From positions 66,464,001 to 66,528,000 of the forward strand of contig NC_043000.1 of assembly GCF_006345805.1 (NCBI RefSeq): a DNA stretch of 64,000 bases. The letters run 5' to 3'. Positions 1-64,000 of the stretch are shown here, piece after piece. This DNA is from Octopus sinensis (taxonomy: Eukaryota). The position numbers and the translations under genes are program-made. The notes under the pieces were generated by a model. It did no database searches. It was not told the DNA's origin and was given only the letters and a program-made list of their open reading frames with translations. How positions within the stretch are numbered: position 1 is the stretch's first letter; every line of letters begins with the position of its first letter.

Positions 1-1487
1 AACATTACATTTCTACATAGAATTTCAAAAATATTTTGTTACTGAAATTTCTTACTAAATTAGAATTACTTAAGTAATAATAATGGAAGAATTGTATTTT
101 TTTTTCACTCATTATGTAAAACAAGTTAAACATTTCTTCCCTAACTTCTCACTTAACAAATAACAGACTAGAAATTTGTGTGAGTTGCAGTTGTTTAGAT
201 GTTGATAGTGGTTTGCTGTTGCAGTATCCATACAGTTTCAGACACATTTGTCTCTATAGACCTAATTCCATCTAAAATACTCATTCATTCATATTATCCT
301 CACCATATACAATTTTCTTACCATTTATCTTCTCATGAGGAAACCCAATGGCTTCTCAGTTATTTCTTAAATTGTTATCTACAATACAATTCCACATTGC
401 TTACTTTATGACACTTCAGTTTCTTCACAGGATTTACTTGGAGGTAGCTTGTAGTAAGTTATTAACTATATGAGTTTCCCAACATATTTCTCTCTGTTCA
501 TATATGTATCTTAAAGTGTAATGGCAAGGCTATCCACACTAAGCTATTTTTCACTATCTTCCAAGGATACACATTTTATTAATCCTATTTCTGGATGATA
601 TATCTATATTACAGAAACAGTGAGGTAACCTGTCAACAGATTATTCATTATAATTCTCAAAACTACTCTAAATGCACTACATATCTACTTCTTCAGTATG
701 GTCAGCATGCTTCACATAAACTCTTCTATGTTCTTATATCACTCCTACTTTTCCACTTCTCTTTCTATTTTTACCAACATAACTACTGATTTGTTATTTA
801 GTTTAAAGTCAGCATTGATATCACATTAAACCCATCTTGTTTTGGGGAAATAGTTTACCCAGACTGTGTATTTTTTTAAAGATAGCAGGGTGTGTTTTGA
901 AGGTTGCTATTCTAGCAAGTTGAGTAACCAAATACAGACTTCCTTGTTTGAGCTTCTGCGATTGAAGTATATTAAACCATAGTAGAAGACTTAGAGTGTC
1001 ATAGAAATTTAGATACTTGCAAGGAAGTTGGAGAATGTAATTTGTGTCAGGATGTGCTTGGTAATACTAAAACATTATCACTGATAAGGGAAAGGCATTG
1101 AATGTTCAGATGAAGGGAATGATATTCACAGGACCAATGCAATATAATACAATTCTTTACCACACAACCACAAAACTTATAATTAGATGTAATAGAAAAA
1201 GTAATTAGCTCTTTTAGAATCTTGAAATTAACAAGGCTTGTCACTAGCCTCAGAATTTAAAAAGTCAATGATAGATGAATTCTCACAGGAACAGAACATT
1301 TATGATGTTATTTTTCTGGAATGGACCTGAAACCTAATCTCCAGCTCAGAAAATGACATCAAGACTGTAAGATGTAACCTCATGATTCAGCACCTAGCTG
1401 TTTGATATCTTTAGTTATTTTGTCTTTCCTTAATAAATTACAACTGAATTCAATATGATACAATATAAAGAGGTATAATAAGTCCAT

Positions 1488-1760
1488 GAAGGTGCATAGC
1501 ACAGTGGGTTTGGGTGTTGGTGTTGGACTCATGATTGTTAATTCATGAGTTCAATTCTTGGAATGTTCTTGAGCAAAGCACTTCATTTTGTGTTGCTCCA
1601 GTTCATTTAACTGGGGGTTGGAGTGTGACTTGAACCCTGCAATAGACAGGTGTCTCATTTGGGGGTTGGGTGAGGGCAGTCTTGTACTCACAATTACTTA
1701 AACACTTTGTAAACTATGATAAGCTCCAGCCAAAAGGGTTTGTAGGTTCAAGACTGACTA
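1488..1760 (+). mobile_element. Old tRNA-derived SINE
   Basis: A/B-box-like head (gagttcaattc), cttgagcaaagcactt, accctgcaatagac core-like segment. Confidence 0.6.
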
Positions 1761-1994
1761 ACTTAATAGGAAAACCACATCTTCCTCCTTGCCCATTATT
1801 TGAGCACATCAAGGAGGAAGATGGTGAAAAACAAGACGCTGGCTGCATGTAAGGATTTTATTTGATTAAAAATATAAATTAAAGAGAGATAATTTAAGAA
1901 TACAGAGCAGCAAATTAAGACCAGCATTTTTAATTGGAGACAATATTAAGTTTTAGCAATAAATTATTATTTTTTTTATAGTACTGGTTTTTAT

Positions 1995-2137
1995 GTGAGT
2001 TCAACTTCCACCGAGGTCAACTTTGCCTTTCATCCTTTTGGGGTTGATAAATTAAGTGCCAGTTGCATACTGAGGTCAATCTAATCAACTGGCCCCTTCC
2101 CCAAAAATTTCGGTCTTCGTGCCTAGAGTAGAAAAGA
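1995..2137 (+). mobile_element. Partial SINE (gagttcaa..gaggtcaactttgcctttcatcc family)
   Basis: Same family at 8165-8582, 9450-9636 and 16255-16385. Confidence 0.75.
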
Positions 2138-2254
2138 ATACTGGTTTTTATGAATCTCAGACACATAACTTCAATATTTCAATCAAGTAAATATTTAATA
2201 AAAAAAAATTCATGATAAAATCCTTCAAAATATTTCCTCAAATTTGTAGCTTAC

Positions 2255-2339
2255 CTGTTGATACACCCTTCCTTTGTCAAGTCTATGCACACGGTCCCAA
2301 GACTGTGTCCCAGTGTGAGCATCATATATACGGAAAGGT
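2255..2339 (-). CDS. NT5DC3: NT5DC3-like exon 11 (gene continues beyond window start)
   Basis: tttgtag|A...CAG|GTAAGC; RPFRIYDAHTGTQSWDRVHRLDKGRVYQQ. The next expected exon (YFGDH motif IV) was not found in 1-2254. Confidence 0.95.
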
Positions 2340-2624
2340 CTACAAAGAAAAAAAAGTATTTGCTTGAATGGAAAATAAACCAATAAGCAAATGTATATCT
2401 TTTAACTAGTAAAGAGTAATATATATTATGTCTAGTAGTTAAATGGTGATGCATATAAAGATGATGGTTTACATTTAGAGTTGGATCAACAACTCATTAA
2501 TACAACATTCATTCTCTCAAGACCATGTAGATAGCAAGTAATTATTTACTTTGCATTTCTAAGACTGAATCATGCTGTGGACAACTTAGAAGTAAATACT
2601 TGAAGTGGTGAGTAGTAATTAAAT

Positions 2625-2837
2625 TTGAAGGTGACAGTGCCACATAAAAAGCACCTTGTACACTTAGTAAAGTGGTGGGTGTTAGTAAGGGCATTGAGCC
2701 ATAGAAACCAAGCCAAAACAGGCTATGGTATCTGGTTTGGCTCCTGGCCTTGCCTGTTACTGTCAAGCCATACAACCCATCCCAGCATGGAATATGGACA
2801 TTAAATGTTGATGATGATGATGATGATAATGATGATA
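2625..2837 (+). mobile_element. RTE 3'-end fragment with (GAT)n tail
   Basis: aaaaagcacc...gcatgga..ggacattaaa(tga)n matches the 3' end of the longer RTE copies in this window. Confidence 0.75.
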
Positions 2838-3807
2838 TAATTACAACCCTAATGAAAAGTCGTTGATATCAGGTGCAAGGGAAAGAGCTCATTAAATTTC
2901 AATTAGCTAAAAATTCTGAAGACATTTTGAGCTTTATTAGACCTCCTCTGCAATGCACAATTTGCTCAAGGGCTGCCAACATCTCAGAACAGATACAATT
3001 TTTTAATATAAAGAACATTTGCAATGTGGCAAATTAAAATAATAATCTCATAAAATCAACGAAACAGATTAGGGCTGGTGACAGGAAGGACATCTGGCCA
3101 TAGAAAATCTGCCTCAAGAAATTCTGTCTGATCCATGCAAGCATGGAAAAGTAAATGTTAAATGATGATAATGTTGACATGAAATGTATTTGATCAGAAG
3201 AAATATACAATAAGATAAAAGATTCTGTAGAAGGGATTAAATATAACATTAACGAGTTAGAGTACTGAACAAATAGAAAGTAATTTTGTAATTCAAACTG
3301 TTATAGAGATAATAGTAACAATGAGACACCCCTCCCATATGACAAGGAATTAACAAACTCATGAGCATTAAACAAACTCACAAGGAGTTACAAAACTCAC
3401 AAAGCTGTTTGTGTGAATTTTACAGTATAAAAATTTGTAAATTATGGAAGAATTGTTGGCCGGTTTGTTTGAGTTGCAAAAACAGCAACAACAACAATTG
3501 CAAGAACAACAACAATTACTATTACAGCAATAAATGCTGCAATTAATGAATAGTAAGTTGTTAAGAAGTGCTGAAAAAATGTTCTCGCCAGATTATGCTG
3601 CAAACTCAATAACAGAGTTTAAATATGAATCAGACGAAGGAGTTAGCTTCAAGGTAAACTATAGAAGACATGAACAGATCTTCAATAAAGAGGGCAAATA
3701 TGAGGAAGATGACATGAAATCGCATCTAATCCTGAGAAAACTGGCAGATGAAGAACATGAATGTTACAGTAATTACGTACTCCTAAAAAAACCTTCTGAC
3801 GTAAACT

Positions 3808-3965
3808 TTAAAAATACAATACTGAGTAAATTTTTTTTAAATACAATATTGAGTAAAATTTTAAAAAATACAATATTGTTTAAAATTTTAAAAAACACAA
3901 TATTGTGTAAAATTTTAAAAAATACAATATTGTGTAAAATTTTTTAAAATACATTACTGTGCAAA
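3808..3965 (+). repeat. ~27-bp tandem repeat (about 6 units) inside gag
   Basis: AAAAATACAATATTGTGTAAAATTTTA-type units, translating as KNTILxKIL. Confidence 0.9.
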
Positions 3966-4116
3966 AAGTTTTAGTGAGAAAAGCTTGCTGTTCAATACAC
4001 TTTGGAAATGTTTGAACCTAGAAAAGAACAACGAGGAGGACTACATCACATATGCTGGTAGAGTTAACAGACACTGAAAAGTTCAAACTGGACATATTAA
4101 TGCCAGGTATGTTTAA

Positions 4117-4336
4117 CCCTTTAGTTTTCAGATTACTCTGTTAAATGTAATATTTTTTTACTTAAATTATTTTTAATTAATCATACATTATCTTATAGCT
4201 TTGAGGTTTCAATGACGTGATTGTTCATTTTTAGAATGTCAATGTAGATTAGGTGTGAGAGTCCTGATCTGGTCAGTTTAAACATAAAACTGGTAGAAAA
4301 CTTTGGCCGGATATGGCCAGTTTAAACACTAAAGGG
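4117..4336. mobile_element. piggyBac-type MITE nested in Gypsy gag
   Basis: TTAA|CCCTTTAGT...ACTAAAGGG|TTAA; excising it restores GMFKCL. Confidence 0.9.
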
Positions 4337-7300
4337 TTAAGTGCCTGAAATTTCTCAGGGACTAATTGCAGAAAAAGACGCAGAAGTAATAACAAGAATT
4401 CTCGCTAAGCTGGAACAAAACCAAGCTGTAACCTTACAACAAGTGTCAGAAAAGTGTGAAAGAATAGTAAATTTAAGACATGACACAGTGAAAATTGAAC
4501 ATAAAGATTTCTCCCAAGTGAAACATGAGTGTCGGAAAATACAAAACAAGCAGAGTAGAAATCAAGTGTGTACTAAAATACAGTACAAACAGGACAAAAA
4601 TCAGGAAACAAACCCATGTCTTGCATGTGCAGGTCTACACCTGAGAGAAAACTGCCTATTTAAGAAAGCAGAATGTTTCCATTGTGGAAAAATTGGACAT
4701 GTAAAAGCATACTGTAAAACCAAGATGACAAAACATTGGAACAAAGACAAACGAATAAACAAGATATCGTTGAAAGAAAATGGTAATGTGACAAAGAGGA
4801 AATTTATAAATGTGAAAAATGAAAATGTAAGATTAAAAATGCAGTTAGACACTGGAAGTGATATTACCATTGTGAATGAAGAAACTTGGAAGTAAGCCAA
4901 AATTAAGTAAATCTACAAAAGTAACACAAGGTGTTATGGGTAAAAGATTGTATTTTGTAGGTGAATTTGTGTGTAATGTGACATTTCATAACCAAATGAA
5001 AAAGGCAAAAGTATATGTGTTAAAAAATTTAGCAAATCTATTCGGTACAGAGTGGATGGAACTGTTCAAATTGTGGAATATGCTCATAAGTGTTTTGTGT
5101 GGGAATATAGACGGTTCAGTCAAAAGTCCGAATGCAGCTGAGGGATTGAAATGAAGAATAAAACATTTATTTCCAGATGTTTTCTCATATGAACTGGGCT
5201 GCTACATGAAAACAAAGGAAAAATTGTAGTTAAATCAAGTGCAACACCTATATTTAAGCCAAAACAGAAGGTACCACTCGCAGCACTAAGGAACTTGAAA
5301 AACTTGAAAGCCTAGGAATAATCAGGAAGATGGACCACTTGGATTGGGCAGCATCTACGGTCTATGTAAAAAAGAAAAATAATAAGTTAAGAGTTTGTGC
5401 AGATTTTTCAACAGGATTGACTGATTGCTTAATCTCACTTAACTACCCATTGCCAAGTCCTGAGGAAGTGTTCACAAAATTGAATGGAGGAAACTCTTCT
5501 CAAAAGTAGACCTCTTGGAGGCATGTCTACAAATCCATGTAGAAGAAGAGTGTTCACACTTATCAGCCATTAATACACACCATGACTTATTTAAATTTAA
5601 GTGTAAAAGTGGCTCCTTACATATTTCAGCAAGTGATAGATACAGTGCTGGGTAACTGTGAATTTGCTATTGCCTATTTAGTTGATATCCTAATAAAAAG
5701 TGAATCACACTAACAACATGTAGAATATGTAAAAAGTGTATTCAAAAAGATAAGAGAATATGGTTCTAAGTTAAGTGAAGAAAAATGCAAGTTCTTTCTG
5801 AAAAAAATTAAATACTTAGGCCAGATAATAGATAAAAACAGATGCAAACTAGATCCAGCCAGAGCAACTGCTATAAAAAATATGCCCACACTGAATAATA
5901 CGATTATGCTACAAGCATTCTTGGGTTTAGTAAATTACTATCAAATTTACATTCCAAATATACACTATGTAAGGACCCTGCTAAATGATTTGTTAAAGAA
6001 AAATGCAAAATAGTGCTGGACTGATAAGTGCCAGAAGGCATTTGACAAATTAAAAAACATTTTAACATAGATCTTATTATTAACGCATTTTGAACTGAAG
6101 TTAGATATTATATTGGCTACAGATGTGAGTGATTATGGTGTAGGAGCAGTGCGCCTGCACAAATATGATGATGGGAGTAAAAATATGACAATGTGTCATG
6201 ATCATTATTACCAGCCAAATAGAAAAGGAAGCATTAGCAATCACATTTGGTATGAAAAAATTTCACTGATATATTCATGGAAAAAGTTTCTGTTTACAAA
6301 TCATTGCCCAGTACTGTCAATATATGGTTTTAAAAAAGGAATACCAACACACACAGTGAATAGACTACAGCAATGAGGCACTACATTATTGAATTATGAT
6401 TACAAAATGGAATTTTTACCATAAAAAAAACTAGGGCATGCAGATGGTTTGTCCAGACCGATACCGAAACATGGCGAGCCATTCAAAGATACAGTAATTG
6501 CAGCATTAAGGTCAGAAAGAGAAATAAAAAATGTAATGTGGAAAATGGTACAAAAATTACTGGTGACCCTTGAAGGCATAAAATGAAATGTGGAAAAGGA
6601 CAAATTCATAACACAGTTGAAAAGAATACTGTGGACAGGAAAAGTAAAGAGAAACAGGATTGGTGCGAAACAAAACCAAGATGTGAACCTATACATAATT
6701 TGTGATGGCGTACTGATGTATGCACAGAGAGTAGTAATACCTGAAGCATTGCAAAAGAAAATGTTGAGGGAATTCCACATTGGACATCCAGATATTTCGA
6801 GGATGAAAGCTTTAATGCATAGCTATGTGTACTGACCAAAAATGGACAGAGAAATAAAAAAATTAGTGAGAGGCTGCAGAGGATGCACTCTAGCAGCAAA
6901 ATTACCGATGATAAAATATGAACCTTGGCCAAAAGTAAATGTTCCATGGTTGAGACTACACATCGATTTTGCTGGTCCCTTAAACATTTCATACTACTTA
7001 GTGGTAGTATATGTTTCTCTAAATGGCCAGAAATGTGTAAGTGTAAAAAGCCAACCTCCTCAACTGCAACAAATTTTCTACATGACCTGTTTGCGAGATT
7101 TGATGTCTTAGACACGATAGTGTTTGACAATGGAACACAATTTGTGTCTTTTGAGTTTAAAAGTTTTGTAAGAATTTGCTGTAGAACATGTAGCTATAAT
7201 GCTATACCAATACCACCCCAGATCTAACAGACAAGCAGAACACTTTGTCAATATGTTCATGAGAGCCCTAAGAAAGTCAAATAAGGAAGTCATGGATGAG

Positions 7301-8164
7301 GTAGCTCTACAACAATTCTTAAGAGTATACTGTGTGAAACCAAATCCAAATATACCAGCAGGTATGTCACCAGCAGAGCTGATGCTTGTGAAGAAAATAA
7401 AATCAGTCTTCAACAATTTGCTATCTGGTAAGAAAAGAAAAATTGCAATGGATGATACAGCAAGATATTTCAAAATTGGTGAAAATGTATTTGTTAGGGC
7501 ATACAGAAAACAAAATTGGGAAGATGGTGTGATTACCAAATGCATAGGAAAAATGCTATTTTTGATAAAAGGAAGAAAAGGAGTATACAAGAGATACATA
7601 AATCAACGAAAAAAGGATTTGTTGAGAGTGAACCCCAGAGAATGGAAGAAACAGTGAAATGGTTATATAATACATTTCAACTCAAACGCCACTACAAATA
7701 ATTGAACCCAGATGCACAAGCAAAAGAAAAAGAAAATGTACGGAATTCCTGCAAGTAGATGCCAAATGAAAAAAGTATTAAATGTGTAACTGCATGAAAA
7801 AAAAAACACAAAACGGGAGGTGGGTTGATGTAAAAATTGTTACTAATAAAAGAAATAAAATTACACTCCCTAAGAAAAAAGCGAAAAATTTAAAAGGAGA
7901 GATATTGTGGGAATAATAGAAATGAAGGGACACTCTTCCTACATGATAAGTGGTATGTGCTAGTTGTTACAAACACTGTGACATAGGAAGTTGAAAGAGT
8001 GTCAGCCAAAGGTCAGTTGTAAAGACATGATAGATAGTCATGTCTTTACTTGTCTAACTAACTATACTGCTATACTAGAGTGGGTGTTACAACAGTCCAA
8101 CAGAGGATTATAACATTAACAATGTAGTAGGATTACATTAAATATACTTGAATGTGATAAAAAG

Positions 8165-8582
8165 GCAGTAGCATTTCATCTGGCAGTAGCATTTCATCTG
8201 TCTTTATGTTCTGAGTTCAGATTTCACCAAGGTCAACTTTACCTTTCATTCTTTTGAAGTTGATAAAATAAGTACCAGTTGAACACTGGTGATGATGGAA
8301 TCAACTTATCCTCCCCTTTGGTCTTGTGCCAAAATTTGAATTGCTGGCCTTGTTCCAAAATTTGAAACCAATATGCTTGAAGGCTGTGAGCTGGCACAAT
8401 CATTAGCATGCCAGACAAAATGCTAAGCAGCAGTTAATCCATCTTTATGTTCTGAGTTCAAATTTTGCCAAGGTCTCCTTGGCTCTTCATCTTTTTTTTT
8501 ATGGGGGGGAGGATAGGTCGATAAAATAAAGTACTAGACCTCCTCCCCAAAATTTCAGGCTTTGTGCCTATAGTAGAAAGAA
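8165..8582 (+). mobile_element. Two tandem tRNA-derived SINE copies
   Basis: tctgagttca..aaggtc..ctttcat..gataaaataagtacc repeated; gtgagctggca head. Confidence 0.75.
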
Positions 8583-8614
8583 AGAGTATAGCAAATACAC
8601 TGAAGAAATCTTAC

Positions 8615-8716
8615 CTTGTGGCTTCATTAAAGAATTTTGGCTTCCTTGCATTGGTGATGACAACATCAAAAAGACTTTGCCAATCAGGACCAACAATATA
8701 GCGCATGCCAGCATCT
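8615..8716 (-). CDS. NT5DC3: NT5DC3-like exon 10 (HAD motif III Lys)
   Basis: ctattag|A...AG|GTAAGA; DAGMRYIVGPDWQSLFDVVITNARKPKFFNEAT. Confidence 0.97.
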
Positions 8717-8834
8717 CTAATAGAAAAATGTTTAGTTGTAATTAGCAAAACTGAAAGCTACACAGAAAATATCCATATTTTAAATGTAGTTAGATAAATT
8801 AAGCTATTAATATTAAGTATAATAACAAACTCAC

Positions 8835-8937
8835 ACAAAAGGAAAGCCGCTGTTTGTAATAAGAAATAATTTTTTGTTAGCTTCTGTTAATCGTTGTAAC
8901 AACATCAACACTTCAGGGCCTTTAACTAAATATTTTC
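8835..8937 (-). CDS. NT5DC3: NT5DC3-like exon 9 (HAD motif II)
   Basis: ttttag|GA...GT|GTGAGT; GKYLVKGPEVLMLLQRLTEANKKLFLITNSGFPFV (LITNS). Confidence 0.96.
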
Positions 8938-9449
8938 CTAAAATTGAAAAAATATAAAATTCATTAAAATTGGTAAAATTTTAAAAATGCAAATTATAAA
9001 CTACACTTTAACAAATAATTATAAATTTCTTCATAAAATTGTGGAAAAATAATGAAATTAAAAGAAAGAATTTTTTTATATATTATCATTAACAGGAACA
9101 TGTTTTCCATTTCTACTGGAGACTAATACAAGAAAAAAATGTAGAAAAACAAAATAATAATAATAATAAATCATGAAAATAACATAATTTGGAATTCATA
9201 ACCACTCATTAACCCTTCTCCTGTACAAAGTATTTTCATAAGTTTATCTTAAATATTTATGCTTGTTTCCCAAAGACAGCCACACCTATGTGCTAACTTA
9301 ATTCATCTTAATATTAACTGCTTTGTTTGTTTCTTTATTTTCTTTGTGAAGAGAAAGAGAGAAGAAGCATACACCTTGTAGTCTCTCATAGTTAATGGAA
9401 ATGAGGTTGCTCTCTTATCCAGACATCAGCAATCAAGTTGTCAAATATC

Positions 9450-10125
<676 letters not shown>

Positions 10126-11235
10126 TCTTCAAGTTGTCAGATATTAAAATAGCAGGAATAGTTTTAGTGACATTATATCAAGACATCTCAATGTGGCACT
10201 TTGGCTAGGTGACATCAACTGCAGCCTTTGAGGTTGACCAATGCCTTGGGAATGAAATTTAGGAGATGGAAATTGTAAGAAGCCTGTCTTAGGACATGAG
10301 TGTGTATGCATGTACACATGAATGTGTGCGTGTGTGTGTATGCATGTACAGATGCATGTGTGTGTTTAGCTCTGCACATCTTTGTTTTGATGCCATTTTG
10401 GATAGTCTCATATAAACAAAAAGTTGGGCAGTTCAACAATTTGATGTAAAAAGATGTAGAGTAAAGTTCAATATTAAGAAAGAAAAAAATGTTAGGGTTT
10501 CTATCAAGAAAAGAATCTAGCAGTAGAATAGTCTTAAGAAGTCTCATCTAATCCATGCCTGCATGGAAAAAGTAGAAGTAAACACAATGGTGGAGGTGGT
10601 GATGAGGATGATGATGATGATGGATGATGATGATGAAGAATTTAGTTATTTCAATCAGAAACTATTATTATCCTGTTACATATTGCTCGCTAAAACACAG
10701 TGTGACAAAAACTGAGAGCTCCCAAAAGGCTGCTCTACTTGCTACAAATGGCAGTCAAGTATCCTTAAATCATTTTAAAAATGGATGGACACATTGGATA
10801 TTATGGTCCTAGATTCACTGAATGAAGGGATGATCACAACAGGAGTAGTTTTGATGGATTGTGACTGAACTGCAGTTAAACAGTAATCTTCTACATTCTT
10901 GAATAAATTAAGAAGTGTTTACATGGTTACTTGACCTGGTACAAATAACACCAATTTCCCATCAACTCACACCCAAGAATCTTAAAAATGAAAGATACAC
11001 AGGATACTGTAGCCATAGGTACACTATGGAATGATCATGGTTGGAACACTCTTTGATCATAGATGTGCTGAAACACAGTTGACCATAAAGTAAATAATAA
11101 CAGTAGTTAGCAACAAGGGAAATAGCAGTCAAATCTCCCACAAAATTATAGTTTACCAGCTTAAAAAGGGAAGCAGACATTGGATAATACGGTCCTACAT
11201 ACATTGTGGGTTATGTAAATATGTAATAGCCATAG

Positions 11236-11390
11236 GTGAGGCGTGGCTGTGTAGTAAGAAGCTTGCATTCCGATCATATGGTTCCAGGTTCAGTCCCATT
11301 GCGTGGCACTTTGGACAAGTGTCTTCTGCCATAGCCTCAGGCTAACCTAAGCCACATGAGTGGATTTGGATTTGAAAGAAGTCTGTCAAG

Positions 11391-11423
<33 letters not shown>

Positions 11424-11620
11424 CCTCCACACAGCTTAACAACTGGTATTAGGTGTTTACACCCAAGTAACTTAGCAGTTTGGCAAAAGAGATCAATAGG
11501 ATAAGTACCAGACTTTAAAAGAAAATTACTGGGGTTGATTCCTATGACTAAAAATTCTTCAAGGCAGTGCCCCAGTATGGCCACAGTCTATTGACTGAAA
11601 CAAGTAAAAGATAAAAGATA
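11236..11620 (+). mobile_element. Full-length octopus-type tRNA-derived SINE
   Basis: gcgtggctgtgtagtaagaagc...ggttcagtcccattgcgtggcac...(TG)n...gactgaaacaagtaaaagataaaagata. Confidence 0.85.
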
Positions 11621-12135
11621 GTTTGAACAACATGGAACATAGACTGTCTACTAAACCAGGGTAGGTTGTTGTTTACCTGGGTCTAAACAGACTGGCCTTC
11701 TAAGTATTAATTACTACTAAATAGTATGTTCTTCAAAATATTTCAAAATTACAATTTTCCAAAAGATTTTATTTTTATGCTGCAAATAACAAACAAGTGT
11801 TGTTTTTGCAGACGTACTCGATAAGAAGAAATAAAATTATTAAAAACAATTTAACAATGGAAATATAAAAAAAAATAGTTTTATCTACTCAGAATTAAGA
11901 TTTACTTATTAGCAGCTGTTTAGCTGCAAGTTAGATGCAATAATCTTGTCCTTTCAAGCATTGTATGCCTAACTACATTATCTAATATATCACTTCTTTT
12001 TCAAGAAAACTAAGGTTTCAGTTGAAGGAAATTTAGCTGCTACATCTAGCAAGTTGTGTGATCATATAGATGCTCTTTTATAAGCTTGAACAGAATTTAG
12101 TAATGTTTATATGTGAAGAATAGAATGAAACTCAC

Positions 12136-12196
12136 CAATATTAGACATGATTTCTTGATGTAGCTGACCAGATAAGTGAATGTCTTGTACTGCAGA
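12136..12196 (-). CDS. NT5DC3: NT5DC3-like exon 8
   Basis: cttatag|TCT...G|GTGAGT; SAVQDIHLSGQLHQEIMSNI. Confidence 0.93.
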
Positions 12197-13297
12197 CTAT
12201 AAGAGAATGGGCAAAATGAAGCAGTAAGAATGGTTTTAGTTATCCTAACCAAACCTCACAATAATTACCAAAGTAAAAGCCAGTCAAGGGGTTATCTTTT
12301 CAAATAACCTTCTTCTGTTATAAACAACTCCAGCAATAATGGATGATAATTTCTATGCATGAAAATGGTGCTACTTTGTATAAAGGATGGGACATAGATT
12401 AGCTTGACTGGATTATGTTCCTAATGCATATTTAACCCTTTTCATGTCATCTTTGGTTGAATATATATGGAATAAATACAAAATCCCAATTTAATTGGTT
12501 CACTACTAAAGTATTGAGTTCTATATCAGATGTTTGCAATGTGTAAAATATAATATTTGTTTTTATATATAATTATGTATAAAAAGAGTCAACCATTAAT
12601 TGAAGGCTCATACCAAACATGTAAGTAAAATATTACATTCATTTTTATAAGGAAAAATTTGACAGTGACTTAGTAGTTTTGTTGGTTGTTGGCTTCATCG
12701 AAGCTAATGACTGAACTTTTTCCTTGTAAAAATGAACTCACACATACACACACGTAACAATACCACCCATTTATTCAAGCATGGTGGTACAGTTTTAGCC
12801 ATGCAGGTCGATCATTTGGCATTTCATCTTTGCACTTCTACATTCTAAATTCTGGCTTCACCATTTATTGGCATAAATATGTGTTCCTTCATCTACATAG
12901 AAATTCACACAAGAATGACATAATCCTTCTCCAAAATGTCATTGCCAAGATCTGTTACTGGAATTAGGTCTGTAACTGGAAGTATGAATGAGCTGACAGC
13001 TCTCTTCCATCTATGACTCTTCTTTCCTGATTCAAATGCAGTCAAATGTTACCAAAGAGAATCTTTATTTATGTTACTGTCATTACCTGAAATAAACAAA
13101 TTCTAACAAAGCTCCCTTCTACTAATACCAACACCCACTTTGAATTTACAAAGCAAAATTCAGAGTCTGGACATAAGTAATTCTAGTAATTTTCAGTAAA
13201 TAACTTTGGATGCTTGTCAAGAGTGAATGCCTGAACAGATCTGGTCTAAACTGAAGATTTTCAAACAACATTTTAAGTTCATTTTTTTACCAACAGA

Positions 13298-13432
13298 AAT
13301 TTGACATATCTATCTTAAAAATATATTTATAACTATATATAAATATTTGCATAAATACTTGCAACAAGAAAGTATTTATGCAAATATTTATATATAGTTA
13401 TAAATATATATTTAAGATAGATATGTCAAATT
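13298..13432. repeat. 63-bp inverted repeat, 9-nt loop
   Basis: Arms 13298-13360 and 13370-13432, one mismatch seen. Confidence 0.95.
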
Positions 13433-13686
13433 GCAACAAGAAAGTGAGACTGTTATTTTCCAGCTCAGTACAGTTTTGTGAAAAACTGTCAAAGCTAAAT
13501 TCTTTAAAGACGCCATATTTGAAACGTGGCAAAATTGATAAGCTATATTATACAAAGAAATAGAAAAAAAGTGAGATAAGAAAGGAAAAGAAAGGAAAGA
13601 AAAAGGGTGGGGGTAAAGAAAAGCAAACAAAAGAAATCAAATTATAAAAGTCAGTCAAAGCTAAAGAGATATTCAAAAGTACTTAC

Positions 13687-13743
13687 TCGGACATCATGAA
13701 AGACATATTCAGGGTCAAAAGGAATACTGTTACGAAGGAAGTA
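13687..13743 (-). CDS. NT5DC3: NT5DC3-like exon 7
   Basis: gttttag|TAC...CGA|GTAAGT; YFLRNSIPFDPEYVFHDVR. Confidence 0.95.
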
Positions 13744-14023
13744 CTAAAACAGAGAAAAAAGAAAACAGGATATTTTCAAAAATGAAATATCAACAAAAAC
13801 AAGACTTTTAAAAAATTTACTTTCAGCTAATTTGTTTCTACATTATGCATAGGCATATTAGCTACATCATATCTGGTATCAGCTACATTAACTCCATTTT
13901 TATCTAAGGATCCATTATATGGTTCTTCTGACAGAGATGGGTACAAGCATAGCTGTGTTTTGCTACCATGTGGTTTCAGATTCAATCCAATGCCATAGGA
14001 CCTTGGGCAAGTGTCTACTACCA

Positions 14024-14664
14024 TAATGATGAGCTAGCACATATATACAAACTAAGCTATCCACCTCAGTACTAGCTGAATTTGTGGCTGCTTTATATCA
14101 AAGATGAATGCTCTATGCTATTGATTAAGGAAGGAAGCCAAGTATGACTTCTCTGAGGAGCATTCAACAAACCTTGAAACAGTCAATCAAAAGACTATCT
14201 TTTTCTTCCACAGCTGCAACATAGAAAGAATGTCTTCACATATTTCATTTAAGGCACAGTTTTGAAATATTTAAATTTATTCCAATGCCTTGTGAGCAGA
14301 ATTTGCTAGATTGAAACTGTGCAGAAGGCTATCATATATGCATATATATATATATATATGTACAATATCTATTTTATGCACAACACAGCATAAATTAAAA
14401 GAACTGGAATAAATTTAAATATTTCAAAACCGTGCCTTCAGTGAAATATGTGAACATATTCTTTCTATGTTACAGATTGTGGAAGAAAAAGTTAGTTTTG
14501 ATCAACTGTTTCAAGGTTTGTTGAATGCTCCTCAGAGAAGTCATACTTGGCTTCCTTCCTTAATCAATAGCATAGAGCATTCATCTTTGATATAAAGCAG
14601 CCACAAATTCAGCTAGTACTGAGGTGGATAGCTTAGTTTGTATATATGTGCTAGCTCATCATTA
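14024..14664. repeat. ~260-bp inverted repeat (outer 160 bp identical, inner ~100 bp diverged); left arm splits a SINE (13943-14360)
   Basis: 14024-14284 is the reverse complement of 14405-14664. Confidence 0.95.
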
Positions 14665-15842
14665 GTTAAACAATATCTATTTTATGCACAACATTCTCAG
14701 TATTTCACCTAAAGTAGAGTAAGGCTTTATAAGAAATAGGATCACATGCGGTCGTATCGTGTAGGAGACACGGTCGCACGTGGTCATATTCCTAATGAAA
14801 TATTACAGACCATATAATACATACAGCGGCAATAGAACACAAGTGGAATGACAACAAGATTTCTCTTTGAGATATATACAAATCAGGTGAATGTGATTGA
14901 CATAGAAAAGTACCTGATGGTGAAGGCGGCGAATATAGTAGGCTTCTTGTGATGTTTGTATCGACATAGCAACAGATAGCTTAAGGTAGTTCTTAGAAGA
15001 ACTAGAACTCAAGACAGATAATTGATTTACCGTTTATGAGGTACACGGAGTGTAAGAGTTCCATACTAAGATGTTGCGTCTCGTAGTTGAGATTAATTGA
15101 ATCACTTGTTGTGTTTTATCTTTCTCTTGATATGAATATACTTCCAGATATATTAACTGTAGCCGTTTTTCCCATGGTGAGATTTTCACCTAACCGCTAG
15201 AGTTGAATCCGTAGTTGTCTTGTGTACAAATTAAACCTTCATAGATAGAGACGATGTTTGGCGATGAGTTGTGTCTGTCGCTTGGTTTTTGCTGTGTCTT
15301 CATTATATATTCTACTTGGTTATTTTTCTCTTGATATAATGGTGGTCGCCTACCTTTCAAACTGGAACATGGTCGAGTATGCTCTGTGCGGTCAGAGGTT
15401 TAGTCCTGAGAAGGACTAGAACCAAAGACGAAAAGTGTCTGAGAACACTTCTTTATATAAGGTTTATGTGGCTCAAACGAACTTCAGAAATGAAAAGCTG
15501 TGATTGACTGCTTGGAACAAATGGCGCGAAAACAAGCGGAGGCAAATCGCGTCACGTGACAACCAGCGGTGTGAACGTAGTAGAGACCACTTGTGTCATA
15601 TGTCAATCAGTGGCGCGAAAATAGGTAGAGACAAATCGCGTCACGTCTCAACCAATTGGATTAGTGTTTACAACAATGTTAAACTAGCCGAAGATGTTTG
15701 TAATCTCGAACGAGATTATTCTTAATACTCTTCTCAAACAGTGAAGATAGCAATGAGGGAAACGATATTGCTACAGCTTAGTAGTATTTAAATTTATTTC
15801 GCTTCTGATTTATGTTGTGTTGTGCATTAAAATAGATGTTGT
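14362..15842. mobile_element. Putative non-autonomous DNA transposon with imperfect terminal inverted repeats; superfamily unresolved
   Basis: ACAATATCTATTTTATGCACAACA at 14362 and 14670, with an inverted ~60-bp counterpart at 15785-15842; CpG-rich interior. Confidence 0.5.
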
Positions 15843-16400
15843 TTCTTCAGTTATGCAATACTTTAGAAGTACAATATGGATTTTTTCCTTTGCAACACAA
15901 AGTCAATTTTTGTAGATAAGAAGTAAATCAACCCTGGTATATCACAAGTACTTTTTTTATACACTACAAAGGGGTGAAATGCAAGGCAAACACTGGCACA
16001 ATTTGAACACATGTGTAAAACTTTACCATTTCTGTCAAATCACTACACTGGGGAATGTAATTTGAAATACATTTTCCATTATTCAGAATTTCTGGGAAAT
16101 TAATTTACAACTGTAATAAGTATTTAGTACAGTAATAAAGTAATAATAATATGTAATATAGTGTAACTTATTAACAAAGACTTTGTTTATATATTGTGTC
16201 ATTTAGCATACAGGGAACTAATTCAAGGTAATTTTGAACAAGGTAATAATATATTGATTTCAATTTTTGGCACAAGGCCAGTAATTTGGGGGGAGGGGTA
16301 AGTCGGTTACATCAACTCCAGTGTTCAACTGGTACTTATTTTATTGACCTCGAAAGAATGAAAGGTAAAGTGACTGCAGCAGAATACTAGCTAATTTGGT

Positions 16401-16473
16401 TAGTGTGGGATGGATTTGAGCCACCAACATAAGGATAAGGGTTACTACGCTTTACCAACTGAACCACCACAAG
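16401..16473 (-). pseudogene. tRNA-like sequence (tRNA pseudogene or isolated SINE head)
   Basis: A-box TGGTTCAGTTGG, T-arm GGTGG-CTCAAAT-CCATC, partial acceptor TGTGG/CCACA; anticodon arm poorly paired. Confidence 0.5.
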
Positions 16474-16521
16474 AACACAAACAAGATAATAATATATTAA
16501 CAAGCATTAAAAGACTTTTAC

Positions 16522-16590
16522 CTCAGTAACATTTGCTAACAGCGTAATTTCTGGAAGGGCAAACAGATCCATCAATTGATGCATTAAACC
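16522..16590 (-). CDS. NT5DC3: NT5DC3-like exon 6
   Basis: ttatcag|GGT...GAG|GTAAAA; GLMHQLMDLFALPEITLLANVTE. Confidence 0.95.
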
Positions 16591-16921
16591 CTGATAAAAC
16601 AAAAGAAATTCAGGATAATCATTATAAAGTACATAAAATGTCAACAAAGATTTTAATTATATATTTTTAAAATTTGATATTCCATTTTTCTCAGGGTTTA
16701 CTTACATATTAGTGAAATGAAAACAAGGAAACAAAAGAAAAAATTAATGATTGGTATAGGCTGGATGATAATTCATAAATGAAGTGATCTCTGAATGTTG
16801 AGCTCAAAAAGATATTATGAAGGAGTGTAGTAAGTAATGAATAGACTTGACCAGCAAAGAAAAGTAGAGGTAAAAAGAAATAATAATACTAATACTAATA
16901 ATATTAGTAGTAGTAGTAGTA

Positions 16922-17110
16922 GGTCATGTGCTGTTTATCTTGATATGAGATCACCATATCGCGCACATATGGTTGTGATGCATGTGCCTGGTGAACCCTT
17001 ATCAGACTGGTAGTCATGATGGATATACTGGGCTTCATATATTTTACCCCAGTGTCACTTTGACGGCATGCACTGCTCTCTCACTCAATAATAATAATAA
17101 TAATAATAGT
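16922..17110 (+). mobile_element. LINE/SINE 3'-end fragment with (AAT)n tail in an (AGT)n/(AAT)n tract
   Basis: ...gcactgctctctcactc(aat)n, flanked by trinucleotide repeats. Confidence 0.5.
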
Positions 17111-17119
17111 AGTATTAGT

Positions 17120-20100
17120 AGCATACACAAGAACAGTCTCTACAACTGTCACAGGGATCAATACTAATAATTTTAATGTAGCACAAATATGTCTTATGAA
17201 ACAAAGAGGAAAACTATTGCTTGTCCTATGGTTAATCTGGAAGAGTGTCCCCCAGGAGAGAGCCAGCCTGAGGTTGAAAAGTCATCCACTGGCACAAACT
17301 CTTCTCAGAATACGAACCTGGATGGTCACTTGAATGGGAACTGCCCCAACTTGAGCCCTCCAAGTTCATCACCATACCCACCACGGAAAGAAAAATGAAG
17401 AGGATCAAATGGACCCAAGAAGAGTATACAGAAGTAATATACACTGATTAATATGCATTAGGCAGGCCATCTCACCAAGAAAAGAACTGCTTTTAGCAAA
17501 AGAAACACTCCATGCAAAGAATACAAGGATTTGAGTAGAGAAACAAGTTTTACAAGCAAAATAAGCTGTTCACATCCAATGTGAAAACATTCTACAGAGA
17601 ACTAGGGAAGGAGAAAACAACCACTGAAGACCCCACTCCCATGGAAGAAGTTGAAAACTTTTGGAAAAATATCTGGAGTGATGAAAACATACAATGAAAA
17701 TGCAGGCTGGATTAGATACACAGAAGGGTCCTACCAAAATTTACCAAAACAAGCATAGGAAGACATCACAATAGCAGACCTAAGGATGACACACATGAAG
17801 GCTCATAAGTGGAAATCCTCTGGTAATGATAGGGTGCCAAATTTTTGGCTTGCATTGCTCCTGTGCACACATGAGAAGTTAATCCATTTAGTCAATGAAA
17901 TTATGAGAGATCCTACAAAAACACCAGATTGGTTAGCAAGAGGTATTACTTAAGTATTCCTGAAGAATAATGAAACCAATTTTCCCCAAAACTATTGGCC
18001 TGTAACATGTCTATTTACCACGTATAAAACTTCAACATCCATCCTCATGGAGAAAATATACAAATTTATGGAACAGAACAACATTTTCCCAGTGAACAAA
18101 AAGGGTGCTGATGAAGTTCTTATGGATGCAAAGACCAACTCTTAATCAATTGCATGATTCTTCAGAACTATCATAGCAAATGCAGAAATCTCAGTTCCGC
18201 ATAGATTGATTATAAAAAGGCCTTTGACAGCACACAGCATTCATGGATCTTGAAATTGCAGGATATCTTCAAAATTTCTCCTGTGATTTCAAACTTCCTG
18301 AAGCACATGTCAATGTGGAATACAAATCTCCAGTTATACATCTCTAATGGAGTACTGACCACAAAAAATATTAATATCAATTGCAGCATTTTCTAAGGTA
18401 ACTCACTTTCACCTTCAATTTTTTGCTTAGCCCTGATACCCCTTACAAGTGACCTTAACAGAATAGGGTATGGATATAAAATTGGCAACAAAAAAATAAG
18501 TCATCTATTTTATATGGATGACTTAAAACTTTATGGCAAAGATGATAACGAGCTTGAAGGACTACTATGTACTGTGAAAGTATTCAGTGATGACATCGGA
18601 ATGGAATTTGGTCTTGATAAATGTGCCAAGGCCACTTTCCAGAAAGGGAAATTGAAGACCTCACATTCAGTGGTGTTGGATGTTGACACAGTCATAAAAG
18701 AATTCGAGCAGGAACAAACTAACAAATACCTCAGAATAAATGAGAACTCTGGCATTCAACATGCAAGTATGAAAGAGATCAGGCAAGAATGTTACAGGAG
18801 AGTTCAAGCAGTCCTAAAATCCGAGTTAAATGCATATAACAAGGTATTGGCTATAAATTCCTTAGCAGTTCCGGTTAATATTTACAGTTTCAATGTGTTG
18901 AACTGGAATATGAGTGAAATAAGGAAGATTGACAAAAAGATCCGTAAGCTGTTGACTTGCAATAAGATGCACCACCCAGACATAGATTATTTTTACCTAC
19001 CTAGAGCTTAAGGAAGCTGAGGCTTGATCCGATTTGAAATCTCTTACAAAACCACACAATTGGCCTGGCAAAATATCTTGAAACATCTAACGACTGGACG
19101 CTAAGACTCATTGAAAACCATGAAAGATGTAAAAAACTTCATTCTGTTACGAAGGAGAGCAAAAACTTTTCAAGTGAGTTTATGCATAATACTCAGGTTG
19201 AACAGCATGATGGAAGTGCAACTGTAGTCGCAAAGAAAGTGAAATCAATAACAAAACAAAATATGTTTGAACAATTGACTGATAGGTGGGAACAAAAACC
19301 TCTGCATGGCAAATATGTGACCTGTAGCAAATAAGGTGATATAGAACAGAAGCACACCCATCAGTGGCTATGGAGCTCAAGGCTAAAGGCAGAGAGTGAA
19401 GGCTTTATCTTGGCTACTCAAGAACAGAGCTTACTGACCCAGAACTATCGAGCCAATGTGATGAAAAATGTTGTAAATTCAAAGTGCCAATACTGCAATG
19501 ATGAGATTGAAACAATGGACCACCTAATCTCTGAGTGCAAGATTTTAGCACTAGTAGAATATAAATCAAGACATGACAGAGTTGGCCAATATCTACATTG
19601 GATAATGTGTCAGCATTACAAAATCAAAACTGCTGACAAATGGTACAAGCATCACCATGAGGCTGTAACTGAAGTAGAAAATGTAATGATTCTTTGGGGC
19701 TTTCCAGTATGTACAGACTGTACCATCAAAGCAAATAAACCAGATATGGTTGTGAAAGACCAAAATAATATAGTAAATATCTATTGATTGACAGGAGCAT
19801 ACCCTGTGACCATAATATATTGGCAATTTAATAAGCTCAGAAAATATAAAGATTTGGTAATTGAAATGGAAAAGATGTGGCATCTCAAAATAGTTACAAT
19901 ACCAGTGATTGTAGGAGCACTTGAAATGATCAAAAAAGGAACTGAAAATTATTTAAAATGAACCCTGGCTTACCATCCATGCAGGAAGTGCAAAAGATTG
20001 TCTTAACTGATACTTCACATGTACTGAGAAGAGCATTGTCGCTGTGAATTTCCTTTTCTTTTTCCCCCTTTATTTTCTTTGTTTACTGTTTTATTTTTTA

Positions 20101-20245
20101 TTTTCTCTCTGTCATTCTTTCCCTTTTTCTCTATCACATGACTTTGTAAATGAACAATTGGTGTGTTTATTTTAATGGTCTACCAATGTATAGTGCATTT
20201 CTCTGCCCTAGGTGTCATGAAGACACTCAGCAAAAAATGGAAACA

Positions 20246-20246
<1 letters not shown>
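17120..20246 (+). mobile_element. Decayed R4/Dong-like RLE non-LTR retrotransposon
   Basis: RT YMDDLKLYG...FSDDIGMEFGLDKCAK; CCHC CQYCNDEIETMDHLISEC; RHD; NKPDMVV restriction-like endonuclease; flanked by (AAT/AGT)n. Confidence 0.92.
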
Positions 20247-20278
<32 letters not shown>

Positions 20279-20321
20279 CAGCAGCAGCAGTAGTAGTAGT
20301 AGTAGTGGTAGTAGTAGTAGT
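20247..20321. repeat. (AGT)n/(AGC)n microsatellite
   Basis: Direct reading. Confidence 0.95.
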
Positions 20322-20599
20322 TCTAAATTGTATATCTTAAGAGAACTAGCCTAAAATAGATAAGGGCTAGCTGAATACTAAAATGACACCAGGTCTAATA
20401 CTGGGTATGTCAAGTTAATGGGTCACTGTTAAGCATTTAATTAGCTATAGTCTGCCTGATCAGAATTAAATAAGACTATTCTTCAACAAATGTAAAAAAC
20501 ACATCAACCTATTTATTTTATATCACAGTTTGTAAACAATAATGTTGTTGGTTACAGGCTTCCAAGGGACTAATTGCTGATTCACTACATTTCTGGTGA

Positions 20600-20955
20600 C
20601 TAGAATGACAAGGAGTACTTGTAACTTGGTGTATCCCAGGGTACTTCATTCCAAATGCATCAGCTTTCTATTGTTTCTTGCTAGAGTTTATATCGTTCAT
20701 CAATGTAGATTGGTGAAAGATACACAAACATAGAGACACATGTACAAGCACAGGCATGCATACACATGTGCATGCATACACACACACACACACAAACACA
20801 CATGTAACAGGTTTCTGTACAGTTGATTCTGCCTACCAAATTCCACTCACAGATAGTGATCGACTCAAAACCATGGAGGAAGACACTTGCCAAAGGTGTG
20901 GCACAGTGGTAAAGAACAAAAAAACCATGTGATTGTGAAGTGAACTGTTTTACCA
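20600..20955 (-). mobile_element. Diverged octopus-type SINE
   Basis: tatggctgtgtggtaaaacag...ggcaagtgtcttc on minus, with (TG)n. Confidence 0.65.
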
Positions 20956-21136
20956 CACAGCCATACTTGCACCCTGCATATTCGACTTGATGGGTAATGA
21001 AACTGAGTTTTTTTAAAGTCTGTATCATAAATCAAATCAAAGAGGTTTCTTATGTAAAATAATTTATTCAGTGTCTTATAGGACTCTAAGCAATAAGAAA
21101 GTCATTGAAATTAAGGTTTTTATCTGAATGACTTAC

Positions 21137-21227
21137 AGTTCCATAGAAAGTATTCATACTCTCCAGCGGTACATGTGTGCCATCATATAGCTCCTTCACT
21201 TCCTCATCAACAACTGGCCTCAGACCT
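21137..21227 (-). CDS. NT5DC3: NT5DC3-like exon 5
   Basis: tttacag|A...ACT|GTAAGT; GLRPVVDEEVKELYDGTHVPLESMNTFYGT. Confidence 0.96.
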
Positions 21228-22386
21228 CTGTAAAATAGAATATGAACATAAAAGAACATGTATTTAGGGTAGGACTAACATAAACAATATCACCAATAAC
21301 AACAGCTGTAATTAAATGTCCTTGAAGGACCTTCTACAGGGCTGCTCAAGCTGCTAAAAATAAAGGCAAGATTTTCCTCAAATTACACCTTCTTGTTTCA
21401 AAAATGGCAAAAGGATAATGTAGTCCTGGATATACTGTCTTTAAAAAAATGTGATGTCATGGCTGGACGATATTAGACCATACATTTGCCTGACAAAGGT
21501 TAAGAAGAGGCTAAACAACAACAGTAATCTCATTAAAATTTAAAACCTTGTTGTATATGCTTATCCTAGAGATAATTCTTTTGTTAATATCAAATAAAAA
21601 ACTCAATTCCTTTTCACATTGTATCAATATAGAAGTAGAATAATTTTATAAGAAATGCTGACACCAGAAGACAGAACAAAGGTCTGATGCAATAAAAATA
21701 AATGACACTTACAATTTTTTTAACTCAAGATTGGTTATGTGTAAGGTCTTCAAACTTATTTTGACATAGCATCCACTATAGAATTTTCCAAAAATTGCAG
21801 AACTCATATCTATATTTTATAGACAACCCTTATCACCTTAATTTTAACAGATAATAATTAAACTAAATAAAAAATATTTTAAACAGAGAAATTTACTCAT
21901 CAAAAAAAAAAAAAAATTATAATTTATTACTTTATTAAATTTGATTAAAAGACATTTTATCTTGCAGATTGAATCTTCTTTGAGAAACACTGGTCTAGAG
22001 GAAGATAGGAAGGTGATGTGCCCATAGTTTTCACAGGCCCTCCAAAAGAGGTGAGGAAGTTGATGCATGTCTTGATAAACTGCATGTTGATGACTGGAGT
22101 GAGTGGGGAAGAAAGAGAGAGAGAGATTGGAGCTCTTCTCTAAGATTATAGCTTGTATATAAATGATGCTGTAAATAACAATATTACCATTTTAGTTGTG
22201 GATTCAAGTCAGCTGAAATCTACTGCGAACTTTGGAATATTGCACTTTGACTAGATCAGTGTTTCATAACCATTTCTCCTTGTTACCACTCTACCATCCT
22301 AATTTCCTCCACATACAAGGGAAGAGTGATTCTGAATACAGTACAATTCATTGCATAACATTAGCATACTTAAAAATCAACATTAA

Positions 22387-24089
22387 TTAAAATCCTGTAC
22401 TCACTAGGATATTTATCACAAACTGTAGCTACCATCAGTGATGGTACAAAGAAAGATAGGTGAGGACAGATTGAGGAGATGCTGAAATGAAAGTAAGAAG
22501 TTACGTGCTGTATGTAGAAGTAAGCTGGAAAGGAGCCTCAGCCATATTCTTCACAGATAAAAAACGAAGTTACAAGTTCTTCATGGAGGGTAACAATGAT
22601 GGTGGTAGGCAAAAATCAAGCAAAAAGAGTGAAAAAAATGACAAAAAAATATTTTGGTTTAAAAACAATCTCCCCTACATGAATCCTCAAATTTCCCTCT
22701 GGAATCCTGAATCCTACTTCAAGGAGAAATTTCCCTAAGGTTAAGAATTGTAGGATGAGGTGTCATGAGCATTTGCTTTTCCTTTTTCTTATGGGATCTG
22801 AGGGAAGGGAAAATGTTCATGAGCTTCAAAGGCCCTCTTAGAACAGTGATATTAATCATTGATAGTCTCAAACTTTTGCATGTCAACACCTGTGGGAAAG
22901 GTATGGAGCAAGGAGGGAATTCCAGGGAGTTTGAATATCTGGAAATTAGTGTAGGGCCTGGAGGACTAGATATAACAAAAGTTGATGAAAGGTGGAGGAA
23001 AGATGAGTCCAGTCATTTCCAAGGAGTAGAGGCCAATACAGCACTGGAAGAAAAGGTAGAGAGGAGAGAGTGAACTATGAGCTAAGAATTTGAATGTGTC
23101 TTTGAGTGATTTTATGCAGGTGACAAATACAAAGCTTCTTAGGACATTAACAACCTAACATTGTTAATTAATATGAGAAAATAGTAAGTTTGGGGAGATT
23201 CTGTATGTTCACTCAACCTTCTAGTCCAGCAGCCACAGATCTAGTTAGTTGATACACAGGAACTCCCAATCGTCTTCCATTAAAGTTTCTGTCTCCAGTT
23301 CTTTCTTGTTGTATGTGATAATAAATACACCTCTAAACCTACTGCTTTTTCTACTTCCATGTCTTCCTTCTACCATTTGTCTTTGGTCTCTGAGTTTGTC
23401 TACCTCTTACTCTGAAGTCACTAATCATTAATCTATGTTAGGTAATACACTCTTCATTAGGGAAACATCTAATATTCACAACCATCTATCCATTCCTTTT
23501 CCAGGTGAGTAAGAAGACTATCTGGCTTCTGTACTTACTTGACTGGTAAGTATCAGGCAGCTGCCAGCTTCCTGAAGTTAGTGTTGCATATGGTTAGACC
23601 ATCTATATCACAGAACACTGGGAGTTTTGATCCCTCTTCATTCCATATCCTTCATGTATGCCAAGAAGCTTTTATGATGGTCAACATTTCTCTTAAATTT
23701 GTCAGCAGCAATACTGAGGTTGCTGTCATTTGTTTTGGAAGCAATCAGCAGAACGGTCTCATACAAGTGGTCCTTCTGTTCATGAGTCTTACCTCATTTT
23801 TGTACTGAGCAGACTAGTCTAAGCTTTATAATTGTAACATACAGTCTAATAATTTCAATTGCCATAGGTATTTATTTTCTAAAAACAATGTCTATTTTGC
23901 CTACCCCATCATTGTTACCCACCAAGAAGAATTTGTACCTTTGTTTCTTGCCTGCAAAGAATTTGGATGAAGCTCCTTTCTATCTAACTTCTTGCACATA
24001 GCATATATCTTCTCATCTACCTTTCTTTGAACCATCACTGATGGAAGCCACAGTTTGTGACAAATACCCTAGTGAGAACAGGATTTTAA
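22387..24089. repeat. Old ~200-bp inverted duplication (22387-22614 / 23895-24089) containing an RTE endonuclease fragment, flanking decayed LINE pieces
   Basis: Both arms start ttaaaatcctgt.ctcactagg and end ggtaggcaaaa; EVSWKGASA..YKFF fragment. Confidence 0.75.
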
Positions 24090-24761
24090 GTGTTTCACCC
24101 AGGGCCATTGTTTTCTAGCTGGGTTACTTACAGAGATTAATATAGTGGATATTAATATCTATGAGTTACAGTTTTCTCTTCATCTACCCCACTGAAAATA
24201 CTGTAATACAGGTGAAGAGCACTACTTAAAACACCTAGAGAAAGTCACTTACTACCACTGTTACTACTACAATTGGTAGACTGCTACCACCATCACTATG
24301 CTAGTAAGAAACCCATCAGAAATTTAAAAGGTTCATTGCACAGCCTGAAAGCTTTGCTGCATCCCAAATTGCAGCTGGTTGTTCACTTGTCAAGAGAGGA
24401 TACAGTAACTTTGCAGAATTCTCCTACTTACTCATTATTCTTTATCCAAGATGGCTCTGTTAGAACTCCTACTGAGCAAGATTCCACCTTTATTTCTAAA
24501 CTAAAGGTTATAACACTCTTGTCTACTATGTTACTGAAACATGTTTAGAAATAAAGTTGTCAAGATATAATCCAGAAATAAGACATCTGATGGTAATCAG
24601 AGATTAAACTGATAGAAACATAATGTGTGTGTAAATATATAAAGAGAAAGAGTTGTTTCATCTTTTAGGCTCCAAAAATTGCGATCTTATTAAAAATGAC
24701 TCTTCTCAAATATTTTGACATTTAACCAGTAAAGTATTAGCAACTTGAAAACATAACATAC

Positions 24762-24817
24762 CTGTAGACAGTTCCCAACATAATATGATGGAAAGAATCA
24801 ATTTTCATTAAGAGACC
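24762..24817 (-). CDS. NT5DC3: NT5DC3-like exon 4
   Basis: ttttcag|GGT...AG|GTATGT; GLLMKIDSFHHIMLGTVY(R). Confidence 0.96.
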
Positions 24818-24885
24818 CTGAAAATTAAAATGTAGAAATATTATAATCATTCATCTTGATACTATTCTTATCCTTATACAATCTT

Positions 24886-25108
24886 CATCTTTTACTTGTT
24901 TGTTATTAGACTGTGGCCATGCTGGGGCACTGCTTTGAAGAACTTTTAGTCAAATGAATTGACTCCAGAACTTCATTTTTTTTTAATGAACCAACTACAG
25001 TACTTATTCTATCGGTTTCTTTTGTTGAACAGCTAAGTTATGAAGACATAAACACACCAATACCAGTTGTCAAGTTGTGGTGGGAGACAAACACAGACAC
25101 AAAGACAC

Positions 25109-25149
<41 letters not shown>

Positions 25150-25290
25150 GGGCTTCTTTCAGTAACTGTCCACCAAATCCACTCGTAAAATTTTGTTCAA
25201 CTTGAGGCTATAGTAGAAGATACTTGTTCAAGGTGTCATGCAGTGGGACTGAACTTAGAGCCATGTGGTTGGAAATCAAGCTTTTTACCA
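24886..25290 (-). mobile_element. Octopus-type tRNA SINE with (CA)n
   Basis: Same family as 11236-11620, reverse orientation. Confidence 0.85.
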
Positions 25291-25712
25291 TACAGCTATG
25301 TTTGCACCCTTTTTTTTTTATCGTTGTGTCTTTTTTTATATCTTTTTTTTTATGAATCTGTTATCACTTCTAATCAATGTTTTTAGTTATATACCTTACC
25401 TAATGCAATCCGTTGCTATGTATTATTGAAAAATGAGTGAAATGGATAAGAAAATATCATTGGATGGTGGCAAGTATAGTAGATATAAAATCAAAGGTCA
25501 CTGAAGAAAGCTAAAATTAAGAGCCAATCAGCTAAAATTCTATTATAACTTTTGGTACTAAAATTAGTAAATAAAATAACTGATATAATCACTATGTTAT
25601 ATAAAGTAATGTGTCACCTGAAAAACTCAATATTAGGCAAGACTAATAATATATGATATTCTACTACTAAAATCTAGATACTATAAACATTAAATAGAAA
25701 AATAGCACTTAC

Positions 25713-25787
25713 TTTTCGGACATCATAGTGAAGTCCACGAACAGCAAAGTTAGGATCATATTTCATTTCACGCAGGCCCTCAGGATA
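25713..25787 (-). CDS. NT5DC3: NT5DC3-like exon 3
   Basis: ttttacag|TAT...AAA|GTAAGT; YPEGLREMKYDPNFAVRGLHYDVRK. Confidence 0.97.
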
Positions 25788-26427
25788 CTGTAAAACATGA
25801 AACATAATTTTTCCCATTAGTGTGATAAATTGAATAAGCAGGATATGTATGCATTTTATTCTCGGTAAGTAAATAATATTGTACTTAGACATGGATAATG
25901 CAAATGTTAGGTAATGGATTTTATGAATTTTACTGAACTGATCATATAACTGAACAGAAATAATTGGTGCTAACAAAAAGGAAATTATTGATGAATAATA
26001 AAGAATTTCAATAGCAACTTTCAGTGTCCATAAAATAAAATATCAGGCATGAAAATATAGCAAAATGATCATCTGTGAAAGAATTCACAAATAATTTATA
26101 ATATACATCATCATCCTCAAAATACAATTCAAATATCTATTAAGTACTTTTCTAATATGAAGCAACATTCTTGTTTTCACACTAATTGACTATTTAGTTT
26201 TGTTAGGAAATTGATAGGGAGATTAGGAATATTAGTTCTCTTCAAGTTATTTCATTTGATAAACCAAATGTTTAGTAATGACGGAAGAATTCATACAATG
26301 CATGTGAGTTAATGTTAAGAAATAAAAAGAAAAAGAAAAGAAATATTCTACAGAGCCAAAGGAAATTATAAATACATCTCATGAAACTCTTATCTGTCTC
26401 TCATATTCACCTTCTACCTTGACTTCA

Positions 26428-26429
<2 letters not shown>

Positions 26430-26511
<82 letters not shown>
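26430..26511. repeat. (CT)n microsatellite
   Basis: Direct reading. Confidence 0.95.
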
Positions 26512-26513
<2 letters not shown>

Positions 26514-26599
26514 AGGTGGGCAAATCCTGTACACACCTCTTCAGCAAGACATCTGCTCCTGTCCCTGTTTCTTATCCCATAATTCTATTCCCAGCTCAA

Positions 26600-26845
26600 T
26601 TGAAGAGCTTTGTCTTGTAGGTACATGGTGACCTCACCAGGGCTGGCACCACATGAAAAAGCACCCTGTACACTCTGTGAAGTGACTGGTATGAAGAAGG
26701 ACGTCCAGCTGTAGAAACAATGCCAAGGCAGACATAAGAACTTAACACAACCCTCTGGCTCATTTGTTCAAGTCAAACCATCCAACCTAACCCAGAATGG
26801 AAAAAGGGACATCCAATGATGAATGATGATGATGATGATGATGAT
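26600..26845 (+). mobile_element. RTE 3'-end fragment with (GAT)n tail
   Basis: aaaaagcaccc...catccaacc...tggaaaa..(gat)n. Confidence 0.7.
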
Positions 26846-26907
26846 ACAGGCAGGTGCGAATAACATGAATCACTGTTGATTAGTGAAATATATAAAGCAT
26901 ATATTAC

Positions 26908-27083
26908 CTTACTATTATAGACCAATGAATCTCTGCCCAAATCATAGATGAGATCATGTAATTCTGGTGTGTAAGATGCCAATGTATAGTCATAGTCAAA
27001 TCCATAAACTTCAATTTCCTGAAGCTGTACTTCATTATTGGCAAAAATTGCTTTCCTGTTGACATTAGCAGGAAGATCATAAT
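26908..27083 (-). CDS. NT5DC3: NT5DC3-like exon 2 (HAD motif I)
   Basis: ttatttcag|AT...AAG|GTAATA; YDLPANVNRKAIFANNEVQLQEIEVYGFDYDYTLASY, containing the NT5DC2/3 signature GFDYDYTL (DxDxT). Confidence 0.97.
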
Positions 27084-27194
27084 CTGAAATAATAACAGAA
27101 ATTAAATAGAAAAAAAGAAAAACCAAAACAATAAAATTTAATCTAACTAATAGTCCTCTTTGACATTTATTCCACACATACGTTTTGAGAAACA

Positions 27195-27820
27195 TTGAAG
27201 AACAGTGGCTCCTTCAAGCTCAATTTTTTACTGAACTGTATAGTTACTGAAGAGAAAGAAGCCATTTTCAAAAGCTACACCAATGATACTAAGATATCAA
27301 AGGCATTAAAATGGTCTGAAGATATTAAAAGCCTACAGAAGAACTTCAGTCATCATTATATAACATCTGTTTTCCATACTGGCATGGTCTGACTGGAACT
27401 GGTAAGCTGGAGGGATGCACCAGGCTCCAGTAAAAGGTACTCATGCCTGTTACATGTAAAGGGCACCTGGTACATACTGTGAAGTGGTTAGTGTTAGGAA
27501 GGGCATTGAGCTGTAGAAAACAAGCCAACCTCAGTGCTGTTTAGATATGAATTGAATAAAATAGTATAAAATTCAATGCAGGGAAGTTTCAAGTCCTACA
27601 ATGTTGTACAAACAAGGATACAGGGAGAAAGGAAATTGTTATACTAGCGTCAGAATCTATATAGTATCTTGAAACTATAACGAATATAGTACCTTATTCC
27701 ACATGCAGAAAACTGACAGCATGGAACTTAAGGAAATTTAAACTGATCCAGTATTGGAACCTGTTTCAGGAATTTCAAGGTTTTGAAGAGTGTCAAACCA
27801 TCTCTTAGCCACTATTGCTC
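27195..27820 (+). mobile_element. Highly decayed CR1/L2-like RT fragment interrupted by RTE-tail pieces
   Basis: FKSYTNDTKISKA...DIKSLQ (YADDTK-like); aaattcaatgcagggaagtttcaa. Confidence 0.5.
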
Positions 27821-28929
27821 CCAATCCTATTTGTTTCCACTAAATAATCAGGACTTCTTGTCCTGATTATTTAGTGGAAGATATTTGTTCTTAATTATTT
27901 AACTTACATCTTAGGTTAAGGGCTTGCACAAAACTGTATTGGTTCCATGAATCAAATGAATTATTAGACATGATAAACAACTGAGATTATATTCACTGAT
28001 ATGAGGAGAGTGATATACAGTCAATCATGCCTAGAAAGTCCAGAAGAGACTGGTACTAAAATTTGGACAACACCAGTACAGTGCTCGCCAATGAAGCTCT
28101 CTATGAGTCACACTCTATCAATTCTTGAGTGCCCCAGGGCTTAGTTATGAGTCAAACACTCTTCTCTATACTGTTTTACTGTTTTTTTCCGCCATCCTTC
28201 TCTAATTCCCTTTTTTACCCCTCCCTTCTTCATCGTTTTCTATCTGTTTCTCTCTCTTCCCTATTTCTCTTTCTCTCTCTCTCTCTTGTTGCTCACATGT
28301 GACCATAGTCCATCTTTCTTTTCCTGTACAGACATTCAAAAGAGCAGACATTTTCTTTTCTCTCTTTTCTCTTTTCAAAAAAATATTTCTCACAGCATTC
28401 ACTATTTTCCTCTCGTTCTGGTCTAACGACCTTCCATGTTTGTTTTCGTTTGGTTTCCTTGTATGTTTCCACTGCCATGTTTTTATTCCCAAATTTGACC
28501 CTCCATAAATACTAAATTTTATTTTAGAATTTCTGGGAGCAACTGTCTTTGAAGACTCATACTGTCGCTGAATGATCAAAATGAGGAGTAGATAGACAGC
28601 TGATAACTGATGAATGGTCCTTTCGCTATGTTTACTTGTCCAGTTCTCCATTTTTTCTCCTTGTTTATGTATTTCATGCTTGAACCGTTGGTGATATCCT
28701 GTACCAATATATATATGGTTTTAAATTGATATTAAAATTAATATTAATTTATCTCCCTCATTATTTATATATATATATTCAAAAAGCAATAAAGATTCAA
28801 GTTAATTTAAATGAATTTACTTGAATATGGTACCTAACTTAGATGCACCAAAAAAAAACTATACTGTTTTAACAATACAGTAATGTGGGGTGATTATAAG
28901 CGAGAAAGAAGCAACAAGAATGGATAGGT

Positions 28930-29020
28930 TTTTAGTACAATCGTTTCATACAAGGACAGGCTTTATTAAAAGTTGCAAAAATTACAGCATATAAACGTGT
29001 CCCGTACTCATCAGCTAAAA
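28930..29020 (-). ncRNA. Identical hammerhead ribozyme, sense to NT5DC3 intron 1
   Basis: Mirror copy of 30234-30324 in the left arm. Confidence 0.8.
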
Positions 29021-30233
29021 TACATGTGAGTTCTCTAGACATCCTAGTGGTTGAGGCTATACTCATGAAGTAATGTAGATAATTAAGTAACATAAACAGA
29101 TTTCCAAAGTTCATTAAAGTTCTTTAAAGATGATGTACAGTCTTATCACAGAATTTTAAAAAAGTTTTAATAGCATCACAGAGAAGGCGACCTAATCCAT
29201 AGTGCACATATGAATTTCCAGAGATATGAGGAGGGATTACATACTCACAGACGACAAATTTATCCATTGTTAATCACAACGAGGTGGGTCTCAATTCCTG
29301 CTTATTAGCATTACAGAGAGGGTGAATTAATCCTTTGTATAGATGCACAATTTCCAATGGTGTAGATGTAAATTTCCAGAGAAATGAAGAGGAATTTCAT
29401 ATTCACAGGCGATAAATTTATCAATGGTTGAACACAATGAGGTAGGTATCAATTCTTGTTATATGATTAGGTATTTGCCACATTAATCACATTACTGCTA
29501 TTTACAATAGCTATTTAACTTTTAAAGGCTGAAGGGCTTTCTAGAGAGGCAAAGAACAGAAAAGGGAAGGGAAGAGAAGAAAAGAGAGAAAATAAAGGAG
29601 GAGGGAGGAAAAAAAGGGGGGGGGGACTAAAAGAGAGGAGAAAAGGAAAAAGAGAATAAGAAGAAGAAAAAGAAAAAAGAGAAAAGAGAAAGAAATAGGG
29701 AAAGAAGGGAAAAAGAAAAAGAAAAAAAGAGGGTTCTAGTTATACAGAAGAATTAGTAGTAATGTGATTAATGTGGCAAATACCTAATCATATAACAAGA
29801 ATTGATACCTACCTCATTGTGTTCAACCATTGATAAATTTATCGCCTGTGAATATGAAATTCCTCTTCATTTCTCTGGAAATTTACATCTACACCATTGG
29901 AAATTGTGCATCTATACAAAGGATTAATTCACCCTCTCTGTAATGCTAATAAGCAGGAATTGAGACCCACCTCGTTGTGATTAACAATGGATAAATTTGT
30001 CGTCTGTGAGTATGTAATCCCTCCTCATATCTCTGGAAATTCATATGTGCACTATGGATTAGGTCACCTTCTCTGTGATGCTATTAAAACTTTTTTAAAA
30101 TTCTGTGATAAGACTGTACATCATCTTTAAAGAACTTTAATGAACTTTGGAAATCTGTTTATGTTACTTAATTATCTACATTACTTCATGAGTATAGCCT
30201 CAACCACTAGGATGTCTAGAGAACTCACATGTA

Positions 30234-30324
30234 TTTTAGCTGATGAGTACGGGACACGTTTATATGCTGTAATTTTTGCAACTTTTAATAAAGCCTGTCC
30301 TTGTATGAAACGATTGTACTAAAA
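30234..30324 (+). ncRNA. Type-I hammerhead ribozyme with extended helix II
   Basis: TTTTAG-CTGATGA-[60-nt hairpin GTACGGGACA...TGTCCTTGTAT]-GAAAC-GATT-GTA^CTAAAA; 6-bp helix I. Confidence 0.8.
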
Positions 30325-30430
30325 ACCTATCCATTCTTGTTGCTTCTTTCTCGCTTATATATATATGACGGGCTTCTTTCAGTTTCTATCTAACAAATCC
30401 ACTCACAAGGCTTTTGTCGGCCTGAGTCTA

Positions 30431-32382
30431 TATCATCATCATCATCTTCATTTTTGTCGCTTTGATGTCCGTTTTCCATGCTGGCAGGGGCTGGCAACCC
30501 AGAAGGCTGCACCAGGCTCCAATCTGATCTGGCAAACTTCCAACAGCTGGATGCCCTTCCTAATACCAACCACTCCAAGAGTCTAGTGGTTGCTTTTTAT
30601 GTGCCACCGGCATGAGGGCCAGTCAGGCAGTACTGGCATTGACCACACTTGAATGGTGCTTTTTATGTGTCACCAGCATAGGAGCCAGTCAGGCGGTACT
30701 GGCAACGACCATGCTCGAATGGTACTTTTCACGTGTCACTGGCACGGGACCAGTCAGCTGGCACTGGCAACGACCATGCTCGAATGGTGCTTTTTATGTG
30801 CCAGCAGCACAGAACCAGTCAGATGGCAGTGGCATCGATCACACTCAAATGGTGTTTTTTACGTGCCAATCAGGCGGTACTGTCATTGGTCATGACAATG
30901 ACCTCACTTGAGTCAACAGGTCTTCGCAAGTGCAGTTTATTGCTCAATGATTGAAGGGTACTCTTAAATGGGCTGGTTATGCTGCACTGGCATAGGCCAT
31001 AATCACGGTCTCACTTGGCTTGCCAGGTCTTCTCAAGCACAGCATATCTCCAAAGGTCTCGATCACTTGTCATCACCTCTGTGAGGCTCAACGTTCGAAG
31101 GCCATCCTGGGTCTACCTTTTCCACAAGTTCCCTCTAATTTGTCATAGTTTGGCTGACCGAAAACTAGGGTGTGACACTTTTTCATACAGCTGTCCTCAT
31201 CCATATGCAACACATGACCATACCAGCGCAGTCGTCTCTCTTGCACACCACATCTGATGCTTCTCATGTCCAACTTTTCTCTCACTTACATTCTGTCGCA
31301 TATGCACACTGACATTACACATCCAGTGGAGCATACTAGCTTCCTTCCTTGCAAGCTTACACATGTCCTCAGCAGTCATGGCCCATATTTCACTGCCATG
31401 TAGCATGGCTGTTTGCACACATGCATCATACAGTCTACCTTTTACTCTGAGCGAGAGGCCCTTTGTCACTAGCAGAAGTAGGCTATTCTTATTCTTCCAG
31501 CTACACTCTCAGAACATCCACCCCTGCAACTGACTTGGTCACCTAAGTAATGGAAGCTATCAACTACTTTTAGTTTTTCCCCCTGGTATGTGATGGAAGC
31601 TGTTTTCTGCACATTTTCTGAGTTTATTGCTCCTGAGAATTTGCTACACACAAAAACTATCTTCCCAGTTAGCCTTCCTTTGATATTGCTGCACCTCTAA
31701 TGTGTTCATAGCTTACACTGGGTACATCTTATGGAATTTCTACCAATACCTATGGGAGTGACAAATGAAAATATCAATAGTGGAAAAGAAGAATACAGGC
31801 AGGGTTAGGTATGCTCTGGAAAGACATTTCTGTGTTAGACCGAAAAGAGAAGGGGGAGGTTAAAAGCAAACACAAATACAGAGCACTGAACAAGAAAAAT
31901 GATATTCAGTGCGACAATGAGATAGAGAATAGTAAACCAGACATAGTGTTGAGAAAGAATGCAAGCCATGCTGGATCCTAAATATAGCAAGCCCAGCTGA
32001 CAAGAAGGTATGCGATAAGGGAGAAAGAAAAGTCGATAGATATGACAGGTTAGCTTGAGAGGTTAAGCAGTTGTGGACAATGAAAAAGGTGGTAGTACTA
32101 GTAATTGTCGGAGCCTGGGGAATAGTGAGTAAAAATCTTGAGAAGTACATGGAACAAATAGGGGCTCTAATAAGAATGGAGCAATTGCATAAAACAGCAC
32201 TGCTTGGAACCACTCAAATACTCCGGAAGGTACTCAAAAAGTAAGGGGTGCTATCTTAGTTCACTTTGGTTTTTGCTAGACTGACTCTAAGGCCCTTTGT
32301 TTCTAGACCTTGCTTCCATACCTGAAACTTCACCTCTAGTTCTGATAGTGACTCAGCTATTAGAGAAAGGTCATCAACATAG
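30431..32382 (-). mobile_element. Decayed RTE LINE (3' half) with ~60-bp 3'UTR tandem repeats, interrupted by an R4-like fragment
   Basis: RRLRWYGHVLHM, GLSLRVKGRLY, VDSFHYLGD; (CAT)n tail at 30431-30446; RT resumes at 32263-32382. Confidence 0.9.
31860..32250 (+). mobile_element. R4/Dong-like RLE 3' fragment nested in the RTE
   Basis: WTMKKVVVLVIVGAWG..SKNLEKYMEQIG..QLHKTALLGTTQILRKVL. Confidence 0.75.
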
Positions 32383-32876
32383 GCTGCCGGTGTTAGAAAA
32401 TATTAATGATAATAATGAGATAGAAGTGGGCATTTGAATTCTTAACTAGAGCTATAACCAACAGTTTTCGGTCAGCCAAACTATGACAAAATTAGATAAA
32501 TGAATGAATAAATGGCAATAAATAAATGAGTGTGAAAGAGAGGGAGAAAGAGGGAGAGTTGGATTGAGCGAAGGGATCTTAAGTTTTTTTCTCTAAACAT
32601 ATGGCATGGAAGACAAAACTGTTTACATAGGTAGATAGTGAAATGAAATAATAAAGTAATTATAATCTGCACTGAAAAAGAGGTTTTAGATGTGTGCTTG
32701 GTTGGAAAACAAGGTTGCTTATCTGAACATCTTCTGGTTTCTACTCCATGTGGTGAGGTATTAAAATGTGAGGTAGGGGAATATGAATGAGCTAGTTTAT
32801 ATAGGGTGGGGTGGGGTGGGGTGGGAAGAGTGGAGGTAAAGTGTTGGGAGAAGCAAGTTGTTAATGAAACTGAGAG

Positions 32877-32926
<50 letters not shown>

Positions 32927-33128
32927 AGAATTAAGCTGGTTGAAGACAGAACATGAGGAGACGGAATTTGGGGATTTAGGATAACATAATTGAACGAATG
33001 GTTTTAACATTGCCGCTGCTGGAGTGAAAGAATAGTAATTCTGACAATGAGATAGAATGGGGCACTGGGAAATAGCAAGAACTCAGGTTGCCGGTGTGAG
33101 AAAATATTAATGATAATAATGAGATATA
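32381..33128 (-). repeat. Unclassified dispersed repeat bounded by ~43-bp direct repeats, with (GA)n; related copy at ~59040-59260 (+)
   Basis: gccggtgt.agaaaatattaatgataataatgagata at 32386 and 33090; ttggctgaccgaaaact shared with the copy near 59185. Confidence 0.55.
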
Positions 33129-33566
33129 ATGATCAAGCAAGTCCAGCCTTCCTTACTTACAGAGTGTCCATTTCTTTTATTGTATTTAAATACATTTAAT
33201 TCAAAATAAGGAAGTGCCAAAGGGAAATACCAGATAAATGAATGTGTGTGTGGGCGTGTACAAAAACATACACACATGCATTTTTCTGCAATCTTACTTT
33301 TCCATTGCTTTCATATTTAGAGCATTAATCCATTGCAAAGTGGACTGCATATCAGACACACCTTTGTTTAAGGCATCCTGAGCCTTGCTATAGTAGAAGG
33401 CAATTGTCTAAGGTGCCATGCAGTGGGACTGAACCCAGAACCAAGTGGTTGGGAAGCAAGCTTCTTCCCACACAGCCACTCCTGTGCCTATATATATATA
33501 TACGTCCAACCCATGCTAGCATGGAAAACGGACGCTAAACGATGATGATGATGATATGTATGTATG

Positions 33567-33654
<88 letters not shown>

Positions 33655-34037
33655 TATATACTATATATATATGTATATAAAATGAGATAGGGGTTGAAAA
33701 TTCAACCCACCATGGGATATATATATCCAATATACTGCTAGATAGGTACCCACACAAAATTATACATAGATGTTAAAAATTGTCAAACAATCAGTTCATC
33801 TATTGCATTATATGGGTAAAGGTAATAATATTACCGTAAATTAATACTACAAAATTAGAGAATGGAGAATATACTTAAATCAGTAAAACATCAACTATCC
33901 GATGATACTCAATCCATACTTTAATACACCATTACATATGAGTAAAGGCAATACATAAAATGAAATGAGATATACAGTAATTAAAAAGATAAGATATATA
34001 AGTAAAAAATTTTCAAATATAATATGCAAATAAATCA

Positions 34038-34152
34038 AAACTGACAGCTGTTTCGGCAGTGAGGACAGTCATACCTCATTTAACCTATAAGCCATAAAGG
34101 CAGGTATAAATGAGGCATTAACAAGGATGCCCCACGGCCTCTTCAGAGAATT
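34038..34152 (-). ncRNA. Hammerhead ribozyme core with 85-nt helix II hairpin
   Basis: CT-CTGAAGA-GGC...GCC-GAAAC-AGCT-GTC^AG; internal 12-bp ATGCCTCATTTA/TAAATGAGGTAT; helix I weak (2 bp). Confidence 0.7.
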
Positions 34153-34507
34153 AAATTAAATTTGTTATAATAGTGAAAAATATTATACAATCATATACAT
34201 ATAAATATAAAAATATAAAAATGTAAAATATAAAAACTTATACATCATAATGCTACACTTATATAATATAATACACATTTGTACAAAAAAGGAAGGTAAA
34301 CAGAACAAAATAAAACAAAATATATAATAGTGTATATATTAATATCAATAAGTACCGATATTATACATATTTGGCTAATAGTTTTTTTTATATATAAAAA
34401 AAAAAAGGCTAACATATATGGAGATGAAAAATAATAATTAAATCCGTGGTACAGTTCATAAGATTCTAAAGCTATAAAAGTTAATAAAAGTTAATAAAAA
34501 TTACTAT

Positions 34508-34539
<32 letters not shown>

Positions 34540-36247
34540 TATAATAAAAAATAGATACAGTTAAGTTAGCACCAAGTCCATCCTTACAAGATCGAAATAA
34601 CTATGAGTTAAGAAATGCTGACCACTAGGTAAAGAAAATATAGATTAATTCGATTGGCTATTGGTTTGAAATTTAAATCACAAAAGAAAAAAATATACGG
34701 TTGGTTAGTCAGGGAACGCCAATATTCACACACGCATCTACAGATCAATCGCACATACACACATAGTTATATGTATATACATACACTTATACACATACAT
34801 AATCACAAGCAACAACTAGCACATAGATAAACAAAAAGGGAAGCAACTATGCTACAATTTAGTCCTTCAAAATTATAACTGTGCCTCAATAACAAAAGAA
34901 GAACCATCCATGCATTCCATAAAATATTTAATTTAGATATAAATATATTTTTAAATATCAGTATGTTACTAAGTCAGATACTTATTTCATGGGTAACTTA
35001 AAATTTATAACACCGGTTTGTTGCAGAGTAAACATACGGTTGTTAGATTTATCGTAAGTTTGTTATGGTTTTAAGTACGCTAAATTATAAAATATAAAAT
35101 ATAAAATATATATTAATTTAAATCTTATAAATAAGTCACTTATTAACTTAATAAATATAGTGCCATAATATACCAGTTTAGGCATTAAAGAATAGAAGGG
35201 GAAGTATTAATGTAAACGCTTATGAGAACATCACAGAAATTTTAAATAAATTTTATATTATAAAGACTTAAGATGAAAAGAGATAAAATAAATAAGAAGG
35301 AATAAATACGAAGGAATAAATACGGTTATACACATAATTATAAGTACAAACCAGTATATATGTATTCATATATTATTAAAATTAAATAAAAATAAATGAT
35401 AGATATGTATGTATAAAACTACCCCAGTATAAGTAAATAAGTAAAAAATAAATAGGTAGCAAATTAGATGACTTGATATGTATGTAAACATCTACACTTA
35501 AATAGGCAAATAAATAAATAAATAGAAGACTAGATGCAAAAATTGATAATATTACAATAAATGGAAAATAAATAAAAATAATAAATAGAGTGAATATATA
35601 TGTTATATTGTTGAAAGTAAATATGTATGGAGGATAGTTTAAAGTACAGATCCAGAGGACTATAGATATAAACTAAATATATGAGGCTGGTAATAATTAT
35701 AAAGCAAAATGCATGTAAATGAAAATGAAAAAATGAAAAAGGTTTATCAGTGAATAGCATAAGATACAAATTAAGTGAGTACAAAAAGACCAAATATACA
35801 ATAAAAACCTTCCAAATAACACATACAAAAACCTATAATCTCAACCTAAACCCACCAAACTCACAAAAAGCTCTCATATATTACATATTATACAATATCA
35901 TTACATTATCCAGAGCTAGGTATCTACCCAGATATATATATATACTATGCAATATACTATGCAATATTGGAAAACTTCAAAAATCACACATTACAAGGCA
36001 AGTACCAAATGAATATGTTATTTTATGTCATATTGCAATCTCTTAAAAAAACAAACAAAAACCCACATACAAAAAACAAGAAACCAATAATACTAGACAC
36101 ATCCATTAATTATTATACAAATGTAGCTATAAAAATTATAAAATTATAAAATATATAAATTGTATACTTTAGAAATTATAGAAGACCACAGGTATATTTA
36201 GTTAAAGAAGGGAGTTAAAAAATTGATAATAGTGGAAGTGCTAAGTT

Positions 36248-36574
36248 CTATTTGAATCTAGAAAAGGTGAACGGTAGCCTATGAATACAAAAGAAGTTTT
36301 TTTCATTAATGTTGTTAATGATTTGCCGACCCGCTTTAATAATGAAGAAAATTTCATTAATACATAGAGAGCATTTTTTATTTTTTCCATTATACACAGG
36401 TGCTGAAGTTAGTATTTTCCAGTTTAATCTAAAATCTAAGTTCTTATTTTTAAGTTCCCAAATGTATGCACTTAGCCCTGTAGAGTACATTCTATTTTTA
36501 TTCCTAAAAGTATATCTGTGATAATTCCATCTTTGTTTTATGCTATTCATAGTTGCCCCGATATACACCCTTGG
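36248..36574 (-). CDS. Penelope-type GIY-YIG endonuclease domain, uninterrupted from YIG to stop
   Basis: PRVYIGATMNSIKQRWNYH...TGLSAYIWELK...WKIL...CSLCINE...IINNINE...CIH; R, H, E and N positions retained. Confidence 0.8.
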   Translation of the reverse strand, partial: PRVYIGATMNSIKQRWNYHRYTFRNKNRMYSTGLSAYIWELKNKNLDFRLNWKILTSAPVYNGKNKKCSLCINEIFFIIKAGRQIINNINEKNFFCIHRLPFTFSRFK

Positions 36575-37719
36575 CTACAATGGTTAAAGGTTAAAAGCTC
36601 AAATGATTTTGATAGTGGCTTGGTTGAGGTCCTTGTATTTATGTGTATGATTGTATGTATATATATTTTTATTTTGTGGGGAATTGTATAAATACACACA
36701 CGTGTACTTGTGTATGTGTGTGAGTGTATAGTGGGAGAGAGAAAGATGGGGAAGGTGAGATAAAATTTCTTGTCTCTTGTTCAAAAGAGGAAATCTCTTT
36801 GCAATGGCACCCATTCAGGTTCTGGACAAGCACAAACACACATCCATACACACACACACACACACAAGGGGCTGTAGTAGTAGACATTTGGTGCCACACA
36901 CCGCTGCTAAATCCAGAAACATATAGCTAAGGAACAAAGTTCCTGCCACACAGACAGGACTGTGTCTTACAACAGCTTATAGAAAAAAAAAAAAAAAAAA
37001 ATCGGTAAGTATATAACCAGCTTCCAAAAAATTCTAATCTAACAATTATTATTTATTTGCATTTTATGCATATCCCTTTTAGCATAAAATGCAACAAATA
37101 AAGTTTCTTTGGGATTTTGTAAAATTTCTTTCCAATTTTTACCAGAATATTTTTAAAAGGCGTAGTTTAGATGTTTAAATTTATAGTTTAACAACACCCA
37201 CCTTGATTTCGGTGAGAAATGTTTTTCCCTTGTTTTCCTTTTTTCTTGTGCTATCAACTAATTTCATCTCCTAATATACCGCAAAGACCTTTTTTCATCA
37301 AAAACAGAGTGGAGTGAGCCCTTGGAATCCTCCTCTCACTTCAGAGTTATATTTCTTCCTTGTTTTTTTTTTTTTTACGTGTGCTGTCAGCTAATTTCAG
37401 CACCTAGTATACTGCAAAGGACCTTTTTCCCCTTTGCAGCATATTAGGAGATCAGAATAGTGGCTACTTTTTATGCCTAATAACTGCTGTTTCTAACATA
37501 CTATACAACCACATTAAGGACCAGCTACCTTGGAGTTTATTTAAAAGAGAGGGAAAAATGCTTTACACAATAAATTCCGATATAATCATAATCTACACCA
37601 TCAGAGACATATATATATATGTAGAAAATTTTATTAACAAATTATCAATAATTCAGAAAGTTCCACATACATATATATACATATATACATACACATATAA
37701 ATATGTACATAATATATCA

Positions 37720-39648
37720 TCATCATCATCATCATCATCATCATCGTTTAACGTCCGTTTTCCGCGCTAGCACGGGTTGGACGGTTCGACCGGGGTCTGG
37801 GAAGCCAGGGGCCGCTCCAGGCTCCAGTCTGATCTGGCAGAGTTTCTACGGCTGGATGCCCTTCCTAACGCCAACCACTCCGCGAGTGGAGTGGGTGCTT
37901 TTTATGTGCCACCTGCACAGGGGCCGGGGGGGGGGGTCCGGCATCGGTCACGATCGGTTCGAGCTTTTAACATGCCAGCGGCACAGGAGCCAGCCAAGGC
38001 GGTGCTGGCAACGTTCGGATGGTCTTACCGGCACAGAGGCCAGTCGGGGCAGCGCTGGCATCGGCCACGTTCGGATAGTACTTTTTATGTGCCACCGGCA
38101 CAGGCATCATAACTCCTATTTCCATTGATATTTATTTCGACGTTCATGTTCATGTACTTGACTCAACAGGTCTCCTCAGGCACAGCAGGACGATCTGGGA
38201 TCCGGGGTACTTTGAATGGGCAGGGGCTATGTGGAACTGATGCAGGAAGTAGCCCGGGTCTTTTCAGTCACAGCATATCTCCAGAGATCTCGGTCCTTCG
38301 CCATTGCCTCAGTGAGGCCCAATGCTCTGAGGTCATGCTTCACTACCTCATCCCATGTCTTCCTGGGTCTACCTCTCCCCCTGATACCTTCAACTGTTTG
38401 GGAGTGGCACTTCTTCACACATCTCTCTTCATCCATCCGCAGCACATGACCATACCATCGCAAGCGTTGCTCTTGCACACCACATCTGATGCTTCTTATA
38501 TCCAGCATTTCTCTCAGGATGCTTACACTCTGTCGTGCGTGCACACTGACACTACACATCCAGCGGATCATGCTAGCTTCATTTCTTTCAAGTCTACGCA
38601 TGTCCTCTGCAGTCACAGCCCATGTTGCATTACCGAGAAGCATGGCAGTTCGCACACATGCATCATACAATCTACCTTTCGCTCTGAGGGAGAGACCCTT
38701 TGTCGCCAGTAGGGGTAGGAGCTTTCTGAACTTTGCCCAGGCTATTCGTATTCTAGTGGTGATACTCTCTGTGCATCCACCTCCGCTACTAACTTGGTCA
38801 CCCAGGTAGCGGAAACTATCAACTACTTCTAGTTTCTCTCCCTGGAGTGTGATGGAATCTGTTTTCTGAGTGTCTGTTGTGTCTATTGCCCCTGTGCATC
38901 TGCCGCACATGAAAGCTATCTTATCTGTTAATTTCCCTTTAATGTTGCTGCACCTCTTATGCGTCCATAGCTTACATTGGGTGCATCTTATGGAGTTTCT
39001 ACCAGTACCTTTCCTACAGATTGAGCAGGGCCACCTACCCGAGGGGGTGTGTGCTGAGTACGCCTTGCTGCTTACTATTACTTTGGTTTTTGCTACATTT
39101 ACTCTAAGGCCCTTTGATTCTAACCCTTGCTTCCACACCCGAAATTTCTTTTCTAGTTCCGGTAGTGATTCTGCTATGAGAGCTAGGTCATCAGCATAGA
39201 GGAGCTCCCAGGGGCATCCCGTTTTGAATTCCTCTGTTATTGCCTGGAGGACTATGATGAATAAAAGGGGACTGAGGGCTGAGCCCTGGTGCACACCTAC
39301 TTCTACCTGGAATTCTTCACTATATTCGTTGCCAATCCTAACCTTGCTGACAGCCTCTCTGTATAGAGCCTGTACAGCCCTTATTAGCCATTCGTCAATC
39401 TCCAGTTTCCACATCGACCACCAGATAAGGGAACGGGGAACCCTGTCAAAGGCTTTCTCCAAGTCCACAAAAGCTATGTAGAGGGTTTATCTTTAGCTAG
39501 GTACTTCTCCTGCAGTTGTCAGACCAGGAATATAGCATCAGTGGTGCTTCTACCTGGTACAAAACCGAACTGCATTTCATCTAAGCAAATTCTCTCCCTA
39601 ATGAGATGGGTTATGACCCTCTCTGAGACCTTCATCACCTGGTCCAAC
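37720..39648 (-). mobile_element. Relatively young 5'-truncated RTE LINE
   Basis: 413-aa open RT ORF (38227-39468): DLEKAFDRV, GVHQGSALSP, LLYADD, FRYLG, RLRWYGHV; GC/CpG-rich 3'UTR; (TGA)n tail. Confidence 0.95.
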
Positions 39649-41069
39649 ATGCATATCATCATCATCATTTAACGTCCATTTTCCATGCTAGCATGGGTTG
39701 GACGGTTTGACAGGGGCCTTGGCATGGTTTTTGTGGCTGGATGCTCTTCCTTCCATCACCACTTTACAGCATGGACTGATGGCTTTTACATGGTATCGCA
39801 CAGTAGCATAGTTTCAATGGCTGAATACCCTTCCTAACACCACCAATTTACTGCATGGAATGGATATTTTTACATGACACCAACACGGTGGCATATATAT
39901 ATATATATATATATATGTATATGTATTATATGTATATATATATGCGCATACATACACATCATATATGCACGCACATATATACATACACACACATATATAC
40001 GCACACACATTATACTCTGTTTGAAATAAACTGAAAGGCAGCCCGTCCTTAACGTGGCTGTTTAGTATACTAGAAATAGCCGTTATTAAACATACAAAAC
40101 AGCCACTATTCTGATCACCTAATAAGCAGCAAAGGGGAAAAAAGTTCTCTGTAGGAGGCGAGATTAGTTGATACGCCTGAAAACAAAACGAGGAAAAGAA
40201 AATAACTCTGAGGTGGGTGGGAGGGAATTTCCGAGGTGCAAGTTGACTGGCAACCTGGGGCCCACTAAAGTTGTGCCCTGTTGTCCATGTGTATCTGCGT
40301 GCATGGGGGCAGGGGGGTGCGCAAGAAAAACATTTATGGAAATGTACGCATAAAATTTCTATTAACATAAGTTATCTTTATGCCATGTGTTTGCAATTCT
40401 CCATATAAGTGATAGCAAAGTATGTATCAAACGAAATTAAAATCCTGGTTCAATGACAGATCGATCAAGTTACTAAAGTTCTAACAGTTGATAGCAACAC
40501 ATTCTCTCTTTTAATTGAATATTGAAAAAGAGAGAAAATGTAAGGGAAATAAATTTTGGCGATAAGGACTAAACCCCTTGTTGCATTATCACAATTAAAA
40601 AGAAATTCAGATGTATAACATTGTGCAAGTTCATTTCCGTAAATGATTTTCTGCTAACCCCCCCCCCCCCACACACACACTTACACACGTGGATACACTT
40701 CGATGAAGTCCCATTTTGGAAGTATGTTAAGATTTTTATTATTTTGGAATAAAGAACACAAATAGGTGCTGAACCAGTGACTAAACTTAAAGTATTTTGT
40801 TGGGATTATTCCAATGAATTGACACCAAGGTAATTGATTCTATCAGAATCGTTTACCTTTAAAGCAAAAAATAAATAAATAAATAAAATAAAATTAATAC
40901 GTATATGACAAGTCTGTTCATTCAGATAAACTGCAGAAATTGTTGCACGCACGCACACACAAACATAAAATTTCTCCAGACAGCTGTTATTTTTAGCATA
41001 TCGAGTTTTGTGGTGAGGGCTTTACATGCCGTGATCCTTTTGCTGTTACACCATAAATGCAGAAACGGA

Positions 41070-41760
41070 CAAAACAGCCGTTCATTTTCACTTTTTGACA
41101 GTGGGATGAGGTGGCGAGGTGGGGGGAGCGATCAATTTTGGAGTTTTCCTTAAAAATTTTGAAATTAAAATGCCTCCCACCCCCACCCCCATTTTCTTAC
41201 TCTGTATTTTTCCACGTAGACTGAAAAAAATTTCGAAAAAGGTTAAAAATGAAAAATTTGGGGGTAGAATTAAAAATTTTGAAAACATGTTTTTTTTGCA
41301 TATTAGGAATCTCCATCATTGAAAACATAGGAATCCGGTGAAAAAAACAAAACATTTTGGTGACCGGGTGCTAAACTACATCCTGAAAGTTATGAGAGGA
41401 GAAAAACGGATCGTATAAATTTTCGGACAATCCTCCCCCCAACCCCTCGGAAAAAATTTCCCCAGAAATGTCTTTATAATCGTATTTTGTGCCATTTGAA
41501 GAGGATTTCTTTAAAATTTCAGCAATATATATCCATTTTCCTGAAAGTTATGAGGAAAAAATTGGATCTTGTGAATTTTCCGAAAGTCCTCTCCCCATCA
41601 CCCCACGTTCGTTTGCGCATTTTTTTTTTTTTTTTGCATATTCGTTTTCTACACAGTTTTTAACACCTAGAATGCTGCTATTTTTTTGTTTTTTTCGTCA
41701 ACGGGTCTCAAACTTTATATTGACCAAATTATGACCTGTCTTAAACGTTGGCGGTTCTAA
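41070..41760. repeat. Unclassified CpG-bearing repeat resembling the interior of a non-autonomous DNA transposon
   Basis: Recurrent cctgaaagttatgag and aattttcgga/aattttccga motifs, C/G runs; no termini identified. Confidence 0.35.
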
Positions 41761-43630
41761 ATAATAGATAGCGCAGAGGTAATTCACAGGTAATTCCACC
41801 CTGTCTTCGTAGCATTTGGGGAAAAGGTACGTTCTGCTATATAAGATCAGAAAATTTGTAGGAACATGAGATATCTTCAAGTTGCAAGTTAGTACCTTTT
41901 ATTTGTAGACAGTAAATACAGGTCTTTTGCTCTACAGTTACAATTATAATCAACTTTCTTCAGTGAAAAAGTTATAAAAAGTTACATTAATATGTGTGTG
42001 TACGGGGTGAGGGGAATGTGTGTGATAAGCACGACAGAACAAGAGGTAAGCTCCCAACTAGTTGAGACGGTGATCACGTTCAATCCTGGTTGAAGACATT
42101 TCACGTCCTTACGCGTCTAATGCTCTTGGGAAAAGTCACAATGTCCACTAGAATATGAATCAAAAAGAAAATTTGAGCATTAAAATTAATGCATCAAGCT
42201 AATGAGAAATCATTATACGGTTGCACGATCTGTTAGAAACAACAGTCCAGTCTCCCTTAAATCACACCATACAGACATGAGAAAAGAAAGAATTACTAGG
42301 TACAATGTCATCCTGGGACAGACACGGCTTAAACGTTATTTGAAGAGCCACAACATCATACGACACCTCACTACATTATACCTTTAACAACGGAGTCTAT
42401 GCTTTCACACCCCGGCTGTCTGAAAACATGGAAGGCAGGCAAAATACATCAACCAAAACAGTCCTAGATAACAGATGAGATTATTACAGTTGGAATGCCT
42501 TTTGATTACAAGTTTGCACAATAAGAGTTAACCTGGTGCTCTCTAAACCACCACACATGCAATCAACAAAAGATCACAGGTCTGTGGATTGTTACTATAT
42601 TTTGCTCGACCCACACTGACCTAGGATTAAGCATATCAACTGGAAAGAATAAATGGCTAATCCAAACACCATAAACATTACAAGTTAATAGATTGATGGG
42701 AGGGGGGGATCGTAATTCATCGAAAATGAAAACCTGGAAAGTTAACAGAGTGAAATATATTTGAGAAAAGTGAATCCCAGTTGTATTAAAATGAAAAAGC
42801 CTTTTTGATAGAAATGCTAGTTTTCGTTATTTTATTATAATGTGTACTAAGCAGGCACAAGTTGGTACGCAGAATCTGCGCTCACAGTTTCAATTCCAAG
42901 TGAAAGTATTTCATTCACTTGACATCCAAACACATATTTCTTTTCCTTTACAGTACCAATTTTCAAGCCTCTATGAAGAGCAATAAATTTCTTCATACTA
43001 ATTAGTCGAATGTTTCAGTAAAATAGAACATAAACAGTAACTATTATTCTTAATTGAACATAGGCAAGTATATTTTAAAGTGTTGCTCAGTGACGCCACA
43101 TCACTTGATGAATGTTAAAATACAATGCTCCAACAAATCGAGTAGAATATAAATATTATAAACCGAAATGAATTCGGAAATCAATGAAAATATTTTAAAG
43201 GATAAAATTCCTACAAAAGGATGATCGAAGACATAGTAAAAAGGGTTTATAAATGTCCTTGGTATTAAAAGTGACCTTTCAATATGACAGCAGGGAATCT
43301 AACGAAGAGTTTGTATCATACTTATCTTCATATTTATTTCTAAGTAGGGTGCTACATTAAACATCACACTTGACAATAATATCAATACTAATCGGTAACT
43401 GAATTTAAAAACAATTAAGCGACTGTGCCACAAACTATACAGTAATGACTTTCATAAAAAAAACAGCAGTTTAAGCAAATCAGATTGTTTACTATCAGGG
43501 GTTTGTAGAAGGGAAGGTTATATTTTCTTTGTTATTCCTTACGTCATTTCAGTCTCTGAAAAACGAAATAAAACGGTTATCTTCGCATTAATATAGTCTG
43601 AAGGATTGTGAAAAATATTTGTAAACATAC

Positions 43631-43820
43631 CTTTTAACTGAGCCTTCCGTTGTTCATAGATTGCTTTCAGGTAGAGGCGGTCTTTCTTCTGAAGACACTT
43701 ATTCGAAACATGTAGCTTCCTAGTGTTTATATATGTGATTTTCAGTCGGCCTGATAAATGTCCAGAATGAGCCGTGCGACGAGACAATCGACACAATCTA
43801 ACGCACATCCAGCTAAACAT
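43631..43820 (-). CDS. NT5DC3: NT5DC3/NT5DC2-family 5'-nucleotidase, coding exon 1 (ATG; Arg-rich presequence-like N-terminus)
   Basis: ATG at 43820 in a locally CpG-rich region; MFSWMCVRLCRLSRR...KAQLK; donor AAAG|GTATGT. 190 nt, phase 1, which joins exon 2 (G+AT=Asp). Assigned by phase and composition, not by homology. Confidence 0.75.
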
Positions 43821-43950
43821 GATGCCTCAGAGGATCGTGGAACGAATAAACGTCAAGTTAGAGCAACAACACTACGATGTGCTGACTTGTTGGATAACCT
43901 CAATGTCGATTCGAACGTTTACATGTTATTAACTAAACACGTGTAAGCTA
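43821..43950 (-). promoter_or_regulatory. Probable 5'UTR/promoter region of the NT5DC3-like gene
   Basis: Locally CpG-rich unique sequence immediately upstream of the ATG; no TSS evidence. Confidence 0.4.
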
Positions 43951-44574
43951 ACAGGCCAAAAACAAAAAATCATTTCAGAAACCTGAGAGCTTTTACTTAG
44001 TCACTCGATCCAGTAGAAATAGAAGTCAAACCCTTCTCATATCCAACTCTGCCGTCAATATATCCAGTCTGGAGTTCCTGTGATCGAAGTACTGTTCAAA
44101 GGAAATAATAAATGAAAGCATCGGAGGATTTTTTCATCGTAATGTCACTGTAATAATTTCTTTGTTATCCTGAAGTAAACTTGAAGCCTTATTTTTATAC
44201 TGATTTTTTTTTGTCGTCATTACGAGGGCTTTTTCGACTTTGTATTATTTTGTTTTATTTATAATGATTGTTTTTTTACTCATGTTCATGTAGTTTTGTA
44301 ATGTATGAAGTTGAATGTATCTTGTTTTAGTTTGTTGTTAAATTCCAATGTCAGCTCGGATCCAGTTGTCCTTATGAGTAAAAGCATCCCAACTCTGGCC
44401 ATCCCATTTTTCATCATCGAAGACTACTCAATGGAACCTATTTTTTCCCCTTAAAGGCGGTTACTGTTGAGTGTAGGTTTGCCAGATCAATTTCATAAAG
44501 ATGTAACAAGAAATCCTCGAATTGCAACTGTTTATATTAGTAAGTAGCTGAAAATGAAAGTTTTGTTAGTAAAC

Positions 44575-44950
44575 TTATACTTGGTTCAGCCATTGGACTA
44601 TGGCCATGCGGGAGCACAGCCTGAAAGTGTTTAGTTGAGCAAATCACCTCAGTACTTTTTAAAATACTTTTTGTATAGTCTGGTACTACTTCTATTGCTT
44701 TCTTTTGCCGAACTACTAGATTACGGGGATGTAAACAAAAACACCGGTTGTCTAGCGGTGGGAGACGTTAATACACACAAAGATACACTCATATGTACAT
44801 ACAACGGATTTTCATACAATTTCCACCTACCAGATTCTCTTACACAGCATTGGTAGGCCCGGGGCTATAGTAGAAGACACTTATCTAAGGTGCCGCGCTG
44901 TGGAACCGATCCCGAAATCACATGGTTACAAAGCGAGCTTCTTAATCACA
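44575..44950 (-). mobile_element. Octopus-type tRNA SINE
   Basis: ggctatagtagaagacactt..aaggtgccgcgc.gtgg family. Confidence 0.8.
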
Positions 44951-45566
44951 CATCCTGATATATGTATGTGTATTACGTTGTCGTGGGGAACGTAGAGTCA
45001 GCTCTTAATCACCATAATTTCTAGGATCGTTCTGACTCAGAACAGTTTTACCTGTCAGGGTCCCAGCTATGGGTTAAATGCGTTTTAAATGGATTTTCCT
45101 GGGGTGGAGGAGGCTCTCGTTATTTTTGCAAAGACATTGGGAAGGCAGCTCTTCTAGAAGAAAGATACTCTGAAATAATACTTGCAATCAAAATAGTACC
45201 AGTCATCTTGCAATGCTTATCACTGGTGACCGAGAGAGTGGCGAAAGCGTTATACAAGCGTTTGTCACTTAAATCCAATGACATACAGATGTCTTGCTGT
45301 TATTTAATGAGATGGCCATCATCTGACAAGATGAAGCAATCATCATGTTATTGATGTCAGTGGGCAGTGATGAAAATGAGTTTTTGAAAGTAAAAACTTA
45401 CAGAAGTATTTCTTCGACTGATAAATACTAGATCACCTTCAGATATACTAGAACATTATTTTGTCACCTCCCTCTTTATCATTGAGATGACTCTAGATTT
45501 TGCATCAATAACACTGTTTTATTTTTTAAAGTTTTTGGCCACTAAGAGTTATTTTCATTTGCTTCT

Positions 45567-45924
45567 ATCTAGAAATCAAAGGAAATGATTACTGTTCCCT
45601 TCGAACTTTAGTTTTGTGACCTGGACATCAATGTTTTGAAATTGACCTATTTTCCATTACATTTCAGACAGATTCAGTACCTGGTTGCTGAAGCAGAAAT
45701 ATCATTATAGCAAATATTCTGCTCAATACCACAGATTTGCTTGTTAGTTGTTTGACCGTAACCCCTTGAGCATATCTCTCAGTGGCTGACAATATGTGCT
45801 TCTGTGGTCAGGAGTAGTGGAGAGCATCATAGCCATATGTTGAGAGAGATTCTTTGGGGTTTGAATAAATGTAACAAAAACAAAGTTTGAAGGAAATATT
45901 AGCCATTTTTCAAAGTTTCTAGGA
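45567..45924. mobile_element. MITE with ~55-bp imperfect TIRs; second partial copy at ~46545-46725
   Basis: ctagaaatcaaaggaaatg..ccttcgaacttt..ttttgtgac versus gtaacaaaa..aaagtttgaagg..cattttt..tttctagga. Confidence 0.7.
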
Positions 45925-47495
45925 TTAAGCAAATAGGAAATATCAGTTGCTACCCAAGGATAAAAATTATGTTACACAAAGTGCTTCTTTCTATCTCATG
46001 GTGTTGGACAAATTAAAAAATTTGGAAATCATCTCAGTTTTATTAAGCATGATAATTTTTGTTGCCCTTTTCAATCTTCTCTCTGGTCCCTATTCCTACG
46101 AGAAACACTCTGCTAAGATCCAAAAAGGCTGAGTTGGAAAAGCCCTCTTCCCATGAGCTGAAAAAGTTGGAGAATGCCATCTCTGCCATTTATTTCACTA
46201 CCTGTGGGTCAATTCTAATTTAGTTAGTTTTGATAATTTAATAATTTTAAATAAGATTCTTACTTATTAAAATTTCAATGCATCAAAAATTTCATTTCTC
46301 TATTCAGTAATCTCTTTTTTCTCATTTTGTGAATACTTGAGTCATTATACTTCAGCTTGGCCTTGTTCAAGGCAAAATCTTAACAGCAAATGTTTTGATC
46401 TTTAAGTTCAATTTTCAGTTTTAAAACTCACAAAAGTTGATCCTACTCCATGCTATTTCTTAATTTAGTTTCGGCAGAGGTTAATATTGGTTTCAAATTT
46501 TGGTCCAAAGTCAGCAATTTCAAGGGAAGAGTTGCTTGACCTTTATCACATGAGCATGCCCCTTAGTGGCTGACAATATGTGCATCTGTGATCATGAGCA
46601 AGAAGTATCTGATACTTGTGCAGAAGTATCAGAGCCATGTGTTCAGAGAGATACTTTGGGGTTTGAATAAATGTAACAAAAGCAAAGTTTGAAGGAAATA
46701 TTGGGCATTTTTCATAGTTTCTAGGAAATAATAGTTGGTACCCAATGACATAAATCATGCTACACAGTATTATCTTTGCTAAGACTTCACTTTCTTCTCT
46801 CAGAGAAAGCGACTGATCTTTTGTTACCAACATAGGTTCCAGAACTTCTTACTGTAGCTATTATACTTTCACTACCCCTTCTTCTCAACACTAATTAGAT
46901 TACCTTATTAACAAAGCCTGAACATTACAGTAATCATTTAATTTGGGTTTGATTAGATATTTCTAGTTGACTCCAGCTAAATTTTGTGAGAATTGATTTT
47001 TTTTATAGCAGATTAATTTGTTACTAATTACTTGTATTCATCTTTTAACTATAGAAAGAATTAAATATGGAGAAAAGATTATAAAGTTATTTATTTAATA
47101 AACACCTAACACCAAATTTCCCAGATATATTATAGATCATTTGCAAAATATGACTAGTCAGTAATATGGATGTTTGTGTCAGTGTGTCACTACAAAAGTA
47201 ACTACCACATAGATAATGTGCTCATACTTGTGATGACAGATAAGAAGCTAAGTTCCACTCGTGGCTGTGTGGTAAGAAGTTTGTTTCTCAACCATGTAGT
47301 TCAGAGTTCAATCCCATTGTGTGTCACTTTGGGCAAGTGTTGGACCTTTTTATGTGTAAACATATATACATTTTTTTTTATTTGTATTTAATATTTTTTG
47401 TATATCAACTTGCCTAACTTGCTTTCTTACATTTACTGCTCTACATGTTTATGTATGTATATATGTATGTGTGTGCGTGTGTGTGTATGTATGTA

Positions 47496-47936
47496 TGGGG
47501 TGCCAGTGCAAAGTAGTGGTGTGTATAAATACAAGCTAGTTACCAGTTCAAATATGTTTGAGGCATATTTGAACCTGTAAGAAAGCCATTCACTGGATTT
47601 TATCATGGAGAAAATTTCTCTCTGTAGACAGATAGGTGTAAACACACCAAGTCACTCCACTGTGACTCCTAACCAGACCATTGGATGCATGCATTTTGGA
47701 ATGGTTATCTCCTCTTCAGCAACAGAGACTGGAAAGACAGATTCCTCTTATGATATTCCTGTCATCATTCAAATGACAGGCTTGCCATTAATAAAACATG
47801 GGGTGACAGAACAAAGCAGTGATGTGTATAAATACAAACATGCTACCAAATTTCCTCTATGGCAAAATACCTCAAGTATATTTGAACTGGTAGCAAGTTT
47901 GTATTACGTACATTACTGCTTAGCACTGTCACCTTG
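47496..47936. mobile_element. Tc1/mariner-type MITE (TA flanks, long imperfect TIRs, internal partial duplication at ~47797)
   Basis: TA|TGGGGTGCCAGTGC...GCACTGTCACCTTG|TA. Confidence 0.7.
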
Positions 47937-48659
47937 TATTTAATATTATTTAATAAAATTTAGGAGAAAATTTCTTTAAATTGAGAATGAGTCATGTACT
48001 TAAGGTTATTTTGATAGTCAGTTTCCCTTTTTCATGCACACATACACAAACCCAAACACATATCATTGATATAGAAGCTTAAGCATATTTTTGTTATATT
48101 GATATACTTGAAATTTATTCTTCCCATATTTTTTATTTATTCCGCTATGTTGGTCATAATTAGTTATAGAGCACTCTCAGTGAATAAATGCCTTGGTTAG
48201 ACAAATTCAGATGTCCCAAGCAAGGTTTATGTGTGTGTATGTTCAATCACCTCATGAATTATTTTTAGATATTTTAAGTTTTCTAATTTACTATCTGTCC
48301 AAGTTGAGCACTCTGGAAATATTTTCAGAGTGCTCAAACCATTTTCATTACCTTGATAAAACAGGATTCTTTTGATTGTATGCAAGCAATTTGCTTTGTT
48401 CCTTATGTATTTGTGTTCAGTTTTCCATGTGGCGGAGTGCTCCTTATTAGTGAAAAGAGACGAGTAATCACAGAAACATAAAGTTACCATAAGGCAAAAA
48501 TAAGAGTATTTTTATTATATGAGTATATTTGGAATTTATTCTTTTAGTTTATTTATTTCCAATAAACACTGGTTATTTCCCCCGATGAATTTCAAATTAG
48601 TTATGGAGTACTTTCAGGGAAAATACTATAAACAAATTTGAAGATGTACTTTGTAATCT

Positions 48660-48935
48660 TTTATCTTTTACTTGTTTCAGTCATTTGACTGCAGCCATGC
48701 TGGAGCACCGCCTTGAAATTTTTTTAGTTGAATGTATCGACCCCAGTACTTTTTTTATTTCTAAGCCTCTTATTCCATCAACCTATTTTGCCGAACTGGT
48801 AAGTTACAGGGATGTAAACACACCAGCACCAGTTGTCAAGCGCTGGTGTGGGACAAATACAGACACAAAAACACATATATATATCCTGTTATTCTTTTAC
48901 TTGTTTCAGTCACTTGACAGCAGCCATGCTGGAGC
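48660..48935 (-). mobile_element. Octopus SINE 3' portions, two in tandem
   Basis: cttttacttgtttcagtca.ttgac.gcagccatgctggagca occurs twice. Confidence 0.8.
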
Positions 48936-49097
48936 ATTTGACAAAAAACAATGAGGTGGCAGGTCCAAGGTATATAAAAATACACTTTTACCATTCATAG
49001 TTAATAATTACTGCAGCAGTTGCAAGGTTGCAAAGTATTTACGGTTACATATTAACCCTTAAATTAACATTTAATACATGTGTTTAATATATATATA

Positions 49098-49905
49098 CTA
49101 GTAGTATAACCTGGCCTTGCCCGGGATTAAGTTACAATTATTAAGCTAATCAAGTTCTTTATTTCAAACCAAACTAAGTAATATCGATTCTCAACAAAAC
49201 ACTTTTTTACTCGGCGTAAAACAAAAACAAAACTCTTTTGCACCCAAAGTAATGTGTGTGAGAGAGAGAGAGGAGAGAAAGATGAATGATTTAAAATAAA
49301 TATAATGTAATTGTTGTGTGAGAAAGTATATATACTATGATTATAAAATATAGTGTCTTTCAAAAACATCCTGAATTTGAACACTATATCTTGTGTTTAA
49401 GAAAAAACAAAACATTTTACATTTTATTTTTTATGAACGTCGTCACTTACTCTCTCTCTCTCACTTTGTCTTTCCCTTTTTTTTTGTTTAGACGCCGTGA
49501 AACTCTCTTCCACATTTCTTCATCTTGTTTTTTTTTGTTAGACGCCATCAAAAAGCTATGGCTGAAAATAGATTTTTATGAACGTTGTCCGTTACTCTCT
49601 CTCCCTCTCTCATTTTGTCTTTCCCGTGAAACTCTCTGCCCCTCTTCCACTTTTCTTTATCTTGTTTTTTTTTGTTAGACGCTGTCAAAAAGCTATGGCT
49701 GATATTTTTTATGGCTAAAAGCTATGGCTGAACATAAAATTTTACCGTTATCCGCGGGTGCCTCGGGAAAAAAATAAGTTGACAAAACCCAGATAGGGTG
49801 TTGATGAATGTCCTCCTAAAATTTGAGTGACATGTGTGCAAATTTGTGGATGTGCATAAACTACAATCACGTACACACACACATCTTGCCTTATATATAC
49901 ACAGA
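49098..49905 (-). mobile_element. Non-autonomous Helitron
   Basis: Minus strand A|TCTGTGTATATATAA ... CCCGGGCAAGGCCAGG hairpin ... CTAG|T; internal direct repeats 49430-49730. Confidence 0.8.
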
Positions 49906-49919
49906 TATTTGGAAATTTA

Positions 49920-51144
49920 TCTATAATAATTATTGTGGCATTTACCATTAAATTAGCAGTTCGTACATGTGCTTCTATTTGGTTAATTTATACTGCATAC
50001 AAAAATAAAGACATACAACTGCTTTCAAAAATAGAGATTAATGCATAATTTTTTCTATGTCCATAATTTTTTTATTTACAATATTGGAAAAAATATGCCA
50101 CCGAAGCAAAGACGTAATCTCTCTAGAAACAAGTGTAAAGCAAGGAGGATTGTAGATAACTGAAGGCGAGAGTCTCAACAGAGAAGAGAAATGAGACTTT
50201 CTCAAGATCAGCAAAGGCATGCTGCAGCATGTCAGATGGGGTCTCAATACAGAAGGTAGATGAGACTTTCTCAACATCAGTAAAGCATGCTACAGTATGT
50301 TAGATGGAGTCTCAATACAGAAGGGAGATGAGGCCTTCCCAAGTTCATCAAAGTCATGCTGCAGCATGTTCTAATGATGAGACAGATGTCCAATAGAATA
50401 GCTCTCAGAAACAGAACACGTACAAACTTGTTCTTCACAACTCCTGGAGTTGCTTTCAGATATGATCTATCCCATTCTTATAAAAATGATAATTCTCTCC
50501 AAATTGGTGTGTGAAACAAAAATTGTCATTCTGCAAAGCTTTGAAATTTCTAAATGAAACTAATGGCATGTGCTGCTCGGGCGGTAAGGTAAGATTGGCA
50601 GCACTACCAGCTGCTCCTCAACCGCTTATGGATCTTCTGGAAGGCACTTCCATCCAGTCAAAGGATTTCTGAACAATATCAGACAATACAATTCTGCATT
50701 TCAAATGGTATCGTTTGGTGCATCTAAGGAGATAGTTGAACATGGATTTATGCCAACATTCAAAGTTCAAGGGCAAGTCTGTCACCTCATTGGTTCCTTG
50801 TTACCCACAAATGAACAACCAAAGTTCCTCCAAATTTACTTTGAGTGGGGTACAACAGACTTGAAGGCGGTGTTAAAACTTCAGACGAGGGTTGTGTTAG
50901 ATGCACTGACAGGTGCATTAAAAAATCACATACCCCCCACCCCCAACTTTCCACGACAAGTTAGGGCCTGGAATCCTCCAAACGGATGCATGACATTTTG
51001 CTTAGTCAAATAAGCCCACATTTTACTCCACAAACGATTTGTCATCAATGTTGCACTTTCCCGTATCACCTGTTTCAATACAACTGTAATATATATAAAA
51101 ATTACGCCATTTTAATCCTGAGCAATGCCAGGTATCTCTGCTAG
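49920..51144 (+). mobile_element. Internally deleted Helitron with RepHel N-terminal remnants
   Basis: A|TCTATAATAAT start; MPPKQRRNLSR at 50095; 69-bp coding repeats; CHFCKALKF..CCSGGKV; YNSAFQMVSFG..TFKVQGQVCHLIGSLLP..PKFLQIYF; hairpin plus CTAG|T end. Confidence 0.9.
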
Positions 51145-51177
51145 TGTATATATATATGTGTGTGTGTGTGTGTGTGA

Positions 51178-51515
51178 AGGCACATAGCTCGATAATTAAA
51201 GCATCAGGCTTATAATTGTGAGTTCGATTCCAGGACTGGAATGTTTGTCGTGTTCTTGATCAAGATAATTTATTTCACATAGCTTCAGTTCACTCAGCTG
51301 TATAAGTGAGTTGTGACACCATTGATACCAAGTTGTGTTGGCCTTTGCCTTTCCTATGGATAATATCAGTAACATGGAGAGAGACTAGCATGCACGGGCA
51401 ACTGCTGGTCTTCCAAAAAACAACCTTGCCCTGACTTGTGCATTGGAGGGTAATTTTCTAGGTGCAATTCCATGGTCATTCATGACTGAAGTGGGTTTTT
51501 AACTCTTTACCCTTT
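51178..51515 (+). mobile_element. tRNA-derived SINE
   Basis: B-box gagttcgattcc; cagttcactcagctgt core; (ttaccct)-like tail. Confidence 0.7.
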
Positions 51516-51516
51516 A

Positions 51517-52600
51517 CTCAGGGTGGGGAAGCAAAATTTACAATATTTTGAGGCAGAGATTGAAAGACAGTGTATGACCAATTTGTTTATTGAAAGTCAT
51601 GAGAATTTATTTGCCACAAGACAATTTACATAATAGAAAATATTTTTATTCTATGTGTTGTCCTTCTTTCTCAATAACTGCCTTCACACGCTTCCTGAAA
51701 CTTGCACAGGCATTCCTCAAATATTTGGGAGAAAACTTCTCTCATTCTTCTTTAATAGTATCTTTAAGAGAGTCGACATTGCTGTGTGATGTTCTATTGG
51801 TAGCATGTTCTAAAGCGCCCCAAATAGCATAATCCAGAGAGTTTAGATCTGGGCTAGAATGCGGCCATAAACATGATTCCAAAAAATTGCTAAAGTTGGA
51901 TTTGCAGAAATCTTGTATTTTTCTAGCTGTGTGGACTGGAGCACCATCCTGTGTCCATACATAATTACCATCTGGGTAGTTTGCTTTAAGCCATGGCAAT
52001 ACTTGGTATCTCAGAGTCTTGTAGTAAGTATTAACATTGATCTTTTCATCAGCTTTGTAGAATTTTATAGGCATTTTCTTTCCATCGGAAGCCACAGCAC
52101 CAAAAGCCATAACTTGAGCAGGATCTTTTGTTTTGAATGTCCCCCTTAACCTCAGCTGTTGATTTTGCAATAAATCTGTCATTTCTGCTGTTCAGAACAG
52201 CATCGACAGTGAAGATCTTTTCATTTGAAAAGATCGTTACAATGGAGGACTTTTTCTTGAAACATGTAATAATTTTCTTGCACCTCTCCAATCTCTTTTC
52301 CTTCATAGCTGTTGTCAACAAGTGTTTTGGTGTTCTCGTGTAAGATTTTAACCTCAAATCATATTTTACAGCATTTCTAATGTTCTTGTTGTCTACCTCA
52401 AGTTCAATTGCCATTTTTCTCATGGATTTGGTTAGATCCTTTAGGATTTGGGATTTGAGAGCTTTGATAAAAGCTTTGGTACATCTTTTGTTGATTCCTC
52501 AACTTTCAGACTTCCTCGTAATAGATTTGCTCATAGTCATTCTATTCTTTACATTATAAATAGTCTTTATGGACACTCCAACTATTTTTGAAATCTCCAT
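51517..52600 (-). mobile_element. Tc1/mariner maT-family (DD37D) transposon, frameshifted, 5' end missing
   Basis: IFSNEKIFTVD (first D to N); WTQDGAPVH...WPHSSPDLNSLDY with 37 residues between the second and third D; terminus TA|CTCAGGGTGGGGAAG. Confidence 0.9.
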
Positions 52601-54098
52601 TTGGTAATATTTTGTTACCCTAGTATAATTTAACTCAGTTTTATATACAGTATTCCAGTAGCTACTACTTGGGATATGTATGTTGTTGTATAGACCAGTG
52701 GCTCCATAGCTCAACAAGCTCTTTCACCAAAATAGCATTTTACAAATACTTCTTAAGATAATTTTAATCAAGCTAATTTTGCATATCCATATTTTCTTAC
52801 ACTACCCAATCCAGAATGTGCTACTTTCTATATATTTGCATGGACTAATGCTTCTATATTTAATTTTTATGGAAATTATTAAAGAAGGTGAGAACTTATA
52901 CATCACAATCATATTTGACATTTACATACCACCAAATACTGATTAATATGATGTCATGTTCATATTTTAATCCCCCCCAATTTTTTTTCTTTGAAAATAT
53001 GTTTAAAATATAAGTATTTTATCTGACTTATTTAATTTGTTTTTATGGAAAACCCCAATCCCTCTAAACACCCTCTACCTTCCATATCCACCCTCACCCC
53101 ACCTATCTTTGTGAGCTCACAATTCTCCAAAAGTTCTTAACCCAGGTTTAGACTCAGCTCAGCACTTTATGATCAGACTTATGATCAAATTTGTTCTAGC
53201 CATGACTATTTTGTCTTTTGTTTTTAGACAAAGTATATAAGAGATCATATTATCTAATGTATTCACTTTTAAAACAAGAGTTTGATCTCAGGGAGATCAG
53301 CAGGTTGTTTGTTGTTATGCAAAAATTGTGAATATGATTCTCAATTTTTTTTTTTGCTATCTTAGCCACATTTAATTTACAGAGATGTGTGAGCAAACAA
53401 TTGGATATACATATTGTACCTGTAAGTGTGTATGTTTTAGATATGTATCTATGAGTGTGTATATATAGTATGTGTGACTGTTAGTGAGTGATTATGACAG
53501 CAAGCCAAACAATATATGACATATGAATTCAGGAGGAAGTATTATCCTGCAGATATAGTAGCAAAACTGAAAAGCTGGATATATCTAAACATCTAATCTA
53601 ATATAGTCCAGAGTAATTATAGCTATGATCATGTTACAGACTTACAGAGAAACACCATGATAGTGCTACACATTACTTCATGACGTACAATCTGAGAAAA
53701 TATCAATGGAGGTAATCTGCACAATGATATGAAGGACATCAGAAAGTCACAATGAGGTTACCATGCTTAAAGCCTAACAATTTTAAGAATATTTTATAAC
53801 TCAAATATAGTCAAGGAAGAATACAATGATAAATATCACATAGTTAACTTTTAAACATTAACAATCATTTGTTGTAATTTGATGTCTGCATTGTCATCAT
53901 GAAATGCTGAGTGGGTAAGATTTTAGATGTCTTCTCATGTCTCTGATTAATCAGTTAATTCAACATATCACAATTCCATGACCTATTGAATAAGATTGGA
54001 ATATTATTGGCAATAGAGTTTTCTTTGATAATTAGCTTAATGGTTTGGAATCTGGAGGTAAAGAGTGGCTTTATGCAATCTTGAGATTTATGAATATA

Positions 54099-54115
54099 TT
54101 TATTTTCATTTTATT
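54099..54115 (-). terminator. Candidate polyadenylation signals (two AATAAA) of the EEF1AKMT1-like gene
   Basis: AATAAA on the minus strand at 54110-54115 and 54099-54104, about 190-200 nt after the stop. Confidence 0.4.
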
Positions 54116-54302
54116 TCAACAGTTAGAACACAGAATATTAACAAATAAAAATATGTATATGTCTTTAAGTAATAAAAAAAGAAAAGATTTGAAATGCAAG
54201 CAATTTTAAAAACCCAAATAAAATTATTCAAATTTAATACACCTTTATCAGTGTTTACTTGAATTTTTTCAATTTTCACAAAAGAGCTTAAAGTGAGCAG
54301 CT

Positions 54303-54463
54303 TCAAGTTTTTGGGGTTTCCACTTTTTTTACTTCTAGAAATTCATCCTTGAGATTAGTAAAACATGCATATGGATTCTGCAGTCCACCTGCATGCCCTA
54401 TTACCCAATCAGTTTTCTTCAGTTCAAGCAACTCTTCAACATGTTTTACAAGCGGCTCTTGTT
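54303..54463 (-). CDS. EEF1AKMT1: EEF1AKMT1-like terminal coding exon with TGA
   Basis: ttttccag|AA, phase matches. EQEPLVKHVEELLELKKTDWVIGHAGGLQNPYACFTNLK...PKT* parallels [29 protein letters not shown]. Confidence 0.82.
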
Positions 54464-55636
54464 CTGGAAAAAAAAATTTTAATTAAGCAAATCAATCAAG
54501 AAACCTTGTTATTAATTATTTAAAAACATATTAAGAAAGAATTTAATCTGAAAATTTAACAGCATGCATTCAATGAGATTACATATTTTAAAAAAGAGGT
54601 TAATTACTGCAGATGTGTTAATGACTGAAGAAAAAGTGCAAATGAAGCAGATAAACTAAAAGATCTTTCCAGATAAAGAATATGGAACCAACATCAAACT
54701 GTTGTTGACATGTAGTGGATCAGTACCAAAAAAAAACCTAACTGAAAGCAATTTAGAGCTTCATTTATTTTGGCAGTGTTATAGCCAACAACCCTATGAT
54801 CTACAGAAACGTCAATAACCATGAGTTCAAAATGAATAACTCCTTTGGTTACCTTTCCAAAAGTCAGTCACTTCAGATCTCAACTGAAATTTAAGTCTAT
54901 AAGGCAATGGTTACTCTAGTGCAGATCAGAAGCAGGAGGATTATATAGGGTGCCATGTAGAGCAGTCTACAAATTGCCTTGAAAGTTTTCTGGTATTAAC
55001 ACATGACAAATAATGCAGTCTTGTTCAAAAGAAAGTAGGTTCTTTTGAACAAAGAGAAGAAAGTAGGTTACACAAACATTAGTTATAGCTACATCCAAGT
55101 AGCTTTACATCAGAACTTAGCATATTTTTTTCGCTGTTTTTGCAGATTCCCATGACTCTGTTGCCATCCAATTCCATTATTATGAATTTGAATTGGGAGC
55201 TTGAGTCATGGTGAATCTTTTATTAGCTGATTACACAACCATGGATGCCACCATCAATGGATGCATTGCAATTACTCTTTTGATAGAACTTGGTGATCCT
55301 GACTGTTGATCTTCTAGGATTCCTCTACTCAGCATCAGTGTAAGAAGCACCACTAGATGAGTTGAGCTCTTCAACTGCCTCTTCACAACTGCCATGCTGC
55401 AGTCTCATGACTTTACTTTATCCTTGGTGGCAGAACAGGTGTTATGCCTTGCCAAAGGACAGCCTGTAACTATGCAGGGCAGGGTCATTACACTGTGAGG
55501 TGTTTTCAAAATACCTGCATACCAGTACTTAGCTTATAAAAAGAACTATATCATGGTAAGTTTGTGATAATCTATCCAACTTATGAACAATGTACAAAAT
55601 TTAAAGCGCTGAAAATTTAAAAATTTGGTAACATAC

Positions 55637-55923
55637 CTGTAGTTGTACAAAACATAATTTTGCAGTCTGACTTCTTTAGATACTGAATGGTTATAATAAT
55701 TTTTCGGATGCACATGTAAGTGAAATGTGGTGTGTCAGCTACCAATATATCAAATTTCCCCTTATAATCATCGCCCATTTCTTTTGGTCGGTTGAAGTCA
55801 TAGGGCACATAATTATCAAACTGCTGGCATTTAGCTTCATCAACATCAAAAAGGAATACTTTACCCTTTTTAAGAGTGCCCGTAAGATTTCGGTGAATAG
55901 TAGGACAGCAGACACAGCCAATT
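55637..55923 (-). CDS. EEF1AKMT1: EEF1AKMT1/N6AMT2-like methyltransferase, penultimate coding exon (divergent)
   Basis: gtttcag|A...G|GTATGT. RIGCVCCPTIH...VFLFDVD...YVPYDFNRP...FDILVADTPHFTYMCIRK...KIMFCT parallels EEF1AKMT1 RIACVSAPSVY...IFEYD...FYDYNNP...FDIVIADPPYLSEECLRK...KILLCT. Confidence 0.85.
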
Positions 55924-55944
55924 CTGAAACAAATTACACACATG

Positions 55945-57068
55945 TATGTAAATTTACACCAGCAATGCTACAACGCCACCTTAAGAATAAACGTAACTAT
56001 GCCTCTCCTGGTCTCGATGGTATTACATACCTACTTCTCAAATGTGGTGGGTACTTTCTTCTAAACCAACTTTCACTATTCTTTCAATTTTGTCTTGACA
56101 ATGGTGTTACTCCAGAGCAGTGGAAAACTACCAGTGTTATCCCTCTGTTCAAAACAGGTGACCGCACATCGCCTGTCAACTATCGTCAGTCTTACTAGCT
56201 GCATTGCCAAACTGATGGAATCCTGTGTCAGAGAAACCCTCTGGAACTTCTGGAAGTCTCACAGCCTCATCCAGCCATCACAATTTGGATTTATTCCTAA
56301 CTCCAGCTGCTGTAATCAACTCATCGAGTTTCTTGAGAACATTACCCGAATCACTGATGGCAGCTCCTGGGTGGATGTTGTTTACCTGGACTTTGCTAAG
56401 GCTTTTAATTCTGTGGCACACAAAAGACTTATGGTGAAACTCCCTGCAATGGGTGTAAGAGATGATCTCCATAGCTGGTTGAAGTCCTTCATTATCAGCT
56501 GAAAAGAGGTTGTCACAGTTCTAGGACAGCACTCTTCACCCTATGAGATGACATCTGGTGTACCACAGGGATTTGTTCTTGGCCCCCTTTTATTTGTAGC
56601 ATATGTTAATGACATAGATGCCAACTTAAAGAATGCCACAGTGCTGAAATATGCAGATGACATCAAGCTGTACCTCGAAATAAAGAGGACAGATCCCATA
56701 CACTATAGATCTTTATTGCAATCAGACCTGGATACAATGCAGCAGTGAATCATACAAAGTCAGAAAACAGCACAGCTCCCATGACTTTCAGAAATATTTT
56801 TTCGTGCTAAGAGTTGCTGAAGTACGGAACAAACTGCCGGCATCAGTTGTTAGTTGTCGGAGCACTGCATCCTTCAAAACTTCCATGCTTCCTGAGATTC
56901 GCCAACACTACACCTGATTTTCTCCTCTCCATACACACGCAAACATGTATCTGACTCATACACTGTTCACTTCCCAGACATTTGTACATTACTGCATATT
57001 CTTTATACGCACTTTTGACAAGTTGTGGTGCACCTGAGCACTGAATACAATAATTTCATTATTATTTT
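55945..57068 (+). mobile_element. 5'-truncated, internally deleted CR1-like LINE
   Basis: SPGLDGI, NYR, SQFGF, VVYLDFAKAF, SGVPQGFVLGP, KYADDIK; (ATT)n tail. Confidence 0.92.
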
Positions 57069-57690
57069 TAAATAACAAACAGATTTTAATACAAATCTCT
57101 TATTTTTATGAGACAACTGGATTACAGAAGCAGAACTGTAATCCTCCATGTACAAAACAATTCAGAAAAAAAATTTGTAAAATATTCAAAAAATTAAATA
57201 CTTAGATCTAGTTGCATACACCAAAATGGAGAAGGGGAAAAGGAACTTAGGAAAATGAATGAAATTTTGAAAAGATTTTTTTCAGATTCACAATATTCAA
57301 AGCATCCCCACTTTAGATCATGAACCAAATAATTTTTTCAAGGCAAATAGTTGATTGCTTGATTCAGTTTTTACTTTTTCTCTTCTTTTTTTTTAACATA
57401 ACTTTCCAAATGTAACCATCCCGTCTCTTAATCCCTAACCCTGAACCTAATCTTAATCCCTAACTCTAAGTGATTGTAAATGATGATGATAGCAATGCAG
57501 TTACATGTTTGTGGGAACAAGACAGCATGGATGGCATGGTAGCCAAAAAAAAAAGAGAAATTTAAGGGATTGCAGAGTGATAGAAAAGAAAAGGACAGAA
57601 GTGAGAGAGAGAGTGATACCTGTCAATAAAGAATGGAAGGAGAGAGAGTGATGAATAGCATGAGACAGAGGGGAGAGAGAAAGAAAGCTG

Positions 57691-57914
57691 CCTTTTTGCA
57701 TGCAGATTATTTTGTCAAATCTAATGCTTATTCATTCACATTCTTTTGAATTAATCATATATTATCTCATAGCTTTGAAATTTTGATGATGTAGTTGTGT
57801 ATTTTAAGAATAACATTGTATGGTAGGTATGAGAGGCCAGATCTGGTTGGTTTGATCACAAAACTGGTAGAATATTTCTGATGAATATGGATAATTTAAA
57901 TGCTGAAGGATTAA
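57691..57914. mobile_element. Diverged second copy of the same piggyBac-type MITE
   Basis: Colinear similarity to 4117-4336 (cagattattttgtcaaat...aaaactggtagaa...gaaggattaa). Confidence 0.7.
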
Positions 57915-58099
57915 GGTATAGGGTACTGGATACAAAAAGCCATTCCTTGTTATGCATATGAAAGAGAGAGAGGGAGGGAGAAGAAGAGAGAGAGAGAGAT
58001 AAGAGGGTACATTACATGAAGACTTAACAGAAACACAATGAATGACACACAAAATATAGATGGTATGTTATATATCCCAACTACCATTGCTACCACAAT

Positions 58100-58620
58100 T
58101 TAACTTCTGTTTTGCCCTGCTGGCATGAGTCAGTTGGTCTTATTTAGCACTACATCACCCCTTGTGTCACCATCTCTCTTTCATAAAGTTCAATCATTTG
58201 AGAATAGTCTTCCTCATTTTGTTCTATGTTTTCCTAGGTCTTGTTCTTCCTCAGAAGTACTTCTCTTGCAGTTGCTTCATAACTCGATCCATCAATTTCA
58301 TGTCTTTGTAGTCATGTCTCTTCTGTACACTCTTCTGCCCTTGAAGTACTTGAAGATATTGCTACACAAGTCATTGGGTATGACACCTTCCTTTACTATA
58401 TGATAAATTGGCTAAAATGCGATCTACTTCTCCAGATATTATCAATCAACATTTCAGTGATTATCCCTGATGGTCAGCCGTCTTCTTTGATTTCCTACAC
58501 TGTAATGCTGTGAATTTCAATGACCTTGTTTGGATCTACTAGGGATAAGCCTTTTCTCTATCATGCAAAAAAACTGTACTTGTAGCATTCTCATGCTGCT
58601 TTCTCTTCAGCAAGGGATCA
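58100..58620 (-). mobile_element. Highly decayed RTE fragment
   Basis: PSGIITEM / KEGVIPND-like remnants, homologous to 63200-63400. Confidence 0.65.
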
Positions 58621-58850
58621 GTGTGCCATGACAATATTTTATAGAAGTATTTATGTTTCATAAATTACATGTGTTTATACATATACCTATGTGTGTGTAT
58701 GTACACTTTCACTTTCCCTTAGTCTCTCTCATTTTCCCTGCCTCAGTGAAAATAACTTTACAGGCCTCACAATAGACTTTTTTATTTCAAATCATGGTCT
58801 TCATAGTTAGCTTTTTCAGCAGTGAACTCAAGCTGGATATATGTCGTGCC

Positions 58851-58898
<48 letters not shown>

Positions 58899-59499
58899 AT
58901 ATAATATATATATATAATATATATATATATTATATAACTAACACCTCTCTTTCTACGCAGATCATAATCCCCTTATTAGTTCTTTTCATTATTCTATCTA
59001 TTTCATTACCTATATACACATAGTTTCATTTTCCACGCTGTTATGTTTTAAAAACAAACTTAAGTTCCCTTCGCTCGATCCAATTCTCTCTCTTTCATGC
59101 GCATTTACTATCATCACTTATTCATCCATTTATTTAATTTTGTCACATTATTACTTATTCATTTCTCTAATTTTGTCACAGATTGGCTGACCGAAAACTC
59201 TAAGATTTTCAAATCTATCTCACTATTATCATGTTATTCCCTGACACCAGCAGTTGCTGTTTCGCGGTACCTAGGCCCTCCTACCCCACCACCTGTACCG
59301 GAAGTCTCTATCCTCTGACATCTTTCGGATGTCTCCCATGAACACTTCTAAAGGCTTAATGCCATCTCCACCCCTACTTAGGGTTTTATCTCCTATGTAA
59401 GGTAGTGATCATATAGTGCATAAAAATGATGGTGTAATGTCTGAAGGTTGAAGGCTATTGTTTGTTTATGAATTCTGCCAAATGTGAGCTTTCTTTTCA

Positions 59500-60040
59500 G
59501 GTACATGACACTGCTGTCCCCCATCCCAAGGTCTCACGGGCCCACATCTCCTACATCCTCAGAGTTGGCACACTCAATGTGGGAACACTAAAAGGTAGGC
59601 CTGGTGAGATTGTTGAGATACTTGAATGGAGACATGTAGATTTGTGCAGCATCCAAGAAGTAAGGTGGAGAGGAGGTTCTGCTAGGTTCCTCACAGGCAA
59701 AGAACATAGGTACAAGATTTTCTGGGCAGGGAACACTGACAGGGTCTGGGTCGTGGGTATACTTCTTGTGGAGAAATGGGTTGATAAGGCAATCGAGGTA
59801 GTCAGAGTCTGTGATAGAATACTTAAGATAAGGTTAGTGCTGCAACATGGGTTAGCAGCCATTATCTTGGCCTATGCTCCTCAGCTGGGGCTACCTGATG
59901 GACAGAAACACTGATTTTATGATGCCCTCTTGCTGACTACCTCATTGATGAATGACAGGGACCTTCTTTTTGTGGCTGGTGACTTCAGTGGACATGTTGG
60001 ACAATATGCAGGGGGCTTCCATGGCAAACATGGAGGCTAT
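59500..60040 (+). mobile_element. RTE APE-endonuclease 5' fragment
   Basis: LRVGTLNVGTL..IQEVRWRG..AYAPQ..VAGDFSGHVG. Confidence 0.9.
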
Positions 60041-60480
60041 GGGCATATGGCATAGTGGTTAAGAGCACACACTACTAACCCCAAGATTCTGAGTTTGACT
60101 CCAGGCAGTGACCTGAACAATAATGATGATGATGACGACATCAAAAAATACCTTAGGAATGAGAACCCAGGTTCAAAATTTCTACAAGATACCTGATGAA
60201 AGCTGGAAGGTATATCAGCCGAAACGTTGTATTAACAACAAGGAAGACGAGGAGAAATATCCGTCAATTGTAAATAATGTACATAATTCCTCATCTCTCA
60301 AATACAGAACCATGATATATAGTTCTATATAGTTCTATATTTAAGAGAATGAGGAATTATATACATTATTTATACTATTTACATTCGACAGACTATGCCA
60401 TATGCCCATGGACATATGGCGTAGTGGCTACTAACCCCAAGATTCCAAGTTTGATTCCAAACAGTAACCTAAACAATAAC

Positions 60481-60511
<31 letters not shown>

Positions 60512-60652
60512 TCGAAAAATACCTTAGGAACAAGAACCTAGGTTCAAAATTTCCCCAAGACACCTGATGAAGGCTAGAAGGTATATCAGCCAAAACGTGT
60601 TAACAACAAACAAGATGAGTACAAATATCTGTCGAATGTAAAATAATGTACA
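60041..60652 (+). mobile_element. tRNA-headed SINE with Penelope-like HHR tail: copy 1 (60041-60310), inverted deleted copy (60332-60407), copy 2 (60410-60652)
   Basis: A-box TGGCATAGTGG, B-box GAGTTTGACTCC, (AAT)n linker, CTGATGA..GAAACGTT core. Confidence 0.75.
60188..60233 (+). ncRNA. Minimal Penelope-type hammerhead-like motif
   Basis: GATAC-CTGATGA-A-AGCTG..CAGCC-GAAACGTT-GTATT; helix I GATAC/GTATT. Confidence 0.6.
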
Positions 60653-60681
60653 TGATATATATATATATATATATATATATC

Positions 60682-60712
<31 letters not shown>

Positions 60713-60823
60713 TATTATATGTAAAATACATAATATATATATTTTATGTATAATATATATATGTAATACATAATTTTATATGTATAATATATATATTATA
60801 TGTATAACATATATATATATATA

Positions 60824-61202
60824 CTAGCAGTATCGCCCGGCGTTGCTCGGGTTTGTAAGGGAAATAACTATAAAGCATTTTTAGAGAGTTATAGCCAAAA
60901 AATGGAAAAACATGATGGTAAATTTTTTTTTGAGATTTAAAAAAGGTGGAGTTGCGTCCCCTAGACAGTTTGTGGTTCGTGTTTCTGATTCTTGACGCCA
61001 TGTCGAATTTATCGATTTTTTTCAGAACTGGGGGAACTTTTCAACATTTTCGCTGCGTTAGTTTTGAATTATGACATTGGGCTATGTGTGTGTCAAGTTT
61101 CATCAGAATCGGTTGAAAGCCGTGGTCAGGGTGAGGGTACAAGCAAACAGACACACAGAATCACGCACAGACAAACTGCCGTTTATATATAGAGAGAAGA
61201 GA
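60824..61202 (-). mobile_element. Non-autonomous Helitron in (TA)n
   Basis: Minus strand A|TCTCTTCTCTCTATATATAAACGG ... CCCGAGCAACGCCGGG hairpin ... CTAG|T. Confidence 0.85.
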
Positions 61203-61261
61203 TGTAGAATATATATATTTATATATATATGTAATATACATTTTTATATGTATAATATATA

Positions 61262-64000
61262 TCATCATCATCATTTAACATCCGCTTTCGATGCTAACAT
61301 GGGTTGGACGATTTGACTGAGGACTGGCGAACCAGGCTCCAATCTGGCAGAGTTTCTACAGCTGGATGCCCTTCCTAACGCCAACCATTCAGAGAGTGTA
61401 GTGGATGCTTTTACGTGCCACAGAAACGAGGACCAGTCAAGTGGTATTGGCAACGGCCACACCCAAATAGTCTTTTTTTTTTATGTGCTACCTGCACGCT
61501 GGCACAAGTACCAGTAAGGCGATGCTGGTAACGATCACGCTCGAATGGCGCTTTTTACGTGTCACTAGCACAGATGCCAGTTAGCTGCTCTGATGGTGCT
61601 CTTAGTGCTCCACTAGCATGGATGCCTGTCATCAAATTTGATTTCGATTTCACTTGCCTCAACAGGTATTTGCAAGCAGCGTCCAATGAAGGGAAGGTAC
61701 TAATAAGTGGGCTGGTTACACCCCTGGCATAGGCCACAAGGTTATGGTCTCATTTGGCTTGCTGGGTCTTCTCAAGCACAGCATATTTCCAAAAGTCTCG
61801 GTCGCTAGTCATTGCATCAGTGAGGCTTAATGTTCGAAGTTTGTGCGTCACCACTTCATCCCAGGTCTTCCTGGGTCTACCTCTTCCATAGATTCCCTCA
61901 ACCACTAGGGTGTGGTACATTTTCATACAGCTATCCTCATCCATTCTCAACACATGACCATACCAGTGTAGTCGTCTCTCTTTCACACTACATCTGATGC
62001 TTCTTAGGTCCAACTTTTCTCTCAAGGTATTTACAGTCTATCGAGTAAGCACACTGACATTACACATCCATCGGATCATACTGGCTTCATTTCTTGCAAG
62101 CTTATGCATGTCCTCAGCAGTCATGGCCCATGTTTCACTGCCATGGAGCATGACTGTTCATACACATGCATCATACAGTCTACCTTTTACTCTGAGTGAG
62201 AGACCCTTTGTCACCAGCAGAGGTAAGAGCTCTCTAAACTTTGCCCAGGCTATTCTTATTCTAGCAGCTACACTTTCAGCGCACCCTCCCCCACTACTGA
62301 CTTGGTTGCCTAGGTAACAGAAGCTATTAACTACTTCTAGTTTTTCTCCCTGGAAGGTGGCAGAAGTTGTTCTCTACATATTTTCAGTGTTTATTGCTCC
62401 TGAGAATCTGCCACATACAAAAACTATCTTCCCAGTTAGCCTTCCTTTGATATTGCTGCACCTCTTATGTGTCCATAGCTTACACTGGGTACATGTTATA
62501 GAGTTTCTACCTACACTTTTTCTACAGATTGAGCAGGGCCATCTACCTGACGGGATTTATGGTTTTCCTGCCTTCCTACTTATTAGGACTTTGGTTTTAG
62601 CTAGGTTGACTCTAAGGCTCCTCGATTCTAAACCCTCCTTCCACACCTGGAACTTCTCCTCCAGTTCTGATAGTGACTCAGCAATTAGAACAAGGTCGTC
62701 AGCATAGAGGAGCTCCCAGGGGCAACCTGTCTTGAATTCCTCCGTAATTGCCTGGAGGACTATGATAAATAGGAGGGGGCTAAGTACTGAACCCTGGTGG
62801 ACCCCAACCTCTACTTTGAATTCTTCTGTGTACATGTTGCCAACCCTAACCTTACTTACGGCATCCCTGTACATGGCTTGCACAGCCCTCACCAGCCATT
62901 CATCTATCCCTAGTTTCCTCATTGACCACCAGATAAGGGATCTGGGGACCCTGTCAGAGGCTTTCTCTATATCAACAAAAGCCAGGTACAGAGGTCTATC
63001 TTTGGCCAGGTATTTCTCCTGCAGCTGTCTTACCAGAAATATAGCATCAGCGGAGCTTTTCCCTGGCACGAACCCAAACTGCATCTCATCTAAACTGACT
63101 CTCTCCCTAATTATTTGGGCTATGACTCTCTCCGTGAAACTTCATTACCTGATCTAACAACTTGATACCTCTGTAATTATTTGTATCTAAAACGTCACCT
63201 TTTCCTTTGTAGCAGTTGACTACAGTGCTGCTACACCAGTCATTGGGTATGACTCCTTCGTGTATCACCTGGTTAACTATACGGGTGACTAGACTATAGC
63301 CAACACTGTCAGATATTTTGAGCATCTCTGCAGTGATTCCTGATGGGCCGGGGGCTTTCCCTGTCTTCATACTCTTAATTGCTTTATCTACCAAGGTACT
63401 GTCAACTCGGACAGCAGGTCCCTCTGATGGGTCGACATTTGGCAGACTCTCTTTCTCCCATTCATTTACTTTATTTGGTAACCTTTCATAGTGGCGTCTC
63501 CAAACCTCTCTCTTTGCAGCCTCGTCTAGTGCAAGTGAACCATCATCCATGCAAACACATTTCTCTCCTACAACATCACAATTCTCTCTCACACACTGTC
63601 TTGCAAAACAAAATACCTCAAGTCTTTGGTCCTCATGGCACAGAACAATGGCAAATTTTTTCTTATCTGCTTCCTCTCTGGGTAAATAAACCTGCCTCCT
63701 AGCTTCCCTTCCGGCAGTCTCATACAATTCCCTGCTACCACCATTCTTCCAGTCCTTCCAAGCCTGTTTCTTTTCTCTAATAGCCCTGTCAACAACATTG
63801 TTCCACCACCATGTTATTTTGGGTCGAGAGGGGACTTTGCACCATCCACAGATCTGGTCAGTTGTCCCTAGCAGATTGTTCTGTAGAAACCTCCAGTTGT
63901 CTTCTACATTGTGTGAAGCTATATCCCCTGCTATTTCGTCAAAGACTTCAAGTAATACGTCTCTAAATCTCTGTCCATTGGCAGGATCTTTAAGCTTCCA
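61262..64000 (-). mobile_element. RTE LINE (frameshifted), extending beyond window end
   Basis: KAPGPSGITAEM, NYRGIKLL, QFGF, GVHQGSVLSP, LLYADD, RLHWYGHV; (TGA)n tail. Confidence 0.95.

Follow-up and report, generated by a model that had tools for sequence, protein, structure and literature searches.

A head-to-head, 5'-truncated Penelope-like element, probably of the Hydra clade, with paired hammerhead motifs in an NT5DC3-like intron of Octopus sinensis

An NT5DC3-like gene of Octopus sinensis carries, in its first coding intron, a near-perfect inverted repeat with a hammerhead ribozyme motif in each arm. We consider it highly probable (roughly nine chances in ten) that this repeat was left by a Penelope-like element (PLE) of the Hydra clade, inserted head-to-head and truncated at the 5' end within a (TA)n run. 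The insertion is likely very young and likely neutral, and its hammerheads have likely been conserved for the element and not for its host. Observed family identity, copy number, architecture, TA flanks and a co-varying ribozyme fold carry this reading. The locus is most likely ordinary element debris rather than a gene switch, in a layout that is common in this genome and already described.

The window analyzed is the whole 64,000-nucleotide stretch of contig NC_043000.1 (positions 66,464,001 to 66,528,000), and all coordinates refer to it. A sequence-only reading had proposed a 602-bp near-perfect inverted repeat, which the assembly does contain: the arms (28895-29496 and 29758-30359) are reverse complements over 602 bp with exactly one mismatch (29188/30066), and a repeat finder stretches them to 609 bp with two further mismatches at the junction. 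The insertion as a whole spans 28777-30359 (~1.6 kb), beyond the 28895..30359 first noted, the addition being a 118-bp tail that belongs to the left arm only. The spacer between the arms is element-derived and not host sequence; the main copy comprises 3' UTR/pLTR only, without coding sequence, and terminates at the long one of two classes of element end. Both insertion ends sit in TA runs. The features, in order along the window, are as follows.

26908..27085, minus strand: second coding exon of the NT5DC3-like gene, contained as a block in a 2,874-nt contig from a sequencing run guessed to be RNA
28766..28776, unstranded: left (TA)n target run, its border with the element uncertain by a few bases
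28777..29759, minus strand: main 5'-truncated copy, unit positions 3621-4614, matching the natural unit in locus L031 at 98.0%
28777..28894, minus strand: one-sided tail of 118 bp, separating the short element end from the long one
28895..29496, minus strand: left arm of the 602-bp inverted repeat, from repeat finding and arm alignment
28930..29020, minus strand: type-I hammerhead motif in the sense of the NT5DC3-like pre-mRNA, with cleavage predicted after 28936
29497..29757, minus strand: spacer of 261 bp, purine-rich on the plus strand, element 3' UTR present in the main copy only
29754..29759, unstranded: head-to-head junction with microhomology (2 exact bases; 5/6 over six)
29758..30359, plus strand: right arm, the inverted 5'-truncated copy, unit positions about 3891-4496, terminating at the short end
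30234..30324, plus strand: type-I hammerhead motif on the strand antisense to the host pre-mRNA, with cleavage predicted after 30318
30356..30366, unstranded: right (TA)n target run, sharing bases with the end of the arm
43632..43820, minus strand: first coding exon of the NT5DC3-like gene, matching residues 1-63 of Octopus bimaculoides protein P0122 at 94%

Within the 3' region of the element, a 102-bp direct repeat (29199-29458 and 29796-30055; 80% alike, 158-bp period) recurs in other copies too. Directly to the right of the insertion (30400-30900) lies a repeat of very high abundance that includes a 65-bp tandem array, the bin with the deepest contig coverage of all.

Placement of the repeat in an intron of a minus-strand NT5DC3 gene proved correct, as the exons at 43820-43632 and 27085-26908 flank it: the host is an NT5DC3-like gene whose best relative is the O. 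bimaculoides protein, and the repeat lies in its first coding intron, ~1.7 kb before exon 2. Assembled contigs compared with the window came from four of the 24 listed sequencing runs; among the contigs listed, dominated by other family copies, none showed an allele lacking the insertion. The same intron holds, on the minus strand, an older Hydra-type PLE remnant (36251-36565), a nuclease fragment 37% identical to the family protein P0001 described below, and a hammerhead-like motif (34043-34146) with a perfect 8-base palindrome and a helix I of only 2 bp; lying 2.1 kb apart, with the motif downstream, these probably represent one older element. Judging by the appearance of their ORFs, we take the stretches 3500-7660, 18397-19787, 38227-39486 and 51742-52498 to be further decayed mobile elements, presumably including LTR-retroelement-like pol, non-LTR reverse transcriptase (RT) pieces and a mariner-like transposase.

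Copies of the arm abound in the genome: a search gave 1,843 candidates, of which 40 were scored, and all 43 matches listed were 99-100% identical. A 35-base piece of the ribozyme has 1,024 exact occurrences in the genome, against none for a reversed-pattern control. Two loci (L031 and L032) carry direct repeats 4,614 bp apart, that is, tandem units, around a broken ORF in the sense of the ribozyme, with partial tandems forming pLTRs. A sister subfamily (L061:1998-4841) retains an intact ORF of 947 residues, P0001, and a related one (L074:1898-5269) an open ORF of 1,124 residues; relatives of P0001, 385 among 8,000 scored candidates, are mostly ~700 aa long. The Penelope-like origin and the association with a Penelope RT anticipated from the sequence alone were thereby borne out, in that long relatives carry an ORF for an RT and a putative nuclease, with Hydra-clade motifs, and, within tandem units, the ORF runs in the sense of the ribozyme.

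P0001 contains the motifs RWK, DKT, YRDD, CxCx5C, CxxC and CxH. RWK, DKT, CxCx5C, CxxC and CxH fall at positions 37, 124, 808, 905 and 935, and CCHH is absent from the alignment as judged by eye; YRDD is conserved across 32 aligned proteins, and a YIG motif and the Arg that follows it are conserved too. The predicted structure (pTM 0.73) has TERT as its top PDB fold match (E 6.6e-9); full-length relatives encode a telomerase-like RT. A Pfam search of P0001 and a PDB sequence search with the family profile both gave no match; Pfam GIY-YIG matched one of the 32 family members, weakly (E 0.0011), and not P0001 itself, so that the C-terminal nuclease of full-length relatives is a putative one, suggested by motifs and that single Pfam match. 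Asn-rich inserts separate RT from putative nuclease in P0001 (40% Asn over residues 640-790), a feature described for the ORFs of rotifer Penelopes (PMC3846280).

RWK, DKT, a CxCx5C linker, CxxC and CxH define the Hydra clade of PLEs (Craig et al. 2021, PMC8557442), and the motif set argues for assigning the element there. Its 4,614-bp unit exceeds the <3 kb that is usual, though typical and not defining, for the clade, because of the Asn-rich inserts and a 1.7-kb 3' region. An RT piece gave 9,823 first-look candidates in the genome, of which 150 were scored, at 67-100% identity; the clade is very abundant here. One further protein, P0053, is 38% identical to P0001 and, compared by eye, almost matches the protein that precedes the octopus family Hydra-1_Obim in the supplement of Craig et al. 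That paper names only a small number of Hydra-clade families beyond Repbase, and a search for literature on hammerheads in octopus, mostly outside subscription journals, found nothing on the present family by title or abstract opening among the papers listed. The family is new and abundant, and its clade is a known one.

The complete type-I hammerhead claimed for each arm is matched by our descriptor, including the predicted cut after 30318. Each arm presents a 6-bp helix I, CTGATGA (30240 on the plus strand, 29014 on the minus), a 60-nt helix II region, GAAAC, a self-complementary 8-mer and GTA; helix III has 2 bp. These two motifs are the only descriptor matches in the window, and in 60 random 64-kb Markov sequences the strict form of the descriptor gave no match and the loose form one. 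A covariance-model check did not go the same way: an Rfam scan of the window, with E values allowed up to 10, returned no hammerhead family, and the call accordingly draws on descriptor and co-variation. The long helix II likely explains the missing Rfam match.

Both arms have G10.1-U11.1 in place of G10.1-C11.1, as had been noticed earlier. Across 17 motifs the pair is G-C in eight, G-U in five, A-U in two and unpaired in two, and all 1,024 exact matches to the ribozyme 35-mer carry the U, so the G-U is a trait shared by the young subfamily and not local decay. The 17 motifs were drawn from subfamilies spanning ~70-100% RT identity and selected by core pattern, two unrelated pattern matches and near-duplicates being excluded. 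The conservation of helices that the earlier reading would predict is seen in this set: 95% of cells are paired and six of 16 pairs changed on both sides, in helices I and II and the loop palindrome, whereas slid controls were 30-49% paired. None of 500 shuffles reached the co-variation score, a count that, among related sequences, is not a probability. The co-variation implies that selection on the fold likely acted in the lineage of the element.

The near-palindromic helix-III loop proposed to serve dimers is likewise present, the 8-mer having a predicted self-pairing of -5.8 kcal/mol, as in dimer-type hammerheads. A heterodimer with the older intronic hammerhead-like motif was considered and rejected as too weak, its predicted loop duplex being -1.5 kcal/mol against the -5.8 of the homodimer. 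Standing alone, a copy whose helix III spans 2 bp probably cleaves little.

The layout itself is frequent. We sampled the first 100 of the 1,024 matches in order (contig C1 and part of C2), which resolve into 67 loci, and found 27 head-to-head and no tail-to-tail pairs; four of 13 apparent singletons examined are also inverted at both ends. Outer arm ends adjoin TA-rich runs throughout 51 loci, leaving aside one incomplete end and two long ends at internal tandem junctions. Over 42 inverted loci the arms differ at 57 of 13,019 sites, so the near-identical arms of the present locus are typical of the family. Its repeat is longer than most, with arms of at least 602 bp at three of 31 sampled loci; arm lengths and junctions vary at every locus, and longer copies continue into the RT-nuclease ORF. 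Inverted, 5'-truncated copies with a one-sided tail and a (TA)n target are in print (PMC8557442; PMC3846280), as are paired hammerheads on opposite strands (PMC4209133); in the supplement of Craig et al., Penelope-13_HM is listed as having both an inverted copy and hammerheads on the two strands (PMC8557442). The single mismatch in 602 bp gives a rough inferred age of about 0.2 My, with an upper bound of about 1.3 My, at the rate implied by 0.09 = 25 My (PMC13282606).

These counts bear on the proposal that the antisense arm has been kept by selection as a safety catch against the ribozyme cutting NT5DC3 pre-mRNA, which we regard as very unlikely. In the minus-strand transcript the antisense arm does precede the sense ribozyme (28930-29020), as the sequence-only reading held, and the predicted duplex of the arms pairs all 91 ribozyme bases at -154 kcal/mol, against -10.5 kcal/mol for the active monomer fold, which is itself predicted only 2 kcal/mol above the minimum; many invertebrate type-I hammerheads are, moreover, reviewed as cutting as monomers (PMC7761336). 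Predicted pairing sufficient to cover the ribozyme therefore stands, but a special control of this gene is not supported, because the identical geometry occurs at 27 of the 67 sampled loci. Head-to-head geometry gives the antisense-first order at every such locus, for either strand, and the order thus needs no selection. Both arms are, in addition, likely products of one insertion event, the estimated age is low, helix III is short and the window has one sense copy of the family ribozyme. There may indeed be little to silence, as the pre-mRNA holds a single sense copy and related PLE hammerheads, when alone, cut poorly or not at all: the monomer of a Schistosoma PLE motif did not cleave (PMC4209133), and an anole PLE ribozyme cleaved in vitro only with the protein of its element (PMC11167929). 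We see no sign of selection on behalf of the host gene.

Masking and editing may plausibly be by-products of insertion geometry instead. A read-through transcript would meet the antisense arm first and form a duplex of ~600 bp that would bury the ribozyme. This duplex is, as predicted, a likely ADAR substrate, and editing is plausible because it is young repeats that ADAR chiefly targets (PMC9989829). Genomic copies have no excess that would mark an ADAR footprint (A>G at 9 of 11,140 A sites, T>C at 13 of 13,674 T sites), these counts being single-copy substitutions in the element sense, which are uninformative on editing of host transcripts. A search mostly outside subscription journals found nothing, by title, on antisense masking of PLE ribozymes. 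Because a preprint reports retrozymes to be depleted from introns in Xenopus (10.64898/2026.07.22.740005), the idea that masking aids tolerance stays worth testing.

Two structural rivals fare worse. An artefact of assembly or of fold-back reads is a scarcely credible source of the inverted repeat: the arms are near-identical and the contigs listed include none bridging the junction, other family copies dominating them, but the outer ends are the two stereotyped ends of the family, each on a TA run, the junction has microhomology, the arms differ at one site and polarity across loci is 27 to 0, and random fold-back would yield none of these features. The long inverted arms and TA flanks would fit a DNA transposon of the foldback or MITE type, framed by long terminal inverted repeats and targeting TA, but this reading can be set aside almost entirely, as it is contradicted by arm lengths and junctions that vary per locus, a spacer continuous with one arm, and an ORF for an RT and a putative nuclease in longer copies.

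The preferred reading, a truncated head-to-head PLE, can be given a tentative course of insertion. Element ends fall in two classes, at unit positions 4490-4496 (short) and 4600-4614 (long), and 26 of the 27 unbiased inverted loci pair one long with one short end, the remainder being one short-short and no long-long pair (P about 2e-7 against independent even odds). Arms diverge by 0.62% within a locus and by 1.53% between loci. We infer that the nuclease of the element would nick both strands within a TA run, each nick then priming reverse transcription on uncut element RNA, one start being at the far site (unit 4608-4614) and the other at the near site (4490-4496). Both copies would derive from one source element and end early, their truncated ends being joined head to head via microhomology; near-identical arms, a single tail and two outward-facing ribozymes would be the outcome. 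For the anole element PAc, two RT start sites and an uncut RNA template have been reported in vitro (PMC11167929). The exceptional locus, L091, has two short outer ends and its tail inside a tandem junction. At 29 of 31 loci the arms overlap; at L107 and L108 they do not (long-end arm 42-44 bp), as single-template twin priming would give.

Cleaved RNA as template was also considered, and rejected on junction counts of low power: true junctions at the ribozyme cut site and two neighbors number 4, 2 and 6, against 1, 5 and 3 at control positions, where three of the 5 in the second control share one locus and the 3 of the third come from 30 of 42 matches inspected. Copies starting at the cut site are thus not in excess over controls, which fits uncut or re-ligated RNA as template. 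The one-sided tail is already known qualitatively; a search mostly outside subscription journals, weak as evidence, found no paper accounting for it by twin priming.

A bolder extension, which we hold to be unlikely, joins three parts: obligatory two-site twin priming, in which a single RNP would prime both target strands, each from one of two fixed start sites 118 nt apart; self-masking in any read-through transcript, which would let head-to-head copies persist in introns from which solo sense copies are removed; and hundreds of near-perfect ADAR hairpins. Were two-site priming and self-masking true, the family would seed those hairpins in an editing-rich animal. The locus itself matters little, but the family, with more than 1,000 young, near-identical copies, is a test bed, and its counts bear on open PLE questions, namely the origin of inverted copies and the purpose of the hammerhead; two such counts are the long and short ends paired at 26 of 27 inverted loci and the lack of a pile-up at the ribozyme cut site.

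Among known systems, the Hydra clade offers the closest likeness (PMC8557442): the family shares with it RWK, DKT, CxCx5C, CxxC and CxH, a (TA)n target and, close to the 3' end, a hammerhead whose stem III is palindromic. It also resembles Penelope-13_HM of that clade, which likewise combines an inverted, 5'-truncated copy with hammerheads listed on both strands. It differs in its unit of 4.6 kb (against 'generally <3 kb'), a tail of about 118 bp (against 30-40 bp) and a 60-nt helix II region, longer than that of any Hydra motif in the supplement table consulted; its ORF of ~950 aa with Asn-rich inserts also contrasts with the ~700 aa of relatives. The ribozyme sequences, compared by eye, differ from those of Hydra-1_Obim, and the two families are not the same. 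With the PLE hammerheads of Cervera and de la Pena 2014 (PMC4209133) it has in common a type-I core, a short helix III, a palindromic loop and mostly truncated elements; unlike those motifs, it has G10.1-U11.1 and not G-C, no extra base between 9 and 10.1, and a full 6-bp helix I. The 'dual' opposite-strand motifs of Schistosoma lie 100-700 bp apart (PMC4209133), whereas the present pair is 1.3 kb apart.

Intronic inverted repeats that act as ADAR substrates provide a further parallel, young repeats being the main A-to-I targets across a panel of animals that includes octopus (PMC9989829); here, by contrast, both arms likely come from one insertion, and editing is a prediction only. The Penelope of Adineta vaga (PMC3846280) and anole PAc (PMC11167929), although they belong to other PLE clades, share with this family an inverted pLTR, a mostly head-to-head arrangement, a one-sided tail, Asn-rich inserts, a pair of RT start sites by which the tail is set and, probably here too, uncut RNA as the template. 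In vitro, PAc showed no strand difference in start site (PMC11167929), whereas in this family the two sites pair one-plus-one at 26 of 27 loci.

Follow-up and report, generated by a model that had tools for sequence, protein, structure and literature searches.

The stretch of DNA considered here, referred to as the window, covers 64 kb of the octopus genome and includes, on its minus strand, the exons of a 5'-nucleotidase gene (PF05761). The likely first exon of this host gene lies at 43820-43631 and its second exon starts at 27084. Since these minus-strand exons flank it, a hammerhead motif at 34146-34043 of the same strand is sense to intron 1, which is where the initial annotation had placed it. 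What that annotation did not contain is the C-terminal GIY-YIG endonuclease found on the same strand as the ribozyme and 2.1 kb upstream of it. The features are as follows.

27085..43630, minus strand: intron 1 of the host PF05761 5'-nucleotidase (NT5DC-like) gene, with exon 1 placed by its ATG, GT donor and matching phase
36248..36574, minus strand: 5'-truncated C-terminal GIY-YIG endonuclease of a Hydra-clade Penelope-like element (PLE), 108 open codons
34147..36247, minus strand: putative 2.1-kb T-rich 3' UTR, from endonuclease to ribozyme (composition)
34147..34154, minus strand: predicted 5' strand of helix I (2 bp, 2x2 U-U loop, 4 bp)
34140..34146, minus strand: hammerhead core C3-A9, CUGAAGA (sequence, descriptor scan)
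34055..34139, minus strand: helix II insert, exactly 85 nt, 33 predicted bp (fold)
34052..34054, minus strand: core G12-A13-A14, GAA (sequence, descriptor scan)
34044..34051, minus strand: palindromic helix III, ACAGCUGU, predicted to form an 8-bp intermolecular helix in the dimer
34043, minus strand: C17 (sequence)
34042..34043, minus strand: predicted cleavage site after GUC, 34043/34042 (sequence and established hammerhead numbering)
34035..34042, minus strand: predicted 3' strand of helix I
33680..34042, minus strand: 363-nt tail reaching the putative 3' end, where short hairpins lie near 33712-33686
33554..33679, no strand: (TA)n microsatellite, the likely insertion target (repeat scan)

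The motif is a hammerhead, real and beyond chance. The type I core set is complete, with CUGANGA, GAA, the A15.1-U16.1 pair and an NUH site following each other in type I order, and the segment at 34140..34146 is the sole exact CUGANGA on the minus strand within 33680-36700. The sequence and a descriptor scan thus bear out the intact core that the initial annotation had described, as they do the perfect palindrome of helix III (34051-34044), and its predicted cut position agrees with the site given above. The structured 85-nt helix II that it proposed is likewise recovered by folding as a single hairpin of 33 pairs (-38.0 kcal/mol, z -5.52), with none of 200 shuffles folding as well. The opposite strand reaches -27.7 kcal/mol, so that the ribozyme strand is better by 10 kcal/mol, and all three wobble pairs are G-U on the ribozyme strand. 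In the predicted fold the base of helix II consists of 3 bp, in which the G10.1-C11.1 closing pair is kept (pair probability 0.98), and a C-U mismatch; above this lie an 8-bp inner stem, a 5-nt bulge and an apical extension of about 22 bp, capped by a terminal loop of 5 nt. The bulged nucleotide between A9 and 10.1 is absent, the G next to A9 being paired.

Could a hairpin and a few core-like words have met here by coincidence? A relaxed descriptor by itself yields 60 hits in 100 block-shuffled windows (0.6 per window), and generic long-helix patterns gave 29 hits in viral contigs, all of which look like chance and none like a ribozyme. However, a helix II that folds at -30 kcal/mol or lower is seen in just one of the 60 shuffle hits and an 8-nt perfect palindrome in none, while among the 29 viral hits no insert is below -23 kcal/mol and no helix I exceeds 2 bp. 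Taken with the subtype match and the endonuclease context described below, this leaves chance co-occurrence a negligible prospect. On a length-independent Hydra-core score the motif attains 27.6 bits and ranks first in the window, where the best of 60 shuffled windows gives 27.1 bits and the training median is 30.4 bits. Candidates at 41963 and 61106 were discarded for a non-canonical helix III or an unfolded insert.

Standard searches do not find the motif. No hammerhead family is among the 18 Rfam matches at E<=5 in 28000-38000, so that both this motif and a second ribozyme at 30240 are missed. Covariance models built on Hydra ribozymes detect the one at 30240, at 27.7 and 34.8 bits, yet do not report the motif at E<=5 or E<=3, the likely cause being length, as their longest hit is 95 nt and the motif with its flanks is 120 nt. 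The published core search, with its 7-17-nt spacer, misses it as well. Covariation in the other Hydra ribozymes arises partly by construction, and the helix II extension lies outside it. There is therefore a blind spot in detection, shared by Rfam, by models trained on short relatives and by the 7-17-nt-spacer search, such that the number of PLEs called ribozyme-lacking may be an overcount.

The identity of the element comes from the endonuclease. Its profile match runs over 36670-36239 with an E value of 1e-40, and relatives number 3157 at E<=0.001; word-based protein searches returned nothing and Pfam gave no family. CxxC and CxH motifs surround the conserved E and N and no CCHH is present, the combination by which the Hydra clade is defined (PMC8557442). 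Hydra-clade RTs are marked by RWK and DKT motifs and a CxCx5C linker (PMC8557442); the CxCx5C linker occurs in the closest homologue (P0002, 65% over 63 aa), and RWR, DKT and YRDD in a long one (P0122). The assignment of the ribozyme to a Penelope-type, dimer-style hammerhead, made in the initial annotation, can thus be narrowed to the Hydra clade. Upstream of the endonuclease the frame has in-frame stops, and as no RT of this element was found within the 64-kb window the copy is 5'-truncated.

For comparison, 109 loci with a Hydra endonuclease were used, comprising 80 out of 503 that were confirmed in metagenomes searched in part, 1 viral locus and 28 from genome contigs. At 68 of the 109 the endonuclease is followed downstream, on its own strand, by a strict type I hammerhead, for which at least 3 helix I pairs were demanded, giving 57 distinct ribozymes; the 41 loci with no strict hit stand outside the length counts, 20 of them having less than 300 nt of flank and several others showing imperfect ribozymes whose inserts do not go beyond about 30 nt. 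In the 57 distinct ribozymes helix II measures 10-29 nt and helix I has a median of 5 bp, and the hairpin of the motif has about three times the length of any among the relatives compared. Across 393 kb of Hydra loci neither strand holds a well-folded helix II of at least 32 nt, the lone candidate folding at -5.7 kcal/mol. The missing A9/10.1 bulge is shared by 19 of the 57, so the bulge is not universal.

Beneath the added length lies a recognisable subtype. An ACAG-type helix III occurs in 18 of the 57 distinct Hydra ribozymes, in one case (L068) identical to that of the motif. With a 4-nt offset, the inner stem of the motif agrees at 14 of 18 positions with the entire helix II of another relative of this subtype (L047), a level attained by 17 of 5000 pair-shuffled nulls, and at this offset its mean identity is 7.7/12 to ACAG-type ribozymes versus 4.1/12 to the others. 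From the match of both helix III and the inner stem, the motif is probably an ordinary Hydra ACAG-subtype ribozyme that has been lengthened at the base and tip of helix II. Such a stem would have grown by 4 nt to either side of its base (3 bp and the mismatch) and by some 60 nt at its tip. Nearer relatives did not come to light: a family-specific DNA pattern gave 0 matches in viral contigs, and a search for close-relative loci confirmed 0 of 323 candidates in metagenomes and 0 in viral contigs.

The remainder of the element can be followed by composition as far as its putative 3' end. The minus strand is 45-49% T in sub-ranges measured from the stop codon and the tail past the ribozyme is 46% T, and nowhere else in the window is there a long low-GC, strand-skewed run like 33501-36250. 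This run leads to the (TA)n at 33554-33679, and Hydra elements insert into (TA)n (PMC8557442). Tails from ribozyme to (TA)n at 28 Hydra loci are 30-738 nt long, with a median of about 51. At the 3' end itself (33686-33735, minus strand) short palindromes and an 11-bp hairpin are seen, a candidate counterpart, by analogy, of the stem-loop at which RT starts in an Anolis PLE. Words sampled from 33700-36600 are shared at a level of 40-67% by 20 of the 24 sequencing runs listed (8 studies, 3 organism labels), some of which hold only 45-199 million letters. Word sharing even in very small runs fits a multi-copy repeat that would cover all or part of 33700-36600. None of the runs listed with words of this range is an RNA run.

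One oddity of the element is its spacer. Hydra PLEs tend to be shorter than 3 kb, with a canonical hammerhead close behind the ORF (PMC8557442). The present element departs from this tendency, its ribozyme lying about 2090 nt behind the endonuclease, compared with at most 876 nt (median 110) at the 68 Hydra loci, and in full it would be about 4.6 kb. In octopus Naiad consensus elements the 3' UTR, judged by eye, is AT-rich and about 1 kb long (PMC8557442). The unusual length of the spacer invites the thought that two things have been read as one, namely that the ribozyme is the end of a separate PLE fragment (about 34750-33680), non-autonomous or of another source, which came to lie beside an unrelated Hydra endonuclease remnant. 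Near 34750-34800 there is indeed a microsatellite-like stretch that could be the junction of two elements, and the word share plateaus at 0.40-0.45 in many runs, so that maybe only part of the range is repeated. Yet base composition is equal on both sides of that stretch and no tandem units like those of retrozymes are present. The division would also leave the endonuclease piece without a ribozyme, unlike most Hydra loci with enough flank, and the ribozyme is itself of Hydra type. Such a split origin is accordingly unlikely, if still to be reckoned with. Most likely the motif belongs, as its 3' ribozyme, to a new family of the Hydra clade that has an unusually long helix II and 3' UTR.

Whether this ribozyme can cleave depends on helix I, for which the initial annotation allowed about 2 bp. 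Two contiguous pairs are indeed what is found, but the helix can be extended through a 2x2 U-U loop to four further pairs. At -1.0 kcal/mol it is weaker than 55 of the 57 Hydra helices I, a stable helix I being expected to have about 4-6 bp. The cleavable monomer fold makes up 1.4e-4 of the ensemble. In a dimer the cleavable fold is predicted at -93.7 kcal/mol, compared with -95.3 for the best dimer and -88.2 for two monomers, and is thus 1.6 kcal/mol above the former and 5.5 below the latter. In the free dimer helix III is predicted to form in trans, the inner six pairs having probabilities of 0.99-1.0, while the first helix I pairs reach 0.11-0.13 and the core bases are mispaired at about 0.73; these models, for monomer and dimer alike, omit tertiary stabilisation. 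Folding therefore predicts that a monomer of the motif is inactive and that a dimer is marginal. No 3' splice site, a feature of the D. virilis kind, is present in the 80 nt before the core, and no 7-nt alternative partner for helix I in the 1.8 kb upstream.

Behaviour of this sort has precedent. PLE hammerheads with a palindromic helix III show little or no cleavage as monomers and weak cleavage as dimers (PMC4209133); for instance, the S. mansoni motif shows no monomer cleavage and low dimer cleavage (PMC4209133). One PLE hammerhead requires the element's protein (PMC11167929). A feeble helix I may also mean that this particular copy is dead: the two U-U mismatches would be damage acquired after insertion, in a family whose consensus has a complete helix I of 5-6 bp. 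The rank of helix I below 55 of the 57 would agree with decay, as would the truncation and the in-frame stops that precede the endonuclease. On the other side, two ACAG-subtype relatives (L048 and L070) have a helix I that is equally weak, D. virilis Penelope has one of 2 bp (PMC4209133), and core, palindrome and 108 codons are all undamaged here. Post-insertion decay is a serious possibility, though we lean against it, and as to origin it is compatible with the best explanation. That explanation, which we consider probable, is that the intact type I core with its 85-nt helix II is the 3'-end ribozyme of a 5'-truncated Hydra-clade PLE (about 36600 to 33680, minus strand), with weak cleavage confined to the dimer.

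In this scheme two copies in a tandem element transcript would base-pair by way of the palindromic helix III and would then cut one another at GUC, trimming multimeric RNA for retrotransposition. Cleavage could be aided by the element's protein, as in an Anolis PLE. The likeliest job of the long helix II would be structural, as a stable stem that holds the two halves of the core together in AU-rich RNA. A lone intronic copy would leave the host pre-mRNA uncut.

The window holds further ribozymes. The one at 30240 (placed at 30234 in the initial annotation) is Hydra-like, with a 60-nt insert and a 6-bp helix I. A near-perfect inverted repeat of 609 nt (28895-29503 and 29751-30359) has a ribozyme in each arm, at 30240-30318 on the plus strand and 29014-28936 on the minus strand; the arms end about 41 nt past the ribozyme, with the 3' ends outward and a short (TA)n at the right one. 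In host pre-mRNA the 609-bp duplex would hide the sense ribozyme. A third family is represented at 60185/60555 by a minimal hammerhead of PLE type whose helix II has 21 nt, the second copy having a damaged core. It sits in a short repeat (60030-60660, plus strand) made of two tandem copies, about 370 nt apart and 82% identical, which ends at (TA)n. The head of this repeat looks tRNA-like by eye, ARAGORN finding no tRNA, and the repeat is possibly a PLE-mobilised SINE or a retrozyme.

The sense orientation of the motif to intron 1, together with another sense-strand ribozyme 5 kb downstream, might suggest that an intronic ribozyme has been domesticated to regulate the host 5'-nucleotidase transcript. 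Against this, the active fraction of the monomer is about 1e-4, the helix I strands of the two ribozymes are incompatible in sequence, and the second ribozyme is within the 609-nt inverted repeat that would pair it away. The retrotransposon context accounts for the site, and we regard a host function as very improbable.

How, then, do the motif and the 30240 ribozyme relate to each other? They had been described as unrelated in sequence and as sharing the same architecture, and both statements need adjustment. Direct alignment is at chance level, and homology of the 85-nt and 60-nt inserts was rejected (272 of 2000 shuffles align as well, and a common 7-mer occurs in 26% of shuffles), but both cores are of Hydra type and so the two are not unrelated in kind. 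Both inserts are long, and these two families, within 6 kb of each other, exceed the helix II of the 57 distinct and 26 tabulated Hydra ribozymes. A shared architecture is nevertheless overstated because the strongly folded apical hairpin belongs to the 34146-34043 motif alone, the 60-nt insert at 30240 having no significant structure (z -1.27, 24 of 200 shuffles as good).

These comparisons bear on whether the hairpin has been selected for a second function, such as binding of the RT-endonuclease or service as a Dicer/Drosha substrate, with long helix II a recurring class in the lineage. Its strong fold and 10 kcal/mol strand preference, the G-U orientation of all three wobbles, the long insert of another family 4 kb away and the protein-assisted ribozyme of an Anolis PLE (PMC11167929) could all be read in this way. 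However, the orientation of three wobbles would arise one time in eight by chance, helix II has no Rfam match, its terminal loop is just 5 nt with a 5-nt bulge besides, and the insert of the 30240 family is not significantly structured. Nor is long helix II general in this genome or in octopus PLEs, as the annotation had suggested it might be, since it is short in Hydra-1_Obim and in the third family here. The RNA region needed by the Anolis PLE is the first 172 nt of its ORF (PMC11167929), and in this sole PLE tested in vitro the protein-binding region and the RT start are downstream of the ribozyme (PMC11167929). A selected second function for the hairpin is decidedly unlikely. Marginally less so, but still improbable, is the broader proposal that the Hydra lineage here has repeatedly made loop 2 a long conserved hairpin, one that docks the RT-endonuclease or feeds a small-RNA pathway. 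If true, this would amount to a protein-switched class of long-stem ribozymes that is invisible to Rfam and published descriptors and is maybe abundant in cephalopod genomes.

Among known systems the closest are the type I hammerheads of Hydra-clade PLEs (Craig et al. 2021, PMC8557442), with Hydra-1_aMil, Penelope-1_NV, Penelope-1_SK and Penelope-2_SK as similar cases. In the Hydra rows of File S2 of that paper (n=26) helix II is at most about 26 nt, versus 85 nt here, and the 2.1-kb putative 3' UTR also sets the element apart from the Hydra-clade PLEs it describes. The published Hydra-1_Obim, compared by eye, has a different endonuclease and a different ribozyme (PMC8557442), and four short motifs of the element have 0 matches in the available supplement of PMC8557442, where line breaks could hide one. 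The minimal, dimeric PLE hammerheads of Cervera and de la Pena (2014, PMC4209133) likewise combine a palindromic helix III, a short helix I, an enlarged helix II and G10.1-C11.1, but their large helix II has 6-8 bp versus 33 bp here, and the bulged base at A9/10.1 is absent from the present motif. A precedent for length is found in the Selaginella PLE-X1 hammerheads, with a stem II region of about 53 nt (9 bp and a 35-nt loop; File S2, PMC8557442) that is marked there as non-canonical. These differ in being from a plant, in an endonuclease-less element, in being shorter, and in being listed as a loop and not as a 33-bp hairpin (PMC8557442). The PAc ribozyme of Anolis Poseidon (Frangieh et al. 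2024, PMC11167929) also comes from a PLE, has weak activity by itself and depends on the element's protein to cleave; it belongs to another clade and is a minimal ribozyme overlapping the ORF start, and insertion of PAc in vitro did not need cleavage (PMC11167929). Non-LTR retrozymes (PMC7229834; bioRxiv 10.64898/2026.07.22.740005) are alike in their type I hammerhead, dimer mechanism and PLE origin, but the retrozyme feature of short tandem repeats, each with a ribozyme, was not found at the motif.

PLE hammerheads have no settled role as yet (PMC8557442; PMC11167929), and a 33-bp helix II on a recognisable Hydra stem offers a natural deletion test for any task of the stem beyond holding the core. 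A description of such a motif was not found in the literature covered, a scope that excludes most subscription papers and the Repbase and Dfam libraries.

Several minor observations were made along the way. At the 3' ends of Naiad_Obim and Naiad_Ovul, as given in File S5 of PMC8557442, the segment labelled 'HHR_half_core' seems by eye to hold all the hammerhead blocks in the order S-G-C, with a helix III of about 5 bp, a 6-bp helix I, a 2-bp helix II and a short I-II linker. This order resembles that of the type-SGC ribozymes of PMC10085705, and if the reading is right cephalopod Naiads do carry a ribozyme; a report of a Naiad S-G-C ribozyme was apparently not found in the literature covered. 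Among the genome contigs (L082-L109) are several bacterial MAG or symbiont assemblies with Hydra-clade PLEs, one of them with 16 loci, which are likely to be animal host DNA. Elsewhere in the window is a further inverted repeat (14024-14192 and 14496-14664; 169 nt, 99%, spacer 303 nt), and several copies of an RT-bearing LINE with its 65-nt tandem repeat lie at 30591-30868, 31197-31749, 38227-39486 and 61750-63141.
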